Shown piece after piece: positions 1 through 64,000 of a DNA stretch of 64,000 bases. The position numbers and the translations under genes are program-made. Each line of letters opens with the position of its first letter. Positions within the stretch are counted from its first letter, which is position 1. This DNA is from Nitrososphaeria archaeon (GTDB lineage Archaea > Thermoproteota > Nitrososphaeria > Nitrososphaerales > JAAOZN01), in NCBI GenBank assembly GCA_029775855.1, contig JARVJZ010000001.1, positions 1 to 64,000 on the forward strand, in the 5' to 3' direction. The notes under the pieces are model-generated. The model was given only the letters and a program-made list of their open reading frames with translations. It was not told the DNA's origin and made no database searches.

Positions 1-2
1 TT

Positions 3-293
3 TGGCGAGGCATTGGGTTCTGGTTTTCAGGTATGATGATGCCTGGGATGATGTGGAGTTGGTCTCCTTCTGCTCTCTACTATCTGGTATGGATTGCCGT
101 AGCCGCTTTGCTGCTCTGCTTAGGCGTGTTAGGAGTGTTATGGATGAATACAACAGATGTAGAAAAGGTTAGAGCTGGTGCGACTTTGGTGCTGGTAGCA
201 TCCATAATCGCATTCCCCACTATGTTCGGCTTCCTAATAGGTTCTCTACTCATGTTCATCGGAGGAGTTTTAGGCTTAACTTGGCGACCCTAA
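3..293 (+). CDS. Small multi-pass membrane protein (DUF6114-like), probably 5'-truncated by the window edge
   Basis: The frame is open from position 3. It has a Met-rich MMMPGMMW stretch, three hydrophobic helices and a GFLIGSLLMFIGGVLGL C-terminus. Confidence 0.6.
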   Translation, partial: WRGIGFWFSGMMMPGMMWSWSPSALYYLVWIAVAALLLCLGVLGVLWMNTTDVEKVRAGATLVLVASIIAFPTMFGFLIGSLLMFIGGVLGLTWRP

Positions 294-952
294 AAAGTAA
301 GCTGAGGAAATTGAATAATCTAACCGCTGTTATCTTACTATCCGTGATAGCCATAGTTGCATTTACCTCACTCATCTTGTTATCATATTCATCCATAACA
401 CAGGAGCCATATTCGAATATGATTCCAACGATGTGCATGGCTATAGGTAAGATAATAGGTTATCAAAGAAGCCCATCTACACCGCTTACACATAGGGAAG
501 CTGTGACAATCGCAGAAGCTTATCTAAAAACCCTAAATAATCCAGACCTCACCCTAGGTGAATTCGAAGAATATTCAAACAACTTCTATCTCTCAATTAT
601 AGAGAAGAGCAGCGGAAGAGGGGCCTTCGAATTAATAATCGACAGATACAGCGGTAGAATCCACCCTGAGCCTCAAAGCATGATGTGGAACGCCAAGTAC
701 GGTATGATGCATAGATCAAGCGCAGCCTCAGCTATAACTGAGGAGCAAGCTATTAAGATTGCTCAAGAATTCTTAAAAGTGAACTACCCAGCTACGGAAG
801 TAGGTGAAGTAGTAGCCTACTATGGATACTACACTATAATGGTTACCCTAAATGGTGAACATTATGGAATGTTAAGTGTAAACGGCTACTCTGGCGCAGT
901 TTGGTATCATTCTTGGCACGGTACATTCATATCAGAAGTCGAAACCCATTAA
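281..952 (+). CDS. Membrane-anchored hypothetical protein with two PepSY-like repeats, Met/His-rich
   Basis: N-terminal TM helix; two 'T..EA..IA..Y/FL' repeats; MMWNAKYGMMH and WYHSWHG motifs. Confidence 0.6.
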   Translation: MATLKSKLRKLNNLTAVILLSVIAIVAFTSLILLSYSSITQEPYSNMIPTMCMAIGKIIGYQRSPSTPLTHREAVTIAEAYLKTLNNPDLTLGEFEEYSNNFYLSIIEKSSGRGAFELIIDRYSGRIHPEPQSMMWNAKYGMMHRSSAASAITEEQAIKIAQEFLKVNYPATEVGEVVAYYGYYTIMVTLNGEHYGMLSVNGYSGAVWYHSWHGTFISEVETH

Positions 953-953
953 C

Positions 954-980
954 TATATTCATCAATATAGTATGAATATA
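954..980. promoter_or_regulatory. Overlapping palindromes upstream of pstS (candidate operator)
   Basis: TATATTCAT-N9-ATGAATATA (954-980) overlaps ACTATATT-N4-AATATAGT (952-971). A further palindrome, CTATATATAG, lies at 1015-1024. Confidence 0.35.
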
Positions 981-1053
981 TCTTGCTGCTCTCAACATAT
1001 TTCACTTGCGTTTTCTATATATAGTTGAACCAAGGCAGCTTACTCGAAGGCCT

Positions 1054-2217
1054 ATGGCGGCAAATAAGGCAATGTATGCAAGTGTAGTAATCATTATCTT
1101 AGCATTAGCGGTTGTATACTTAGCGTTCCTGCAGATGGGGCAGCAAACAGAAACGCAGACCGTTACCGTAACTCAGAAGGTTAGTGCAACAACTCAACCT
1201 ACCACAACCTCTGCACCTACTATTTCATTAAATGGGGCTGGTGCTACTTTTCCTTACCCGCTCATATCAACGATGGTCGTTGAATATAATAAAATCAAAC
1301 CTAATGTAAAGATAAGCTACCAATCTATAGGCAGCGGCGGGGGCATAAGGCAGCACACAGAGAAGACTGTAGATTTCGGGGCTTCAGATTCTCCTCTCAA
1401 CGAGAAGCAGAGAGAAGCAGCACCAAATACTCTCCACATTCCAATAACGATTGGCTCAGTTGTTCTAGCCTACAATCTACCTGGCTTTACAAAAGGATTA
1501 AAGATGACTGGTGAAGTGGTAGCAGACATATTTCTAGGAAAAATAACTAAGTGGAATGATCCAGCAATCCAGAGCCTTAACCCAGATCTAAACCTACCAA
1601 ACAAGGACATACTTGTTGCGCATCGATCAGACGGCTCAGGAACTACATTTGTCTGGACTGGGTATTTGAGCATCGTCAGTCCAGAGTGGAAGAGTAAGGT
1701 GGGGCAAGGAACGGCGGTGCAGTGGCCGGTAGGGTTAGGTGCTGCTGGAAACGAAGGCGTCGCAGCTGTCATCCGCGGAACTGAATACACCGTTGGGTAT
1801 GTTGAGTTGGCTTATGCGCTTCAGAACAAGATGAGCTATGCGTATTTACAGAATAAGGAGGGGAGGTTTATCGAGCCTACTTTAAGCACTTCAGCAGCGG
1901 CTGCAGCAGCATCAGCAACAATCCTACCACGAGGAGATGAGAGCTGGAGTAGCGTAAGTCTATTGAACGCTCCCGGAGCCAACTCATATCCAGTCACGAG
2001 TTTCAGCTACATATTACTCTACAAAGATCTTTCAACCCTACCAACGATGAATAAGGATAAGGCTCAAGCACTTATTGACTTCCTATGGTGGGCTATCCAC
2101 GATGGGCAGAAGTACGCACCAGACCTACAGTATGTTCCCCTACCGCAAGAGGTAGTAGCCGTCAATGAAGCAACACTAAGAATGGTCACATTCGAGGGGC
2201 AGCCTCTGATAAGGTAG
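1054..2217 (+). CDS. pstS: Phosphate ABC transporter substrate-binding protein PstS
   Basis: GAGATFPYP, YQSIGSGGG, DFGASD, HRSDGSGTT and GYVELAYA motifs; N-terminal TM and Thr-rich linker. ATG 1054 preferred over the ORF's TTG 1006. Confidence 0.95.
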   Translation: MAANKAMYASVVIIILALAVVYLAFLQMGQQTETQTVTVTQKVSATTQPTTTSAPTISLNGAGATFPYPLISTMVVEYNKIKPNVKISYQSIGSGGGIRQHTEKTVDFGASDSPLNEKQREAAPNTLHIPITIGSVVLAYNLPGFTKGLKMTGEVVADIFLGKITKWNDPAIQSLNPDLNLPNKDILVAHRSDGSGTTFVWTGYLSIVSPEWKSKVGQGTAVQWPVGLGAAGNEGVAAVIRGTEYTVGYVELAYALQNKMSYAYLQNKEGRFIEPTLSTSAAAAAASATILPRGDESWSSVSLLNAPGANSYPVTSFSYILLYKDLSTLPTMNKDKAQALIDFLWWAIHDGQKYAPDLQYVPLPQEVVAVNEATLRMVTFEGQPLIR

Positions 2218-2247
2218 AGGCTCAATCTACTTTTTATGTGATAGAGA

Positions 2248-2646
2248 TTGAAGAAGATTCTGTTTGTCTGCGTTGAAAACGCTGGAAGAAGCCAGATGGC
2301 AGAAGCCTTCGCTAAGAAGTATGGTGGAGATGAATTTGAAGTCTATAGCGCTGGAACTATGCCAAAAAGTCAAGTGCACCCTGAGGTTATTGAGGTGATG
2401 AAGGAGAAAGGCTTTGATCTATTAAATAAAAAGCCTAAGATGCTTGATCAAAAGATGTTGGCTGAAGCTGATGTAGTGATAACCATGGGGTGCACCTCTG
2501 AAGAATTATGTCCGGCGCCTCTTGTAAAAAATGTTGAGGATTGGAGGATTGAAGACCCTAAAGGTAAGCCGTTAGAGAGGGTTAGAGCAATCAGAGACCA
2601 GATAGAGGAGAAAGTTTTAGAGCTATTAAACCGCCTAAAGAGCTAG
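2248..2646 (+). CDS. arsC: Arsenate reductase (LMW-PTP fold, thioredoxin-dependent type)
   Basis: P-loop CVENAGRSQMAE, TMGC...CP redox cysteines, W.IEDPKG. Confidence 0.88.
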   Translation: MKKILFVCVENAGRSQMAEAFAKKYGGDEFEVYSAGTMPKSQVHPEVIEVMKEKGFDLLNKKPKMLDQKMLAEADVVITMGCTSEELCPAPLVKNVEDWRIEDPKGKPLERVRAIRDQIEEKVLELLNRLKS

Positions 2647-2668
2647 ATAAAATCTGCTAAACTATTTG

Positions 2669-3022
2669 TTATAGTGATGTCTCGGCAACCCGCATGCAGT
2701 ACAGCGTGTATGCATCCTCCTTATTCAAGCAATTTTTGCAGAGGCAGTTTTGCGACACAAGAAGCCTATCACATATATTTGAATACTCGCAAGATGTGCA
2801 GCCAGCGTCAGAACCGCAGATAAAACACTTTACCGTATAGATTATAGGCTCTTTAAGCACCTCTGAAAGCAATGTGGAAAGTTGATAGAGATCTGTTTGT
2901 GTGGTTGTTCTGAAGACGCGTTTCTGCCTATCATATTCAAGTCTAACATCCCGCATGAGCCTTCTGAAGACATCTTCTCCTAACCTAGGTAAGCGAAATG
3001 GTTCACCTAAAAGAATCTCCAA
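2669..3022 (-). CDS. Hypothetical protein with Cys-rich (zinc-finger-like) C-terminus
   Basis: CFIC, CTSC, C and CLCKNC motifs; co-oriented downstream of rfcL. Confidence 0.65.
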   Translation of the reverse strand: MEILLGEPFRLPRLGEDVFRRLMRDVRLEYDRQKRVFRTTTQTDLYQLSTLLSEVLKEPIIYTVKCFICGSDAGCTSCEYSNICDRLLVSQNCLCKNCLNKEDAYTLYCMRVAETSL

Positions 3023-3041
3023 TCTGCAACTACACCTCTTC

Positions 3042-4244
3042 TTATTTGCTAAACCTAGCTACCTCTTTATTCAAGACTCTTAACTCCGATTCATCAGCAG
3101 TAAACTCCCTAAGTATACGCTGAGTTTCATCTTTTCCTAGACGACTCAACAGGTATGCTAAGTAGGGTAAGTGGACAATCAAAGCCTCTCTAGAAGAGGT
3201 ATGCAGCATACTACCAAGTTTACGACCTATAGAGCGTAGCACGCGCGCATCATTCCATATTCTTAACTGAATACTCCAAGGGTATGCATCTTGGCTGAAT
3301 TGGACAACCCCTCTAGGTGTTGCATCAAAGATCATGTGTGAAAGCATAGCGTTAAAGTATCTTAGCTGCCTCCACTCCTGCGTCCTTTTAATCCTACTTA
3401 CCAGCTCGTCAGCGGCAGATAAGGCTAGAAGGCTCCTCAATAGCACAGACGATTCAACCTTACTCTGAACTAGGCTGGAGTAGATCGCATGAATCTTCTC
3501 TAAAATGTCAGCGTCACAAGCCTCTAAAGCCGATTTAGCTTCCTCTCTATCACTTGAATTGAAGAGCGTGTTTAACGCATCTCTCAAACTAACCCTCTTG
3601 TCGCGTGCAACTTCCAACACTTCACTACTTGGTGATGCTAACACTGCTTGCAGACTGTTAAGAGCAGCTCTTATATCTCCTCCAGAATGCTCTACTATCT
3701 TATTTATCGACTCTATAGTGATGTTAAGCTGCTCCCTTTCTATTAGGCTTTTAAGGTAGAGGTGAATCAATCGAGGAGGGACTCTTTTGAAGGCGAACAC
3801 TTCACACTTAGGTAAGAGTTTTCTAACCTTCTCATCATCCTCCAAATTAGCAGCTAACACAACAGGCAGATTACTCTTCTCGATGAAGCCTTGGATAAAC
3901 TCTAAACCACCATAGTCCTGCCTAGCATAGAGCCCATCAACCTCATCCAAAAAAACTAGAAGCTTTTCACCCAGCACACTTAAACTGTGTGTAGATGGGG
4001 TTAAAGATGATGATAGCCTCTCTTTAGTCCTCGTGTCACTAGCATTAAACTCAAGGACAACATATCCAAGGCTTTCAGCAGCAGCATAAACCAGAGTCGT
4101 CTTTCCTATGCCTGGAGGACCTATTAGTAGGGCTGGTTTAGCACCTTTTCTCCATCTTCTAAGCCAATTAATGAACCCTATTCTGCTTTCTTCGTTGCCC
4201 ACCATCATAGATGGGTTCTTAGGTCTAAACTTCTCAGTATACAT
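3042..4244 (-). CDS. rfcL: Replication factor C large subunit
   Basis: EKFRP, Walker A GPPGIGKT, EFNASD, DEVDG, GDIRAALN. Confidence 0.9.
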   Translation of the reverse strand: MYTEKFRPKNPSMMVGNEESRIGFINWLRRWRKGAKPALLIGPPGIGKTTLVYAAAESLGYVVLEFNASDTRTKERLSSSLTPSTHSLSVLGEKLLVFLDEVDGLYARQDYGGLEFIQGFIEKSNLPVVLAANLEDDEKVRKLLPKCEVFAFKRVPPRLIHLYLKSLIEREQLNITIESINKIVEHSGGDIRAALNSLQAVLASPSSEVLEVARDKRVSLRDALNTLFNSSDREEAKSALEACDADILEKIHAIYSSLVQSKVESSVLLRSLLALSAADELVSRIKRTQEWRQLRYFNAMLSHMIFDATPRGVVQFSQDAYPWSIQLRIWNDARVLRSIGRKLGSMLHTSSREALIVHLPYLAYLLSRLGKDETQRILREFTADESELRVLNKEVARFSK

Positions 4245-4250
4245 CTATTA

Positions 4251-5099
4251 TCACCATCGGAAATAACCTCCTACCATAAATGCTAATAGCCCAAGAAGCA
4301 TACCTAGTAGCGCAGCGCGTTTAACTCTATACGCGTTTTCCGAGGAGGAATCTCTTGAAACCTTTGCTGCTAACGCTATGAAGATGCCTATGGGTGCTGA
4401 AACCAACACACCATATACCACTCCTACAATTTGCAAAGCAAGTGGTATTAAGCTAACACATACAGCTAGTATAAAGAAGAGCGCTCCTATTTTCGCTGCG
4501 GTCTTAGCACCCCATATTCTTGCAACAGACCTTATATCTCTTAATTCATCGCCTTCAACGTCACATATTGCCTTTACGACTTCCCGCCCTAAACCAGCTA
4601 GAAAAGATGTTAACGCTAAAAAGTAGACTAAAGGCTCCTGTTGAGCGCCTATAGCTACTGCACCATAGATGTATGGTATTGCTACTGATGCGGAAACTAA
4701 ACTGTTTCCGAGCAACCCATACTTCTTCACCTTATAATTATAGAGCCAAGCGATTAAAGCAAAAGCTGCAGCAATAAAAAAGGTTAACCAACCTAAGATT
4801 GCTGCTGAAATGAGTCCAAGTATAAGAAGTATTGCGGCGAAGGCTTCAGCCTCTTTGATAGATACTGCTCCGCTTGCTAAAGGTCTTTTAGGGTTATTCA
4901 CTCTATCCACCTCAATATCGTATCTATCGTTTATTATCATAGAGTAGCTGGATATGAAGAAGCCCGTTAGGAATCCTAACCCAGCAGCTGAATAACTTAT
5001 TTTGGAGAAGTTTGAGACTGTCATCCCTACTATAACAGCGAAGCCTACCATAGTTGAGTTTATGGGGCGTATCAGCGGTAGTAATCTTGTTAAAGTCAA
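4251..5099 (-). CDS. Digeranylgeranylglyceryl phosphate synthase (UbiA prenyltransferase family)
   Basis: IRP.N, NDRYDIEVDRVNNPKRPLASG and REVVKAICDVEGD motifs; multi-TM. Confidence 0.88.
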   Translation of the reverse strand: MTLTRLLPLIRPINSTMVGFAVIVGMTVSNFSKISYSAAGLGFLTGFFISSYSMIINDRYDIEVDRVNNPKRPLASGAVSIKEAEAFAAILLILGLISAAILGWLTFFIAAAFALIAWLYNYKVKKYGLLGNSLVSASVAIPYIYGAVAIGAQQEPLVYFLALTSFLAGLGREVVKAICDVEGDELRDIRSVARIWGAKTAAKIGALFFILAVCVSLIPLALQIVGVVYGVLVSAPIGIFIALAAKVSRDSSSENAYRVKRAALLGMLLGLLAFMVGGYFRW

Positions 5100-5638
5100 G
5101 GTTTCCTAAACCTCATCTTATCAACTTTGTAGTAGATAACTTCTCCTCTTCGCTCTATTACCGCTATGATAGGCTCTTTACCCATCTCCAATATCTTATT
5201 TATAGAGTCAGAGAAGTCCTTTATCCTCTTCTTACTCCCTTCGTTTAAGCTGAATACAAGGTATTTAGCTGGCTTAGATGGGAATTCCCCACGCTCATAT
5301 ACTCTGAAGTCAACACCAAAGCCAAATCCATCTTTAACGGTGTAGCCTCTACTTCTTAGGTCGCGATACACTATGAATCGCGTCCAAGCATCACTGTCCT
5401 TCTTTAGAGCATGGTCTACCATCTCATTAAATGTAACACTTCTACCTCTGTGCACAACATTTAACTTCTTGATATACATCAGATATAATGCCTCAAAGTC
5501 TTTCAGAATCAGCCTACCATCTTCTTTAATACCAAAGCCTTTTGCTTCAAGCTGTGCGACTGCCTCAGAGTCATTTACCTCTACACCCTTCTTAGTAAGC
5601 TTAGCAGTTATCTCCTTCTCTAACTCTTCAGACATCAT
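5096..5638 (-). CDS. endA: tRNA splicing endonuclease subunit, probably the non-catalytic (structural) subunit
   Basis: VYRDLRSRGY.VKDGFGFGVDFRVYERG motif; no His where the catalytic His is expected (PSKPAKYLV). Confidence 0.85.
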   Translation of the reverse strand: MMSEELEKEITAKLTKKGVEVNDSEAVAQLEAKGFGIKEDGRLILKDFEALYLMYIKKLNVVHRGRSVTFNEMVDHALKKDSDAWTRFIVYRDLRSRGYTVKDGFGFGVDFRVYERGEFPSKPAKYLVFSLNEGSKKRIKDFSDSINKILEMGKEPIIAVIERRGEVIYYKVDKMRFRKP

Positions 5639-5731
5639 CCATCCATCTCCAGAACCTGCACTTAAGGAGTTTCCCCTTCTTCTATTATCAAATCAATAAG
5701 AAGATATATCTTAATTACCCTTCTACTTAAT

Positions 5732-6790
5732 ATGGATCTTAAGTTGCTCAGCTTCTATACCGCAAGAACCATAAGATGGGAGGATGGAAAGGTCATCTTA
5801 ATAGATCAGACAAAACTGCCCAACAAGCTAACTTACATCACCTGCACAAAACCAAAAGAGGTTGTAGAAGCAATAAAAAGGATGCAGATCAGAGGCGCAC
5901 CAGCCATAGGTGCAGCAGCAGCCTACACAGTAGCCCTAGCAGCATACCATACAAAAGCCAACAACCTACCAGACCTACTTAAAGAAATAGAAGAAGCGGG
6001 TAAAATGGCTAAAAACGCTAGACCAACAGCTGCAAACCCAGCGTGGGCTGTTGAAAGGACACTGTCTGCAGCGAAAAAAGCAACGAGTGTTGAAGAAGCG
6101 GTTAAATTAGTTGTCAAAGAAGCTGAAACTATAGCTGAAGAAGACATCGAAGCTTGCAGGAAGATAGGGAAATATGGCGAAACGCTACTGAAAGACGGAG
6201 ACACAGTGCTAACACAGTGTAATGCTGGTGCGCTTGCGACAGTAGGCTATGGCACAGCCTTGGGTGTGATAAGGGCTGCTTGTGAGAAGGGCAAGTGCAT
6301 TAAGGTTATAGTGCCTGAAACTAGACCAGCGCTCCAAGGGGCTCGGCTAACAGCATATGAGCTTCATAACGATGGTATAGATGTTATGTTGATAGCTGAC
6401 ACAGCGGTAGGCTTCGTGATGAGGAAAAAACTTGTGGATAAAGTGGTTGTAGGTGCAGATAGGATAACAAGTGATGGACATATCTTTAACAAGATAGGCA
6501 CATATCAACTAGCAGTTTTGGCTTCTGAGCACAGCATACCCTTCTACGCAGCAGCACCAACATCAAGCTTCGACCTAAAGAGCAAGGCTGAAGATGTTGT
6601 GATAGAGGAGAGAAGCCCAGACGAAATCGTCAAGATTAAAGGGCAGAGAGTAGCGCCTAAAGGTGTTAGAGTCTACAACCCAGTCTTCGACCAAACCCCA
6701 CCAAACCTCATATCAGCAATCATAACCGAAAGGGGAATCATAAAACCACCATATGAAAGAACAATAAAACACACACTAACAAAACCATAG
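5732..6790 (+). CDS. mtnA: S-methyl-5-thioribose-1-phosphate isomerase (eIF2B-like family)
   Basis: IDQTKLP, IRGAPAIG, ARPTA, LTQCNAGALAT, ETRPALQGARLT, NKIGTY. Confidence 0.9.
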   Translation: MDLKLLSFYTARTIRWEDGKVILIDQTKLPNKLTYITCTKPKEVVEAIKRMQIRGAPAIGAAAAYTVALAAYHTKANNLPDLLKEIEEAGKMAKNARPTAANPAWAVERTLSAAKKATSVEEAVKLVVKEAETIAEEDIEACRKIGKYGETLLKDGDTVLTQCNAGALATVGYGTALGVIRAACEKGKCIKVIVPETRPALQGARLTAYELHNDGIDVMLIADTAVGFVMRKKLVDKVVVGADRITSDGHIFNKIGTYQLAVLASEHSIPFYAAAPTSSFDLKSKAEDVVIEERSPDEIVKIKGQRVAPKGVRVYNPVFDQTPPNLISAIITERGIIKPPYERTIKHTLTKP

Positions 6791-6812
6791 TTCGCTAAAG
6801 TAGCGTTGAGTA

Positions 6813-7907
6813 TCAAGACTCTCTCCGCCTTAGTAGTAAAAATAGCAGCATAGGTCCTCCAAGAATCGCTGTCACCGCACCTACCGGTAGCATAATAGGC
6901 GCCATTATTCTTCTAGCTACTATGTCTGCTGCGAGGAGAAGGTTTGCACCGAAGAGCCCAGATGCTGGTATAAGATAGCGTTCATCTCGACCTATCATGA
7001 TGCGACAAATATGTGACGAAAGAAGACCAATAAAACCAATCGCGCCAGTGAAGCTTACAACAGTTGCCGTAGTTAGACAAGCTGTTAATAGCACAATTCG
7101 CCTAACCTTATTAGCTTCCACACCAAGCGCCTTTGCCGCTACGTCACCAATACGCATAACATTCAAGTCCCAAGCTAAACGCATATTGACTAAAAACAAG
7201 AATACAAGTATACCTAAGACATAAGGAATCTGCCACCAATCTGCGCGTGCGAGGTCCCCTACAAGCCAGAAGACGGTCGCTCTTACTGCTTCAGATTCGG
7301 CGAAAAATTGTAGAAGTGTATTAGCTGCGCTGAAGATGTAATTCATCGCAACACCAGTAAGTATAATCGTCTCAGAAGATACCCAAGATTTTTTTGAAAA
7401 TAAAAGTATTACTAAGGCTGGAATGAGAGACAGCACAAAAGCGTTACTAATTATCAGTAATCCACCTTCAATTATTCCGCGACCAAGAATTATTGCGATA
7501 GCAGCCCCAAATCCAGCCGCTGATGAAACACCTAGAGTGTAAGGAGTTGCTAAAGAATTTCGAAGAACTGTTATTACTGTGCTCCCAGAAATCGCTAAAA
7601 CAGCTCCAGATAAAGCTGCCATAACTGTACGTGGCATTCGAAGATATATTACCACCCTTTCTGCGATCTCATTTACTTCGAAGGCTCCTGCACCGAGTTT
7701 ATTGAAGATCACTAAGTAGGCTTCTGTTAAAGAGATTTGAGCTGAACCGAGCGATAATGATAACCCAATCAGAAAGAACAATGATATCGCACAAAAAGCT
7801 AAAAATAGTAATCTTTTAGCAATAAGCCTCTCATATTGACTTCGCTCATAAAATGATACATAGACTCTATTAGATTTGCCCTCGATATCTACGTTTTTTC
7901 CCACCAA
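6813..7907 (-). CDS. FecCD/BtuC-family metal-chelate ABC transporter permease
   Basis: LRMPR, LRNSLATPYTLGVSSAA, GDVAAKALGV, GAIGFIGL, LPVGAVTA. Confidence 0.92.
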   Translation of the reverse strand: MVGKNVDIEGKSNRVYVSFYERSQYERLIAKRLLFLAFCAISLFFLIGLSLSLGSAQISLTEAYLVIFNKLGAGAFEVNEIAERVVIYLRMPRTVMAALSGAVLAISGSTVITVLRNSLATPYTLGVSSAAGFGAAIAIILGRGIIEGGLLIISNAFVLSLIPALVILLFSKKSWVSSETIILTGVAMNYIFSAANTLLQFFAESEAVRATVFWLVGDLARADWWQIPYVLGILVFLFLVNMRLAWDLNVMRIGDVAAKALGVEANKVRRIVLLTACLTTATVVSFTGAIGFIGLLSSHICRIMIGRDERYLIPASGLFGANLLLAADIVARRIMAPIMLPVGAVTAILGGPMLLFLLLRRRES

Positions 7908-8683
7908 ATAGTCGCCACCTTTTTGTTGCGGATATAGTATACACTATCATCTTTTGAATCGACGTGTTGGTTGATGTAGTTCTCTAGTTCCTCTTCTTTA
8001 GATTCTGGGATGTTGTACATATTCATTAACTCAGACCTTAACTCCTCTAAGTTATTGAATCCTTGCTCTACCTTGTAGTTTATGATGCTTATGTTAGCTT
8101 TGATCCCCATCCCATCGAGAAGATTATAGATAATTATGTGGTCACTTAGATTGAAAGGTGCCTTGTTATCAAAGACAATCCTCTGCAGCTCAAAGGGCAT
8201 CCAGCTCTCAGCGGGAACAAACAAGTAAACAAAACTCTTCGCAGCAGCATCCATCTTCAGAAGTGCGTCTCTTATATCAATCATAAGAAGAGAGAGGGAG
8301 GCGATAACTATATCATGCCTATCAATATCAGCTCCTATCTCAACATCCTCCCACCTTTTACATATGAATGAAACATTATCAAGCCCGTGTTTTTTTAAGT
8401 TAACTTTAAGTAATTTAAGCATCTCTTTTGATGGTTCGATTACAGTAACTCGCTCAGCCACTTTAGCTAGGGGTATAGTAAGTCTACCGGTGCCAGAACC
8501 TATCTCAAGCACTTTGCATCCAAAGTCTACATCGATTCTTTCCAGCTGCTTCTTGGTAAGCTCAGATAGTATCTTCCAGTTTCCGTTGTCTCTAGCAGCC
8601 CTACTATCCCAGAAAGATACATCTTTGACTCGATTTAATCCTTGCATATAGCGCTTCCAAGTTTCCGCCCAATCGATATCCAT
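7889..8683 (-). CDS. Class I SAM-dependent methyltransferase embedded in the ABC operon
   Basis: VLEIGSGTG motif I, VIEPSKEML, RWED, HDIVIAS. Confidence 0.88.
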   Translation of the reverse strand: MDIDWAETWKRYMQGLNRVKDVSFWDSRAARDNGNWKILSELTKKQLERIDVDFGCKVLEIGSGTGRLTIPLAKVAERVTVIEPSKEMLKLLKVNLKKHGLDNVSFICKRWEDVEIGADIDRHDIVIASLSLLMIDIRDALLKMDAAAKSFVYLFVPAESWMPFELQRIVFDNKAPFNLSDHIIIYNLLDGMGIKANISIINYKVEQGFNNLEELRSELMNMYNIPESKEEELENYINQHVDSKDDSVYYIRNKKVATIWWEKT

Positions 8684-8736
8684 CTTGTCTCCACTATAAG
8701 TTGATTAGGAGTCTCAAAAACAAGAAAAGAATATGT

Positions 8737-10341
8737 TTAATTTGAAGGTACGCCCACAGCTCTCCCCTCAACATATATTGGTGGGAATAAGAATGTGCCG
8801 TGCTCATCAAGATCATACTTCAACTTCAACCACCTTGATACATACTCTTGATGAACATACTTGGGGTTAAGATCTCCAAATAGAGTAGGATGCAGTATCC
8901 TTGCTAAGTAGACCGCGCCCAGAACGCTACCCATAGCATTATTTCTAAAGTCTCCAGCCATCAAGTATACTTGCTTATTGCTCACTGCTTTGGTTTTTGC
9001 AAGTAGTTCTCTTGATGCAATATCAGACCAAATCTTCTCCAAGTCAGTTTTATCGTCTACATCATAGCCATATGGTGGGCTCTGTGTTGCAGCGCCATAA
9101 GTATACCTTACACAGTGTATAAAGATATATTCTGGATTCTTTTCTAAAACCCATTCTGGGTCTATCGTAGTATAGTAGCTTGTGCTTTGCCAATCAGCAA
9201 GATCCATCGCTATAGGTTTGCCGCCTGCCAGTAGACACATCTGTGAAAGCGGGTCACGAAGGGTATATGTTCGTATAGATTTCTCCTGGGGATTTCTAAA
9301 GTAGCCTACCATACCAGTCATAAGAACTTTTGGCTTCTTATCGTCTGTGAGGCCAGTTGTCCTACTCTTTATCAATTCTATTAAGCTTATTAGCCAATCT
9401 ATGTATGCTTTAGCTTTATCTGGCTCTCCAAGAATATAACCAGCTTTCATAACCCCTTGTATAAAGCGGGACTCCCTTGGGTTAAAGACATCAGGCCAAT
9501 ACAGCCCAAGAAAGATGACCGTAGTATCAGGGAGCTTCGCTTGTTTCTCATCAACATCGGGTGAAAAGCTAAAGATTGCATCGAGTCTTAAGCTTGTGAC
9601 GAGCTCATAGTCTGGTCTAAACATATTTCCAAGGTTCACAACTTTATCCGCGATCTCTTGTAGGTAAAAGTGGCGAAGCTGGTAAGGCGCAAAGTCTACT
9701 GCTATCACCCTATCTATGGCGCCGAGGATACGCACCAGTTCAATATTGCTAAGGTATTCAACACCAAGCCTCTTGATAGGCATCTTAACTTTAAGTGGTT
9801 TTCCGTTTCCATCTAAGATAAATAAGAAGGACGCTTCACCTTTAATGATTGCTTCAACGTGTCGTAGGTCTTGTTCATCTACCTTACCATCCATATTAGC
9901 ATCTGCAAATGTCGTCGATGCTACTTCTCCTTTTAGGATCGACTGGATGTAGTAAAGATCTTTTATATCTATGGCTTCATCTAAATTAGCATTCCCATAG
10001 ATCTCCAAAACAAACCTAGGCTCTTGAGTCGTTTGAACGGTTACAGTTTGAGTTGTGGTTTGTGTTTTGGTTATTGGTTGTGTAATCGTTTGTGTCACTG
10101 CAACTGGACATGTTGTTAATGTGCTGGTCTCTTTAACGGTAGTAGATTCTGTGATAGTTGTAGTGTAGGTTTGTGTAATCGTCTTTGTTTCACTTAACGT
10201 TTTAACAGAATATACTGTTGTTGTGCTTGGTGTTATGTTGGCTACTTGCCAGGAAACCGCCCCAGCGACCAAAGCTAAAATGATTACTACAACAATTAGA
10301 GTGGCTTCAAGTTTTGTGATGGATAAAGTTGCATTTCTCAT
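8737..10341 (-). CDS. Metal-chelate ABC substrate-binding protein (BtuF/FepB-like) with Thr-rich linker and dockerin-like repeat
   Basis: N-terminal TM, Thr-rich linker, paired GNANLD/ADANMDG repeats, then IDPEWVLEKNPEYIF, KAVSNKQVY and YLARILHPTLF. Confidence 0.85.
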   Translation of the reverse strand: MRNATLSITKLEATLIVVVIILALVAGAVSWQVANITPSTTTVYSVKTLSETKTITQTYTTTITESTTVKETSTLTTCPVAVTQTITQPITKTQTTTQTVTVQTTQEPRFVLEIYGNANLDEAIDIKDLYYIQSILKGEVASTTFADANMDGKVDEQDLRHVEAIIKGEASFLFILDGNGKPLKVKMPIKRLGVEYLSNIELVRILGAIDRVIAVDFAPYQLRHFYLQEIADKVVNLGNMFRPDYELVTSLRLDAIFSFSPDVDEKQAKLPDTTVIFLGLYWPDVFNPRESRFIQGVMKAGYILGEPDKAKAYIDWLISLIELIKSRTTGLTDDKKPKVLMTGMVGYFRNPQEKSIRTYTLRDPLSQMCLLAGGKPIAMDLADWQSTSYYTTIDPEWVLEKNPEYIFIHCVRYTYGAATQSPPYGYDVDDKTDLEKIWSDIASRELLAKTKAVSNKQVYLMAGDFRNNAMGSVLGAVYLARILHPTLFGDLNPKYVHQEYVSRWLKLKYDLDEHGTFLFPPIYVEGRAVGVPSN

Positions 10342-10354
10342 TACATCTTCCTCC

Positions 10355-10384
10355 AGTATTAACTTTTTATCTATTCGTAATACT
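10355..10384. promoter_or_regulatory. NikR-like operator in the divergent promoter of the ABC system
   Basis: Perfect inverted repeat AGTATTA-N16-TAATACT, with the same spacing as the E. coli NikR site GTATGA-N16-TCATAC. Confidence 0.6.
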
Positions 10385-10410
10385 TATATCGAATCCGTTA
10401 TTTAACTATT

Positions 10411-11244
10411 GTGGTGTGTGCTGGTTTGCAGCTAATCGTAGATGGATTAAGATTCAGCTATCAGAGCTCAGAGGTTCTTAAAGGCGTCTCTTTCGAATTA
10501 AACGACCATGAAATCTTAGGAGTGATAGGCCCTAATGGTTCTGGGAAGACTACTCTTCTTAAGTGCATAAATATGGTGCTGAAACCTAAGCAAGGGCTGG
10601 TTCTTTTCGATGGAAATGATGTAAAGAGGATGGAAAGGCTGGATGTGGCTAAGATTTTTGGTTATGTGCCGCAGAATGCACAATTAACTTTTGATACCCC
10701 AACTGTCTTTGAATGTGTACTTATGGGTCGCAGACCATATGTTTCTTGGAGATGCAGCCCAGAGGATTTTGAAAAGACTTGGTCAGCCTTGGCAGCCCTT
10801 GGTATAGAGCGCTTTGCTATGCGCAGACTTAGTGAGTTGAGTAGTGGTGAACAGCAGAAGGTGCTTATTGCAAGGGCTTTGGCCCAAGAAGCGAAGGTGC
10901 TCCTGCTTGATGAACCAACTAGTAACCTTGACATTAAGCATCAGCTTGAGGTGATGAATATTATGAAGGATTTGGTGATCTTTAAAGGGCTTTCAGCCAT
11001 CGTAGCGATTCATGATCTTAACCTTGCTTCGATATATTGTGATAAGCTTCTTTTGCTAAGAGAAGGTGAAGTTGTTGCTGTTGGTAAACCGAAGGATGTA
11101 CTAACCGTGGAGAGGATTAAAGATGTTTATGGTGTTGATGTTGACATAGAAATCAAGGATGATAGAGTATGTATTACTGTGCTACCAAATAGTTTGAATT
11201 GTTCACCATCGAACCTAATATCCGTAAATAGAAAAAAGGCATAA
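10411..11244 (+). CDS. Metal-chelate ABC transporter ATP-binding protein (FepC/BtuD-like)
   Basis: GPNGSGKT, LSSGEQQ, LLLDEPTSNLD, HDLNLA. Confidence 0.93.
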   Translation: MVCAGLQLIVDGLRFSYQSSEVLKGVSFELNDHEILGVIGPNGSGKTTLLKCINMVLKPKQGLVLFDGNDVKRMERLDVAKIFGYVPQNAQLTFDTPTVFECVLMGRRPYVSWRCSPEDFEKTWSALAALGIERFAMRRLSELSSGEQQKVLIARALAQEAKVLLLDEPTSNLDIKHQLEVMNIMKDLVIFKGLSAIVAIHDLNLASIYCDKLLLLREGEVVAVGKPKDVLTVERIKDVYGVDVDIEIKDDRVCITVLPNSLNCSPSNLISVNRKKA

Positions 11245-11298
11245 TAAAGCCACCCTACAAAAGAACCATAAACCTATCTGGATAATAGCGTCAGCAGA

Positions 11299-11377
11299 GG
11301 GCCCGTGGCCTAGCATGGATCAAGGCGTCGGCCTTCGGAGCCGAAGAACAGGGGTTCAAATCCCCTCGGGCCCGCCA
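11299..11377 (+). tRNA. tRNA-Arg(UCG), intronless, CCA encoded
   Basis: Acceptor stem GGGCCCG/CGGGCCC; anticodon arm TCGGC-CT-TCG-GA-GCCGA; T arm AGGGG-TTCAAAT-CCCCT; ends GCCA. Confidence 0.95.
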
Positions 11378-11495
11378 CTCATTGCAGCGCCAGTAAAGGA
11401 ACGAAGATAATAGAATTAAGCAGTAGAATGCTTGGGAACTAAGGGTGTTCTTAAGTTTGTGGAAGAAGTAGACTGTGCCGATATCTTTGAAAGAA

Positions 11496-11511
11496 ACATA
11501 TTTAAGTATGT
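11496..11511 (+). promoter_or_regulatory. TATA box inside a short inverted repeat, promoter of the thioredoxin-MtrA-like operon
   Basis: ACATA-TTTAAG-TATGT about 30 bp upstream of ATG 11535, preceded by an A-rich BRE-like GAAAGAA. Confidence 0.4.
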
Positions 11512-11534
11512 GAATCTGTTATAAGGATAGGGAT

Positions 11535-11801
11535 ATGGAAACCAAGGTTTTGGGTGTGGTGAAGGTTCTTGGGACGGGATGCCCGCGCTGCCAAGAAACA
11601 AAGAGGCTTGTGATAAACGCTCTAGCAGAGCTTCAGCTTGCCGCGGATGTGCAAGAAGTTAAAGATCCTCGAGAGATTGCGAAGCACGGGGTGATGTTCA
11701 CTCCAGCCATCATCATAAATAATCAGCTTGTCTCTCAAGGTAGAGTGCCAACGTATGATGAAGTGAAGAAGTGGTTTGCTGAAAGAGCATCTAAAACATA
11801 G
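11535..11801 (+). CDS. Small thioredoxin-family redox-active disulfide protein (MTH895-like, typical of ars operons)
   Basis: KVLGTGCPRC, GVMFTPAIIIN, GRVP. Confidence 0.9.
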   Translation: METKVLGVVKVLGTGCPRCQETKRLVINALAELQLAADVQEVKDPREIAKHGVMFTPAIIINNQLVSQGRVPTYDEVKKWFAERASKT

Positions 11802-11817
11802 CCCCACCGTGATTTAG

Positions 11818-12540
11818 ATGAGTAAAATAGATTACGCTAAGATGCAGAGTGAACTCACGAAAATCCTTAACCTAAAGTTTCCTCCAGTGGCTGTAGCGTT
11901 AATCAGAAAGGAGGGTGACATTCCTAAAGATGTAGCTGAGCTCGATAAGCCGATGTTCTACTGTGGTATGATAAAGTATGCGATGCTCGGAAACACATTC
12001 TATGCTAAGGAGAACAAGCATAGCTGTAGGCGAGGAGCAGCGGCGCTTGGGATGATCGAAATACCAGAAGATGAAAGGACTGGAGAGTTCTATCTAAACA
12101 AGGAATCATGCAGCTCCCTAAGAGCAGCTGTAAGGTTCGTGTTGGAGTCGCCAAGCCTTGAGCCTAGAAGCGTCTATGCAACACTGCTTTCACCTTTGGA
12201 GAAGACTCCCGTTGACCCTGACGTGGTAATTATGGAGATGATTCCGAGGAGAGCTTTCGAAGTCATGCACGCATCCATATTCGACATAGGTGGTAAAGTA
12301 GAAAGCTGGATGTCCGCTCCAAGACAGCTCTGCGGAGCATCCACAGTCAGACCCTATTTGGGGAAGTTGAACATAACCTTCGCCTGCGAGTTTGCAAGAA
12401 TGGCTGCGAAAGCCTTTGGTGCTAAATATATGGACGAAGGGGTTATCCTAGGAATTCCTGGAGAGCTGCTTCAGACGGTTGTAGAGAATCTTGGCAGAAT
12501 TGGGTATGTGAGGAAACGACTCGGGACAATTACGGTCTAA
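11818..12540 (+). CDS. DUF169 family protein
   Basis: L.L..PPVAV, FYCGMI, SCRRGAAALG, SPLEKTPVDPDVV, QLCG, FACEFAR, GIP. Confidence 0.85.
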   Translation: MSKIDYAKMQSELTKILNLKFPPVAVALIRKEGDIPKDVAELDKPMFYCGMIKYAMLGNTFYAKENKHSCRRGAAALGMIEIPEDERTGEFYLNKESCSSLRAAVRFVLESPSLEPRSVYATLLSPLEKTPVDPDVVIMEMIPRRAFEVMHASIFDIGGKVESWMSAPRQLCGASTVRPYLGKLNITFACEFARMAAKAFGAKYMDEGVILGIPGELLQTVVENLGRIGYVRKRLGTITV

Positions 12541-13599
12541 GTGGCGGATATGCGTCTAAGAATAGGTGCTTTGGAAGGCTGGCATCTAATCCGCACAAGC
12601 ATACTGCTTGCATTCATAATCTCAGTTATCGTTGGTTTAATCTACTCTAGAGTTATGGCTTATTCGCTCGCACCAACCCTAAGCGTGGCAGACCTTCACG
12701 GGCTTCCAATATGGCAGATCCCAATAGCCTACCTTATAGACTACTTCAGCCACGGCTGGCTCTGTCTACTCTTCGCCTTCATAGCCGCTGGTTTAATCTA
12801 CGAGCTTATACCCAAGCATCTAATCACAACATATATGAGGAGCGGCAGAGCAGCAGGGTACCTTCTAGCTCTTGTTGCAGCACCCTTCTTAACAGTCTGT
12901 TCATGCACCATGGTTCCTCTTTTCGCAGGAGTACTCTATAGCGGCGCTGGTATAGGGCCAGCAATCACCTTCCTCTTGATGGCGCCCTCAGCTAACATAC
13001 TTGCCATACTTGTCACAGGGGATCTACTATATTGGGAGCTGGCTTGGGTGCGTATAGTGGTATCGGTTATTGTCGCGCTTTCGGCGGGTATTGTAGTCTC
13101 TAAAACACCTTGGGGTAAGCTGGTGGAGAAGGAGTGTCACAACACTGCGCAAACCGCCGTTGTAGTAAGCGGTTTAGAGCAGCCTCTAGACGAAAAGCTC
13201 TGGGCTGCTTTAAAGTTCGGGGGGTATCTAGCTAAGCAGATCCTACCATACTTCATCATCGGGTTAATCGCTGTAAGCTATGTTGAAGCATACCTCCCCA
13301 GTGATATAGTAGGAAGCTACTTAACCGGAATAGGTGGTATATTAATAGCATCAGTCCTTGGGGGTCCACTTTACACACCTACTCTCGTGGAGATCGTTGT
13401 AGGTAAGGGTCTATGGAGCTTAGGTATGTCAAAAGGCGCTTTGCTAGCTTGGCTCATGGGTCAACCCTATGATATCGCAAACGCATTAGCCGTATCTAAA
13501 ATAGCGAAGTGGAAGGTGGTGTTAACATATATGGTGATAGCGTGGTTTGGAAGCGTAGTATTTGGTCTGCTGTATGGAGTGTTAAGCGGAAGCCTCTAG
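12541..13599 (+). CDS. ArsP/DUF318-family permease
   Basis: PFLTVCSCTMVP, GPAITFLLMAP, GGPLY; two-repeat multi-TM topology. Confidence 0.85.
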   Translation: MADMRLRIGALEGWHLIRTSILLAFIISVIVGLIYSRVMAYSLAPTLSVADLHGLPIWQIPIAYLIDYFSHGWLCLLFAFIAAGLIYELIPKHLITTYMRSGRAAGYLLALVAAPFLTVCSCTMVPLFAGVLYSGAGIGPAITFLLMAPSANILAILVTGDLLYWELAWVRIVVSVIVALSAGIVVSKTPWGKLVEKECHNTAQTAVVVSGLEQPLDEKLWAALKFGGYLAKQILPYFIIGLIAVSYVEAYLPSDIVGSYLTGIGGILIASVLGGPLYTPTLVEIVVGKGLWSLGMSKGALLAWLMGQPYDIANALAVSKIAKWKVVLTYMVIAWFGSVVFGLLYGVLSGSL

Positions 13600-13608
13600 G
13601 TTACCTCT

Positions 13609-14370
13609 ATGTCTGGAAAGAAGATTCTTAAAGTGCCACCGCCGCCTGAATACCCACCTGAAGAAGGCAGCTACTTAAGGGGAAACGACTTTTCTCCAGC
13701 AGCAGTCTGCGTGCTACTACACACCTTCTATGACAAGATACCTGACTGGATGCAGGCTTTAGTTAAAGTAGGTGTTGAAAACGGTGCAGCATTATCCGGA
13801 TACCTTCAGACTGAAAACATTGGAGTTGAAAAGATAATCTGCAATATCGTAGCGAATCCAAACATACGCTACTTAATAGTGTGTGGTGTCGAATCAATGG
13901 GTCACCAACCAGGTCAAACCCTACAAGCCCTCGTGGATAACGGTGTTGACGATAAGCGTAGGATAATAGGGGCTAAAGCACCCACACCATACCTCTACAA
14001 CATACCCCTAGAGGCTATTGAACGCTTCAGGAAGCAGATAACCCTAGTAAATCTAGCCTTACTCGAAGACGTCACATTAGCGAGAAAACCAGAGGTAATA
14101 AAAGAGGCTATTAGATGCTGCTATCAAGAAGAACCAACAAACTTCATGCAATGGACCTTGTATGATCCAGGGGCATATCCGGCTGAGCCTATGTGTTTTA
14201 AGATCACTTGGCGCATCGAAAGACCTTGGGCGGTCTTTTCAGAGAAGGAGGAGGAAGTATTAAAGAAGACTGTCGAAGCGGCGAAGAAAGAAAGCGAAAA
14301 AGAGAGACGCCGAAAAGAAGCTGAAGAACTGCTAGAACTGCTTGGCGTTAGGAGAAACGGAAAGGGTTAG
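13609..14370 (+). CDS. mtrA: Soluble MtrA-like corrinoid protein (tetrahydromethanopterin S-methyltransferase subunit A homolog)
   Basis: YPPEEGSY..GN..SPAAVC, TENIGVEKIICNIVANPNIRYLIVCG.E..GH..GQ (cobamide His), RRIIGA...P.L.N, IERFRKQ, DPGAY. The C-terminus is charged, with no TM anchor. Confidence 0.88.
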   Translation: MSGKKILKVPPPPEYPPEEGSYLRGNDFSPAAVCVLLHTFYDKIPDWMQALVKVGVENGAALSGYLQTENIGVEKIICNIVANPNIRYLIVCGVESMGHQPGQTLQALVDNGVDDKRRIIGAKAPTPYLYNIPLEAIERFRKQITLVNLALLEDVTLARKPEVIKEAIRCCYQEEPTNFMQWTLYDPGAYPAEPMCFKITWRIERPWAVFSEKEEEVLKKTVEAAKKESEKERRRKEAEELLELLGVRRNGKG

Positions 14371-14696
14371 CGATTTGAAGGCCATCAAAGTCTTATCATC
14401 TTCTAAAGAATATTCTATTGTATTAACTAAGTTGTAAAGGCTAAGCAAAAATATTAGGAGGATAATGGTGTTAACGATAAATGTTTTGATGTAAAGTTTC
14501 TATTTTACTCTATTCATCTATTACTTTAGGCATTATCTTGGCATCTGCTTTAGCTTCTCTGCACAAATCTGCTGGAGAAACTTAAACGGTTAAGAATTGA
14601 ACCTTGGGAATGGTTGGGAAGCTTCTTAAGTTAGCAAAATGCGTGTTGGTGAACATGTTTGATGCATAGTAATGTTGATAAAATTGTGTCAAAAGA

Positions 14697-15227
14697 GTGA
14701 GGTTAGGTTTGGAGCCTCTAATCCACTTTGTTATACCTTTTGTTGCTTTGATGCTAGTTGGTGTTAAGTTTAAGAACGCTCTGCTGCTATCACTATTTGC
14801 ATTAGCACCAGATTTAGATGCCTTATTTCTTATACATAGATCCTTCACACACTCAATACCATTTCTTCTCTTAGCAGCAGCACCTTTACTGTTCATAATC
14901 TACAGGCTTAACGCGAAGCTTCTAAGGTATGGGTTTATCGCGCTGCTATCTATGTTGTCTCATGTAGTGTTAGATCTTCCGGCAGGCTATACGCCTATTC
15001 TTTGGCCTCTCTACAACTACTCGATTTGGTTTCAAGGTGATTTATTTGCGCATATTGGAAGTGCACCTACTTTATCGTTAAATCTACACATATTAACTGA
15101 GCCTATAACCTTTAGGTATCTGGGAAGCCTTGATGCACCACTTTTCACAGGCAGCGGTTTAATACTCGCACTTACTATTCTCACACCCTTCTTTGTTAAA
15201 ATAATTGTCCAAAGTTTTCGCTCCTAG
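14697..15227 (+). CDS. Membrane-bound metal-dependent hydrolase (YdjM-like)
   Basis: H, APDLD, HRSFTHS and SHVVLD motifs. Confidence 0.82.
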   Translation: MRLGLEPLIHFVIPFVALMLVGVKFKNALLLSLFALAPDLDALFLIHRSFTHSIPFLLLAAAPLLFIIYRLNAKLLRYGFIALLSMLSHVVLDLPAGYTPILWPLYNYSIWFQGDLFAHIGSAPTLSLNLHILTEPITFRYLGSLDAPLFTGSGLILALTILTPFFVKIIVQSFRS

Positions 15228-15256
15228 CATTGGCGTATATTTGCTGTTAGTAAGAT

Positions 15257-15751
15257 TTAGAGATGCTTAGCTTTAGGATATCTGCTGTATAGGTAGAGTT
15301 GGTGGTTCCCCATGCTCAGCCAGCCTAAGTCTTCTGTCTTCTCTTCTTTAAAGAAGGTAAATAATCCTTGCTTTCCAAGCTCCTTGATGAGCCACTCTAC
15401 ATCTGTGTGGTAGTAGACAGGGTAGAGGAGGGCTTGGTGTGTAGTCGGATACTTGACTATAACTACAAAGACTGCAAGATTCTTGTGAAGTCCAAACTCT
15501 ATGCTTAATGTGCCTCTTAAATCTCTTCTAAGGATCTTTGAAAGCTCTTTTGCTTTATCCTCAGATATTGTTAGAGAGAAACCTAGGCGACCCAGCTTCT
15601 TTGTAAGTGAAACATCTTTTGGGTATATTGCTAGAACATTGTATCCTTCTTTCTTTAACTCATCTTTAATAGCATCCATGTCGCTTTGGAGTTGTAGCTT
15701 TATCTCGTTAAGCATCTTAGATACTTCGCTATCTTTTGACTTTGCTTCCAT
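15257..15751 (-). CDS. Hypothetical protein
   Basis: 164-aa ORF with ATG start and normal composition; no recognised motif. Confidence 0.6.
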   Translation of the reverse strand: MEAKSKDSEVSKMLNEIKLQLQSDMDAIKDELKKEGYNVLAIYPKDVSLTKKLGRLGFSLTISEDKAKELSKILRRDLRGTLSIEFGLHKNLAVFVVIVKYPTTHQALLYPVYYHTDVEWLIKELGKQGLFTFFKEEKTEDLGWLSMGNHQLYLYSRYPKAKHL

Positions 15752-15794
15752 GTCATCACATTTAAAACGGCTGCATATAAGTTGTTTGTATCAT

Positions 15795-16625
15795 CTACTC
15801 TTTATATCTGTGTAGTAGGCGTGTGCCTCTCGTTGTGAAGCCTATGCTGAAGTAGTAGCCAGCAACGATCTCCTTCGGCTGAAGAGCACTTAACTCCTCG
15901 ATGTCAGAATCGTAGAATTGAAGCGTAGCATCTCCAGCCCATACCTTTCCAACTTTCACACTACCTTTCTGTGTTTGCAGCTGCACTAACTCGTGCACAG
16001 TAGTTCCTTTATTCTCCACATCTATATTTGGGAAGTGTCTTGTGTGTATTAGGTCTAATGGTTTGGGCAGCTCTTCTGGGGTTGCTTCTCTCTTTATTGT
16101 TAGTGTAGCGTATGCCAACCTTTCACCGTGTGCTTCACATATAGCAGCAAGCCTGCTTCCTACGCCAAAGCTATTCACGGTTGGTAGAAGTCCATATAGA
16201 TTGGATTTACAGCCTATGAGGTGTATTCTGCCTATCTTCTTTGGGAAACCCATGAACCATCCTCTGAGCATCGTAAAGTCGTTATCGACCCAGGCGTAGA
16301 CGCATCTCTGTGCATCAACACCCCTATACCTACAATATACACCTACCAGAAGTTCCTTATATTGAGCCCTCTCAGGGTTAATGTAAAGCATATCTTCACC
16401 ACCATCCCAAATAGAAAGCCAGTCTCCGAACCAAGCGTAGCATAAAGCCGGATCTGAGTAAGGCTCTAAGGGCTCAGGCAACAAACTTCTCACGGCATCT
16501 TCATCAGCCCTAAATATTATGCTCAATAGATCTACGGCGTAGTGCCAAGGCGGAGCACCCATAAGAGAAGCCTTCCCCTCAGGTGAGAGAGGCAAGCAGA
16601 AACCTTTCAAACTATGCTTGCTCAT
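15795..16625 (-). CDS. Acetoacetate decarboxylase-like family protein
   Basis: G.ASL...PPWHY, LLPEPLEP, QYKE, WVDND...RGWFMGFPKK (Schiff-base Lys). Confidence 0.85.
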   Translation of the reverse strand: MSKHSLKGFCLPLSPEGKASLMGAPPWHYAVDLLSIIFRADEDAVRSLLPEPLEPYSDPALCYAWFGDWLSIWDGGEDMLYINPERAQYKELLVGVYCRYRGVDAQRCVYAWVDNDFTMLRGWFMGFPKKIGRIHLIGCKSNLYGLLPTVNSFGVGSRLAAICEAHGERLAYATLTIKREATPEELPKPLDLIHTRHFPNIDVENKGTTVHELVQLQTQKGSVKVGKVWAGDATLQFYDSDIEELSALQPKEIVAGYYFSIGFTTRGTRLLHRYKE

Positions 16626-16900
16626 AAAAATACGCTACATATCCCACTCAATATACCTTTCTATCAGCAACCCAATAAGCACCTCTTCGATAAAAAGATG
16701 TTGACGCTTTTCGTGGTAAGTTTCTCTAATTCAGAGCTGGTTAGGCGCTACTCGGACCTCCTCGAGATCTTAAAAGCCTATCATCAGAAGGCTGAGCCAT
16801 ATCTTACACTTGGCATTACAACACCTTACTGAAATCTATAAGGAAGCATCAAAGACCTTAAACCAGCCTAACATCAACCAACCCATAATGAGAAGATTAG

Positions 16901-17009
16901 TAGCCCGGGGCAGATTCGAACTGCCGTCACCGGCTCCAAAGGCCGGTATTCAAGAGGCTTACGCCTATGCTTGACCGCTACATTCGGCGCCTTTTTGCTC
17001 CACCGGGCT
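16901..17009 (-). tRNA. tRNA-Gln(UUG) with two non-canonical introns (10/11: 16983-16999; 24/25: 16949-16967)
   Basis: Removing 17 and 19 nt gives the 73-nt cloverleaf AGCCCGG-TG-GTGT-AGCGGTCAA-GCAT-A-CCGGC-CTTTGGA-GCCGG-TGAC-GGCAG-TTCGAAT-CTGCC-CCGGGCT-A. Both junctions fold as bulge-helix-bulge motifs. Confidence 0.92.
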
Positions 17010-17050
17010 TCCCGGGCTGAGTTACGGTTGGTTCTGTATGCTTATAATGA

Positions 17051-18109
17051 TTACTTAGCTGCAGTTTCTATTGTTGACGCTATCTTTTCTATTGGGTCTT
17101 CCATTTTGTTGAGTATCTTTTTTGCTTTTGCTTCTATTTGTGTTCTTAGGTGTGTGTCTCTAAGTATCTCTTTTACCGTTTTTGCTACCGCTTCTGGTTT
17201 TCCCGGTCTTAGGATGAGCCCTTTTTTGATTAGATATTCTTCGGTGTATAATTTGGCAATTCTTTGTGCTGATATGCTTGGTATGCCCATGAGGGCTGCC
17301 TCAACTGTCATGGTGCCTCCCATACCTACTAAGGCATCTATGCTCTTCAGTAATGTTGGTCCAAAGAATTCTTCTAAGATGGTTATCTGCTCGCCGTATC
17401 TTTCTTTCATTGTTCTTCTTTGCGCGGAGTTTCTTGCTAAGATAAGTATGCTGGATGCGCTGGCTTCTTTGATTATGTTGTCTATAACTGATATGGTCCA
17501 CTTTAAATCGTCTGGGGTTAGGTAGTATGCTTGAGATTCTTCAAGGCGTATCGCAACAACTTTCTTAGCTCGATCTATTAGGTTAAGCTTGGTTTCAATC
17601 TTTGGTTTAACCTCCCGCTTCAGCCAAGCAGCTGGATCTAAGGCGCGATAGGAAACAACTTTACTTTTCGGTATTCCAAATTTTACCCAAATGTATGAAG
17701 GTATAACCCAAGGTGTTAGAAGTGTGGTGGCTAAAGGTATTGTCAGTCTAGCCACCTTTTCTGAATGTGGAGAGTCGTTTACGCAGAACAGAGGTATGCC
17801 TAATCCAAAAGCTACTCTCGCGCTCTCAGGAGAAGCGAAGCAGACTGCCACCTCTGGAGCCTGTTCTGATATGTATGCAGCCAGCTTCCATATTCTCTCA
17901 GCACTTGCTTCAAGCTTACCGAGTAGCGTTTCTCCACCGTGCCTTCCTATCACTTCAGCCTCTACCCCTAAAATATGTAAAACACCTTCCACTTCAGGGT
18001 AATGTCTGGTTGTTAAGATCACTTTATGCCCTCTGTTTCTAAGTTCTTCGGCTAGAGGTGTGAAGAATAATGCTTGCTTTGGTGTAAGGATGTCTATCCA
18101 GACCTTCAC
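17051..18109 (-). CDS. DUF354 family protein (GT-B glycosyltransferase/epimerase-like)
   Basis: KVWIDILTPKQ..FF, IGRHGG, SPE.ARVAFGLG, NDSPH, GGTMTVEAALMG. Confidence 0.85.
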   Translation of the reverse strand: MKVWIDILTPKQALFFTPLAEELRNRGHKVILTTRHYPEVEGVLHILGVEAEVIGRHGGETLLGKLEASAERIWKLAAYISEQAPEVAVCFASPESARVAFGLGIPLFCVNDSPHSEKVARLTIPLATTLLTPWVIPSYIWVKFGIPKSKVVSYRALDPAAWLKREVKPKIETKLNLIDRAKKVVAIRLEESQAYYLTPDDLKWTISVIDNIIKEASASSILILARNSAQRRTMKERYGEQITILEEFFGPTLLKSIDALVGMGGTMTVEAALMGIPSISAQRIAKLYTEEYLIKKGLILRPGKPEAVAKTVKEILRDTHLRTQIEAKAKKILNKMEDPIEKIASTIETAAK

Positions 18110-18217
18110 GCTACGGATACACACCCTTTCTATACTTAACTTTATGCCGAAGATTGCGAGGTTTGCAAAACATATTATTATGAGTGAGGTTGATAATCGG
18201 ATCTGGGGGCGTAAGTA

Positions 18218-19414
18218 GTGGTAGGTGTGGTCATTTACGGCCTTTCTACAGAAGGCTACAGCACCGCATCCACCTTGATAAAGAACGGACTTTCAGCTAC
18301 AATCGTTGATGAAGAGCTACAGATGGCTACACAGCTCAACCAAGATATTATAAAGAACACACGCACCGTGCACGATCTAATAAGCAAAGAACAGCTACTC
18401 TCGATAAAGCCTATTGAAGCCGCTCTAAGTGATGCACAATATATCTTCTTTACACCTAAAATCAGAAGCCCTCCCGAAGAGGTTGAAAATGAAGTAAACT
18501 CTAAACTACGAGAAGTAGCTAAGAATATAAGTAAAGGCGCCACATTAATCTACAACCTACCAGTCGGAATAGGTGGTTCTGAAAGTAATTTAGCACTTCT
18601 CGAGAAGATCAGCGGGCTACCCATTAAGGAAGGGTTTGATTATGTTTATGCGCCACTTAAACCCCTTTCAACCGAACCTAGCTGCATCGGTCTCTTAGAT
18701 AAACCTAAGAAAGATCTAGTCGCCCTACTCTCTAAACTTGGTTTGAAATCCTTTAACACGAGCTACAAAGTAGCCGAAGCTCTGCATGCTTCAAAGATCA
18801 TATCTACTTATTCTGTATACGCCACTCAAATTGAGGTCTATAAAATGCTTGAAGCTGTTGAACGGGCTAAAATAGGTAAGCAGCTCGGTGGGAAAGACAT
18901 CTATATTGATGACTTATTCTCCCAGTTGCTTGACGCAAGGCTGATTCTATCATCCCTCCCCACAAAAGAAACCTTGATGCATCTAACTTCGAACATTCTG
19001 AAGATTGTTGAAGGTTTTATAAGGATACTTGTTGATGAAGTGAAGTTGCTAATGAAGAATCTTGAATTAAAGGCGAGTAAAACTAAGCTCATCTTAAACT
19101 GGTCGGTTGATAAGTATGAGATGAGAGGTGATAGGTTAAGAATTCGCCAAAATATGCTTGAAAGGTTAAGAGATTATGTGGGCGATGTAGCCTCTTCTTC
19201 AGCGGCTCCTTGGGATGAAAACAACCTAAATTATAAGATTAAGGAGATACTTGGAGATCCCAAGACTAAACTACTCATCTCAGGTTCACAAGTAGATCAT
19301 AAGAATCTTTATGAAAAAATCGCTACTGAACGACCTATAGGTGAATACATATTTGTCAAAGCAAACTTACTCTGTGAAACCACAGCTGCTAAGACAGGTG
19401 GGGTAGGTGATTGA
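18218..19414 (+). CDS. Degenerate UDP-glucose/GDP-mannose dehydrogenase-like protein
   Basis: Rossmann-like start IYGLSTEGY, SGL....FDYVYAP and AEA...SKI resemble the family, but GxGxxG and the catalytic GGHC are not intact. Confidence 0.55.
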   Translation: MVGVVIYGLSTEGYSTASTLIKNGLSATIVDEELQMATQLNQDIIKNTRTVHDLISKEQLLSIKPIEAALSDAQYIFFTPKIRSPPEEVENEVNSKLREVAKNISKGATLIYNLPVGIGGSESNLALLEKISGLPIKEGFDYVYAPLKPLSTEPSCIGLLDKPKKDLVALLSKLGLKSFNTSYKVAEALHASKIISTYSVYATQIEVYKMLEAVERAKIGKQLGGKDIYIDDLFSQLLDARLILSSLPTKETLMHLTSNILKIVEGFIRILVDEVKLLMKNLELKASKTKLILNWSVDKYEMRGDRLRIRQNMLERLRDYVGDVASSSAAPWDENNLNYKIKEILGDPKTKLLISGSQVDHKNLYEKIATERPIGEYIFVKANLLCETTAAKTGGVGD

Positions 19415-20357
19415 TGTGTCAAATGTTAAGATAGGTGTGATAGGTGTAGGAGGCTGGGGAAAGAATCACTTAAGAGTTCTAAATGAGCTCGGATGCTTAA
19501 CCGCTTTCTGCGATGTGAATGCAGATAGGGTCAAAATGTATGAAAAAAAGTATGGTGTGAAAGGATACTGTTCTGTGGACGAAATGCTCCAAAAGGAATC
19601 GTTAAACGCTGTCACTGTCTGCACACCAACCATCACACATAGCGAAATTTCCAAGAAGACTCTTAACGCTGGGCTGCACACATTTGTAGAGAAGCCCCTA
19701 ACCTTATCATCAAAGGACGGAGAGGAACTCCTCGAAATCGCTGAGAAACAGGGTGTGATTTTAACAGCAGGCTACATAGAGCGTTTTAACCCTGCTATCT
19801 CAACTCTCAAAGACCTTATACTGTCTGGTAAAATAGGTGAACCTCTACTACTTGAATTCCATAGAGAAAGCAAATGGTTAGGCAATGTCAGAGATGTAGG
19901 AATCATATTAGACACAGCTGTTCACGATATTGATACAGCAAGGTGGATCTTTAATCTAGAACCAAAAGTTGTATTCGCTAGAACTGGGCATATAATAAGC
20001 CCGAACGAAGATTTTGCAGCGATAATACTAGGATTTGACCAGAAGAAAACCGCATTCATAGCCTCCAACTGGGTTACACCAAAGAAGGTTAGACGCCTCG
20101 TAACTGTATGCACAGGAGGAATCGCGACCATAGACTTCATAACACAAGAGATTCAAATTGATGATGCAGAGGGAACAATCATACCCAGAAAAGAGTGGAA
20201 AGAACCTCTGCTTCTTGAACTAAAGCATTTCATCGAATGCGTAGAAGGAAAGCAGACGCCTATTGTTAGCGCGGTAGACGCATTAAATAACACGAAGGTA
20301 GCTGAAGCGGCTTTGATCTCAAGTAGACATGGTGTGCCCATCTACCTCGAGTTATAG
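19407..20357 (+). CDS. Gfo/Idh/MocA oxidoreductase (WlbA/WbpB-like nucleotide-sugar 3-dehydrogenase)
   Basis: IGVIGVGGWGKNH, FVEKP, GYIERFNPA, DTAVHDID. Confidence 0.88.
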   Translation: MIDVSNVKIGVIGVGGWGKNHLRVLNELGCLTAFCDVNADRVKMYEKKYGVKGYCSVDEMLQKESLNAVTVCTPTITHSEISKKTLNAGLHTFVEKPLTLSSKDGEELLEIAEKQGVILTAGYIERFNPAISTLKDLILSGKIGEPLLLEFHRESKWLGNVRDVGIILDTAVHDIDTARWIFNLEPKVVFARTGHIISPNEDFAAIILGFDQKKTAFIASNWVTPKKVRRLVTVCTGGIATIDFITQEIQIDDAEGTIIPRKEWKEPLLLELKHFIECVEGKQTPIVSAVDALNNTKVAEAALISSRHGVPIYLEL

Positions 20358-20404
20358 CATAGTTTAAATTCATCCATCTTTCTGCAAGATTTAGGTGATG
20401 GGTC

Positions 20405-20683
20405 TTGAAGAGGCGTCTGCTTGACATATTAGCTTGCCCTATAGATAAGCACTACCCGCTGGATTTAATAGAACTAGTCTCAGAGGGCGATGTCATAAAA
20501 GAGGGTGTCCTCCTCTGTAGCAAATGCAGCAGATTCTACCCGATAATAGATGAAATCCCAGTTATGCTGCCTGATGATCTTAGGAATAAGGATGAAGACA
20601 TATCTTTTCTAAGGAAGTGGATGAATACCCTTCCCGAAACACTACTCTATGGAGCCAAACCTTTCCATCTCGAGAAAGGTTAG
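20405..20683 (+). CDS. Trm112 family methyltransferase activator
   Basis: LLDILACPIDK, EGVLLCSKCSRFYPIIDEIPVMLPD. Confidence 0.9.
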   Translation: MKRRLLDILACPIDKHYPLDLIELVSEGDVIKEGVLLCSKCSRFYPIIDEIPVMLPDDLRNKDEDISFLRKWMNTLPETLLYGAKPFHLEKG

Positions 20684-20687
20684 TTTT

Positions 20688-21188
20688 ATGGTGAAGATAA
20701 TCAACCACATTGGAAAGAATGTTAAGCTCGGTAAAAATGTGCATATATGGCACTTCGTCTACATAGGCGATAATACCGAGATAGGAGATAATGTGAAGAT
20801 AGGTTCCCTTTCACATATCGACTACAATGTGAAGATAGGTTCTAATACAAAGATTGAGGGTTTAGTTTACATACCTCCGCTCTCAGTTATAGGTGAGGGT
20901 GTATTCATAGGCCCTAGAGCTACTCTAACTAATGACCCTTACCCTATGAGTGATAGAATGGTTGGCGTTGTTGTTGAAGATAATGCTGTAATTTGTGCTG
21001 GTGCGGTTATAAAGGCTGGTGTGAAAATCGGTAGGAATAGTGTGGTAGGTATGGGTGCTGTGGTAACACGGGATGTGCCGCCAGATACAGTGGTTTATGG
21101 TGTTCCAGCGAAACCAATGTATAGTAGAAGCGTATATGATGAAAAGAGGCTTAAATGGATGCACTCCTCAACCATAGATACGCCTTAG
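20688..21188 (+). CDS. Hexapeptide-repeat N-acyltransferase (WlbB/WbpD-like)
   Basis: Left-handed beta-helix repeats, IWHF, TNDPYP, GAVVTRDVP...YGVPAK. Confidence 0.88.
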   Translation: MVKIINHIGKNVKLGKNVHIWHFVYIGDNTEIGDNVKIGSLSHIDYNVKIGSNTKIEGLVYIPPLSVIGEGVFIGPRATLTNDPYPMSDRMVGVVVEDNAVICAGAVIKAGVKIGRNSVVGMGAVVTRDVPPDTVVYGVPAKPMYSRSVYDEKRLKWMHSSTIDTP

Positions 21189-21656
21189 ATAACTATATCT
21201 CCGCTCAACCAAACGGTCAAGCTCATCGGTAAGCCTTTTCTCCAACTCAATCTGACTCGGCGCTATTAGATGCTCTGAAAAGATATAGGGTCCTTCAGCA
21301 ACATAGGGTGTAATTATCTGTGATGGAGGTAGAGGCTTCTTTTCAAGTATATTCTTTAAGAGCGTTTCAGCATCTTCAAACTTTCCTTGAACTGGTCTTA
21401 ACCCAAAGGTTATCTCCTTAAGGAAGGGTAGTTTATCGTTTTCTAAAGTTGTCTTAAGTGCATATCCTACTGTTTCAAACGGGTTAATCACTTCTTCCTT
21501 TATGAGCCAGAAATCTTCCCGATGTATGATGCTTGTGTTGAGGTATCCCTTCTTATCTTTCCCTAGAAGTATGTGCCAGCCTTCGGGGTCTTCCTCATAG
21601 AGTTTTAGTATCTCTAACCTAGTTTGCTTGGCGCTTTTGATTTCTTCAGCCAACAT
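21168..21656 (-). CDS. Hypothetical protein
   Basis: 162-aa ORF filling the gap; no recognised motif. Confidence 0.65.
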   Translation of the reverse strand: MLAEEIKSAKQTRLEILKLYEEDPEGWHILLGKDKKGYLNTSIIHREDFWLIKEEVINPFETVGYALKTTLENDKLPFLKEITFGLRPVQGKFEDAETLLKNILEKKPLPPSQIITPYVAEGPYIFSEHLIAPSQIELEKRLTDELDRLVERRYSYLRRIYG

Positions 21657-21742
21657 CTGCTCCTATAGATTGATTAGATATATGGATTATTCTTATTGTA
21701 GAGCGGTAAAGTTAATTTGCCGAGGGTTTTTTAGACTTTGGG

Positions 21743-21970
21743 TTGAGTGAAGTATATCAGTCTATTCAGATGCTTGGTGTAATGCTTCTACTTCTAGGGG
21801 TTATTCTAATAGCTATACCTTTTTTGGCGAAGGTTGTGCCCTCGCTTGATAAGATTCCTCCTATAATCCTTTGGGTATACAAAAAGGATGGTTTTTATTT
21901 CGCAACTTCGCCTATTCTTATAATAATCTCCTTGATCTCCATTATACTATTTCTACTTAGGAGAGTTTAA
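21743..21970 (+). CDS. Small membrane protein (DUF2905-like)
   Basis: Two TM helices around 'IPPIILWVYKKDGFYFATSP'. Confidence 0.65.
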   Translation: MSEVYQSIQMLGVMLLLLGVILIAIPFLAKVVPSLDKIPPIILWVYKKDGFYFATSPILIIISLISIILFLLRRV

Positions 21971-23397
21971 CTTAACTGCTTAAGCTTGGCTACTATGACA
22001 GACCTTGTTATATGGGGGTCAGTCTTCCCACCGCTTGCTTTCATCACTAACCCTATCAAGTAGTTAATAGCTTTCTCGTTTTTCAATGCATCTTTAACCG
22101 CTTTCTCATTTTCTTTGAAGACTCTGTCTACGAGCGCTTTTATCGTTGCTTCATCTCCGATCTTAGAGACTTCGGCGAAGATCTTTTGCTCAATTCTTTT
22201 TCCTGTGGTCGCAGCCTTTAAGAGTAGATTTCTTCCAGTCTGTTCGTTTATTAGACCTTCGTCAACCGCTCTTGCTAACGCTGCGATGTCTTCTGGTGCT
22301 ATCTTTAAGGTTGATGGATCTAGGTCTTTTCTATTCAAGTAGCCCAAGATGTCGCTTATTAGCCAGTTCGCTATTCTTAGAGGGCTCCTATATTTTTCTA
22401 TACTTTTTTCAAATAAGTCTGCTAAAGATTTGTGAGATGTTAATATTTCTGCAGCTTGATGAGGTAGATTGTATTGTTTTATAAATCGGTCTCTCCTTGC
22501 GTCTGGAAGCTCGGGCATAGCTGCTAAGGTTTCTGCTATAAGGTCTTCGGTTATAATGTATGGTGGTAGGTCTGCTTCAGGGAAGTAACGGTAATCCTGC
22601 TCCTCCTCTTTCACCCTAAGTGAAATTGTGACACCTCTGACATCATCCCAGTGTCTTGTCTCCATACCTCTTTTAGCGCCAAGCATCTTCTGCCTTGTCA
22701 CCTCAAAGCTCAACGCCTTCTCAACATCTTTAAACGACCCTATATTCTTAATCTCAACCCTATAACCTCCTCTCACAGATATGTTCGCGTCGCATCTAAG
22801 AGCAGCCTCAAGGTCACAGTTACATACGCCAAGATGCTCAAGTATAGCTCTAAGCTTCTGCAGAAACTGCCTAGCTTGCTTAGGGGTTGTAAGGTCAGGC
22901 TCGGTAACGATTTCGACTAAAGCGACGCCTGAGCGGTTATAGTCAACTAACGCATAAGGTGAGGTTGAAATTGAGCCCTCATACACAATCTTGGCTGGGT
23001 CCTCTTCTAACTGTATGCGCCTAATCCTAACCACCTTATCCTTCAAGCGGATCTGCCCGCCTGTGGCAAGAGGTAGACCGCCAACCTTATCATACTGCGA
23101 TATCTGAAAGTTCTTGGGCAGATCTGGGTAGAAGTAGTTCTTTCTGTAGAAGACCATCTTCTGTGAAACTCTAGAGCCTAGGGCTAAGGCTATGGCTAAG
23201 GCGTGCTTAACAGCTTGCTCATTTAATACCGGCAAGCTTCCTGGAAGCCCCATACATACAGGACAGATGTTTGTGTTTGGTTCTTTGTTATAGTAGTCTG
23301 CTGGGCATCTGCAGAAGAGTTTGGTCTTTAAACTTGTTAGGTGGCAGTGCACCTCTAAGCCTATCTTAACATCTAAATCCTCTTTAGCGTCCAACAT
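21967..23397 (-). CDS. gatB: Asp-tRNA(Asn)/Glu-tRNA(Gln) amidotransferase subunit B
   Basis: IGLEVH, RKNYFYPDLPKNFQISQY, DYNRSG..LVEIVTEPD, YRYFPEADL. Confidence 0.96.
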   Translation of the reverse strand: MLDAKEDLDVKIGLEVHCHLTSLKTKLFCRCPADYYNKEPNTNICPVCMGLPGSLPVLNEQAVKHALAIALALGSRVSQKMVFYRKNYFYPDLPKNFQISQYDKVGGLPLATGGQIRLKDKVVRIRRIQLEEDPAKIVYEGSISTSPYALVDYNRSGVALVEIVTEPDLTTPKQARQFLQKLRAILEHLGVCNCDLEAALRCDANISVRGGYRVEIKNIGSFKDVEKALSFEVTRQKMLGAKRGMETRHWDDVRGVTISLRVKEEEQDYRYFPEADLPPYIITEDLIAETLAAMPELPDARRDRFIKQYNLPHQAAEILTSHKSLADLFEKSIEKYRSPLRIANWLISDILGYLNRKDLDPSTLKIAPEDIAALARAVDEGLINEQTGRNLLLKAATTGKRIEQKIFAEVSKIGDEATIKALVDRVFKENEKAVKDALKNEKAINYLIGLVMKASGGKTDPHITRSVIVAKLKQLS

Positions 23398-23398
23398 C

Positions 23399-24829
23399 TT
23401 ACTGCCTCCTTAAGCTTTCTTCAACAATCTTTGCTGCTTGGAAGAGTCTTTCTTCGCAGAAGTAGGGTGCTATAATCTGAAGCCCTACTGGGAGTTCACC
23501 TTCTTTATGCACAGGCACGGATATCGCTGGATGACCCGTTAGGTTAGGGGGCACAGTATTGATGTCTATCATATACATTAAGAGCGGGTCTTCTATCTTC
23601 TCGCCTATCTTAAATGGTGTTGTAGGCATAGTTGGGCCAGCGATAAGACCGTATTTTGTGAAGAGTTGCTGAAACTGAGTTTTAAGGATGTTTCTGATCT
23701 TCTGAGCCTTAAGGTAATATGCTCCATAGTAGCCTGCGGAAAGAACATATGTGCCTAGGAGTATTCGCCTCTTAACTTCTGGTCCAAAACCTTTAGCTCT
23801 GCATTTTGAAAAGTATGTGTTCCAATCTCTGTAGCCGGATTTAAGTGAAAGTCCGTAGCGGAGCCCGTCAAAGCGTGCTAAGTTGGAGCTTGCTTCAGCC
23901 ATCGCTATGATGTAGTAGGCTGGTAAAGCGTAATCTAGTGTACTTAGGGATACTTCCTCTACTACATAGCCTCCGTCTTTAAGCGCTTCTATTCCCCTCC
24001 ATACGCTTCTAGCAACCGCATCTTCTACACCTTCGCCGAAGAATTCCTTAGGCACAGCTACCCTTCTACAAATCTTAGAGCTCTCTACTTTAGGCGGATT
24101 TCTATAAGAGGTTGAATCCATGGGGTCCCAGCCTGAGATACATTGGAAGAGTAATGCGCAATCATCTACATTCGCTGCAAAAGGGCCTATCTGTTCAAGG
24201 CTGTTAGCATAAGAGATTAAACCGTATCTACTCACAGAACCATAAGTGGGCTTCAACCCTACAACGCCACAGAAGGCTGCTGGGCATCTGATAGAGCCGC
24301 CAGTATCGCTCCCTAAAGATAGAGGAACCATGCCAGCAGCAACAGCTGCGCCGCTTCCTCCAGATGATCCTCCTGCGACTCTGCTTTTGTCAACTGGGTT
24401 TCTTGTTGGCCCAAATGCGCTGAATTCTGTGGTGCTTCCCATAGCAAATTCGTCGGTGTTTGTTTTCCCCACGATTACAGCTCCAGCTTCCTTTAATTTT
24501 GCGACTACAGTAGCATCGTATGGTGGTATGTAACCCTTAAGTATCTTAGAGCCACAAGTGGTTTCTAACCCAGCGGTTGAGATAACATCTTTGACCGCTA
24601 TCGGTAGACCACATAGTGCGCCTACCTTTTCTCCTCTTTTTAGCTTTGTATCAAGGCTTTCAGCAGCGGCTAAGGCTTTTTTTGAGTTGATGGTTATGAA
24701 GGCATTTATGTCCTTATCGAGTTCTTTGATCTTGTTTAGACTTGCTTCGACTACATCCACTATAGAGACTTCCCCTAAACGAATTGCTTCAACAAGCCTT
24801 TTAGCGCTTCGAAGATCGATGTTAGTCAA
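23399..24829 (-). CDS. gatA: Amidotransferase subunit A
   Basis: GKTNTDEFAMGS, GGSSGGS, GSDTGGSIRCPA, EASSNLARFDG, EVKRRILLG. Confidence 0.96.
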   Translation of the reverse strand: MTNIDLRSAKRLVEAIRLGEVSIVDVVEASLNKIKELDKDINAFITINSKKALAAAESLDTKLKRGEKVGALCGLPIAVKDVISTAGLETTCGSKILKGYIPPYDATVVAKLKEAGAVIVGKTNTDEFAMGSTTEFSAFGPTRNPVDKSRVAGGSSGGSGAAVAAGMVPLSLGSDTGGSIRCPAAFCGVVGLKPTYGSVSRYGLISYANSLEQIGPFAANVDDCALLFQCISGWDPMDSTSYRNPPKVESSKICRRVAVPKEFFGEGVEDAVARSVWRGIEALKDGGYVVEEVSLSTLDYALPAYYIIAMAEASSNLARFDGLRYGLSLKSGYRDWNTYFSKCRAKGFGPEVKRRILLGTYVLSAGYYGAYYLKAQKIRNILKTQFQQLFTKYGLIAGPTMPTTPFKIGEKIEDPLLMYMIDINTVPPNLTGHPAISVPVHKEGELPVGLQIIAPYFCEERLFQAAKIVEESLRRQ

Positions 24830-24837
24830 GATAACAC

Positions 24838-25140
24838 CTATGCTATTCTTGGGGCTTTTACATAGCGTCCTTTTCTACTTGGCACAATCTTGAGGATTTC
24901 GTCTGCTGGGAAGGGTGTTGGTTCATCGCTTCGAGAAACCTTCCCTATTTCAAGCGGATGGTATAATGGCTCTACACCGCTGGTGTCAACCTCATCTATC
25001 TTACTGAAGTAGTTTAGGATTTTGGTGAGCTGCTTAGAAATTTCTTTAGCCTCTTTATCTGTTAGATCTATGCGTGTAAGCCAAGCTAGGTGCTTAACAG
25101 CGCTTACCCCAAGCTTAGTTCGCTTCGGCAAATAGACCAC
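24838..25140 (-). CDS. gatC: Amidotransferase subunit C
   Basis: VKHLAWLTRI, EVDTSGVEP, YVKAPRI; lies between aspS and gatA. Confidence 0.9.
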   Translation of the reverse strand: MVYLPKRTKLGVSAVKHLAWLTRIDLTDKEAKEISKQLTKILNYFSKIDEVDTSGVEPLYHPLEIGKVSRSDEPTPFPADEILKIVPSRKGRYVKAPRIA

Positions 25141-25141
25141 G

Positions 25142-26479
25142 CTATGGTGTTAGGTGGCGTTGGTCTCTTGGGAAGTATGTTACCTCTCTGATGTTGCTTT
25201 GCCCAGTTAAGGCCATTAGTAGGCGTTCAAACCCTAAGCCAAATCCTGCGTGTGGTGGCATACCATAATCAAAAATCTTTAGGTGATAAGCAAAGCTCTT
25301 TGGGTTCAGACCCTTCTCCTTAAGCCTCTTCTCAAGCAACTTTCTGCTGCTTACTCTAGTCCCTCCAGAGGCTACCTCTAAAGAGCCATACATGAGGTCA
25401 AAAGATTCGCTGATCTTCGAATTCTTGTCTTTTGGCGCTATGTAGAAGGGCTTGCTTTGCGCAGGCCAATCGACTATGAAGTAAAAAGAGGGGTTGTGTT
25501 TAGCTAATGCGTTTAGCGTTGCTGAACCTAAGTCTTCACCCCACTCGAGCCTACACCCATGCTCGGCTAGGATGTTTAAAACTTCATCGTATGTGTATCG
25601 TTTGAATCCTTGAAGTGGTTCAAGCTTATAGCCTATTGTCTTAAACTCGTTGGCACACTTCTTGCTTACCACATTAACAACCCATTTTATCATACTCTCA
25701 AGTCTATCCATCAAATCTCTGTAGTCAACATACGCTTCTTCGATATCAACCGATATGAATTCACTTAGGTGCTCAAGTGTCCTAGACTGCTCAGCTCTAA
25801 ACGCTGGGCCTATCTCGAAGACCTTCTCGAATGCCATTACGAGCTGCTCCTTATAGAGCTGGGGGCTTTGTGTGAGAAAAGCTTCCTTATCGTAGTAAAG
25901 CATAGGAAAGAGCGCAGCACCACCTTCTGTAGCTGAAGATATTATCTTCGGCGTGTGAACCTCGTGGTAGCCATTGTCAAGGAGATAAGCTCTTAAAGCC
26001 TTTAACACTTCTTGCCTAATCTTAAATAATGCTTGTGCGGCTGGACGCCTAAGATCTACAGCGCGTATCTCAAGCCTCTTATCTATGCTCGGAAGCCTAC
26101 GACCATACAAAGAAGTAGGGGGGTTTTGAGTCGCAAAACTGAGTATCTTAATCTCCTTAGGTAGTATCTCCACACCCTTAGGCGCCTTAGAAATAGCTCT
26201 CAACACGCCCTTTACCCCTATGGATGTATGTGCAGTAAGCCTCTGAACTTTCTCGTATAACTCATCGCTAACCTCACCTCTCTTTACAGTAATCTGCGTA
26301 AACCCATCCTTATCCGCAAGTATGATAAAAGTTATATTGCCTTGATGCCTTATAGACGCAATCCAACCGAAGACTATGCTCTCCTTTCCATCTAGCTGTG
26401 GAGAGAGGTCACTAGAATAGTGTGTCCTTCTCCAGTCTCCCAGTGTGTCAAGCCTTAGATCTAAGCTTCTCCTCCGCAC
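25142..26479 (-). CDS. aspS: Non-discriminating aspartyl-tRNA synthetase
   Basis: [37 protein letters not shown]-type His (IRHQG) and Pro (KAPKG); clustered with gatCAB. Start uncertain (GTG 26479). Confidence 0.93.
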
Positions 26480-26617
26480 AGACTTTGTATGCGTCAATCC
26501 ACACAACCCGAATCTTATCCGCTAACTTCTATTCATCTAACCACACATTTATATTGGTTTAAGCCTTTCCCCACCTACACTTTATTTTTAAGCAGATATG
26601 CTATACATGCGACTATC

Positions 26618-28534
26618 TTGGAAGTCATTAACTACAGTTTGCTGAGCGATTACGACATATTCCTATTCAAGCAAGGAAAACATTACAGACTATATGAGAA
26701 GCTCGGTTCACATTTAAAATCTGTAAATGGTGAAAGAGGAGCATACTTCGCAGTTTATGCGCCAAACGCACAAGAAGTGCACATAATAGGCAGCTTCAAT
26801 TCTTGGCAACCAACACATAAACTCTATAAGCGCCAAGATAACTCAGGCATCTGGGAAGGCTTCATACCCAAAGTAGGTAAAGGAGAACTATACAAATATA
26901 GGATAACCGCAAAAAACGGATACATAGTAGACAAATCTGACCCCTACGCGTACTTTTTCGAAACCCCGCCAAACACGGCTTCCATAATCTGGGAAATAGA
27001 GTATCAGTGGGAAGATGAAGAATGGATGAAAAACAGATGGATACACAACTCACTAGACGCACCAATAGCAATCTACGAACTCCACTTAGGCTCTTGGAGA
27101 AGAGCTGAAAATAACCGATGGCTAACCTATAAAGAAGCATCTGAGCAGCTAACAGCATATGTGAAAGAAATGGGCTTCACACACATAGAACTACTACCCA
27201 TAATGGAGCACCCCTTTTATGGAAGCTGGGGTTACCAAACAACAGGCTACTTCGCACCTACAAGCAGATACGGGCAACCACAAGACTTTATGCATCTAAT
27301 AGATACACTGCACAAGGAAGGAATAGGTGTAATATTAGACTGGGTTCCTTCACACTTCCCAACAGATCAGCACGGCTTAGTTTATTTTGACGGCACCCAC
27401 CTATATGAATACGAAGATTGGAGAAGAAGATATCACCCAGATTGGAACAGCTACATCTTCGACTACGGAAAGAACGAAGTGAAGTCTTTCCTCATAAGTA
27501 GCGCACTCTTCTGGCTTGACAAATACCACATAGACGGATTACGAATCGACGCAGTAGCATCTATGCTCTACCTTGACTACTCAAGAAAGCAAGGCGAATG
27601 GCTACCAAACATCTACGGTGGAAAAGAAAACCTAGAAGCAATAACCTTCATAAAAGAGCTAAATGAAGCGATATACCGATACTACCCAGACACACAAACA
27701 ATAGCAGAGGAGTCCACCGCGTGGCCTATGGTAACCAGACCAACCTACCTCGGTGGACTAGGTTTCGGTTTAAAGTGGAATATGGGTTGGATGCACGACA
27801 CACTCTTCTACCTATCCAAAGACCCCCTTTACAGAAAGTATCACCACAATCAGATCACCTTTAGTATATGGTATGCATACTCGGAAAACTTCATCCTACC
27901 CCTCTCACACGATGAAGTAGTTTACGGTAAAGGCTCTCTCCTAACCAAGATGCCTGGTGATGAATGGCAGAAGTTCGCAAACTTAAGGCTGCTCTACGCC
28001 TATATGTATGCACATCCGGGAAAGAAGCTTCTATTTATGGGTAGTGAATTTGCCCAGTGGTTAGAATGGAGCCACGACCGAAGTTTAGATTGGTATCTCC
28101 TTAGTCAGCCGGCTCATCAAGGAGTTCAGAGGTTGCTGAAAGACCTTAACAGAATTTATCGAAACGAACCAGCGCTACATAAGTTAGATTTCAATGCAGA
28201 GGGGTTTGAGTGGATAGACTTTAACGACTGGGAGCAGAGTGTAATATGCTTCATCAGAAAAGACAAAACAGCGCAAAACACTATACTCATCGTCTGCAAC
28301 TTCACACCAACCCCAAGAACAAATTACAAAGTAGGTGCACCTAATGGAGGCTTTTGGAAAGAAATTCTAAATACAGACTCGAAAGAATATGGTGGTAGCG
28401 GATGGGGAAACTTCGGCGGTCTTAGCGCTAAAGAAGAACCATATCACGGCAGAAAGTATTCACTCACACTAACCTTACCGCCATTAGCCTGCATCTACTT
28501 CAAGCATCACTCAACACAAAAGAAGAACATATAG
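26618..28534 (+). CDS. glgB: 1,4-alpha-glucan branching enzyme, GH13 (bacterial-type)
   Basis: [21 protein letters not shown] and catalytic [10 protein letters not shown] / IAEEST / LSHDEVV. TTG 26618 lies about 30 bp after a TTTTAA box. Confidence 0.95.
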
Positions 28535-28624
28535 AAACAACCGCTCATCAAAGACAAATATAGAAAAGTTCTTGTAATAGTTAAACAGCAAACCAGCAGA
28601 GGGTGTTTCTCTCTAAACCAGCTG

Positions 28625-29454
28625 GTGATAGAAATAAAACAAAACAGCTATAAAAAGAAGGATCTTCTCCTGTATTTCTTGATAACCTTCGTCTTCACTT
28701 GGATATTCTGGGTTCCTCAAGCCCTAGCTGCTCAAGGCCTCTTAACCACATCAATCCTTGTCGACTTTTTATTCAGCCCTCTCAACCCAGCACCATTCGG
28801 TCCACTTGTAGCCGCTTTGACTCTCACATATTGGAGCTCGAGAACACGAGGTGTAAAAGAATTGTTGAAGAGAGGAGTGCACTACAAAGTTGGAAAGATT
28901 TGGTACATACCAACCTTCTTCTTATTCCCAGCTATAACAGGCGGCGCTCTTTTTCTCGCAATATTATCCGGCGATACTATACCTGAGTTATCTGTTTTAT
29001 CCAATCCTCTTTTGATTATCGGTGCTTTCATCTACATATTCTTTCTCGGAGGTCCGCTTGAGGAGGAGTTTGGTTGGCGCGGGTATGCTTTGGATAGACT
29101 TCAAGCAAGATTTAACGCCTTGCTCTCAAGCATAATGCTTGGATTCATGTGGGTATCTGGCATCTACCTTTGTTCTTCATACCCAATATGTACCCATATT
29201 ATCTAATTCCGCTCTGGGGTTTTATGCTTAGCATAATTCTTGGCTCTATATTATTCACTTGGCTCTATAACAACACCGGAGGCAGCATCTTGGTCGCTAT
29301 GCTATTCCACACCACATCCAATCTATCACACTTCATATTCCCCACACTTGAGACAGAGTTTGGCGGTCTCTACTCCATAATCCTAACCCTAATTGCTGTG
29401 GTAGTTGTGCTTGCCCTCTATGGTCCAAAAAGAATGAGTCGTAAAAACGGATAG
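28625..29454 (+). pseudogene. CPBP/Abi (CAAX protease-like) intramembrane metalloprotease with a 1-nt frameshift
   Basis: EEEFGWRGY lies in one frame and WHLP / AMLFH..SN in the next. One G is missing from the run at 29151-29153 (ATG TGG GT ATC TGG; expected M-W-G-I-W). Confidence 0.85.
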
Positions 29455-29517
29455 ATGTTTTCTGCTACTGTCCTAAAGCATAGATCTTTGTCTCCATCCC
29501 CTAACTTAATTTTCTGC

Positions 29518-29644
29518 TGGCGCCGGGGATGGGATTTGAACCCATGAGACCCGGTTTGGGTCATCGGCTCTCCAGCCCTTCTGCTCCTTTGATCTCGAGG
29601 CCGACGCATCTTCGTCCATGTAGTTTCCGCTCTGCCACCCCGGC
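29518..29644 (-). tRNA. tRNA-Ser(CGA) with a D-loop intron (about 21/22; 29610-29624) and a canonical 37/38 intron (29570-29593); CCA encoded
   Basis: Acceptor GCCGGGG/CCCCGGC; TCGGC-CT-CGA-G|A-GCCGA; long variable arm GACCC-AAACC-GGGTC; T arm ATGGG-TTCAAAT-CCCAT. Removing 15 and 24 nt gives 88 nt. Confidence 0.88.
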
Positions 29645-29689
29645 TTAAAGGCTTGTTACGCATACGATTGGTATAAAATGTTTGATCGT

Positions 29690-30079
29690 TTATGGCCTAG
29701 GTTGTTCGCATATGTGGCAGCTGCTGGTGTCAAGGTCTGGTTCTAGCTTCTGGTGTAGGTCGCACATGAGTCGTTTTGCTTTAATGGCTACTACCGCTTC
29801 ATGGAATTTATTCATTAATGTGATTTGGTCTACACCCTTCAATAATAGTCTAATTATTTCGTCAGCGAACCTCTGTGCATCTTCTGAACCCTCGAGCGAG
29901 ACTCCTATTCCTCTTACATCTCTAATGTAGTTACTTACCGCTGCTTGCGTTATACCGAGCATCTCAGCAACCTTCTGCTGTGGTAGATGATATATGTTGA
30001 CTAGCTTCTTGGCTATCAGTGAACGCAAAGCTGGTATGATTGCTTTAGCTTCTACTTCAGATGGTAGCAGCATACCCAA
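29690..30079 (-). CDS. Archaeal HTH transcriptional regulator with Cys/His metal-binding tail (COG2522-like)
   Basis: PSEVEAK.IIPALR, QQKVAEMLGITQAAVSNY...RG, CDLH...CHIC. Confidence 0.82.
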   Translation of the reverse strand: MGMLLPSEVEAKAIIPALRSLIAKKLVNIYHLPQQKVAEMLGITQAAVSNYIRDVRGIGVSLEGSEDAQRFADEIIRLLLKGVDQITLMNKFHEAVVAIKAKRLMCDLHQKLEPDLDTSSCHICEQPRP

Positions 30080-30139
30080 CTTTATTAAGTTAAACGATAT
30101 ATTTAGATGTAACGGAAGACTGCTGTCAATATGTTTTAC

Positions 30140-31903
30140 TTACTCAACTATCTTCTTTAGCTGAGACCTATACAACTCAACAATCTCCTGCACCGTTGTA
30201 GCATCTTCAGGCGCTTTATCATCCCTCAACCTACCCGTATACTTGGGGAACCTAAGAGCCAAACCCACGCCTCTTTTGATGATATCCATAGCGCAGGTGT
30301 GCACAGGGCTCAAAGTAACTTCTGATGCCACAACCTCTATGACCACCTTTGGTGTAAACCAGACATCTGCTTGTATCTTAGATTCAACTCTAGCGTGCCT
30401 GTTTGGTATTATGTATGGTTGTAAGATTTCTGGGAATCTTGCTAGATCCTCGTCTGTGAAGCCTGTTCCTATCTTGGTCGCTGTTTTAAAGGTGTCATCG
30501 GCTTTGTCGTATGCTGCTAGGAGAAAGGTTCCGTATTTACCAGCCCTTTTACCTTTACCGTAAAACGCGCCAACTATGACTAGGTCTATGGTGTCTTGTA
30601 GCTCGCTCTTATATTCCCTTTTGAGTTTTATCCAAGCGAACTCTCTAGCACCGGCTCTGTAGCTGCTCTTTAAGTCTTTAGCTACAATGCCTTCGCATCC
30701 ATCTAGTATGGCTTGCTGCATAAACTCCTCTATCTTGTTGGGGTCGGCGGTTGTTATGGCTGGAACCACATTGATTCTCTCAGTCTTTTCAGTTACTTTC
30801 TCAAGTATCTTCCTCCTCTCAAAGTATGGCTTTTGTGTAAGGTCTTCCCCTTCAAGGTATAGAATGTCAAACAAGTTCAGCGATATTGGGTATTGTCTCA
30901 TTGCTTCTTCTATGCCATACTTCCTCCTACGGTGCATAATCTCTTGGAATGGTAGATACTCGCCGGTCTCCTCGTTTATGGCTACAGCTTCACCGTCTAA
31001 AATCACCTCTTTCGCTTTGATGTGTTTTTTGACGAGGTTGATCGCATCGGGATAGTGGGCTGTAATATTTTCGAGCCTTCGTGAAAAGAGGTTTACATCT
31101 TCGCCTAACTTATGTATCTGCAGCCTTTCTCCGTCGAGTTTATACTCAATCGCGCATTCTCCACCCATCTTCTCGACTATGGCCTCTGCTGACTCAAGCC
31201 TTTCAGCCAGCATAGGTCTGACAGGCTTCCCAATCTGAATCTTGAACCTCAGTATCCCTTCTAACCCTTCTTCTGCTACAGTCTTTGCTACGCTGCCTAA
31301 GTCGCTTGATATGTTGTATGCTCTTTCTAAATATATTCGGTTTTCTTTGTCGCCTGTAAATGCTACTGCTAACGCATCCAAAACAGTGTAGTCTGCTATG
31401 CCGAGTCTAAGTTTTCCAGTTACTGTACGCATAAGATATTTCGCTTCAAGGGGTGTTGCGTCGTTAAGTAAGCTTTGAAGGTGGGCTAATCTTATTTCGA
31501 GGCTTCCTGAGCCCGTTGTTTTAGCAATCTTATCTAGGGTGGAGTAGACTCTTTCTACTGTTAGAGGCTCTGAGAAGAGTGTCTGTTGCTTCTTGCTGGT
31601 TAGAAGGTCTTGGGCTACTGTGCCTATATCTCCTTTCTGCTTATAATATTCTTCAACGCGCTCTACTGATAGTCCAGTTATATTCACTATCGCCCTTAAT
31701 GCGAGCTTATCTGCAACCCCTATTTCAACACCCATGTAGTCTGGGTAGAGCTTACCTTGAGTGAGGTAGACCACTTTATCTAATATCTTAGTTGGGGTTG
31801 CTTTAAAGAGTTCAACAAGATAAGATGTTAAGTCAAGCCTCTTGGTTGTTTCCTCCATCTTCTTGTAGGCTTCGGCTATGAGTATATACTCCATCCCAAT
31901 CAT
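30140..31903 (-). CDS. lig: ATP-dependent DNA ligase
   Basis: RPMLAE, EYKLDGERLQ (adenylated Lys), EGIVAK, WIKLKREY, LALRFPK. Confidence 0.97.
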   Translation of the reverse strand: MIGMEYILIAEAYKKMEETTKRLDLTSYLVELFKATPTKILDKVVYLTQGKLYPDYMGVEIGVADKLALRAIVNITGLSVERVEEYYKQKGDIGTVAQDLLTSKKQQTLFSEPLTVERVYSTLDKIAKTTGSGSLEIRLAHLQSLLNDATPLEAKYLMRTVTGKLRLGIADYTVLDALAVAFTGDKENRIYLERAYNISSDLGSVAKTVAEEGLEGILRFKIQIGKPVRPMLAERLESAEAIVEKMGGECAIEYKLDGERLQIHKLGEDVNLFSRRLENITAHYPDAINLVKKHIKAKEVILDGEAVAINEETGEYLPFQEIMHRRRKYGIEEAMRQYPISLNLFDILYLEGEDLTQKPYFERRKILEKVTEKTERINVVPAITTADPNKIEEFMQQAILDGCEGIVAKDLKSSYRAGAREFAWIKLKREYKSELQDTIDLVIVGAFYGKGKRAGKYGTFLLAAYDKADDTFKTATKIGTGFTDEDLARFPEILQPYIIPNRHARVESKIQADVWFTPKVVIEVVASEVTLSPVHTCAMDIIKRGVGLALRFPKYTGRLRDDKAPEDATTVQEIVELYRSQLKKIVE

Positions 31904-31948
31904 TTGAGTTTAGAAGCTTAATAAGAGCTGTCTTCTGCTATCTATTCG

Positions 31949-32656
31949 ATGATTGGGCGAAGACGCTTTCTAAAAAGGTTTCTGATACTAGCCTCTTTTA
32001 TCGCGGCGTCTATCTCAGCTTTCATAACGCTTCCTTCTATGCTTCGAAGAAGCGAGAGGACTATTGAAGAGAAGATTATTGCTTTACCGAAACCCCCACC
32101 AATCTCTATGTCTGTTGAAGATGCCATTCAGAAGAGGCGCTCCATTCGGGAGTATAAGCATCCCATAGATTTAATTAGGTTAAGTCAGCTTCTGCTCAAT
32201 TCATTTAAAAAGGTTGGTGAAGGGTATGGACTTCTCACAGCAGCCTTAAATGAAGTGGATGTGTATCTTTCTGTAGGCGAAGAAAAGGTCGTTGGTGTTC
32301 CCGCTGGCGTATACCTCTACCTTAGGGATGAACATGCTCTAAAGGTGCATAGGGAAGGAAACTACCTTCAGGAGCTCTCATCAGCAGCATTAAACCAGCC
32401 TTGGGTTGAAGAAGCTTGCTTTAACATCGTCTTGTTCGCAAATTTGCGTGAAGATTCTCGTTTGCGCGAGGGTGTTGTGGAGCTGCCACATCTATGCGCT
32501 GGCGTCTTAGGTGAAAAGGTGTATTTAGCGGCTGTAGGCTTGGGGCTTGCCTGTGTAGTTATAGGCGCATTTTATGAAGATAGGGTTAAAGCAATCTTCG
32601 AAGTCGATTCAGCAAAGACCCCTCTCTACATAATATCTGTTGGTGACCTAGTTTGA
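31949..32656 (+). CDS. SagB/nitroreductase-fold protein with twin-arginine signal
   Basis: GRRRFLK followed by a hydrophobic helix; RRSIREY, NQPWV and IGAFYED present; PSAG motif absent. Confidence 0.8.
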   Translation: MIGRRRFLKRFLILASFIAASISAFITLPSMLRRSERTIEEKIIALPKPPPISMSVEDAIQKRRSIREYKHPIDLIRLSQLLLNSFKKVGEGYGLLTAALNEVDVYLSVGEEKVVGVPAGVYLYLRDEHALKVHREGNYLQELSSAALNQPWVEEACFNIVLFANLREDSRLREGVVELPHLCAGVLGEKVYLAAVGLGLACVVIGAFYEDRVKAIFEVDSAKTPLYIISVGDLV

Positions 32657-33270
32657 GCGTTTTTCCTCTCTCTAATCTTGCCTCAGGTAGGTTGAGCCTC
32701 TCTGCAGCATTAGAGAAAGTAGACAATTTCAACGGGTTAAAGCCCCATAAGCTCACTCTAAGCGAATTAGGCAGAATACTTTGGGCTGCGCAAGGTGTAA
32801 CTAAAAGAGATTCTGGCTGGATATATCCGCTGCGAGCAGCACCTTCAGCAGGAGGGCTTTATCCCCTTGAGGTATATGTAATTGTAGCATCTGATGGTGT
32901 AGAGGAGTTAGAGGAAGGGCTATACCACTACGACCCTGTTGGAGAAGTGCTTACTTTAGTGGAAAAGGGTAGTTACCACACTGAGATCACAAGATTGTTA
33001 AAGATTGGGGTTAAGGGCGACGTTTCAATGGTCTACATACTTATCTGCGCCGTGTATCATAGGACTACAGAGAAGTATGGTTATAGGGGTATAATGTATG
33101 TGCATAATGAAGTTGGTCATGTTGTTTTGAACGCTATGGTTGAATGTGCTTCACTCAACTTAGCGTGTGAGATACTCTTAATACGCTCTGACGCTGATGT
33201 GAAGAAGCTGCTAAATATAATGGGAGAACCTCTTCTTCTAATGAAAATAGGCAAAACCACACAAAAATAG
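32653..33270 (+). CDS. SagB/ThcOx-family nitroreductase-fold protein
   Basis: LWAAQG, RAAPSAGGLYPLE, GLYHYDP, KYGYRG and EVGH present; RRSxR and GAF absent. Overlaps the upstream stop (TTGA). Confidence 0.8.
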   Translation: MSVFPLSNLASGRLSLSAALEKVDNFNGLKPHKLTLSELGRILWAAQGVTKRDSGWIYPLRAAPSAGGLYPLEVYVIVASDGVEELEEGLYHYDPVGEVLTLVEKGSYHTEITRLLKIGVKGDVSMVYILICAVYHRTTEKYGYRGIMYVHNEVGHVVLNAMVECASLNLACEILLIRSDADVKKLLNIMGEPLLLMKIGKTTQK

Positions 33271-33297
33271 TAGGGGTTCTGAGCATAAACCCAGAAC

Positions 33298-35448
33298 CTA
33301 GAGTCCAAGTATGCCTATGAAGAGCGGTATGAACAGTATAGAGAGCGTGTTAAGTAGCTTTATCAATACGTGAAGTGATGGTCCTGCTGTGTCTTTCATA
33401 GGGTCACCGACTGTATCTCCAACGACAGCTGCTGCGTGTGTTGGTGAGCCTTTGCCGCCAAGGTTGCCTGCTTCAATGAACTTCTTAGCGTTATCCCATG
33501 CCGCGCCTCCTGTGTTCATAAGTATGGCTAGAGGTATGCCAGACATTGTTGCACCTATGACAAGTGCGCCAACAGCGCTTAGACCCAACAGCACACCCAC
33601 CACTATAGGCACTATAACCACCAGCAGCCCTGGGAGCACCATTTCTTTCAAAGCAGCCCTTGTGCTTATGTCTACAGCTTTATCGTATTCTGGTTTTGCT
33701 CTACCCTCCATCAAGCCTACTATTTCTCTAAACTGTCTTCTCACTTCATTAACCATCTCCTTTGCAGCAGAACCCACTGCTTTGATTGCGAACGCTGAGA
33801 AGATGAATGGTAACATGGCGCCTATAAGTGTTGAAACGAGCACGACGGGGTTGCTGAGCTCGAGTCTAATTTCAGGTAACCCAACGCTTCTAAGGTATTC
33901 GTTTCCAGCTTCGATGTAGGCTTGGAAGAGTAGTTGTGCTGCGAGTAGGGCGCTTCCCATAGCGAAGCCTTTGGTTAAGGCTTTGGTTGTGTTGCCAACC
34001 GCGTCAAGCGCCTCCATGCTCTCATCTATACCCTTCTGCCCAGACATCTCAGCTATTCCGCCTGCGTTGTCTGCGATTGGTCCGAAGCCGTCTAACGCCA
34101 GAACCATACCCATAACTGCAAGCATACCCATAGTAGCTAAAGTTGTCCCATAAACACCACCAATTAGAGATGCGTTAGCGCCAAGCTCAGGGTTGGCTGC
34201 GCCAAAAAGCGTGCCGAAGTAGTATGCAACTAGCAGACAAGCGCCTAGAGAAGCTATAGGTAGTGCCGTTGTTTCAAGCCCTACTGAAAATCCGGTTATT
34301 ATGTTTGTTGCAGTTCCAGTTTGAGAGGCGTCTGCTATGCGTCTTACCGGCCCTCTCTCTCTACCAGTGTAGTAGTCTGTTATGACCTGCACTAATATGC
34401 TTGCAGCTAAGCCCGCTAGCATAGAGAAGTAGAGGTAGATGCCTCCAGGCTCTGAGCCGAAGAGTAGTTGTATAGCAACATAGAAGAGCACTGCAGACAT
34501 TATTGTTGTGACTGTTAATCCTTTGTGTAGGGCTCTCATGGGTTTATGCTCTTCACCTTTACTCAATCTTACGAATGGCATGCCTATTAATGTGGCAAAG
34601 ATTCCTAACGCTCTGGCTATTATCGGGAAGATAAGGAAGGCCCAGTTTTGAGTCCAGTAAGCTATCACGCCTCCTATGATCATACCTCCTATGTTTTCTG
34701 CTGTTGCGGATTCGAATAAGTCAGCGCCACGCCCTGCTGAGTCACCTACATTATCGCCTACATTATCGGCTATCACAGCAGCATTCCTTGGGTCGTCCTC
34801 AGGTATCCCTGCTTCAACTTTTCCTACCAAGTCTGCTCCCACATCAGCAGCCTTTGTGTATATCCCCCCACCTAGCTGTGCAAATAGTGCTACTAAGCTT
34901 GCGCCGAAACCCATACCTATAATCTTAGTTGGGGTTGTCTCGTCAGCGCCGTATAGTATAAAGAGCACTGTAACACCAAGCAGACTTAAACCAGTCACGA
35001 GAAGCCCCATTATAGCGCCGCCGTGAAAAGCGGTCTTTAAGGCGGGCTCTATCCCCCGCTTAGCCATTATGACGGTTCTAACGTTTGAGCGTGTAGCCAT
35101 ATCCATAGCTATGAATCCTGCTAGTAGTGATGCAAACGCTCCTATGAGAAATGCTACCGCTGCTCCAGGGCCGAAATGTACCGCTATCGCCTCTACCTCT
35201 TTAGGTGCGACAAAGCCTGCTGCTAAAAGTATGGCTGCTATGATGATGGCTATTATTGTGATGGTTGTGTATTGTCTTTTCATGAAGGCGTATGCACCTA
35301 TTCTTATGGCTGATGCTATCTCTGCTGCTTTGGGGTCGTCGACCTTTATGGAGAGTATCCTCCAAGCTAGAATGAGTGCTGCTAGTATTGAGGCGATGCC
35401 TCCTATCGGTGCTATCCAGAAGTAGGGTTCAGCTAAGATGTTGACCAA
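33298..35448 (-). CDS. hppA: Membrane-bound pyrophosphatase, K+-independent H+-pumping type
   Basis: GGGIYTKAADVGADLVGKVE, DNVGDNVGD, GNTTKA (Lys at the K+-dependence determinant), GDTVGDPMKD. Confidence 0.95.
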   Translation of the reverse strand: MVNILAEPYFWIAPIGGIASILAALILAWRILSIKVDDPKAAEIASAIRIGAYAFMKRQYTTITIIAIIIAAILLAAGFVAPKEVEAIAVHFGPGAAVAFLIGAFASLLAGFIAMDMATRSNVRTVIMAKRGIEPALKTAFHGGAIMGLLVTGLSLLGVTVLFILYGADETTPTKIIGMGFGASLVALFAQLGGGIYTKAADVGADLVGKVEAGIPEDDPRNAAVIADNVGDNVGDSAGRGADLFESATAENIGGMIIGGVIAYWTQNWAFLIFPIIARALGIFATLIGMPFVRLSKGEEHKPMRALHKGLTVTTIMSAVLFYVAIQLLFGSEPGGIYLYFSMLAGLAASILVQVITDYYTGRERGPVRRIADASQTGTATNIITGFSVGLETTALPIASLGACLLVAYYFGTLFGAANPELGANASLIGGVYGTTLATMGMLAVMGMVLALDGFGPIADNAGGIAEMSGQKGIDESMEALDAVGNTTKALTKGFAMGSALLAAQLLFQAYIEAGNEYLRSVGLPEIRLELSNPVVLVSTLIGAMLPFIFSAFAIKAVGSAAKEMVNEVRRQFREIVGLMEGRAKPEYDKAVDISTRAALKEMVLPGLLVVIVPIVVGVLLGLSAVGALVIGATMSGIPLAILMNTGGAAWDNAKKFIEAGNLGGKGSPTHAAAVVGDTVGDPMKDTAGPSLHVLIKLLNTLSILFIPLFIGILGL

Positions 35449-35567
35449 GGTTTATCTCCAACAAGCGACCCAAAAGATACTATATTAAATCTTTCGTAAA
35501 TAACTTCTAGAGAATCATTAATTTTAGAATGTAAGGCTTATCAGATACTCCAAAGGAGTAGAAGGCG

Positions 35568-36683
35568 ATGCATCTATTCGTCGTATTGACCTCATCCTGT
35601 AATCTAAAATGCCTATACTGCTACGGCAAATGTTGCGACGACATTGGAAGCAGCTTCGATTTTGAAGTTGACTACTCCATCCCAGACGAAATATCCTACG
35701 ATATAGATGTGTTAAAGTCTTTCTGCTCTAAAGCCAAGCTTGGAAACCTAATCTTTTACGGCGGGGAGCCTCTTCTTAAGATGGATAAAATGATGGAGAT
35801 TATGGAGAAGGTTGATGCTGAAAAGTTTATGCTTCAGACAAATGGGCTTTTGCTCTCTAGGTTAGATCCAGCGTATCTTAAGAGGTTGCACACCATCTTG
35901 GTCTCGATAGATGGTGATGAAGCTCTCACAGATTTCTACAGAGGAAACGGGGTTTACAGAAGAGTGATAGAAAACATAAAGAGCATCAGAGAAAAAGGCT
36001 TCAAAGGAGAAATAGTAGCTAGAATGACTATAAGCCAACAGAGCGACCTAGAACGTAATGTGAACCACCTACTATCTCTGAACAACCTATTTGACTCAAT
36101 TCATTGGCAGATAGATGCACAGTTCTGGCAGAACGACTTCAACCAAAAAGCCTTTACTGAATGGGTTGAAGAAAGCTACGGTCCTGGGCTCCTACACCTA
36201 ATATACAAGTGGGCTGAGCAGATTCTAAAAGGTAAAGTTTTGCGCATCTACCCTTTCTTAGGGGTTATGGAGACGCTACTACACGGTGGTGAAGCAGGGT
36301 TAAGATGTGGTTCAGGCTGGTCCCAATATACCGTTCAAACCGACGGCACTATCGTGCCTTGCCCAAGTATGGTCGGTCTTAAAGCGTATTATCTTGGTAA
36401 TATTAAATCGACAGACCCATCTACTCTTCCTAAGAAGGTTGAGTTGAAGGCTCCCTGCAGTAGCTGCGATATTTTATCTATTTGTGGCGGAAGATGCCTC
36501 TACGCCAACATAACCAAGCTGTGGGGTGAAGAAGGGTTTAGGCTCGTCTGCAGCACTGTAAGGCTACTTGTAGAGGGATTAAAATGCGTCAAGCCTATTG
36601 TGGAAAAGGCGCTTAAGAATAAGTTAATCCACCCAGAGGACTTGGCTTACACAAAGTTTAACAGCTGCGAAATCATACCGTAA
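35568..36683 (+). CDS. Radical SAM/SPASM protein (AF0577/TIGR04084-like)
   Basis: CNLKCLYC, FYGGEP, QTNG; SPASM cysteines CGSG, PCP, CSSC..CGGRC; C-terminal FNSCEIIP. Confidence 0.85.
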   Translation: MHLFVVLTSSCNLKCLYCYGKCCDDIGSSFDFEVDYSIPDEISYDIDVLKSFCSKAKLGNLIFYGGEPLLKMDKMMEIMEKVDAEKFMLQTNGLLLSRLDPAYLKRLHTILVSIDGDEALTDFYRGNGVYRRVIENIKSIREKGFKGEIVARMTISQQSDLERNVNHLLSLNNLFDSIHWQIDAQFWQNDFNQKAFTEWVEESYGPGLLHLIYKWAEQILKGKVLRIYPFLGVMETLLHGGEAGLRCGSGWSQYTVQTDGTIVPCPSMVGLKAYYLGNIKSTDPSTLPKKVELKAPCSSCDILSICGGRCLYANITKLWGEEGFRLVCSTVRLLVEGLKCVKPIVEKALKNKLIHPEDLAYTKFNSCEIIP

Positions 36684-36740
36684 AAAGGCAGTTAAATAAC
36701 AAATACTCTAAAATACCTCCACGGATTGACCAGCTACTAA

Positions 36741-37622
36741 ATGTCAACCTTTCTAGGTGTAGCAGCCTCATTAGGTGCAGCCTTATGCTGGACAGCCACC
36801 GCAGCGCTACTGAAACTAGGTACTACTAATGTGCAGCCTCTGCTTGCAAACACAATAAGAGTTATAGCAGCTACTTTAGGCTCTATATTACTTGTACTTA
36901 TGATGGGTGAGTTAGATGCTCTTCTAGCTCCCAATCTAGCCGCATTTTCTATCGCTTTATCAGCTGGGCTTCTAGGTATTGTCATTGGCGATACTCTCTA
37001 CATCTACGCTTTAAAGACAGCTGGAGTAGCGAGAGTTATGCCTGTTGCGAACACATATCCACTATTCTCAACATTAGGTGCTTTCCTCTTTTTAGGAGAG
37101 GGGCTCACGCCATACATCATCTTGGGTGCTGTGTTTATTGTCGCTGGTCTTTGGCTTATCAGCCCGAGAAGAGATTATAGGGATGCTGGAGAAGTGGGCT
37201 TCACGCCTCGGAGCTTCTTTCTTACACTTTCCTGCGCGCCTATATGGGCTGCCGGTATACTTCTACTCGGATACGCCTTAAATTACTATAGTGTTATAGT
37301 GCTGAATGCTGTGAGGCTGCCGCTAATAGCCCTCATCCTCTTAGGTGTTGCATATGCTAGGGGGCTCAACACTATTAGGTTAAGTAGACACACAGTTATG
37401 ATACTTGCTTCAGCTGGTCTTCTGGGTCTTACGGTAGGGAACATCTTGTTCCTCTTAGGCATAGATAGCATAGGTGTGGCGAAGGCCGTCCCTCTATCCT
37501 CAACTTCACCAATCTTCTCAACGATAGTAGGTGCTGTGTTTCTAAGAGAGAAGGTTAGCTTACGGGTCTACTTGAGTGCAGTATTAATTGTTCTTGGCAT
37601 AATTCAAGTAACAATAGGTTAG
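36741..37622 (+). CDS. DMT/EamA family transporter
   Basis: Two EamA repeats ending FLGE / FLREK; about 10 TM helices. Confidence 0.88.
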   Translation: MSTFLGVAASLGAALCWTATAALLKLGTTNVQPLLANTIRVIAATLGSILLVLMMGELDALLAPNLAAFSIALSAGLLGIVIGDTLYIYALKTAGVARVMPVANTYPLFSTLGAFLFLGEGLTPYIILGAVFIVAGLWLISPRRDYRDAGEVGFTPRSFFLTLSCAPIWAAGILLLGYALNYYSVIVLNAVRLPLIALILLGVAYARGLNTIRLSRHTVMILASAGLLGLTVGNILFLLGIDSIGVAKAVPLSSTSPIFSTIVGAVFLREKVSLRVYLSAVLIVLGIIQVTIG

Positions 37623-37668
37623 CATCAAAGATATATCTCCCTACACATAATCTGTTGATGAGTCTACT

Positions 37669-38223
37669 TTGGAGTTTAAAGTTGGAAGAACAGTTGTCAG
37701 AGTAATCCAAGGTGATATAACGGAGCAAGAAACCGAAGCCATAGTTAACGCAGCTAACCCAACTCTTATGGGAGGGGGAGGAGTTGATGGTGCTATACAT
37801 CGAAAAGGCGGACCAAGCATATTAGAAGAATGTAAGAAGATAAGGGCTACTCAATACCCGAAAGGACTGCCTACCGGCAAAGCTGTGATAACCAACGCAG
37901 GCAGACTAAAAGCCAAATATGTTATACACACAGTAGGCCCAATCTGGAGTGGTGGGGATAGAGGTGAAGCAGAACTTTTAGCAGAAGCCTATCGGAGCTG
38001 CTTAGAGTTAGCATCTTCAAAAGGCATTAAGAGCATAGCCTTCCCTTCCATAAGCACCGGCGCCTACGGCTACCCAATATCTAAAGCCAGTAGAGTTGCT
38101 TTAGAGACTGTCAAAGACTTCCTTATTAAAGAGCATACTATTAATGAAGTCGTGTTTGTACTCTTCAGCAGAGAAGACCAAAAGGTGTATGAGAAAGCGG
38201 CTGAAGAGATTCTCAGCAAATAG
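37669..38223 (+). CDS. Macrodomain protein (O-acetyl-ADP-ribose deacetylase / ADP-ribosylhydrolase, YmdB-like)
   Basis: GDIT, AIVNAAN..LMGGGGVDGAIH, VIHTVGP, FPSISTGAYGYP. Confidence 0.93.
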   Translation: MEFKVGRTVVRVIQGDITEQETEAIVNAANPTLMGGGGVDGAIHRKGGPSILEECKKIRATQYPKGLPTGKAVITNAGRLKAKYVIHTVGPIWSGGDRGEAELLAEAYRSCLELASSKGIKSIAFPSISTGAYGYPISKASRVALETVKDFLIKEHTINEVVFVLFSREDQKVYEKAAEEILSK

Positions 38224-38237
38224 TTGATATTGATAAC

Positions 38238-38960
38238 CTAAGTTCCTAAATAGAAAGTTCTTATATGCTCCTCACTTGAGAGCGCATTCGGGCTACCCTC
38301 CATAACTATCGCACCATTCTCTAAAACATACACTCTATCAACGATCTTTAAAGCAGATCTAGCATCTTGCTCGACCAAAAAAGTCGTTACCCCCCTTGAC
38401 CTAATAGTTTTGATAGCTGAAAGTATTCTACCCTTCATAATAGGGGATAAACCTAGCAGAGGCTCATCTAGAAGAAGCAGCTGAGGTCTAGCCATCAACG
38501 ATCTTCCTATGGCTAGCATCTGCTGTTCACCGCCACTCATAGTGCCCGCTTTCTGATTGCACCTCTCTTTAAGCACTGGGAAGAGTTGGAACACATATTC
38601 AAGATCTTCTTTTATACCATCCTTGTCTCTACGGAGATAGGCGCCTAACTCTAAATTCTCCAACACGGTCATATCTGGCGCTAGCCTTCTATGCTCAGGG
38701 CAGTGAGCTAAACCGTATTTTGCTATCTTATTAGGTTTCATGCCAGTGAGGTCTTTGCCGTTAAATATGACTTGCCCTTCTGTGGGTTTGACGAGACCAG
38801 ATATAGTCTTTAAAAGCGTTGTCTTCCCAGCACCATTAGGCCCTATTAGCGCTACTAGTTCACCTTTATCTATGTGAAGCGACACATTATTCAAAGCTAT
38901 CGCTTTACCATAGTAAACGGTTAAACCCTCTACTTTAAGCAACTTCACTCTCCTCTCCAA
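38238..38960 (-). CDS. livF: Branched-chain amino acid ABC ATP-binding protein (LivF-like)
   Basis: GPNGAGKT, ENLELGAY, MSGGEQQMLAIGR. Confidence 0.9.
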   Translation of the reverse strand: MERRVKLLKVEGLTVYYGKAIALNNVSLHIDKGELVALIGPNGAGKTTLLKTISGLVKPTEGQVIFNGKDLTGMKPNKIAKYGLAHCPEHRRLAPDMTVLENLELGAYLRRDKDGIKEDLEYVFQLFPVLKERCNQKAGTMSGGEQQMLAIGRSLMARPQLLLLDEPLLGLSPIMKGRILSAIKTIRSRGVTTFLVEQDARSALKIVDRVYVLENGAIVMEGSPNALSSEEHIRTFYLGT

Positions 38961-39666
38961 AGTATGCCTCTATAACCATCTTGTCACGCCTAACCTCTTC
39001 TGGTGTACCTTCTTTGATCAAACGCCCCTCATGAAGCACAAGCACCCTCCTAGTTAACTCAAGAAGTGAACGGACAACATGTTCAATGATTAAAAGAGTT
39101 AATCCTCTATTGTGAAGAGTCGCAATCAGATGCATAAGCCCTTTAATTTCATCAGCCCTTAGACCGGCAAAAGGTTCATCGAGCATAAGTAATTCAGCGC
39201 CAGTTGCAACAGCGCGTGCAACTTCAAGTCTCTTCAAATAACCTTGAGGTAGATTCTTAGAGAGCTGCTTTCGATATGTAAGTAAGCCAGTCATTTGGAG
39301 AATTTCTTCTAATCTTTGCTTATACTCTGAACCTCCCTCGATAAACCCTCCACCGTAGAAGGCTACTTGAATGTTCTCTTCTACCGTAAGGTTTCGAAAC
39401 GGTCTGACTATCTGCCAGCTCCTAACCAACCCCTTCCTAACCAGCTCATAGGGTTCCATCTTCGTTATATCCTCTCCTTTAAAGAATATGCTGCCTGTAT
39501 CTGGGTGATAGACGCCTGATATGAGGTTGAATAATGTGGACTTGCCTGCACCGTTCGGACCTATTATACCTATAAGTTCACCCTTCTCCACCTTAAATGA
39601 AACATCCTTTATGGCTCTTAAGCCTCCGAAGCTTTTGCTAATGTTTCTAACCTCCAGCAGAGGCAT
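38935..39666 (-). CDS. livG: Branched-chain amino acid ABC ATP-binding protein (LivG-like)
   Basis: KSFGGL, GPNGAGKST, LDEPFAGL, IEH, VIEAYFG. Confidence 0.9.
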   Translation of the reverse strand: MPLLEVRNISKSFGGLRAIKDVSFKVEKGELIGIIGPNGAGKSTLFNLISGVYHPDTGSIFFKGEDITKMEPYELVRKGLVRSWQIVRPFRNLTVEENIQVAFYGGGFIEGGSEYKQRLEEILQMTGLLTYRKQLSKNLPQGYLKRLEVARAVATGAELLMLDEPFAGLRADEIKGLMHLIATLHNRGLTLLIIEHVVRSLLELTRRVLVLHEGRLIKEGTPEEVRRDKMVIEAYFGEESEVA

Positions 39667-39668
39667 CT

Positions 39669-40634
39669 CTAGCCCCTCATTAACCTCATCAAATAGTTAA
39701 CACCCCTCATCACATACCTTATGACACCACCGGGTAAGAATAGAAGTATGAGCGTTGCGGTTAGAGCGTAAGCAAGTAGCCTAATGTTTTCAGCCACCCT
39801 AAAAAAGGAGTTAAGGAAGACAATAAGGTACGCACCTAACGCAGGCCCAATTATAGTGTTAACGCCTCCAACCATACCCATAGTTACCACAAGAGCTGTT
39901 GTAGGCACTATCGCCATAACATTAGGGTTAACTATAGTTAAATATGTGGCGTATACCGCTCCTCCCAGTCCAGCAAACGCTGCACCAAGTACCAAACAGA
40001 GAAGCCTATACCTATGCACCGCTATACCCAGCGATTTGGCTGCTATCTCATCGTCTCTAATCGCTCTGAATATTAGAGCAAATCTACTTTGTTCAGCGAT
40101 GTAGTAAAGGAAGATAAGTGAGGCTAGCATAACTGCTAAGGCGATATAGTAGTTCCCCAAGTAATCTGCTGTCAGCGGTATTATACCACGTATCCCCTCC
40201 TCACCACCTGTGATATCTGAATACGCTTTGACAGTTAAAGTCGCTATTTCCGCTAACCCAGCCATGCCAAGAGCGTAGTAGGCTCCTCGAAGCTTAAAGA
40301 ATGGTATGCTTAAACCTAAACCAATTAACGCAGTTATTGCAACAGCTAAAGCAATAGCAAGAATAGGATGTATACGCAACGAGCTGTTAAATACTGCGGT
40401 CAAATATGCTGAGAGACCGAAGAAGAACGAATGCCCTAGGCTGAGCTGGTTAGTATACATTAGTATGTCCCAACTCATAGCAAACACTGCATAAATGCTG
40501 CCTAAAGTAAGTACGTGGATAAGGTATGGGTCTCTTAAGACGGCTGGAACCGCAATCATGATAATAATGAGAATTAACCCCGCAGCCTTAAAGCTGCTTA
40601 AAGTTGTGAGGCTCTTTAACCTCAGCTCAGCCAA
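39669..40634 (-). CDS. livM: Branched-chain amino acid ABC permease (LivM-like)
   Basis: SLGHSFFFGL, LRGAYYAL, TGGEEG, AIRDDEIAAKSLGI. Confidence 0.9.
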   Translation of the reverse strand: MAELRLKSLTTLSSFKAAGLILIIIMIAVPAVLRDPYLIHVLTLGSIYAVFAMSWDILMYTNQLSLGHSFFFGLSAYLTAVFNSSLRIHPILAIALAVAITALIGLGLSIPFFKLRGAYYALGMAGLAEIATLTVKAYSDITGGEEGIRGIIPLTADYLGNYYIALAVMLASLIFLYYIAEQSRFALIFRAIRDDEIAAKSLGIAVHRYRLLCLVLGAAFAGLGGAVYATYLTIVNPNVMAIVPTTALVVTMGMVGGVNTIIGPALGAYLIVFLNSFFRVAENIRLLAYALTATLILLFLPGGVIRYVMRGVNYLMRLMRG

Positions 40635-40637
40635 TTT

Positions 40638-41489
40638 TCACCGCCCCAGCAGCCCCTGTGGCTTCACGATTATTATGATAAGTGTGACTAAGAAGGCTGC
40701 AATCAGACCCCAAGTTGGTGCTATATAATAGGAGACGAACGCATCTGTAAGACCAAATATAACCCCCATAACCAAGGCTCCAGCAACACTACCCAATCCA
40801 CCGCTTATCGTTATAAAGAAGGAAAGTATGAATGGAAGCCAACCCATAGCTGGATATAGTGTGAAGAGCGGTGCAGCTAAGACCGCTGAAGCCCCCGTTA
40901 GAGCGGTGCCTAAACCGAAGGTCAAAACATAGATTAGTGAGACATCTATTCCCAGAAGCTGCGCAGCTTCACTGTCTTGCGTAGTCATGCGAATCGCCTT
41001 CCCCAATCTACTTCTCTTGACGAATAGGCTTAGTAAAGCAACCAAAATAACAGAAAGAATGGATGCAGTGATCCTCTGGTTACTCATTACGATTCCTGCA
41101 CCTTCAAAGACTCCAGTAACCAATGGCTGGAGGTTCTTATAGTCTGGTCCAAAGGTTATGCGTATAATCTGTTCAAAGAGTATAGCCAGTAAAAACGTAA
41201 GAATGAGAACGTTCGCGTGTAGATTTAGAATTGGATGTATTGTCAACCTATACACAACTATACCTATCGCACCTACGAGTATAATTGCAAGTATCATAGC
41301 CAGAGGGACACTTAAACCAAGTATCTGGAAAAAGTAGCCAAGATATGCTCCCAGAAGATAGAAGCCGCCGTGTGCGCTGTTCGCTATCCCAACTACGCTG
41401 AAGATTAAACTTAGCCCAATGGCCATAAGCCCATATATCGCGCCTATAGTAAGACCATTCAAAATTACTTGAATAGGTACCTCAACCAA
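40638..41489 (-). CDS. livH: Branched-chain amino acid ABC permease (LivH-like)
   Basis: NGLTIGAIYGLMAIGLSLIF, GKAIR...QD..AA.LLGI, KPQGLLG. Confidence 0.9.
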   Translation of the reverse strand: MVEVPIQVILNGLTIGAIYGLMAIGLSLIFSVVGIANSAHGGFYLLGAYLGYFFQILGLSVPLAMILAIILVGAIGIVVYRLTIHPILNLHANVLILTFLLAILFEQIIRITFGPDYKNLQPLVTGVFEGAGIVMSNQRITASILSVILVALLSLFVKRSRLGKAIRMTTQDSEAAQLLGIDVSLIYVLTFGLGTALTGASAVLAAPLFTLYPAMGWLPFILSFFITISGGLGSVAGALVMGVIFGLTDAFVSYYIAPTWGLIAAFLVTLIIIIVKPQGLLGR

Positions 41490-41527
41490 AACCGACCACC
41501 AAAAAATTTAGTGGAGGGCTGAAAAGC

Positions 41528-42769
41528 CTACTTATAAGGCCATTCATAAGCCCTCTGTTTAACTTCACTAGGCCAGACGATATAACCGTCACCGTTAACC
41601 CACTGAGCTATAGCGCCTTGAAGGTATCCAGGCTTCCAGATTGTATCGTGTGATTTATCAAAGGCGTATCTGCCGCATGCACCAACGTAATCAGTCTTCT
41701 CAAGCGCTTCAACTATCTTATCAGGTTCTACAGAGTTGGCTCTCTTTATTGCATCTACAGCTATGTAAACTGTGTCGTATGTTCGGATGTCTTCGTAGTT
41801 TGTTGAAGAATATCCGAAGCGTTTCTCGAAGTTTTCGTAGAACTTTAGTGTCTTTGGTGTTATCGGCACCTTCCATGCTGCTACTCCAAATGCTACATAG
41901 TTGCTTGCATCACCAAGCTGCCTAGCTGTGTCTTGTGAGCCGAGCGCCCCACCCATAAAGTATATTGGAGCATTTATCTTCGACTCATAATACTGTTTAG
42001 CGAAGATGGGGCCATCGCCACCGACTTGAGTAGACAACACCGCATCTGGATTTGTCTCCTTAACTCTCTGCAGATAAGTTGTGAAGTCGGTTGCGGTTCT
42101 AGGCGGATAGTCCACACCAACAATCGTCACACCCCTACTTTCAAGTAGAGGCTTAACTATCGCATATAGGTCTCTCGGGAACTTAGCGTCCGCACTCATG
42201 AAGAAGACTCTTTTAGCACCCACAACTTCAGTCACAAACGAGACAGCAAGCAAAGCTACTTGAGTATTGTTCCACCGCGTTCCAAACACATACTTATAAT
42301 TCTGATAGTCTGAGAGAACTGGTGTAGTTATCTCCGTTGCTGTAGAAACTGAAACTAAGAAGGGTACCTTATATTGAGGAATCTTAGGCAATATTGCTAA
42401 CGTAACACCGCTAGAAAATGTTCCAAAGAGGACGTGAACCTTATCATCAAGTATAAGCTTTAACGCTGCATCAAGCCCTGTTTCAGGGTCTCCAGCAGTG
42501 TCCCTTGTTATAAGCACGACCTTCCTACCTAAAACTCCACCAGCATCGTTTATTTCATCCACAGCCATCTGCGCAGCATCCTGCATCGCTTTCCCCGTTT
42601 TTGCAAAAGCGCCTGTCAGCGGTGTTAGGAGACCAAGTTTGACGTTTTCAGGCGCTGGTGTTAAAGTTGGTGTCAATACTAGGTATGCAGCGATGGCTGC
42701 GACAACGACGACTACGACGATTATCACTGCTGCAACAACTTTTGAGATAGCTAAGGTTTGATTAGGCAT
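41528..42769 (-). CDS. Branched-chain amino acid ABC substrate-binding protein (LivK-like)
   Basis: N-terminal TM, KLGLLTPLTG, AVDEINDAGGVLGR, YDTVY; ATG 42769 preferred. Confidence 0.9.
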   Translation of the reverse strand: MPNQTLAISKVVAAVIIVVVVVVAAIAAYLVLTPTLTPAPENVKLGLLTPLTGAFAKTGKAMQDAAQMAVDEINDAGGVLGRKVVLITRDTAGDPETGLDAALKLILDDKVHVLFGTFSSGVTLAILPKIPQYKVPFLVSVSTATEITTPVLSDYQNYKYVFGTRWNNTQVALLAVSFVTEVVGAKRVFFMSADAKFPRDLYAIVKPLLESRGVTIVGVDYPPRTATDFTTYLQRVKETNPDAVLSTQVGGDGPIFAKQYYESKINAPIYFMGGALGSQDTARQLGDASNYVAFGVAAWKVPITPKTLKFYENFEKRFGYSSTNYEDIRTYDTVYIAVDAIKRANSVEPDKIVEALEKTDYVGACGRYAFDKSHDTIWKPGYLQGAIAQWVNGDGYIVWPSEVKQRAYEWPYK

Positions 42770-42861
42770 ATCGATTTTAAATGGCAAAAGTTGCTTAAAT
42801 ATTTTACCCACCACAAGTATATTAGCATGTTTTTAATTTGAATTTTTATTTAATTCTCACT

Positions 42862-43743
42862 TTAGGATCTGAAGATTGGTATGATTTTCTCGCTTATGTA
42901 TTTTAAAGTCTTAATATATTCATCAAAACTATCCGATATAATATGCAGAACGATGTGAGAAACTCCATTTTCGTCAAATCGGATTAAGGATTCTGAAATC
43001 TCTTTATCACTACCTTGTATAGTATACATTGCTCTACCGGATGCTCCCCGGTAGTCAAGTCGTTCTCCTAACTTAAAGGGGCTTCTTAACGTGATAGGGA
43101 AGTCTGCCCTTTCTCTTTTTACTGTTTCTAGCTTCTGAGACACTTCCTCAGGCGAGAGCCCGACTGGGTGCCAGCCGTCTCCTACCGTTAAAGCGATTTC
43201 AAGAGCTTTTTGCGTGTTGCCAGCTATATAGATTGGTATGGCTGTCTTCTGTACAGGTTTAGGGTCTGCTAAAGCGTTTACGATGCTATAATTGGTGTCA
43301 AAGTAATTTACTGGGTCTTCTGCCCAAAGTGCACGCATCAGCTTTACTCCATTCTTAACCGTAGTGTACCTATGTTTATAGTCAGCTTTGAGGTAGCTGA
43401 ACTCCTTCTCAAGCCATCCGAAACCTACACTTAGGATGAGGCGCCCTCCACTAAGCTGGTCAATGGTAGCTGCTTGCTTAGCAACCACCACTGGATTACG
43501 AAGAGGCAGAATAAGCGCGGATATGCCCACCTTGATCTTCTTGGTGATTGAAGCAAGGTAGGATAATGTAGATATGACCTCGTAAGTCGTGCCATAAGGA
43601 ATTCTGTTCTCTATCGGCACAACCAGATGATCCGTGACCCAGATAGAGTCAAACCCAAGGTCTTCTGCAGCTTCAGCAGCGGCCTTGATCGCTGAGGGTG
43701 AGGCGAAACTGCCAAAGTTTGGCACACAGACGCCGATCTTCAA
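42862..43743 (-). CDS. LLM-class (probably F420-dependent) oxidoreductase
   Basis: AEDLGFDSIWVTDH, LRNPVVVAKQAATIDQLSGGRL, PKPVQ, GDGWHP. Confidence 0.88.
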   Translation of the reverse strand: MKIGVCVPNFGSFASPSAIKAAAEAAEDLGFDSIWVTDHLVVPIENRIPYGTTYEVISTLSYLASITKKIKVGISALILPLRNPVVVAKQAATIDQLSGGRLILSVGFGWLEKEFSYLKADYKHRYTTVKNGVKLMRALWAEDPVNYFDTNYSIVNALADPKPVQKTAIPIYIAGNTQKALEIALTVGDGWHPVGLSPEEVSQKLETVKRERADFPITLRSPFKLGERLDYRGASGRAMYTIQGSDKEISESLIRFDENGVSHIVLHIISDSFDEYIKTLKYISEKIIPIFRS

Positions 43744-43824
43744 ACCAAATATGCTAACCTAGGATATGTTAAAAGTCTTTTTTGTTGGAATAGCTTAAAT
43801 CTTGGCCTTTTGGTTTGAAGTGGT

Positions 43825-44880
43825 ATGGGTAGATTAGTTTTAGGTGCTGTCGGTGATGTTATGCTATCTAAGCCTCTTTCTAGAGGTTTTAGCGACGCTT
43901 TGACCATCTTAAATAGGGTGGATGTGGCTACTGCGAACCTTGAGGCGCCGTTTACATCAGGTGGTGATGCAGCAGATAAATGGGTTGCATTAAGGCAAGA
44001 CCCTATCTTATCTAAAGAATATGTGAAGATTGGATTTAGGGTGCTGAATATAGCGAATAACCATATGCTTGACTACGGCGTAGAAGGTCTTCTCTCAACG
44101 ATATATGTGCTGCGTAAAAACGGCATACTTTATGTAGGTGGTGGAGTTAATCTCGAAGAAGCCTTATCCCATAAGATCTTTAAAAAGAATGGTATAAGTA
44201 TAGCGTTCTTAGGATGCGCTTCAACTCTACCGGGAAACTCAATAGCGGGGCGGAGCACACCGGGCTTAGCGCCCTTAAGAGTTAGAACGACCTATTATAT
44301 TGAGCCGGAGATGGAAAAGGAGCAGCCGGGGACACCCCCAGTTATATTTACTGAAGTTGTGCAAGAGGATTTGGATAGGATTATAGCCGCCGTAAAGAAG
44401 GCTAAGTCTGAAGCAGACTTTGTTGTTTTATCTATCCACTGGGGTATGGCTTATCAGGAGAACATCTTAGATTACCAGCTTCAAGCCGCTAGAGCTTTCA
44501 TAGATGCTGGTGCTAAACTAATTTTGGGTCATCATCCGCATCGTGTGCAAGCTGTGGAAAGATATGGTAAGGGCTTTATATTTTATAGCCTAGGCGACTT
44601 CTTCTTCGATATTTCAGATTTTGCACCCATTAATACGAAGTGGAGACATTGGCCTCCTAAAGTTGGTATGTGGTCTAAGTCAGACGACTCTTTGCTCGTT
44701 AAAACTGTATTCGATCCTAACGGCGACACTTCTATAGATGTTATTCCTTGCTCGAAAGGAGCAAATGGGCAGCCTGTGATTTTACAAGGCGCAAAAGGTA
44801 GAAAGCTCTTACAGCGTCTTAAAGGTTTATCTGAGGGCACTGATCTAAAAATAAAAGATGATGTTGCACATTTAGAGTGA
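43825..44880 (+). CDS. CapA/PgsA-family metallophosphoesterase-fold hydrolase, no signal peptide
   Basis: GDVM, ANLE, ANNHMLDYG, SIHWG, GHHPH, YSLGDF. Confidence 0.88.
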   Translation: MGRLVLGAVGDVMLSKPLSRGFSDALTILNRVDVATANLEAPFTSGGDAADKWVALRQDPILSKEYVKIGFRVLNIANNHMLDYGVEGLLSTIYVLRKNGILYVGGGVNLEEALSHKIFKKNGISIAFLGCASTLPGNSIAGRSTPGLAPLRVRTTYYIEPEMEKEQPGTPPVIFTEVVQEDLDRIIAAVKKAKSEADFVVLSIHWGMAYQENILDYQLQAARAFIDAGAKLILGHHPHRVQAVERYGKGFIFYSLGDFFFDISDFAPINTKWRHWPPKVGMWSKSDDSLLVKTVFDPNGDTSIDVIPCSKGANGQPVILQGAKGRKLLQRLKGLSEGTDLKIKDDVAHLE

Positions 44881-44883
44881 GAG

Positions 44884-46638
44884 GTGCTACGCTTGAAGTT
44901 AAACACTTACCCAGATATTTTGAGCGAAGTTTCAAAGGATCTGTTGCTTACACATTTAAAACAGATAGCAAACTGGATTAGACTTTCTGGAAGTGAAGAG
45001 GAAGCTGAGGCTCTTACTTACATAAAACGAAGGCTGAATGAATACGGATATAAAGTTGATGAATATAGTTTTGAGGCATTAATAGGTTATCCTAAATACG
45101 CTAAACTTGAATTATTATTACCTGACCCTATACTTTTTTATGGTATAACAGCAGCACTCGCGCCATCAACACCAAAAGAAGGCGTAGAAGCTGAATTAAT
45201 CTATGTGAAGCGTGGTGATAATTATGATGGCTTGGATGTCGGCGGTAAGATCGTTGTTATAGACGGGTTATTCAACCCAAAGTTGGCAAAGCTTGCTGAG
45301 GAGAACAGAGCGGTTGGAGAAGTCTTCATAAATGATGATTATCTTCACGAAGGAATAGTATCAATAGTCTGGGGCGCACCTACCTCCGAAACTATAGGGC
45401 TTCTACCTAAGACACCCTGCATAGCCCTAACATCCCAGCAAGGAGCAAAGATTCTACATCATCTCCAGAAAGGCAGTGTTAAAGCAAAGCTGACTACAGA
45501 TTCATGGATAGGTTGGAAAAAGATACCCGTGCTGACAGGTGAAATTAATGGCGCCTCAGACGACTTCATATTATTTAGTGGGCATATAGATTCGTGGCAT
45601 TATGGTGCCATGGATAATGCTTCTGCAAACTCAGCTATGCTTGAAATAGCTAGGCTCTTAGGGAAGCATAGAGAGCTATTAAGAAGAGGCTTAAGGTTGG
45701 CTTTCTGGTCCGGGCATTCACACGGTAGATATGCGGGCTCAGCTTGGTATGCTGATAACTTTTGGGCTGATCTGTATGAGCGGTGTGTAGCGCATGTGAA
45801 TATAGACTCTGTGGGAGGTAAGGGTGCAACACTATTTAGTGAAGCATACGTTATGAGTGAGGCAAAAGAATTTGCTTCAAGTGTTGTTGAATATGTGGTT
45901 GGAGAAAAGCTCAGTGGAAGAAGGTTCTCAAGGGCTGGGGATCAGTCATTCTGGGGTATAGGAGTCACATCAATATTCATGAGCCTATCTGAACAGCCTC
46001 CAGAAGCACTTGAGGGTAAGAAGGCACCTTCATTCCTACTTGCGCCACATAGCGGAGGATTAGGTTGGTGGTGGCACACAACCGAAGATACTGTGGACAA
46101 GATCGACCCAGACTTTTTGGTTAGAGATACTAAGGTGTATCTACTTCTTATACTAAATCTATGCACAACTTCAATCATACCCTTCGACTACTCAGCAACA
46201 CTCGAAGAAATAGAAGATAGACTGAGAGAGGCGAAAAACCTTTCTGCAGGCCGCTTTGATCTCAACTCACTCATAGAGAGAACGACCAAAGTTAAACATA
46301 TCTTAAAAGAATTTTACAAACATGTAAACAGCTTAAATATTGTGGATGAAAGTCTGCTTAGTAAAGCAAATCAATGCATTAAGAGGCTTGGTAGGTTTCT
46401 TGTACCTATAAACTATAGTAAAGTGGGACCATTCGACCACGATCTTGCCATACCCTTATCCCCTCTACCTGTCTTAGATGGTGTGGAACGCCTAGCTAAG
46501 TTGCCGCAAGATACGATTGAAGCCCGACTGTTGGCTACTAAGCTTAGAAGAGAAAGCAACAAGATAGTGTATGCGTTAATAGAGGTGGAGAGAGAAGTCA
46601 GCGTAACATTAGAAAGGATGGGTATCAAATATGTCTGA
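44884..46638 (+). CDS. PA-domain M28-family peptidase/amidohydrolase (variant active site)
   Basis: SGHIDSWH, DNASA, WSGHSHGRYAGS, NIDS, WHTTED. Confidence 0.82.
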   Translation: MLRLKLNTYPDILSEVSKDLLLTHLKQIANWIRLSGSEEEAEALTYIKRRLNEYGYKVDEYSFEALIGYPKYAKLELLLPDPILFYGITAALAPSTPKEGVEAELIYVKRGDNYDGLDVGGKIVVIDGLFNPKLAKLAEENRAVGEVFINDDYLHEGIVSIVWGAPTSETIGLLPKTPCIALTSQQGAKILHHLQKGSVKAKLTTDSWIGWKKIPVLTGEINGASDDFILFSGHIDSWHYGAMDNASANSAMLEIARLLGKHRELLRRGLRLAFWSGHSHGRYAGSAWYADNFWADLYERCVAHVNIDSVGGKGATLFSEAYVMSEAKEFASSVVEYVVGEKLSGRRFSRAGDQSFWGIGVTSIFMSLSEQPPEALEGKKAPSFLLAPHSGGLGWWWHTTEDTVDKIDPDFLVRDTKVYLLLILNLCTTSIIPFDYSATLEEIEDRLREAKNLSAGRFDLNSLIERTTKVKHILKEFYKHVNSLNIVDESLLSKANQCIKRLGRFLVPINYSKVGPFDHDLAIPLSPLPVLDGVERLAKLPQDTIEARLLATKLRRESNKIVYALIEVEREVSVTLERMGIKYV

Positions 46639-47998
46639 AAATCCCAGCTATCGCGTTTTGTACAATTATATTGACACACACGTTGACGAGTTTATAGAGG
46701 AGTTGAAAGAATTTCTCTCGAAGCCCTCTATCAGCACACAAGGTATAGGGTTACGAGAGACAGCCGCTTATCTAAAGAATCTAATGACCCGGATAGGTAT
46801 CAAAACAACCATAGTTGAAACACCTGGGGCGCCTGTAGTGTTTGGTGAGTTAACGGTAGATCCTAGCAGACCTACTATACTCGTCTATGGGCACTATGAT
46901 GTGCAGCCACCTGAGCCTCTTGAGGCTTGGCTCTCTCCACCCTTCAAACCTACGGTAAGGGATAACAGAATCTATGCAAGAGGTGCTGGAGACAATAAAG
47001 GTCAACTTTATGCGCAACTGATGGGACTGAAGTCAATCTTAGCCATCAGGTTTCCACTAGGTGTAAACGTGAAGTTCATATTTGAAGGAGAGGAGGAGAA
47101 CGGCAGCCCACACCTAGAAGAATTCATCACAACAAACAAAGAGTGGCTTAAAGCAGACTTCGTATACACCTCAGACGGCCCTCTCCACGAAAGTGGTAGA
47201 CCAGTGGTGCAGCTCGGCGTAAGAGGAATCCTCTATCTGGAGTTTACAGCAAAAGGTGCCTCCAGAGACTTGCACTCTGGCAACTGGGGTGGACCGATAG
47301 TGAATCCTGCACTAAGGCTTATCGATTTAATTACAACAATGCGTGAACCATTTAGTGGTAAGGTGCTTATAGAAGGCTTCTACGACAACATTCGCAAGCC
47401 AACAGAGGAAGAAAAGAAGATCTTACAGTCTCTTCCCCTTGACAGAGAGCGAGTAGCAAAAGATCTCGGCTTAGACCCTTCACAGATACCATCTCCTCTT
47501 GAATTCTACACCAAGCTGATGTTTCTACCCACCTTTAACATCTGTGGCTTTATAAGCGGCTATACTGAGAAAGGAATGAAGACAATAATTCCATCCACGG
47601 CAACGTTAAAAATGGATATGAGATTAGTTGTAGACCAAGATCCGGACGACATATTTAAGAAGGTTCAGCAGCATGTTATGAAATATGCTCCTGACGTGCT
47701 AGTAAAGAAGCTTGGGCAGATGAAGCCTTCACGGACGCCTGTGGAGAACAAGTATGTTAAGACTGTTTATAATGCTGTTGAGCAAGCAACTGGTCTTAAA
47801 CCCTTCATCTACCCTTCACTTGGAGGCAGCTTACCAGATTATGTATTCACAGGTATACTCGGTATACCATCAATAATGGTGCCCTACGCAAACATAGATG
47901 AGAGCAACCATGCGCCAAATGAAAATCTTGCTATACCACTTTTCATCAGAGGTGTTAAGTGCTTCTCTACACTACTAGCTATGCTTTCTCAAGGGTAG
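46631..47998 (+). CDS. M20-family dipeptidase/deacylase
   Basis: YGHYDVQP, ARGAGDNKGQ, EGEEENGS, DLHSG, NHAPNE. Confidence 0.92.
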   Translation: MSENPSYRVLYNYIDTHVDEFIEELKEFLSKPSISTQGIGLRETAAYLKNLMTRIGIKTTIVETPGAPVVFGELTVDPSRPTILVYGHYDVQPPEPLEAWLSPPFKPTVRDNRIYARGAGDNKGQLYAQLMGLKSILAIRFPLGVNVKFIFEGEEENGSPHLEEFITTNKEWLKADFVYTSDGPLHESGRPVVQLGVRGILYLEFTAKGASRDLHSGNWGGPIVNPALRLIDLITTMREPFSGKVLIEGFYDNIRKPTEEEKKILQSLPLDRERVAKDLGLDPSQIPSPLEFYTKLMFLPTFNICGFISGYTEKGMKTIIPSTATLKMDMRLVVDQDPDDIFKKVQQHVMKYAPDVLVKKLGQMKPSRTPVENKYVKTVYNAVEQATGLKPFIYPSLGGSLPDYVFTGILGIPSIMVPYANIDESNHAPNENLAIPLFIRGVKCFSTLLAMLSQG

Positions 47999-48012
47999 GC
48001 GAATTAATCTCT

Positions 48013-49038
48013 ATGAGTGTGCTGATAGTTGGATTCGGTTTCGTTGGCTCTAATGCTGCGTGCTTATTTTCTGAGAAAGGGTATCAAGTGCATGCTGTTG
48101 ATGTGAATCCACGCATACTAGACTATGTCAAAGAGGCTAATGTGGTCGTCGATAGGATTGATGCAACAAACCTAGACTCTTTGACCGAGGTGGTCTCCAA
48201 AGTGAAACCTAAGATTATCGTGCACACCGCTATAAGCCCTCTTGCAGACCTATTTAGTCAAACCATAAAGGTAAACCTTCTAAGCTTATCTAACACAATC
48301 GAATTAGCCAGAAAATATGATGCAAGATTAATATACCTAAGCTCAGGCGCGGTTTACGGTCAAGTAGAGGAAAAAGAAGAAGCTATATCTGAAGACGAAC
48401 CCTTTGGACCAGTAGCCCCCCTCCGTGAATATGATCTACCGTGGGCTCCAATATACTGCACAACTAAGAGAATGGGTGAAAGTCTCGTGGAGTTAGCCCA
48501 CAAAATCTATGGTCTTGAAGCTACAATACTTCGATTAGGGTTAGTCTACGGACAAGGAGATACACTACTTAACGCAGGTTTGACATTGTTGTTGCGAAGA
48601 GCACTTGCTAAACGACCGCTTTTACTAAGCCAAGGTGGAGATACTTTCTGCCCACTTGTGTATGTAAAGGATGTTGCTGACGCTATATTAAAGGTCTCTT
48701 TAAGCCAGATCAAGTACGATGTGTTTAACATAGCATGCAAAAAAGGCTACTTTATGAGTGAAGTAGTTGAAGCTATAAAACAAATCCTACCAGACGCGGA
48801 TATCAGAGTAGGCCCAGGGATATGGCCATCTAGAAATACATCTATACCACGTGGTGTGATAAGTTGGCCTACGAGAAGGATGCTTGATATCTCTAAGGCT
48901 GTGGAACTGCTGGGCTACTCTCCTAGATATTCTTTGTATGAGGGTATGCTTGAATACGCTGCTTGGATGCGAAGAAACTGGAATCTTTACTCACCAAGCG
49001 TGTTTCCATTTCCCGATGATCAAAAAGGAAATATTTGA
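48013..49038 (+). CDS. NAD-dependent epimerase/dehydratase (extended SDR)
   Basis: G.GFVGS, SSGAVYG, YCTTK catalytic motif, VYVKDVA; ATG 48013 preferred. Confidence 0.88.
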   Translation: MSVLIVGFGFVGSNAACLFSEKGYQVHAVDVNPRILDYVKEANVVVDRIDATNLDSLTEVVSKVKPKIIVHTAISPLADLFSQTIKVNLLSLSNTIELARKYDARLIYLSSGAVYGQVEEKEEAISEDEPFGPVAPLREYDLPWAPIYCTTKRMGESLVELAHKIYGLEATILRLGLVYGQGDTLLNAGLTLLLRRALAKRPLLLSQGGDTFCPLVYVKDVADAILKVSLSQIKYDVFNIACKKGYFMSEVVEAIKQILPDADIRVGPGIWPSRNTSIPRGVISWPTRRMLDISKAVELLGYSPRYSLYEGMLEYAAWMRRNWNLYSPSVFPFPDDQKGNI

Positions 49039-49073
49039 TATAATCTTGAGTGGGAGCGACGGTGTGCTGACCC

Positions 49074-50069
49074 GTGGTCGCTTTCCAAGCTAAAGACCAA
49101 ATTAAGAACGTTGGTGAAGTATTACTTTCAGTAAGGAATCTGAGGATATACTATGGTCGTGAACCTGCTCTGATTCGTGCTGTAGATGGTGTCTCCTTTG
49201 ATATTAAAAGAGGTGAAATTACCGCTCTGGTGGGTGAGTCAGGCTCAGGCAAGACCACCATAGCTCTATCTATACTTTCTCTCCTTCCTCCGGCTGCAAA
49301 GATCGTTGAAGGTGATATATTGTTTAAGGGTCGCAGCATTCTTCACCTTAAATCACGTGAAATGCAGAGGATAAGGGGTAAAGAGATTGGAATGGTCTTT
49401 CAAGAACCCCATTCATATTTAAATCCTCTAATTAAAGTGGGAGACCAAGTAGCCGAAACGTTGATCCTACATGAAAATATAGGTAAAGAAGAGGCTAGAT
49501 CTCGTGTCATAAACATATTTGAAAAGGTTAGAATAGCAGATCCGCAACGAATCTACCACTACTACCCTCATCAGCTCAGCGGGGGAATGGCTCAAAGAGT
49601 CGGCATATCTATAGCGATAGCGTGTAACCCATCTCTATTAGTAGCAGATGAACCTACAAGTAACCTTGATCTAACTGTTCAATCCCAAATACTCCACCTA
49701 CTCAAGAATCTCTCAAAAGAACTAGGATTATCTGTACTTCTTATAACACACGATTTAGGTGTAGTAAGTGGGTTGGCTGATAGAGTGGTGATAGTCTATG
49801 CAGGTAAGGTCGCCGAGGAAGCAGATGTGTATTCGATCTACACCAATCCCCAGCACCCATATACCGAAGTCCTATTAGCATCAAGCAGAGTCGCCAAGAT
49901 TAAAAGCAACATAGAAGCGTCAGGCTTCCTACCAGATCTAAGGAACCCACCAGCTGGTTGTCGATTCAGCACGCGATGCCCTTATGTGTTGGAGAAGTGT
50001 AGTAGTGAACCACCTGAAGTGAGAGGTCCTAACAATTCGAGGGTCTACTGCTGGCTAAGAGGTGGCTAA
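49074..50069 (+). CDS. oppD: Oligopeptide ABC ATP-binding protein (OppD/DppD-like)
   Basis: GESGSGKT, YPHQLSGGMAQR, HPYT, GCRF..RCP C-terminal domain. Confidence 0.9.
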   Translation: MVAFQAKDQIKNVGEVLLSVRNLRIYYGREPALIRAVDGVSFDIKRGEITALVGESGSGKTTIALSILSLLPPAAKIVEGDILFKGRSILHLKSREMQRIRGKEIGMVFQEPHSYLNPLIKVGDQVAETLILHENIGKEEARSRVINIFEKVRIADPQRIYHYYPHQLSGGMAQRVGISIAIACNPSLLVADEPTSNLDLTVQSQILHLLKNLSKELGLSVLLITHDLGVVSGLADRVVIVYAGKVAEEADVYSIYTNPQHPYTEVLLASSRVAKIKSNIEASGFLPDLRNPPAGCRFSTRCPYVLEKCSSEPPEVRGPNNSRVYCWLRGG

Positions 50070-51057
50070 AATGTCCAATGATGTTATAATATCAGCTGAA
50101 AACTTAAAGAAATATTTCCCGTTCAAAGGCGGCTTCTTTTCTAGAACCAGAAGCATAGTTAAGGCTGTAGATGGTGTGGATCTAACAATACGCCACGGTG
50201 AGAACCTTGCCCTTGTAGGTGAAAGTGGCTGTGGTAAGACTACCTTAGGCAGAATGCTCTGTGGCATAATAAAGCCTACTAGCGGGCGCATCATATACCC
50301 TGGAGCGGGAGATAATGGGTTTAGTAGGCTAAGCTTTGCCAAGTATGTTCAACCCATATTCCAAGACCCTTACTCAGCTCTTAATCCTCAGAAGACAATA
50401 TACAAGATCTTAGAAAAGCCATTTAAAGTTCACGGACTTAAGTATTCAGAGAAGGATATAATGGTGCTTCTTGAACGAGTCGGATTAGTTCCAGCCTCAT
50501 CCTTTATATATCGATATCCACACGAGTTAAGCGGTGGACAGAGGCAGCGTGTAGTTATAGCGAGAGCGCTCGCTCTCAGACCTAAGTTAATAGTGGCTGA
50601 TGAACCGATCTCAGGATTAGACGCAACTGTTCAAGCCCAGATACTTAAACTGCTTAAAAAACTGCAGGCAGAATATGAGACTACATACTTGATAATATCA
50701 CACGACATAACGCTTGTTAAAGCGTTATGTAGTAGAGTAGCGGTTATGTATTTAGGTAAGATTGTAGAAGAAGGAGCGGTAAGCGAAGTTATTGAGAACC
50801 CAATGCATCCGTACACATCTTCGCTCTTAAACTCATTTCCATCTGGAGATCCAAAACAAAGAAGATGGATAGATTCTCCCCCTCTCACAGGAGAAGTGCC
50901 TTCGCCAGTCAACCCACCGTCAGGTTGCAGATTTAGAACAAGATGCCCAATGGCTGAGAAAGAATGTGAGTTAAATGAGCCGAAACTTGTGCCTTGTAAT
51001 AAAGACCACCTAGTAGCCTGCCCAATTGTTTTAAGGTCAAAATTAAAGCAGCTCTAA
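50062..51057 (+). CDS. oppF: Oligopeptide ABC ATP-binding protein (OppF/DppF-like)
   Basis: GESGCGKT, FQDPYSALNP, YPHELSGGQRQR, PPSGCRFRTRCP. Confidence 0.9.
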   Translation: MAKMSNDVIISAENLKKYFPFKGGFFSRTRSIVKAVDGVDLTIRHGENLALVGESGCGKTTLGRMLCGIIKPTSGRIIYPGAGDNGFSRLSFAKYVQPIFQDPYSALNPQKTIYKILEKPFKVHGLKYSEKDIMVLLERVGLVPASSFIYRYPHELSGGQRQRVVIARALALRPKLIVADEPISGLDATVQAQILKLLKKLQAEYETTYLIISHDITLVKALCSRVAVMYLGKIVEEGAVSEVIENPMHPYTSSLLNSFPSGDPKQRRWIDSPPLTGEVPSPVNPPSGCRFRTRCPMAEKECELNEPKLVPCNKDHLVACPIVLRSKLKQL

Positions 51058-51899
51058 ACACCTACACTCTTCTTTGAGCTTGTGAGCTGACCTATAGCAT
51101 CGCCAAGGAGATTGAAGGCTAGTATCGTAATTATTATAGCTAAACCTGGCATAAGGATGCTCCACCAAGCGCCAAGGTATATAGAGCGGCTGGCTAACCA
51201 TAGTATACGCCCCCAGCTGACCACATTAGGGTCTCCAAGCCCAAGAAAACTTAACCCCGCCTCGACAAGTATGGATGAACCCATCTGCAGAGTTACAGCA
51301 GGTAGCAGAGGAAGCCAAATATTAGGAAGTATCTCGTTAACCATAATATCTACGCTACCAGCCCCAACCGCTTTAACCGCAAGCACAAACTCCCGCTCCC
51401 TTAACGATAAAACTTGCGCCCTAATTATTCTGGCTAATGTAGGCCAAGAAACTACACCAATAACTAAAGTTATCGTATGAATGTTGCTACCGAAAAGAAT
51501 CACTATGAATATTATGAGCACAAAAGAAGGAATAGAGAGCACAACATCAGTAGCCCTCATAAGCACTTCATCAAGCACGCCACCATAAAAACCAGCAGGC
51601 AAACCAACAGCAAGAGCAATAATGAGCGCTATAAGCGTTGAGACTACACCGACATAAAGCGCCACTCTAGCACCGTAGATAACTTGACTATAAACATCAC
51701 TACCAGCCTGGTCTGTCCCAAAAGGATAGACCGGAGTAGGGGGAGAAAGCATAGGGCCAACACCCGTTCTAAGAGGATTATAGAGCGTTATGAAATCCGC
51801 TGCCAACGCGGCAAAGACTATAGGCACTAACAAGACTAAACCAAGCCTAGCACCTTTCGCTCCAACTAGATTCCTGAAGAATTTCAACACTGCAGCCAA
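51054..51899 (-). CDS. oppC: Oligopeptide ABC permease (OppC/DppC-like)
   Basis: PFGTDQAG.D, REFVLA...GA, EAGLSFLGLG, FNLLGD. Confidence 0.9.
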   Translation of the reverse strand: MAAVLKFFRNLVGAKGARLGLVLLVPIVFAALAADFITLYNPLRTGVGPMLSPPTPVYPFGTDQAGSDVYSQVIYGARVALYVGVVSTLIALIIALAVGLPAGFYGGVLDEVLMRATDVVLSIPSFVLIIFIVILFGSNIHTITLVIGVVSWPTLARIIRAQVLSLREREFVLAVKAVGAGSVDIMVNEILPNIWLPLLPAVTLQMGSSILVEAGLSFLGLGDPNVVSWGRILWLASRSIYLGAWWSILMPGLAIIITILAFNLLGDAIGQLTSSKKSVGV

Positions 51900-51910
51900 A
51901 AATTACACCC

Positions 51911-52903
51911 TCAACCAGTCCTTATACGCGGATCTATAATAGCGTAGATGATGTCAGCTGCAAAGTTAGCTATACTTACTGAAACAGCCGTTATAAGGAA
52001 TATACCAGTCACAAGCATGTAGTCTCTATAGCCTACCGCCTGAATCAGAAGCTGACCAACACCGGGCCAAGAGAAGACTCCTTCAGTTAGAACAACCCCT
52101 CCCACCATAAGACCAATCTGTATCGCTGCAACAGTTACTATAGGGAGTAAAGCGTTTTTAAGAGCATGCTTGTACAGGAGAATCCGTTCAGGCACACCTT
52201 TAGCCCTAGCGCCAATAATATAGTTAGAGCTTAATGCATCCAGAAGTCCAGCCCTTGTAAGCCTTGTGTATAAAGCGAGGAAGAAGACTGAAAGGGTGCA
52301 GGCTGGTAAGATAAGGTGCCAAGATACGTTTAAAATAAACTCTGTAAGATTCTTTTCAACACCAACATCGAAGTATCCACCCGTTGGAAAGATAGGAATC
52401 CAAAGCGAAAATAAAAGAATGAGCATCATGCCGAGCCAGAAGACTGGCGTCGAATACAATGTTAGAGTAACTGCTGTTATAACCGTGTCTTGAACTTTAA
52501 AAGCTCTACGCGCTGAAAGAATGCCCAATAAAATACCAACAACCAAGGCAATTGTTATAGCCGAACCTACAAGCAGCATCGTCTGAGGTAACCGCTCTAA
52601 TATTACATCAAGTACCGGTCTACTAAATGATATTGAGAACCCTAAGTCACCACGAATAATACCGCTAAGATAAATTATTAACTGCTCATAGACTGGGCGA
52701 TCAAGACCATAATCTTCCCTTACACGCTTAACATATTCTGGTGAAGCCGCTTCCCCAGCAAGCAGCTCAGCCGGATCTCCTGGAGCCAATCTAATCAACC
52801 CAAAAGTTAAGATGACAACAACTAACACAACGACAGCAGAGAAGACCGCTCTTCTGACTACAAAGCGCCAAAAGGTCAAACTGACTGTATCGCACCTATA
52901 CAC
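51911..52903 (-). CDS. oppB: Oligopeptide ABC permease (OppB/DppB-like)
   Basis: PGDPA, YGLDRP, GDLGFS, ARAKG, HALKNA, DPRIR. Confidence 0.9.
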   Translation of the reverse strand: MYRCDTVSLTFWRFVVRRAVFSAVVVLVVVILTFGLIRLAPGDPAELLAGEAASPEYVKRVREDYGLDRPVYEQLIIYLSGIIRGDLGFSISFSRPVLDVILERLPQTMLLVGSAITIALVVGILLGILSARRAFKVQDTVITAVTLTLYSTPVFWLGMMLILLFSLWIPIFPTGGYFDVGVEKNLTEFILNVSWHLILPACTLSVFFLALYTRLTRAGLLDALSSNYIIGARAKGVPERILLYKHALKNALLPIVTVAAIQIGLMVGGVVLTEGVFSWPGVGQLLIQAVGYRDYMLVTGIFLITAVSVSIANFAADIIYAIIDPRIRTG

Positions 52904-52983
52904 ATATATTTATAGATTTAAGTTATGAACTTCAATACTATAGAATAAAAAGCTTAAATAGCCTTATTAAGGATGCTATTTTA

Positions 52984-54849
52984 ATGAATAATAAGACATT
53001 TCTCTATACTACTTTAGGAATTCTAGCGGCGCTTCTACTAGCTTCGTCTTCAGTTTCAGCGCAAACCTATACTGTGGGCGGAACTATGGTTGTAGTTTTA
53101 GCATCAGAGCCTACTACAGTCGACCCCTTAACATTATCTTGGAATGCTGGTTTCGTAGGCGCACAGCTCTTTAACTCTCTACTAACTTATGACGAAAACC
53201 TTCAGCTCAAACCTTCGCTAGCAACAAAATGGTCTGTTAATGCTGCTGAGGGAACATACACCTTTGAGTTAAGAACAGATGTCAAGTGGCACGATGGTAA
53301 GCCATTTACACCCGAAGATGTTAAATTCGCATTCGAAAATATAATAAGCAAATATGATGTCTTCGGAGCATCGTACTTCAAGAACACAACCGTCGAGATT
53401 AGAGGCAACACTGTCATCATAAAACCAAAGGACTTTCTGCCTGGTATCCAAATTGGGTTATTTGCCAGCTCAGATACCGTAATCTACCCAAAGCATATAC
53501 TTGAAGGACAAGACTTTCTAAAGAGCGAATTCAGAACAACATCTCCAATAGGCACAGGGCCTTTCAAGATGAAGACTTGGGTCAAAGGTAGCTATATGGA
53601 GCTCGTTAGAAATGAAGACTACTTCAACAAGCCTAAACCATATCTGGAGCGTATAGTTATAAGATTCGTTAAGGAGCCAGCAGCAATTATCGCTGGGCTG
53701 CAAAGGGGAGAGCTCCACTACATATTCAGGGGTGTGCCGTTTGAAGCATACAGCACGCTAAAAGCCTCACCTAACCTTAGAGTGATTCCGCACCCAAGAC
53801 CACCTTACGTTTCAGCGCTATGGATGAACTTAGGCAACAAGTATCTGGCTGACGTGAATGTGCGTCAAGCTATGGCTTACGCCATTAATCGTACAGACAT
53901 TGCTCTTAAAGCCACACAAGGCATATCCCCACCAGTACAATATATGGTTGACCCAACGATAGTGCCGCCTAGCCCAACTTTAACAATCTACAACTATGAT
54001 AAGGCAAAGGCAAACCAGATCTTAGATTCAGCGGGATACTCTAAAGGCGCTGACGGTATGAGATTCAAGCTGGAGCTAATGACTAGGACAGGCGAGCCTG
54101 ATGAGCAGCTCTGGGCTACGTTGGTCAAAGATTACCTTGCTGACATAGGTATAGATGTCTCAATAAAGACTGTAGACTTTGCCACCTTCCTCTCTCTTCA
54201 GACAAAGCTCCAATATGATATGTGTACTATCAAGTATTGGATATCACCTATCTGGCTCTACCAGCTCTTCAGCACTGAATGGATAGGCAAAGGCTCTTTC
54301 ACAAACAACTTCCAGTACAGCAACAAAGAAGTTGATGCGCTCTTCGCTAGATGGTTAAAGGAAACCGACCCGCAAGCTCAGGTAAAGATACTTCAGCAGA
54401 TCGAAGACTACATAAGCAGAGATCTGCCTGAACTTGTTCTATATGAAGTTAGGTGGCTTAACGTCATAAACAACGACTTCCAAGGCGAAGGGATGCCTGT
54501 GGGAAAGTGGGTCTTTGCTGACAGCCTCGAAAACATATATTCTGTCTCGGCGCAAAAGACACCCATAACAACCACACCCCAGACAACAACTATGCCAGCA
54601 GCTACCACAACCGTAACATCAACAGTAACCATCACCCAAGCCGCGCCTACTCAAACCGTCACTGTAACGCAGACTGCTGCGACTGCGACCACCACAGTAA
54701 CTACAACTAGAGCTGTTACTAGCACAATCACCACAACTGAAGTTCAGACAGATATTACATCAACTGGTATAGCAGCTGTAGTAGGAATAATAATCGGCGC
54801 CGCAGTAGCAACAGCAGTGGCTAGACGTGGTAGGAAGAGTGCTGCTTAA
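52984..54849 (+). CDS. oppA: Oligopeptide/dipeptide ABC substrate-binding protein with Thr-rich linker and C-terminal TM anchor
   Basis: Signal peptide, VKWHDGKPFT.EDVKF, PIGTGPF, VRQAMAYAINR, then a Thr-rich stretch, a TM helix and a basic tail. Confidence 0.9.
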   Translation: MNNKTFLYTTLGILAALLLASSSVSAQTYTVGGTMVVVLASEPTTVDPLTLSWNAGFVGAQLFNSLLTYDENLQLKPSLATKWSVNAAEGTYTFELRTDVKWHDGKPFTPEDVKFAFENIISKYDVFGASYFKNTTVEIRGNTVIIKPKDFLPGIQIGLFASSDTVIYPKHILEGQDFLKSEFRTTSPIGTGPFKMKTWVKGSYMELVRNEDYFNKPKPYLERIVIRFVKEPAAIIAGLQRGELHYIFRGVPFEAYSTLKASPNLRVIPHPRPPYVSALWMNLGNKYLADVNVRQAMAYAINRTDIALKATQGISPPVQYMVDPTIVPPSPTLTIYNYDKAKANQILDSAGYSKGADGMRFKLELMTRTGEPDEQLWATLVKDYLADIGIDVSIKTVDFATFLSLQTKLQYDMCTIKYWISPIWLYQLFSTEWIGKGSFTNNFQYSNKEVDALFARWLKETDPQAQVKILQQIEDYISRDLPELVLYEVRWLNVINNDFQGEGMPVGKWVFADSLENIYSVSAQKTPITTTPQTTTMPAATTTVTSTVTITQAAPTQTVTVTQTAATATTTVTTTRAVTSTITTTEVQTDITSTGIAAVVGIIIGAAVATAVARRGRKSAA

Positions 54850-54861
54850 GATCACTCTTCT

Positions 54862-55494
54862 TCACAAATTTTTTTCCCATCTTTCTCTATGCGTCACTTC
54901 AGTGTATGGTCTACGTTGAGCTGGCTTGAATCTACCCTTGGGGTAGCCTATGTTGATTATTGCAAGAGGCTCTATATAGTTTGGTATGTTAAGCAGATGC
55001 CTAAACTCGTCTTCGAAATATAGGTGGTACATCGTTATCCAGCATCCTAGTTCTAAAGCCCTTGCTGCCAACAACATGTTTTGCATAGCTGGGAAGACTG
55101 ACGCATAAGCTACTATTTCCTCCATCTTTCTGCTTGCTTCTTCAAAACCCTTAGGTCTGCTGACAAGTTTCTTCTCTCTGTTTAAGCAGAGTATAATCAT
55201 TACTGGGATATTGTGCATGCGTTGAAGACAGTCTTCTAAATATTGTCTCCTTTTAGGTTCAAGTTTAACTATTCTTGCTTCAAGGTATATGGAGGCGCCT
55301 CGTCTGTTTATTTCTGCAATGCGTTTTTTAACTTCAGGATCTTTGACCACAATGAATTCCCAAGGTTGTGTGTTGGCGCCTGAAGGTGCTTTTACTGCTG
55401 CTGAGAGTATTCTTTCTATCTTCCACTCTTCTACTGGTGTATCCTTTATTCTTCTTATGCTGATAAGCGTATCTATTGCTTCGAATACATCCAA
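54862..55494 (-). CDS. Nitroreductase family protein
   Basis: SIRR, KAPSGANTQPWEF, QNMLLAARALELG, IGYP. Confidence 0.9.
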   Translation of the reverse strand: MDVFEAIDTLISIRRIKDTPVEEWKIERILSAAVKAPSGANTQPWEFIVVKDPEVKKRIAEINRRGASIYLEARIVKLEPKRRQYLEDCLQRMHNIPVMIILCLNREKKLVSRPKGFEEASRKMEEIVAYASVFPAMQNMLLAARALELGCWITMYHLYFEDEFRHLLNIPNYIEPLAIINIGYPKGRFKPAQRRPYTEVTHRERWEKNL

Positions 55495-55500
55495 GTTCTG

Positions 55501-57282
55501 CTACCCTATGCTCTGAATAGTAGAGTCAACTACTCTCTTTGCTTCTCGGAATGCCCAGCGTACTTTGTTAGCTCCTCTTGTTAATTGGTTTATGAGGAAT
55601 CTAAACTCATTGGTTTGGTTTTTGTAGCTGGGAAGTTGTGTGGCTGGGTAGATGTCTGGGTACGCTGGTATTGGGACTGCTGGGTCGTGATCAAAGCGTT
55701 CTTTATCTGTGTAATTTACGGGTATGAGTATCCTTGCAATCTTCATCAAAGTCTGATTGATAATTTCTTGCTCACGTTTGCCCTTAACCGACTGAGTTTT
55801 CTTGTATAGGTTTTCTAGGCTTGCTTTCAGATTTAGAGCATCATCTATCAGAGGCTTAAAGTCGAAGAGGTTTTCAGATGCTTCCTGATATTTCTTAAAT
55901 ATCTCAAGAGATGAGTTGACGAAGGCTCGGAAGTCGAATGGGTAAATGTCTGCGTTTATTACTCTTAGAACTGAAATGAGATAGAGCTTTGCATCCCTTA
56001 GCAGATTCTCTTTATCAGCAATACGCATGTCATCTTCTTCTGTATGCCACCAGACATTCCCACCACAGCCGCCTACAGCATACAACCCCTTCTCCTTTCT
56101 AACCGCCTCAGGTATAGTTGATGAAAGCATTAGGAAGGATGTTATCCCAATATGGTTAAAGGAGTAGTCGCCAGCACGCACAGGCCTAGTACAATAAGCC
56201 TCAAGACCAGTCACATCCTTAACAACTTTTCTCATGAAGTCTTCAACTTCACTCATGCACATAAGATCTTCATACGAAGTCGCACCTACACAGCCCGGTG
56301 AATCGCAGTTTACTTGAGCAATACAGTGTTCATCAAGTTCTAATGCAAAATGGTCTGCAAACCACGTTGAACCAGCATATCTGCCAGTAGAATGTCCGGG
56401 CCACCAAGCTACTTTAACGCTCCTCTTCAAAGCGTTTCTGTTGTTATGTAACACTCTAGCCAGTTCAAGGAGCACAGCGTTGCCTGTTGCGTTATCTCCT
56501 ATTCCCACGTGCCAGGAGTCTAGGTGCCCATGTAGTAGAAGAAACTCGGTAGGATTCTCTGGGCTCTTAACATCTGCCACTGGGATTAAACATTTCTTCC
56601 AACCTTCCTCTAAAACGGTCTTTATTCTCACTTTAACTCGGCTTCGGTTTAGAAGGTTCTTAAGGTATTCTCCATCCTCTTTGCATATATTTACACCAGG
56701 TACACTAGGCTTATCTTTTATGTTTTCTAACGTTGGTGTTCCCCATATAGTGGTCATAATTCCTTCATGTGTGCGTGGGCCTGGGTTTATGGTTATGATT
56801 CCTATGCAGCCAGCCTTCATTAGCGCAGCTGCCTTCTTCGGCATTATCGATAAGCCTTCGGTCAAAACTATCTTACCTGAAATGTCTGACTCTATTTTTC
56901 CAACTCCGGCATCAAACATATCTACAGCGCTCTTTGGCATAACACTCGGCACATACACCAATTCAGCGGTTATGTCTGCAGAAGGTGACATAGAAGGAAC
57001 TTTGGGGTTCATCACCCTATTATCATGCCTTAAGACCTTCTTCTCAGGCTCTAACACCTCTACAGTAGCAGATTTGGGTATGCTGAGGTATAAATCAGGT
57101 TCATAAACGTTGTATGGTATTCCGTATTCCTTTAACTTCTCAATTATATATTCCATAGCTGTTCTTTCATCTTGGCTTCCTGACTCTCTTACGAGCGTAG
57201 AGAATCTTGTGATAAGAGCCCACATGTTGTCGAGGCTAATTTCTCTCATCAGCTTATCTTCCAAGTAAGAAATATTTGCCAT
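55501..57282 (-). CDS. PA-domain M28-family peptidase/amidohydrolase (variant active site), paralog of 44884-46638
   Basis: HGHLDSWH, DNATG, WPGHSTGRYAGS, NCDS, RAGDYSF, WHTEED, FDHDPA. Confidence 0.82.
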   Translation of the reverse strand: MANISYLEDKLMREISLDNMWALITRFSTLVRESGSQDERTAMEYIIEKLKEYGIPYNVYEPDLYLSIPKSATVEVLEPEKKVLRHDNRVMNPKVPSMSPSADITAELVYVPSVMPKSAVDMFDAGVGKIESDISGKIVLTEGLSIMPKKAAALMKAGCIGIITINPGPRTHEGIMTTIWGTPTLENIKDKPSVPGVNICKEDGEYLKNLLNRSRVKVRIKTVLEEGWKKCLIPVADVKSPENPTEFLLLHGHLDSWHVGIGDNATGNAVLLELARVLHNNRNALKRSVKVAWWPGHSTGRYAGSTWFADHFALELDEHCIAQVNCDSPGCVGATSYEDLMCMSEVEDFMRKVVKDVTGLEAYCTRPVRAGDYSFNHIGITSFLMLSSTIPEAVRKEKGLYAVGGCGGNVWWHTEEDDMRIADKENLLRDAKLYLISVLRVINADIYPFDFRAFVNSSLEIFKKYQEASENLFDFKPLIDDALNLKASLENLYKKTQSVKGKREQEIINQTLMKIARILIPVNYTDKERFDHDPAVPIPAYPDIYPATQLPSYKNQTNEFRFLINQLTRGANKVRWAFREAKRVVDSTIQSIG

Positions 57283-57327
57283 CTCTTACCCCTTTCGTCC
57301 TATCAATCTTTGTAATATAAGAGTTAT

Positions 57328-58044
57328 CTATAGTTCAACAGGGTGTGGAAGGCTGTATGCCTTTTTGCTGTGTGTTAACTGCATAGCGACCAAGGCTTCA
57401 GCCATCTTAACCGATACAGCCACGGGGTTAACTACAGGTACTCGTAGTTCCTTTTCGAGTTCTTTATCAAGTCTTAAGAAGGCTTCTGACATGCAACCTA
57501 AGATCAGAGCATCCGCATCGTCCTCTTCAACAGCTTCTCTGCCTATCTCAAGCAGCCTTTTCTTTGTTCGCTCAATATCTGAGGACAGTTCAAGGACACG
57601 CAATCCAACCTCCTTCATAGACGCGATCTTCTTAGAAACACCTAAACCATCGGCTATCTTCTCTAATGTTGGAAAGACATTTTTAAGCACAGTGAGTATA
57701 GAGAATTTGTGCCCTAAAGTCGCCGCGAAGAGTAGGCTTGTCTCACCCGGTCCTATAATTGGTATGGATGCAATTTCTCTTGCAGCTTCTATCCCAGGGT
57801 CTCCGAAGCAGCCAATTATAGCTGCATCATAGCCTTCACGTTCAGCCTTTGCAATAAGCCTAAGGGTGTTGGGGATAGATATGTATTCGTCGTAGAAGCA
57901 TTCTATCGATTCTGGTCCTTGCTCTACCGCTTCGACTACAACTATGTTTGGTGGTGTAGCGAAGCTGTTTAGTATGTTCATTCGTCTTGAGAGTTCTTGC
58001 TTATCTAACCCTATCCCTGGTACAGCATATAGAATCTTAGTCAT
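57328..58044 (-). CDS. Asp/Glu/hydantoin racemase family protein (hydantoin/allantoin racemase-like)
   Basis: GPESIE; two catalytic Cys in IIGCFGDPG and LILGCMS; VPVVNP. Confidence 0.88.
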   Translation of the reverse strand: MTKILYAVPGIGLDKQELSRRMNILNSFATPPNIVVVEAVEQGPESIECFYDEYISIPNTLRLIAKAEREGYDAAIIGCFGDPGIEAAREIASIPIIGPGETSLLFAATLGHKFSILTVLKNVFPTLEKIADGLGVSKKIASMKEVGLRVLELSSDIERTKKRLLEIGREAVEEDDADALILGCMSEAFLRLDKELEKELRVPVVNPVAVSVKMAEALVAMQLTHSKKAYSLPHPVEL

Positions 58045-58175
58045 ATGTGTTGGTTGTCCTTCGCCTCTAATTAAGTCTTTGAAAAAGTGTTTTCAAAAGT
58101 TTACATATTGTTTTGTATATGTGCCGATTAGGATGTTTGAGCTCTTTCTGCTGGGAATGTTGAGGTGGCTCTTGG

Positions 58176-58634
58176 TTGTCTTCAGATGTTAGTGTTGTTG
58201 TTAGGCCGGCATCTTTAGATGATATTGATGTTTTACTGAGGATTGAGCGGGAGTGTTTTGAGCATCCTTATGATAGGTCTATCTTTGAGTCTATACTCTG
58301 TGCTAGTAGTTGCCAAGTTTTGCTTGCTGAGCTCTTCGGCTCAGCTGTAGGCTACATAGCCTTTAATAAGCAGGGAAGAGTTGGTACAATTCTTTCAGTC
58401 GCTGTATTAGAGCGTTTCAGGCGTAGAGGGGTTGGTAGATACCTTATGCGCCAAGCAATAAGCAGATTAAGGGAAGCTGGTGTGCGTCGAATAGTTCTTC
58501 AGGTTTCTGTTAAGAATGTTGCTGCTCGAAGGTTATATGAGTCTATGGGGTTTAGAGCGGAGATGCTTCTTAGAGGATACTATAGGGGTGAGGAGGATGC
58601 AATTCTTTATAGCCTACACCTCCCCATACACTGA
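58176..58634 (+). CDS. rimI: RimI/Ard1-like N-acetyltransferase (GNAT)
   Basis: IERECF, SVAV...RRRGVG, LQV...N..A..LY...GF, YY..EEDA. Confidence 0.85.
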   Translation: MSSDVSVVVRPASLDDIDVLLRIERECFEHPYDRSIFESILCASSCQVLLAELFGSAVGYIAFNKQGRVGTILSVAVLERFRRRGVGRYLMRQAISRLREAGVRRIVLQVSVKNVAARRLYESMGFRAEMLLRGYYRGEEDAILYSLHLPIH

Positions 58635-58668
58635 CTGAAATATAATCTAATGGTAAGGTGTAAGCGAG

Positions 58669-59589
58669 TTGACGCGGATCTTCGAGTGTATACACCTCAC
58701 TAAGATCTATAAAGGAAGTGAAAAGAAAGCGTTAAACGGTGTATCATTCAGAATGCCATCAGAAGGCATACTAACTTTACTTGGTAGGAACGGTGCAGGT
58801 AAAACTACTCTCTTAAGGATAGCAACTACACAACTCTTACCTACTGAAGGAAGTGTGAGCGTCTTGGGGTTAGATGTAGTTAAAGAAGCTAAGAAGGTTC
58901 GTGAGCGCATCAGCGTTTTGCCTCAAGAAGGCAGACCATTCCCACCTCTAACACCTTGGGACCATGTTTACTACTTTCTATTAGCGCGTGGGCTTGATAG
59001 GACTGAAGCTAGAACTAGAGCTAAGACAGTTCTTAGCGAGCTTGAATTAGACGAGTATGCCTCAACACCAGCTGATAGGCTTTCTGGAGGTTTAAGGCAG
59101 AGGATTCTTCTAGCTATGGCTCTCTCAACATACGCTGAGTTGATATTCTTAGATGAGCCGACTCTAGGTTTAGATGCTGTAAATCAAAGGAAGATATGGT
59201 CTATAGTTAGAGATTACTGTAAGAAGTATGGCTCTATTGTGCTTACGACTCACTCTCTTAATGAAGCTGAAACACTTTCAGACTATATAGTTATTATAAA
59301 TAGGGGGCGTGTTGTAGCTCAAGGGTCTGTTGAAGAGTTAAAGGCGATGATGCCCTACCGTTTTAGAATTGATGTATCAAGCGGTTTCTCTAAAGAGGTT
59401 CTCTCCTCTTACGGTAAGGTTGTGGAAGTCGCTGGAAGAATGAGGGTGCTATTAGATGAAACTGGTGCTAAAGACCTTGCCTTAGAAGCTGTTAAGAAGC
59501 GCGTCTCAGTCTCCGTCTCTCCTACTACACTTGAAGATGTCTTCATAGATCTCGTTCAAGAAGAAGGTGTTCAAGATGAATCTACTTAA
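58669..59589 (+). CDS. ABC-2 type exporter ATP-binding protein
   Basis: GRNGAGKT, LSGGLRQR, LDEPTLGLD, TTH, TLEDVF. Confidence 0.9.
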   Translation: MTRIFECIHLTKIYKGSEKKALNGVSFRMPSEGILTLLGRNGAGKTTLLRIATTQLLPTEGSVSVLGLDVVKEAKKVRERISVLPQEGRPFPPLTPWDHVYYFLLARGLDRTEARTRAKTVLSELELDEYASTPADRLSGGLRQRILLAMALSTYAELIFLDEPTLGLDAVNQRKIWSIVRDYCKKYGSIVLTTHSLNEAETLSDYIVIINRGRVVAQGSVEELKAMMPYRFRIDVSSGFSKEVLSSYGKVVEVAGRMRVLLDETGAKDLALEAVKKRVSVSVSPTTLEDVFIDLVQEEGVQDEST

Positions 59590-60313
59590 GACACTTAGGT
59601 CAATCTTCATACTCGCATATATGTTCAGCATACTGTGGATAGTAAGGAATCTGCTAAGTCTCATATACCTATTCTTCGCACCTTTCACAGTCCTCTTTCT
59701 ACTCTACGCCCTAGCCGGTTCTGAAGTACTCCCTTACGCTCTAGTAGGAGCATATATAATGACACTTGTGCAAGCCGGCGCAGCAATAATAGGAGACGCC
59801 GCTTGGCATAAGCTAGAGCTAAAATTTCAAGATATGATGGTTGCATCTCCTGTGTCTGAAACCGCATATCTGCTTGCTGAGGCTCTATCTGAACTTCTCT
59901 ACTCAGCACCAGCGTTAATCATACTCTTGCTCCTTATTCTGCAGTTTAAGTTAAGCGTATTTACCCTATTCACGCTCTTGGCTGTTGCGCTGCTGGTTTG
60001 GCTTTCTACATCGTCTTTGGGTTTCTTTATATCAACCTACATACCTAATATAAGAAACGGCTGGCAGATTTCTTTACTACTAGGGCTCTTCTTAGCTGTG
60101 CTCCCACCAGTCTTCTACCCTATTGAACGCGTTCCAGAGTATCTATTATGGGCAGCATACCTACCACCTACCACACACGCAGCCCTCCTATTAAGAGACT
60201 CAATCGGCTTAACATCACCACTACCTTTAAGCTACAGCTGGCTCATACTGATAGCATACACACTAACCTTCATGGCGTTAGCCACATATAGGGCTCAGTG
60301 GCGTGAAAAGTAG
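59576..60313 (+). CDS. ABC-2 type exporter permease
   Basis: Six TM helices, ASPVS, PPVFYP; overlaps the ATPase gene. Confidence 0.85.
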   Translation: MNLLKTLRSIFILAYMFSILWIVRNLLSLIYLFFAPFTVLFLLYALAGSEVLPYALVGAYIMTLVQAGAAIIGDAAWHKLELKFQDMMVASPVSETAYLLAEALSELLYSAPALIILLLLILQFKLSVFTLFTLLAVALLVWLSTSSLGFFISTYIPNIRNGWQISLLLGLFLAVLPPVFYPIERVPEYLLWAAYLPPTTHAALLLRDSIGLTSPLPLSYSWLILIAYTLTFMALATYRAQWREK

Positions 60314-60315
60314 AT

Positions 60316-60849
60316 TTAGGCTTCTAGCGCTTTAACCAGAGCCTCCAAACCATCGCGCCATCTCTCGAAGCTAAGGTTTTCGAGAGAGAATTCTGCGTTC
60401 GGATGATAATATCGCTCTATGGTTAATGTTCTAATGTTTGGTGCAAAGTGCTTTAAGGTTGCAAGCATCATGCTCTGAAAGGGGTATAGGCTGCCAACAA
60501 ATAGTATAAAGTCGTATCCGCCCTTACCATCAAACCCCATCCAGTTTCCATCTTTTAGCCTATCAACCAAGCTTTCTACGTTAACAGCATACTTTGCATC
60601 TTCAAAGCGATGGAATGCTTTAAAGACACCGGCAGATATGGCTAATGTGGCGTTAGTCTTCTTAACTATCCTTTCTAAAATATGAAGTGTACCAGCTTTC
60701 GTATACTCTTCGTCTAAAATATTACCGCCAACAACTATTAGAAGCCTCTTAGCTCTTCGAATCATCCTACCACAGTTTTCAGGGGTTATGGTGTATGCTA
60801 ACTTAGGCCCTCTAACCTCAGCTTCATCCCAAGGTACAGCTTTGGACAA
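60316..60849 (-). CDS. cdhB: CO dehydrogenase/ACS complex epsilon subunit
   Basis: PW..AEV.GP, MIRRAKR.L.VVG, W.GFDGKGGYD, LKHFAP, YYHPNA. Confidence 0.92.
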   Translation of the reverse strand: MSKAVPWDEAEVRGPKLAYTITPENCGRMIRRAKRLLIVVGGNILDEEYTKAGTLHILERIVKKTNATLAISAGVFKAFHRFEDAKYAVNVESLVDRLKDGNWMGFDGKGGYDFILFVGSLYPFQSMMLATLKHFAPNIRTLTIERYYHPNAEFSLENLSFERWRDGLEALVKALEA

Positions 60850-60852
60850 CCT

Positions 60853-63186
60853 CTACCTACCACCCATAACCATTCTGCTAAGTAAGGTTGGGTCAGGTAT
60901 CTCGATAGGTTTCCAACCTCTTTGCTTGATTATTTGCAAGACCTCTTCCTTAATAGTTACCGGAAGATCGTTTTCATCCCTGACGAATAGGTGTAGGTCT
61001 TCAGGTAAGCAGCCGTATAATTGGCGGTGCAAGCTAACATAGTTAGATATCTTTATCATCCTTCCCTTAGGTGTGTCATTTGGCCTCATAACCATCTTTG
61101 AAGCCATCACCATAGCTTCCTCTGGGGTTTCAACGACGCATAATAGGTGTTCAGGCGAAGGTCCACCGTAAACCAACTGTCCATCTTTAGCGTTATACAC
61201 AAGCCATCTCCCGTAATCCTCGCTTCTACCCAAATACGCTCTCCTATGCTTAACTCCTTGTGGCCCTAATATCACAGGAATACCAAATCTGTTTGCGCCT
61301 GTGGCTATGGACATAGCCTTTTGATGCTGAGAGCCCCATGCGATAGCTACAGCCCCTATTCTATTCAATATGTAGTCAGCTATCTCCTCGAAGTTGCCTC
61401 GAAGGTTTCTCTTTGCAAATATACTCGCTATCTTCACTACAGCGCCTACAGCATGCGCATTAGAAACGCAAGGACCTAAGTTAACTATACAACCAGCGTC
61501 AAAGTCTCCAGGATACTTCTCATAGAGGGTTTGTCCATTTTCATCTTTATAGCGCGCTATATCTAGAGCAGCGCAACCAGATGTTACAACAATATATCTC
61601 CTCTTAGCAAATTCGTCAGCCATCATAGCGAGATGGTTATTCCCACCAGGATAGTTAGCGCAGCCCGCGAAGACAACTACCCCTGGGATCTCACCCATAA
61701 CTATAGGTCTACCAACATTCCTGATTTCAGTATCCTTTATTGGACCTCTACCAGCTCTAATCTTAAATCTCTCACGTTTAATCTTGTCTTCTGATGCCGC
61801 ATCTACTACTGTAAGCACTGGCACATCATTTGGGCAAGATGAGTCACATCTACCGCATCCTAGGCATTCATCGAAGACCTCTAAAAGTAGGGAGGGGTCG
61901 CCGCGTTTAGCAGTGTTAACAGCTAAACCTACATTTATCCCAATAGGGCAGTTCTTTGTGCAGCTTAGGCAGAGCGAGCAAAGTGAAGCCTTAGCCAACA
62001 CTTTGTCTTTATCATAACCCTTCTGATTGGCTCTAAGTGGCGCTATCAGTTGAGCAGCCTTAACCGCAACCCTTCCGACTTTAACAGGATCTTGGATAAC
62101 AACCGCCTTCGCATCTCCTGAGGCAAGCTTTTGGACTATTGTATCCTCATCCATGTTTGTAAGGTTTGGTAGACCGCCAACCAGCTGGTCAGATGTAGCT
62201 ATAACCCTAGAGCCGACTTTAACAGCTTCTTCTATCACATCAGCCCTCACACACTCTTGGTCAACTATAACAACATCAGCTATTCCCATTCGTATGAAGC
62301 GTAGCTGTCTAGAGATTGGACCGACTATCTTGGCGCCTTTTGAGAAGCGGGCTAGGTCTGAGGCTGTGCAGCAAACACCAGCGACTTCGATTTGACCATA
62401 GAGCCCAGTCTCATCAAGGTAGTTTATGACTTCACTTCCTGGTGCGACATTGTGTCCTATACATAGTATTACTGGTTTCTCACGCTCGACAACACCCATC
62501 CCCACTTCTATGAGTGGGGTTTCGGCGTCGCCTTTAGGGAAGCCTAAAGCTGAAATCTGCGCTATGTCTGCTACTTCTAAGGCTAGTATGTCCAGCATTC
62601 CAGCGTGCAACGCTTTGGATTCATAATCTAAGTAGTTCTGCTCTTGTCCTGTTGCGGTTGCGGAAAGTAGGTGAGTTATCTGCCCTTCAAGGTAGTTTAC
62701 AACATCTATTAAGTCTGAGAGCTTTTTTGGCTTTATACCGGTTATCAGCCTAGTTATAGGCGCCTCAATTTCAACTTCGCTTCCCAAGTCTATAGGCTGG
62801 TCTCCGCCATACTGTTTAATCAGAAAGTTCAGGAGATGGTGTGCGTGTGTGGTATGGGCAGAAGCTCCCATAACGCTCTGAAGGAGCGACCATTTACCTA
62901 TATGCCCAGCCATATCTATTCCGCAAGCACCCCTCTTTCCAGCAGTTAGGTCACATTTACCAAAAGTGCAGAATTCACAGAAATCGCTTAAAGGAGAGTA
63001 GAATGGTTGATAACGCTTAAGAAGCTTAAGATCCCATTCTCTCAGATCCATTATAGTTGGGTATGGTGTAGGACCCATAGGCTCAGCCCAATCTTCGCTT
63101 TCTACAAATCTTCCCACTGTAAGTTCTAAGCCTTTGATCTTTAGATGACTTGATGTTAACTCCTTGATGTTTATCTTTGTTACCAT
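60853..63186 (-). CDS. cdhA: Archaeal Ni-CO dehydrogenase alpha subunit
   Basis: MGPTP, CTFGKCDL..GACG, H..H..HH channel; C-cluster ligands GHN, CCT, QEC, GCAN, SGC, GPCVSN; two ferredoxin-type CxxCxxCxxxCP motifs. Confidence 0.95.
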   Translation of the reverse strand: MVTKINIKELTSSHLKIKGLELTVGRFVESEDWAEPMGPTPYPTIMDLREWDLKLLKRYQPFYSPLSDFCEFCTFGKCDLTAGKRGACGIDMAGHIGKWSLLQSVMGASAHTTHAHHLLNFLIKQYGGDQPIDLGSEVEIEAPITRLITGIKPKKLSDLIDVVNYLEGQITHLLSATATGQEQNYLDYESKALHAGMLDILALEVADIAQISALGFPKGDAETPLIEVGMGVVEREKPVILCIGHNVAPGSEVINYLDETGLYGQIEVAGVCCTASDLARFSKGAKIVGPISRQLRFIRMGIADVVIVDQECVRADVIEEAVKVGSRVIATSDQLVGGLPNLTNMDEDTIVQKLASGDAKAVVIQDPVKVGRVAVKAAQLIAPLRANQKGYDKDKVLAKASLCSLCLSCTKNCPIGINVGLAVNTAKRGDPSLLLEVFDECLGCGRCDSSCPNDVPVLTVVDAASEDKIKRERFKIRAGRGPIKDTEIRNVGRPIVMGEIPGVVVFAGCANYPGGNNHLAMMADEFAKRRYIVVTSGCAALDIARYKDENGQTLYEKYPGDFDAGCIVNLGPCVSNAHAVGAVVKIASIFAKRNLRGNFEEIADYILNRIGAVAIAWGSQHQKAMSIATGANRFGIPVILGPQGVKHRRAYLGRSEDYGRWLVYNAKDGQLVYGGPSPEHLLCVVETPEEAMVMASKMVMRPNDTPKGRMIKISNYVSLHRQLYGCLPEDLHLFVRDENDLPVTIKEEVLQIIKQRGWKPIEIPDPTLLSRMVMGGR

Positions 63187-63192
63187 TCTTCT

Positions 63193-63209
63193 ATTTTAGC
63201 TACTAAAAT
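63193..63209. promoter_or_regulatory. Palindrome between the cdhA TATA box and start codon (candidate repressor site)
   Basis: ATTTTAG-CTA-CTAAAAT lies 7 bp upstream of the cdhA ATG; TTTAAA box at about 63217-63222. Confidence 0.4.
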
Positions 63210-63300
63210 CCTATTTTTAAAGTTTAATCCGAAGATGTTAGTTTACTGGGGCAAGCAATTAGAAAGGTTAAAACCATAGCGTTTAGAAGATTTGGTGTAG

Positions 63301-63861
63301 ATGAGCTTCACAGAGGAAGAAGTAAGACGGGCAGCAGATATGAAGGCTTGGATAGAAGCGAGAATAGCTGAGCACGAAGCAGATATCGAAAGGCTCAAAC
63401 AGATGCTCTTAATAATTGATAGCATACTGAAACACAGCAGCTTTAAGTCAGCTGCTGAGATCATATCTAAACCGCCTACCCCTACAGAGGCAGAGCTCGA
63501 AAGCTTCACCGAGGTTCGCCCAATCAAAAGAGTGAAGGACGGGCTTCTGCTAGGCAACATCTACATCTCACCAAAAACTTTAGTTATAATACCAGCTTCG
63601 GATGTTAAAATAATGGTGGATACACCACCATTCAAGAGTTTCTTTGTTAACAGAATATTGGAGGGTATGAAGGCTAAGGATAACGAGGCTGTGAAGGAGG
63701 GGAAGATGCAGCCAAACCAAGTGCTATCATATACTATAGAGGATGATAAAGGTATGTTAACTAAAATAACAATTCAAAACTATGGAAATCAGACGAGGTT
63801 AAACGAGATAATAAGCACTATAACTTGGTCTTTTACACGGATGTTGGAAAAGACAAGGTAA
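63301..63861 (+). CDS. Hypothetical protein (N-terminal coiled coil)
   Basis: 186-aa ORF with [11 protein letters not shown] and NY....RL.EI..T..W...RM motifs, resembling a conserved TACK hypothetical family. Confidence 0.75.
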
Positions 63862-63868
63862 ACGAAAT

Positions 63869-64000
63869 ATGGAAGATGTAGACAAAGTTCTCATCCTAGA
63901 CTTCGGTGCACAATACGCTCACCTCATAGCAAGGCGCATTAGGGAGTGTAGAGTCTACTCTGAGCTTATACCCTACAACACAAAGGCTGAAGATATAAGC
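63869..64000 (+). CDS. guaA: GMP synthase (glutamine-hydrolysing), 5' part, truncated by the window end
   Basis: [36 protein letters not shown]. Confidence 0.9.

Follow-up and report, generated by a model that had tools for sequence, protein, structure and literature searches.

A predicted cobamide-binding MtrA-fold protein encoded in a putative ArsR-regulated arsenic-resistance operon of a Nitrososphaeria archaeon

Four genes located on the plus strand at positions 11,535-14,370 of the window (the whole stretch of 64,000 nucleotides of Nitrososphaeria archaeon DNA that was analysed) were found to encode, in this order, an ArsE-type thioredoxin, a DUF169 protein, an ArsP-family permease and an anchorless MtrA-fold protein that is predicted to bind a cobamide. 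The best explanation, to which a probability of roughly 45% was assigned, is that these genes form an arsenic-resistance operon under ArsR, in which the MtrA-fold protein is a corrinoid methyl carrier acting on arsenic. It is quite probable that the last gene encodes an ArsR-regulated, arsenic-related cobamide protein, and the arsenic link of this gene is well supported. Methyl exchange with arsenic as the chemistry of the protein is proposed tentatively, at somewhat less than even odds; the passage of a methyl group to or from arsenic and the direction that it takes are both inferred. The data point to a previously undescribed B12-dependent step in arsenic detoxification. The membership of the NF002126 clade of MtrA-like proteins in ars clusters and the operator that the operon has in common with the acr3 and arsR genes of its own genome are new here; in the literature searched, no paper was found that ties MtrA-like proteins to ars genes.

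According to the ORF listing, the four genes are spaced by 16, 0 and 9 nt, which agrees with the tight, co-oriented packing described earlier from the letters of the DNA (below, the sequence-only reading). The motifs listed in that reading, namely CPRC in the thioredoxin, CSC in the permease and GH..GQ in the MtrA-like protein, were all found. The operon begins 119 nt past a tRNA-Arg(TCG) gene (11,299-11,377, plus strand, identified by ARAGORN), which forms its left border and had not been mentioned previously. A BtuFCD-like importer is encoded just 5' of the operon, within the window. The GC content is 0.45-0.49 across the operon versus 0.37-0.44 in the flanks.

The MtrA-like protein (253 aa; 13,609-14,370, plus strand) matched Pfam PF04208 with 139.8 bits (cut-off 25) and the NCBIfam subfamily NF002126 (PRK00964.1-4) with 186.4 bits, which passes the 161-bit cut-off. 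With the mtrA equivalog TIGR01111, it scored 140.2 bits, below the cut-off of 249.15. It matched PDB entry 5LAA with an E value of 1.9e-37, and the AF2 model (pLDDT 82.9) was superimposed on 5LAA with an E value of 7.7e-18, a TMt of 0.90, an rmsd of 2.8 Å and 40% identity; the model thus has the Rossmann-like MtrA fold. The GH..GQ motif includes H99, which was retained in 80 of 80 sequences and is aligned to His84 of the solved MtrA, and E69, aligned to Glu54, was invariant in all 13 alignment rows. In the available text of Wagner et al. 2016 (PMC4915002), His84 is the cobalt ligand and Glu54 is its hydrogen-bond partner. Loading of the protein with a cobamide is predicted from the conservation of these residues and from the fold. 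The protein thus has the fold, the cobalt-ligand His and its Glu partner in common with MtrA, which is the cobamide subunit of the MtrA-H methyltransferase of methanogens, and with the cytoplasmic paralogues of MtrA (5LAA, 5L8X), and it is soluble like these paralogues.

In other respects, the MtrA-like protein differs from MtrA. In the tree, the NF002126 clade, which occurs in anaerobic archaea and bacteria, was split from canonical MtrA with an SH-aLRT value of 99. In contrast to MtrA, the MtrA-like protein also occurs in bacteria, is found in ars clusters and here has no MtrB-H partners. It is marked by an N-terminal signature of its own, YPPEEGxYxRGND, and ends with a TWxxxxPW motif followed by a charged helix. 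No transmembrane segment or anchor was detected: the highest 19-residue hydropathy in the last 60 residues was -0.07, whereas four canonical MtrAs had values of 2.2-2.7 at residues 221-227, in accordance with the earlier claim that a charged C-terminus replaces the membrane anchor. The only universally conserved cysteine is C171, which is also present in canonical MtrA; therefore, the protein itself offers no evident cluster of thiols to which As(III) could bind. HgcA was rejected as its identity, with PF04208 as the sole Pfam match and no transmembrane segment, and ArsM was rejected in view of the lack of a class I methyltransferase domain or a match to NF008823.

PF04208 had a single match in the whole genome, which is 98.4% complete, and in this genome MtrH, MtrE and McrA (PF02007, PF04206 and PF02249, respectively) had no matches. 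Because these proteins are not encoded, it may be concluded that the MtrA-like protein is not a subunit of the Mtr complex; the score below the TIGR01111 cut-off and the lack of an anchor likewise rule out this assignment. The earlier observation that no other mtr or mcr genes are present in the window thus holds for the entire genome, and no complete mtr system into which the protein could fit was found. The operon does not contain a gene for an enzyme that would load the methyl group, and MtrH is lacking genome-wide. CdhD and CdhE are encoded, indicating that the organism uses cobamide. The description of the route as independent of ArsM had to be abandoned for this organism, which itself has a separate arsM gene (C3:114038-114793) scoring above the NF008823 cut-off.

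The first gene (11,535-11,801, plus strand) encodes an 88-aa ArsE/MTH895-type thioredoxin-like protein that matched PF13192 (Thioredoxin_3) with 85.8 bits, which exceeds the Pfam cut-off, TIGR00412 (MTH895/ArsE) with 87.2 bits, above the 62-bit cut-off, and PDB entry 1ILO with an E value of 1.1e-8. The CxxC motif was retained in 14 of the 15 members of the thioredoxin cluster. The permease (352 aa; 12,541-13,599, plus strand) matched PF03773 (ArsP_1) with 157.8 bits (cut-off 32.3) and fell under the cut-offs of the NCBIfam equivalogs SO_0444 and SaoE. Its CSC motif (TVCSC, with C120 and C122) represents a CxC pair that was kept in 22 of 23 ArsP-like neighbours, and such a cysteine pair is required in characterised ArsP. 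The DUF169 protein between them (240 aa; 11,818-12,540, plus strand) matched PF02596 with 146.5 bits (cut-off 27). Among 26 sequences, C70, C172 and C190 were invariant and C49 was conserved in at least 90%; no solved structural relative was found for the model, which had a pLDDT of 93.8. The sequence-only reading had treated this protein as a partner of the MtrA-like protein. DUF169 was found at only 10 of the 160 loci described below (5/80 genome and 5/80 metagenome loci), and the gene is skipped in the contig of a close relative; the protein is better regarded as an optional accessory.

The operon is preceded by a 16-nt palindrome, ACATATTTAAGTATGT, at 11,496-11,511, in which the arms ACATA and TATGT flank TTTAAG and whose centre lies 31 nt 5' of the ATG. 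It contains a TATA box and was read as a putative ArsR operator and promoter. The 5-nt arms are too short to stand out alone, and the palindrome was not listed by a repeat search at seed 6. It is not attributed to chance because it recurs at other ars promoters. In the same genome, it is also found before acr3 (C1:82139-82154), which is distant from the four-gene operon, and before arsR (C4:203720-203735), which encodes a CVC-type ArsR (C4:203330-203701). When a degenerate pattern with at most one mismatch was used, four sites were detected in 1.5 Mb, whereas 12 Markov simulations gave 1.3 sites on average; three of the four sites lie in promoters, namely those of acr3, arsR and the trx operon. 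In relatives, the motif is located 19 nt 5' of arsR (L003, L004, L005 and L009) and precedes trx (L005 and L006) or acr3 (L010); the ArsRs carry the CVC motif. The inverted repeat around the TATA box, noted earlier, is real, and it recurs at other ars promoters. Since the palindrome is common to acr3 and arsR of this genome and to arsR, trx and acr3 of relatives, it appears that the operon belongs to an ArsR regulon. Binding of ArsR is predicted from the position and recurrence of the palindrome, and an archaeal ArsR operator overlapping the TATA box would thereby be defined.

The surroundings of related genes were studied at the best 80 of 357 loci from a genome collection, with neighbours counted within 5 kb, and on the best 80 of 542 metagenome contigs, which may overlap contigs of MAGs; in both collections, these are the most similar loci and not a random sample. 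A core ars gene (ACR3, ArsP, ArsM or ArsC-like) was located within 5 kb, mostly co-oriented, at 74 of these 160 loci (35/80 genome and 39/80 metagenome loci). The genome loci contained ArsR (27), Trx_3 (23), ArsP (23) and ACR3 (21) and, less often, DsbD-like (9), DGC (8), ArsM (7), ArsC-like (6) and DUF169 (5) proteins. The metagenome loci contained ACR3 (23), ArsR (19), ArsP (17), Trx_3 (16), ArsC (16; the ArsC-like cluster was identified solely as Pfam LMWPc) and DGC (12). Several co-oriented orders recurred: trx-DUF169-arsP-mtrA-acr3 (L107-L109), trx-DUF169-arsP-mtrA with arsR at the end (L003-L005 and L009), arsR-arsP-trx-mtrA-dsbD-acr3 (L041, L060 and L065) and arsM-acr3-arsC-mtrA (L047 and L080). 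The ACR3 representative and the copy of this genome scored 466.8 and 430.6 bits with TIGR00832 (cut-off 282.8), and the corresponding ArsM proteins scored 374.2 and 289.9 bits with NF008823 (cut-off 263). No ars marker was present at 36/80 genome and 37/80 metagenome loci, many of which are short contigs. The ars context was spread across deep branches of the NF002126 clade in both domains. Conservation of the linkage, which had been set beforehand as a test, was therefore found in other genomes, and the proposed link to metalloids stood. From the earlier list of targets, arsenic or antimony was retained because ACR3, ArsM and ArsC are linked to the gene; mercury, selenium and tellurium were dropped, with no evidence for them.

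The following scheme is proposed. A CVC-type ArsR would repress the four-gene operon from the palindromic operator overlapping the TATA box. The last gene would supply a soluble cobamide-binding MtrA-fold protein of a separate, widespread clade kept in the ars clusters of anaerobes, and this corrinoid carrier would exchange a methyl group with arsenic, CH3-Co(III) + As(III) <-> Co(I) + CH3-As(V), by the same nucleophile chemistry as that of MtrA with coenzyme M. The ArsE-type thioredoxin may provide thiol reduction or handle the arsenical, the ArsP permease may export a trivalent organoarsenical, and ACR3, whose gene is directly downstream in close relatives and elsewhere here under the same operator, may export As(III). 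Points that count against this scheme are the lack of a methyl-loading enzyme, the loci without an ars marker, the single universally conserved cysteine, the pterin-binding neighbour at two loci and the ArsM that this genome already encodes.

The closest precedent for an MtrA-like protein tied to ArsR is offered by HgcAB, a corrinoid protein and ferredoxin for mercury methylation that are not homologous to it and are reported to be controlled by ArsR. In the available text of Gionfriddo et al. (bioRxiv 10.1101/2022.10.17.512643), HgcAB has an ArsR-like regulator and is co-located with ars genes in some genomes. Judging from this part of the source, both systems combine a corrinoid protein with a 2[4Fe-4S] ferredoxin (fused in some MtrA-like members), ArsR control, ars neighbourhoods and anaerobic hosts, whereas HgcA is a CFeSP-like protein with a transmembrane domain. 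No link to mercury was seen at the MtrA-like loci. The same preprint describes, in its accessible part, an arsenic-induced arsR-arsP-arsE(PF13192)-DGC operon of Pseudodesulfovibrio mercurii ND132; the ArsR, ArsP, Trx_3 and DGC families of this operon and of the ArsEFG organoarsenical module (cited in PMC9144182) also surround the MtrA-like gene at many loci, but no corrinoid protein or DUF169 is named in those descriptions as far as they are available. The step proposed for the MtrA-like protein is otherwise performed by the SAM-dependent As(III) methyltransferase ArsM or, in the direction of demethylation, by the O2-dependent C-As lyase ArsI, which occupy similar positions in ars operons beside arsP or acr3. 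The MtrA-like protein has no homology to either enzyme, and the proposed methyl donor or acceptor is a cobamide and not SAM, with no requirement for O2. According to the available part of a 2026 preprint (10.64898/2026.08.27.747368), ArsI needs O2, and the mechanism of anaerobic demethylation is unresolved.

It was also considered that the protein could be a corrinoid-dependent reductase or redox module and not a methyl carrier. As part of a thiol-redox module resembling ArsE/ArsG, its Co(I)/Co(II), fed by Fe-S domains or ferredoxin, would then reduce either a disulfide or a pentavalent or oxidised arsenical, such as As(V), MAs(V) or a thio- or aromatic arsenical. This is improbable, although several observations agree with it. 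An N-terminal 2x[4Fe-4S] ferredoxin domain is fused to the protein in 3 of 8 long forms scanned (L031, L063 and L074), and Cys-rich C-terminal extensions are present in P0125, P0127 and P0128; such fusions fit a redox-activated corrinoid and were counted in favour of the methyl carrier as well. Thiol-redox neighbours are common among the genome loci (Trx_3, DsbD-like and DGC, as counted above), the DsbD-like representative is weakly ArsG-like (48.5 bits, under the 200-bit cut-off), and ArsE and ArsF are listed in the available text of PMC9144182 as conferring organoarsenical resistance. However, reactivation by Fe-S domains is also needed by methyl-carrying corrinoids, so that the fusions are equally compatible with either reading; in the accessible part of PMC4915002, no chemistry other than methyl carriage is known for the MtrA fold; and many of the same clusters already contain an ArsC-like reductase (6/80 and 16/80).

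Protection or buffering of cobamide during arsenic stress is likewise unlikely. The product would then be an arsenic-induced B12-binding protein that does not act on arsenic itself but sequesters, chaperones or replaces cobamide for those Wood-Ljungdahl corrinoid enzymes that are sensitive to arsenic. The hosts are anaerobes, CdhD and CdhE are encoded in the genome, and there is a precedent for cofactor supply, since folE in an ars operon confers resistance (PMC9144182, available text). The MtrA-like gene has no fixed neighbour (the gene directly 5' encodes ArsP, Trx, ACR3, ArsC, ArsM, DGC or DUF169), and in the window the operon is directly preceded by the BtuFCD-like importer. This adjacency is not conserved, however, with homologues of the ABC ATPase at 5 of 80 foreign loci; the tight, often overlapping placement of the gene between arsP/trx and acr3/dsbD suggests a step in the handling of arsenicals, and the Fe-S fusions speak for catalysis.

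An ordinary C1 methyl carrier, that is, an MtrAH-type remnant feeding the Wood-Ljungdahl pathway with incidental or island-transferred ars neighbours, has a slim chance. Such a role is the hypothetical one given to MtrA/MtrAH of non-methanogens in the available texts on two-subunit methyltransferases (Adam et al. 2022, PMC9635834; for Asgard archaea, PMC9723677 and PMC11291895), in which the MtrA homologue outside methanogenesis has an acknowledged unknown function; nowhere in Adam et al. 2022 does the word stem "arsen" appear. A pterin-binding neighbour at two Hydrothermarchaeota-type loci (L024 and L028) fits ordinary C1 metabolism, a subclade of 25 rows, mostly Thermodesulfobacteriota, includes 22 loci without any ars marker, and the genome encodes a Wood-Ljungdahl corrinoid protein. 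Against this, unlike the MtrAH-type systems, the genome lacks MtrH, the ars linkage at 74 of 160 loci extends over many phyla, the operator is common to acr3 and arsR, and the clade is distinct from canonical MtrA. Furthermore, at 1e-40 none of the 200 other sampled genomes of the same GTDB class had a match, a distribution more readily expected of an accessory trait than of core metabolism.

It is distinctly unlikely that the target is not arsenic but some other thiophilic element (Sb, Hg, Se, Te, Cu or Zn). Neither ArsR/SmtB regulators nor PF03773 permeases are specific for arsenic, the NCBIfam equivalogs to which the permease comes nearest, with scores under the cut-off, are SaoE and a Cu/Zn efflux transporter, and in Nitrospina DUF169 is drawn next to MerR and an HgcA-like gene (bioRxiv 10.1101/648329, available part), but the linked ACR3 and ArsM pass the cut-offs of arsenic-named equivalog and subfamily models and the ArsRs carry the CVC motif. 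Sb(III) and As(III) are not separable in the present data, ACR3 and ArsR being common to both.

A methyl carrier acting on arsenic would be relevant beyond this genome, as the form that arsenic takes in hot springs, sediments and paddy soils is governed by its anaerobic methylation and, even more, by its anaerobic demethylation. With its wide distribution among anaerobes and its place within ars operons, the cobamide protein is a concrete, clonable candidate. By a bolder and rather doubtful extension, the NF002126 proteins would be the missing anaerobic arsenic demethylase or methylase, an O2-independent, cobamide-dependent, ArsR-controlled and ferredoxin-reactivated counterpart of ArsI/ArsM. 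McBride and Wolfe reportedly observed methylcobalamin-dependent arsenic methylation in methanogen extracts in 1971, and the clade would, if the proposal is true, give a gene to this old observation. The operon provides a second, independent link between a corrinoid protein and an ArsR regulon besides HgcAB; if the chemistry is as proposed, it would be a second, convergent case of the recruitment of a corrinoid protein to metal(loid) alkyl chemistry. A role would then also be assigned to the MtrA homologues found in bacteria and non-methanogenic archaea, for which the literature leaves the function open and which surveys now read as methanogenesis remnants or C1 enzymes; metabolic reconstructions in which they are counted as Mtr would have to be revised. 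All nine runs that contained at least 0.2 of the sampled words of the stretch were labelled as hot-springs metagenomes.

The operon consists of four co-oriented open reading frames on the plus strand, separated by gaps of 16, 0 and 9 nt. They encode a thioredoxin of the Thioredoxin_3 or MTH895/ArsE type (11535-11801; 85.8 bits in Pfam and 87.2 bits in NCBIfam, cut-off 62), a DUF169 protein (11818-12540; 146.5 bits in Pfam), an ArsP_1 permease (12541-13599; 157.8 bits in Pfam) and an MtrA-like protein of 253 aa (13609-14370; 139.8 bits for Pfam MtrA and 186.4 bits for NF002126, cut-off 161). All four Pfam assignments were well above the cut-off. The tight, co-oriented gene arrangement described in the sequence-only reading was thus confirmed, and the motifs it had quoted (CPRC, CSC in the permease and GH..GQ) were all found. 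Its TATA-like box within an inverted repeat was also confirmed, since the palindrome ACATA-TTTAAG-TATGT spans positions 11496-11511 of the operon promoter. On the 3' side of the operon, seemingly unrelated genes for a YdjM-like membrane protein (+), a DUF7529 protein (-) and an acetoacetate decarboxylase-family protein (-) occupy 14697-16625, a slot held by arsR or acr3 in close relatives.

The MtrA-like protein matched the solved MtrA structure 5LAA at 1.9e-37, and its AlphaFold model (pLDDT 82.9) gave a TMt of 0.90 against this structure. In the alignment with the solved protein, H99 falls on His84 and E69 on Glu54; according to the available text of Wagner et al. (2016, PMC4915002), the histidine is the cobalt ligand and the glutamate forms a hydrogen bond with this histidine. 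A membrane anchor was absent: hydropathy over the last 60 residues peaked at -0.07, whereas four canonical MtrAs showed a peak of 2.2-2.7 near residue 225, in agreement with the anchorless C-terminus noticed previously. The score for TIGR01111, the true mtrA equivalog, was 140.2 bits, below the cut-off of 249. The genome (1.51 Mb, 6 contigs, 98.4% complete) contained a single PF04208 match, and MtrH, MtrE and McrA were not found in it, so the absence of other mtr and mcr genes claimed for the window extended to the genome. The MtrA-like protein is not an Mtr subunit. Because CdhD and CdhE are encoded in the genome, the organism uses cobamide; two proteins with B12-binding domains are encoded there as well.

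A tree was built from 80 relatives (the best of 357), four canonical MtrAs and three soluble methanogen paralogues, the latter seven proteins coming from five genomes. The 80 relatives of the window protein formed a separate clade (SH-aLRT 99) with the signatures YPPEEGxYxRGND, CYQExP and TWxxxxPW followed by a charged helix. Bacteria and archaea that are not methanogens also have MtrA homologues, in which the His is mostly retained, according to the available text of Wagner et al. (2016, PMC4915002), which gives no function for them. Such genes are treated as MtrAH-type remnants of unclear role in the accessible parts of Adam et al. (2022, PMC9635834) and of papers on Asgard archaea (PMC9723677, PMC11291895); the word stem "arsen" had no occurrence in the available text of Adam et al. 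(2022).

The gene neighbourhoods of the relatives were then compared. Open reading frames were called naively, those within 5 kb of the MtrA-like gene were clustered by BLASTP, and each cluster was named by the Pfam or NCBIfam match of one representative. At the 80 foreign genome loci (the best of 357), ArsR/HTH_5 was found at 27, Trx_3 at 23, ArsP at 23, ACR3 at 21, DsbD-like proteins at 9, DGC at 8, ArsM at 7, LMWPc (ArsC-like) at 6 and DUF169 at 5. The ACR3 and ArsM representatives scored above the NCBIfam cut-offs; the ArsC-like cluster was identified as LMWPc only. At least one of ACR3, ArsM, ArsC or ArsP (the core markers) was present at 35 of the 80 loci, any marker at 44 and none at 36; at 29 loci, a core marker lay within 1 kb of the MtrA-like gene. 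Under our own assumption of two ACR3 genes per 2 Mb and an 11-kb span, the binomial tail for ACR3 at 21 of 80 loci was 4e-23. HMMs made from these clusters were run on 80 metagenome contigs (the best of 542, many of only 1-4 kb), which yielded ACR3 on 23, ArsR on 19, ArsP on 17, Trx_3 and ArsC on 16 each, DGC on 12, DsbD on 6, DUF169 on 5 and ArsM on 3, with a core marker on 39 and any marker on 43. Both lists hold the most similar loci, not random samples, and the two collections possibly overlap in source data. The linkage of the MtrA-like gene to arsenic genes therefore holds elsewhere, with a core marker at 35/80 genome and 39/80 metagenome loci.

Several co-oriented gene orders recurred. 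The closest relatives (loci L107-L109, 85-87% identity) had trx-DUF169-arsP-mtrA-acr3, and loci L003-L005 and L009 had trx-DUF169-arsP-mtrA-arsR. The order was arsR-acr3-mtrA in Bathyarchaeia, arsR-arsP-trx-mtrA-dsbD-dsbD-acr3 in Aerophobetes and a Clostridia-labelled MAG, and arsM-acr3-arsC-mtrA in Acidobacteriota. In the tree, ars context occurred on deep branches in both domains, and a 25-row subclade, mostly of Thermodesulfobacteriota, accounted for 22 of the 36 marker-free loci.

No arsR adjoins the operon itself, and the ars genes of its genome are scattered: ACR3 at C1:82151-83248, ArsM at C3:114038-114793, an ArsC-like gene at C1:2248-2646 (LMWPc arsenate-reductase-like, 104.9 bits, under the 157.6-bit cut-off) and ArsR at C4:203330-203701, where C1, C3 and C4 are contigs of this genome. 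The ArsC-like gene follows a gene for a PstS-like phosphate-binding protein (1006-2217). The ArsR was 54-55% identical to the ArsRs encoded after the MtrA-like gene at L003-L005 and L009; the latter carry a CVC motif, and the part of the window organism's ArsR that was compared stops at MCV in the corresponding position. The exact 12-mer ACATATTTAAGT was found at two genomic positions, one ahead of the trx operon and one ahead of acr3, and the 16-nt palindrome with up to 2 mismatches was also found before arsR. A degenerate motif allowing up to 1 mismatch had four sites in the genome. Three are promoter sites, 19-42 nt ahead of the start codons, and belong to acr3, arsR and the trx operon; the fourth falls within a glycosyltransferase gene. 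Twelve first-order Markov genomes contained 0-3 sites (mean 1.3). Within C1:82139-82181, the acr3 copy overlaps the first in-frame ATG of the acr3 ORF. Translation probably begins 10 codons further on, at a Met; the motif would then lie 27-42 nt before the start, matching the other two promoters. No copy was seen before arsM or the ArsC-like gene. In foreign genomes, the perfect palindrome ACATATTTAAATATGT lay 19 nt before arsR at L003, L004, L005 and L009, and variants preceded trx (L005, L006), acr3 (L010) and arsR (L015, L031). From these sequence patterns, we infer that the palindrome is a putative ArsR operator overlapping the TATA box; with such an operator at its promoter, the operon would be part of the ArsR regulon.

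Among the neighbours, the thioredoxin, ArsP, DGC and DsbD-like families have counterparts in modules already linked to organoarsenical resistance. In the available text of bioRxiv 10.1101/2022.10.17.512643, the arsR5-arsP-arsE(PF13192)-DGC operon of P. mercurii ND132 is arsenic-induced, and ArsEFG is described as a module tied to organoarsenical resistance in the accessible part of PMC9144182. The DsbD-like representative was only weakly similar to ArsG (48.5 bits, cut-off 200).

Reductant supply or reactivation had been proposed as roles of DUF169, and these were not supported. The gene was present at 5/80 genome and 5/80 metagenome loci. A 724-nt RNA-library contig (run X15) from a related strain, about 96% alike and corresponding to 11803-12574, skips the 770 nt of the DUF169 gene: between the end of trx and arsP it has 47 different letters instead. 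This arrangement is a natural operon variant without DUF169, and the gene is therefore optional. RNA-library contigs (two libraries of one sediment study, 95-99% alike) span the trx/DUF169 and DUF169/arsP junctions and parts of arsP, and none covered the MtrA-like gene. Such contigs cannot show a transcript, and DNA is possibly present in these libraries; they therefore say nothing about the expression of any gene. Within the DUF169 subfamily, C70, C172 and C190 were invariant and C49 nearly so. The DUF169 model (pLDDT 93.8) had no Foldseek match in the PDB at E <= 0.001, and phmmer found none there at E <= 1. The highest Z in a wide VIA-align search was 4.5, shared by thiolase/ketosynthase-like and PheRS-B-like rows and too ambiguous to read, and the ESM Atlas look-alike GGGtGRT (0.91, 174 shared features) is a lead only. 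Prediction of an MtrA-like-DUF169 complex (score 0.00, mark 0.32) weighed neither way. The literature search returned no paper on DUF169 function; a Nitrospina figure legend in the available text of bioRxiv 10.1101/648329, which places a DUF169 gene beside genes for an HgcA-like protein, a UbiE-like methyltransferase and MerR, is likewise a lead only.

Just upstream of the operon, a BtuFCD-like importer, which could supply cobamide, is encoded by genes for FecCD (6813-7907, -), an ABC ATPase (10411-11244, +) and a Peripla_BP_2 protein (8737-10341, -) whose N-terminal part is Thr-rich and dockerin-like. A link of the operon to cobalamin uptake through these genes was rejected: the adjacency is not conserved, with ABC ATPase homologues at 5/80 foreign loci. 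Among the importer genes lies a SAM methyltransferase gene (7889-8683, -), the best NCBIfam match of which was CpaM, "corrinoid protein-associated methyltransferase" (43 bits, cut-off 180).

Several features hint at the chemistry. An N-terminal 2x[4Fe-4S] domain was present in 3 of the 8 longer forms scanned (L031, L063, L074), and other representatives (P0125, P0127, P0128) carried either about 190 extra residues, rich in Cys, at the C-terminus or an N-terminus resembling TusA. A low-potential electron source is needed by both methyl-carrying and reductive corrinoid enzymes. At the Hydrothermarchaeota-type loci L024 (6840-8378) and L028, the MtrA-like gene, whose product has a C-terminal GYF_2 domain, stands head-to-head with a gene for a DUF6513-Pterin_bind-DUF4346 protein. 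The two may form a methyl-pterin:corrinoid methyltransferase pair, and with such a pterin-binding neighbour, at least some members of the clade may be methylated from methyl-pterin. The only universal Cys of the MtrA-like protein, C171, is also found in canonical MtrA. No clade-specific thiol cluster was found in the protein, so arsenic would come bound to a partner or a small thiol.

Methylcobalamin methylates arsenite non-enzymatically, and arsine formation in methanogen extracts is methylcobalamin-dependent. By analogy with the MtrA reaction, in which the CoM thiolate attacks methyl-Co(III), As(III) could take the methyl group from methyl-Co(III); in the reverse route, Co(I) could take a methyl group from a pentavalent methylarsenical. 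The adjacency of ACR3 suits demethylation, and that of ArsP suits methylation; ArsP is a methylarsenite exporter according to the available text of a 2026 paddy-soil preprint (10.64898/2026.08.27.747368). In the same text, the mechanism of anaerobic arsenic demethylation is described as unresolved, ArsI as requiring oxygen, and corrinoid methyltransferases as suspected; "mtr" does not occur in it.

The recruitment of the MtrA fold to metalloid handling, proposed in the sequence-only reading, was supported by the conserved linkage and the shared operator. Its range of targets (As, Hg, Se, Te or Sb) narrowed to arsenic or antimony, and its ArsM-independent framing did not hold, because the genome has ArsM. 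The MtrA-like protein may act by methyl transfer. ArsR control and arsenic links were shown for HgcAB, a corrinoid protein different from the MtrA-like one, in the available text of bioRxiv 10.1101/2022.10.17.512643. No literature linking MtrA-like proteins to ars genes was found, with prior mention possible in subscription journals and supplements, which were beyond the search. We rate the operon as an ars operon with a cobamide component not described before, and there is a realistic chance that it represents a new enzymatic system that carries out methyl chemistry on arsenic under anaerobic conditions.

The distribution of the MtrA-like protein was broad. It was matched at E <= 1e-10 by 3330 of 4005 candidate clusters, with the source names Bathyarchaeia, Nitrososphaerota, Hydrothermarchaeota and Methanofastidiosa MtrA; clustering at 50% left 799 representatives at E <= 0.001 and 45 at E <= 1e-30. 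In contigs from one genome per species, 357 of 373 pattern matches encoded a relative. The best 80 of these 357 came from archaea (Bathyarchaeia, Nitrososphaeria-labelled MAGs, Brockarchaeota, Hadarchaeota, Thorarchaeota, ANME and methanogens) and bacteria (Thermodesulfobacteriota, Aerophobetes, Acidobacteriota, Chloroflexota, Actinomycetota, Armatimonadota, Planctomycetota, Spirochaetota and others). Because none of 200 other sampled genomes of the window's GTDB class matched at 1e-40, the gene is accessory within its class, which fits the modest GC rise of the operon and its site beside a tRNA-Arg gene, which lies directly upstream. No direct repeat of the tRNA end bounding the operon, and thus no att-like repeat, was found, and a repeat search of the promoter gave no convincing mobile-element repeat.

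GcvH-like lipoyl-carrier proteins (PF01597) recurred at three Bathyarchaeia-labelled MtrA-like loci (L016, L018, L032) and at the Deltaproteobacteria-labelled L071, with ars-type neighbours also in L016 and L032. These proteins may be arsenic decoys or carriers, given that As(III) classically targets dithiols such as the lipoyl arm. Near the MtrA-like gene, L013, L031 and L053 share a radical SAM/SPASM protein (about 495 aa); at L013 and L031 its neighbour is a small protein of ArsD-like/Trx_3-like type that contains the motif GCCGPG. An ANME-1-type genome encoded two MtrA-like paralogues (L093:1135-2004, equal to the second copy in L076); one of them (290 aa), located after arsR-arsP, had a C-terminal extension of about 90 residues with a winged-helix look and no Pfam match there. 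Finally, in P0150, P0152 and P0154, which represent another branch of the MtrA superfamily, the protein is fused to a domain resembling thymidylate synthase (PF00303, 28-66 bits).
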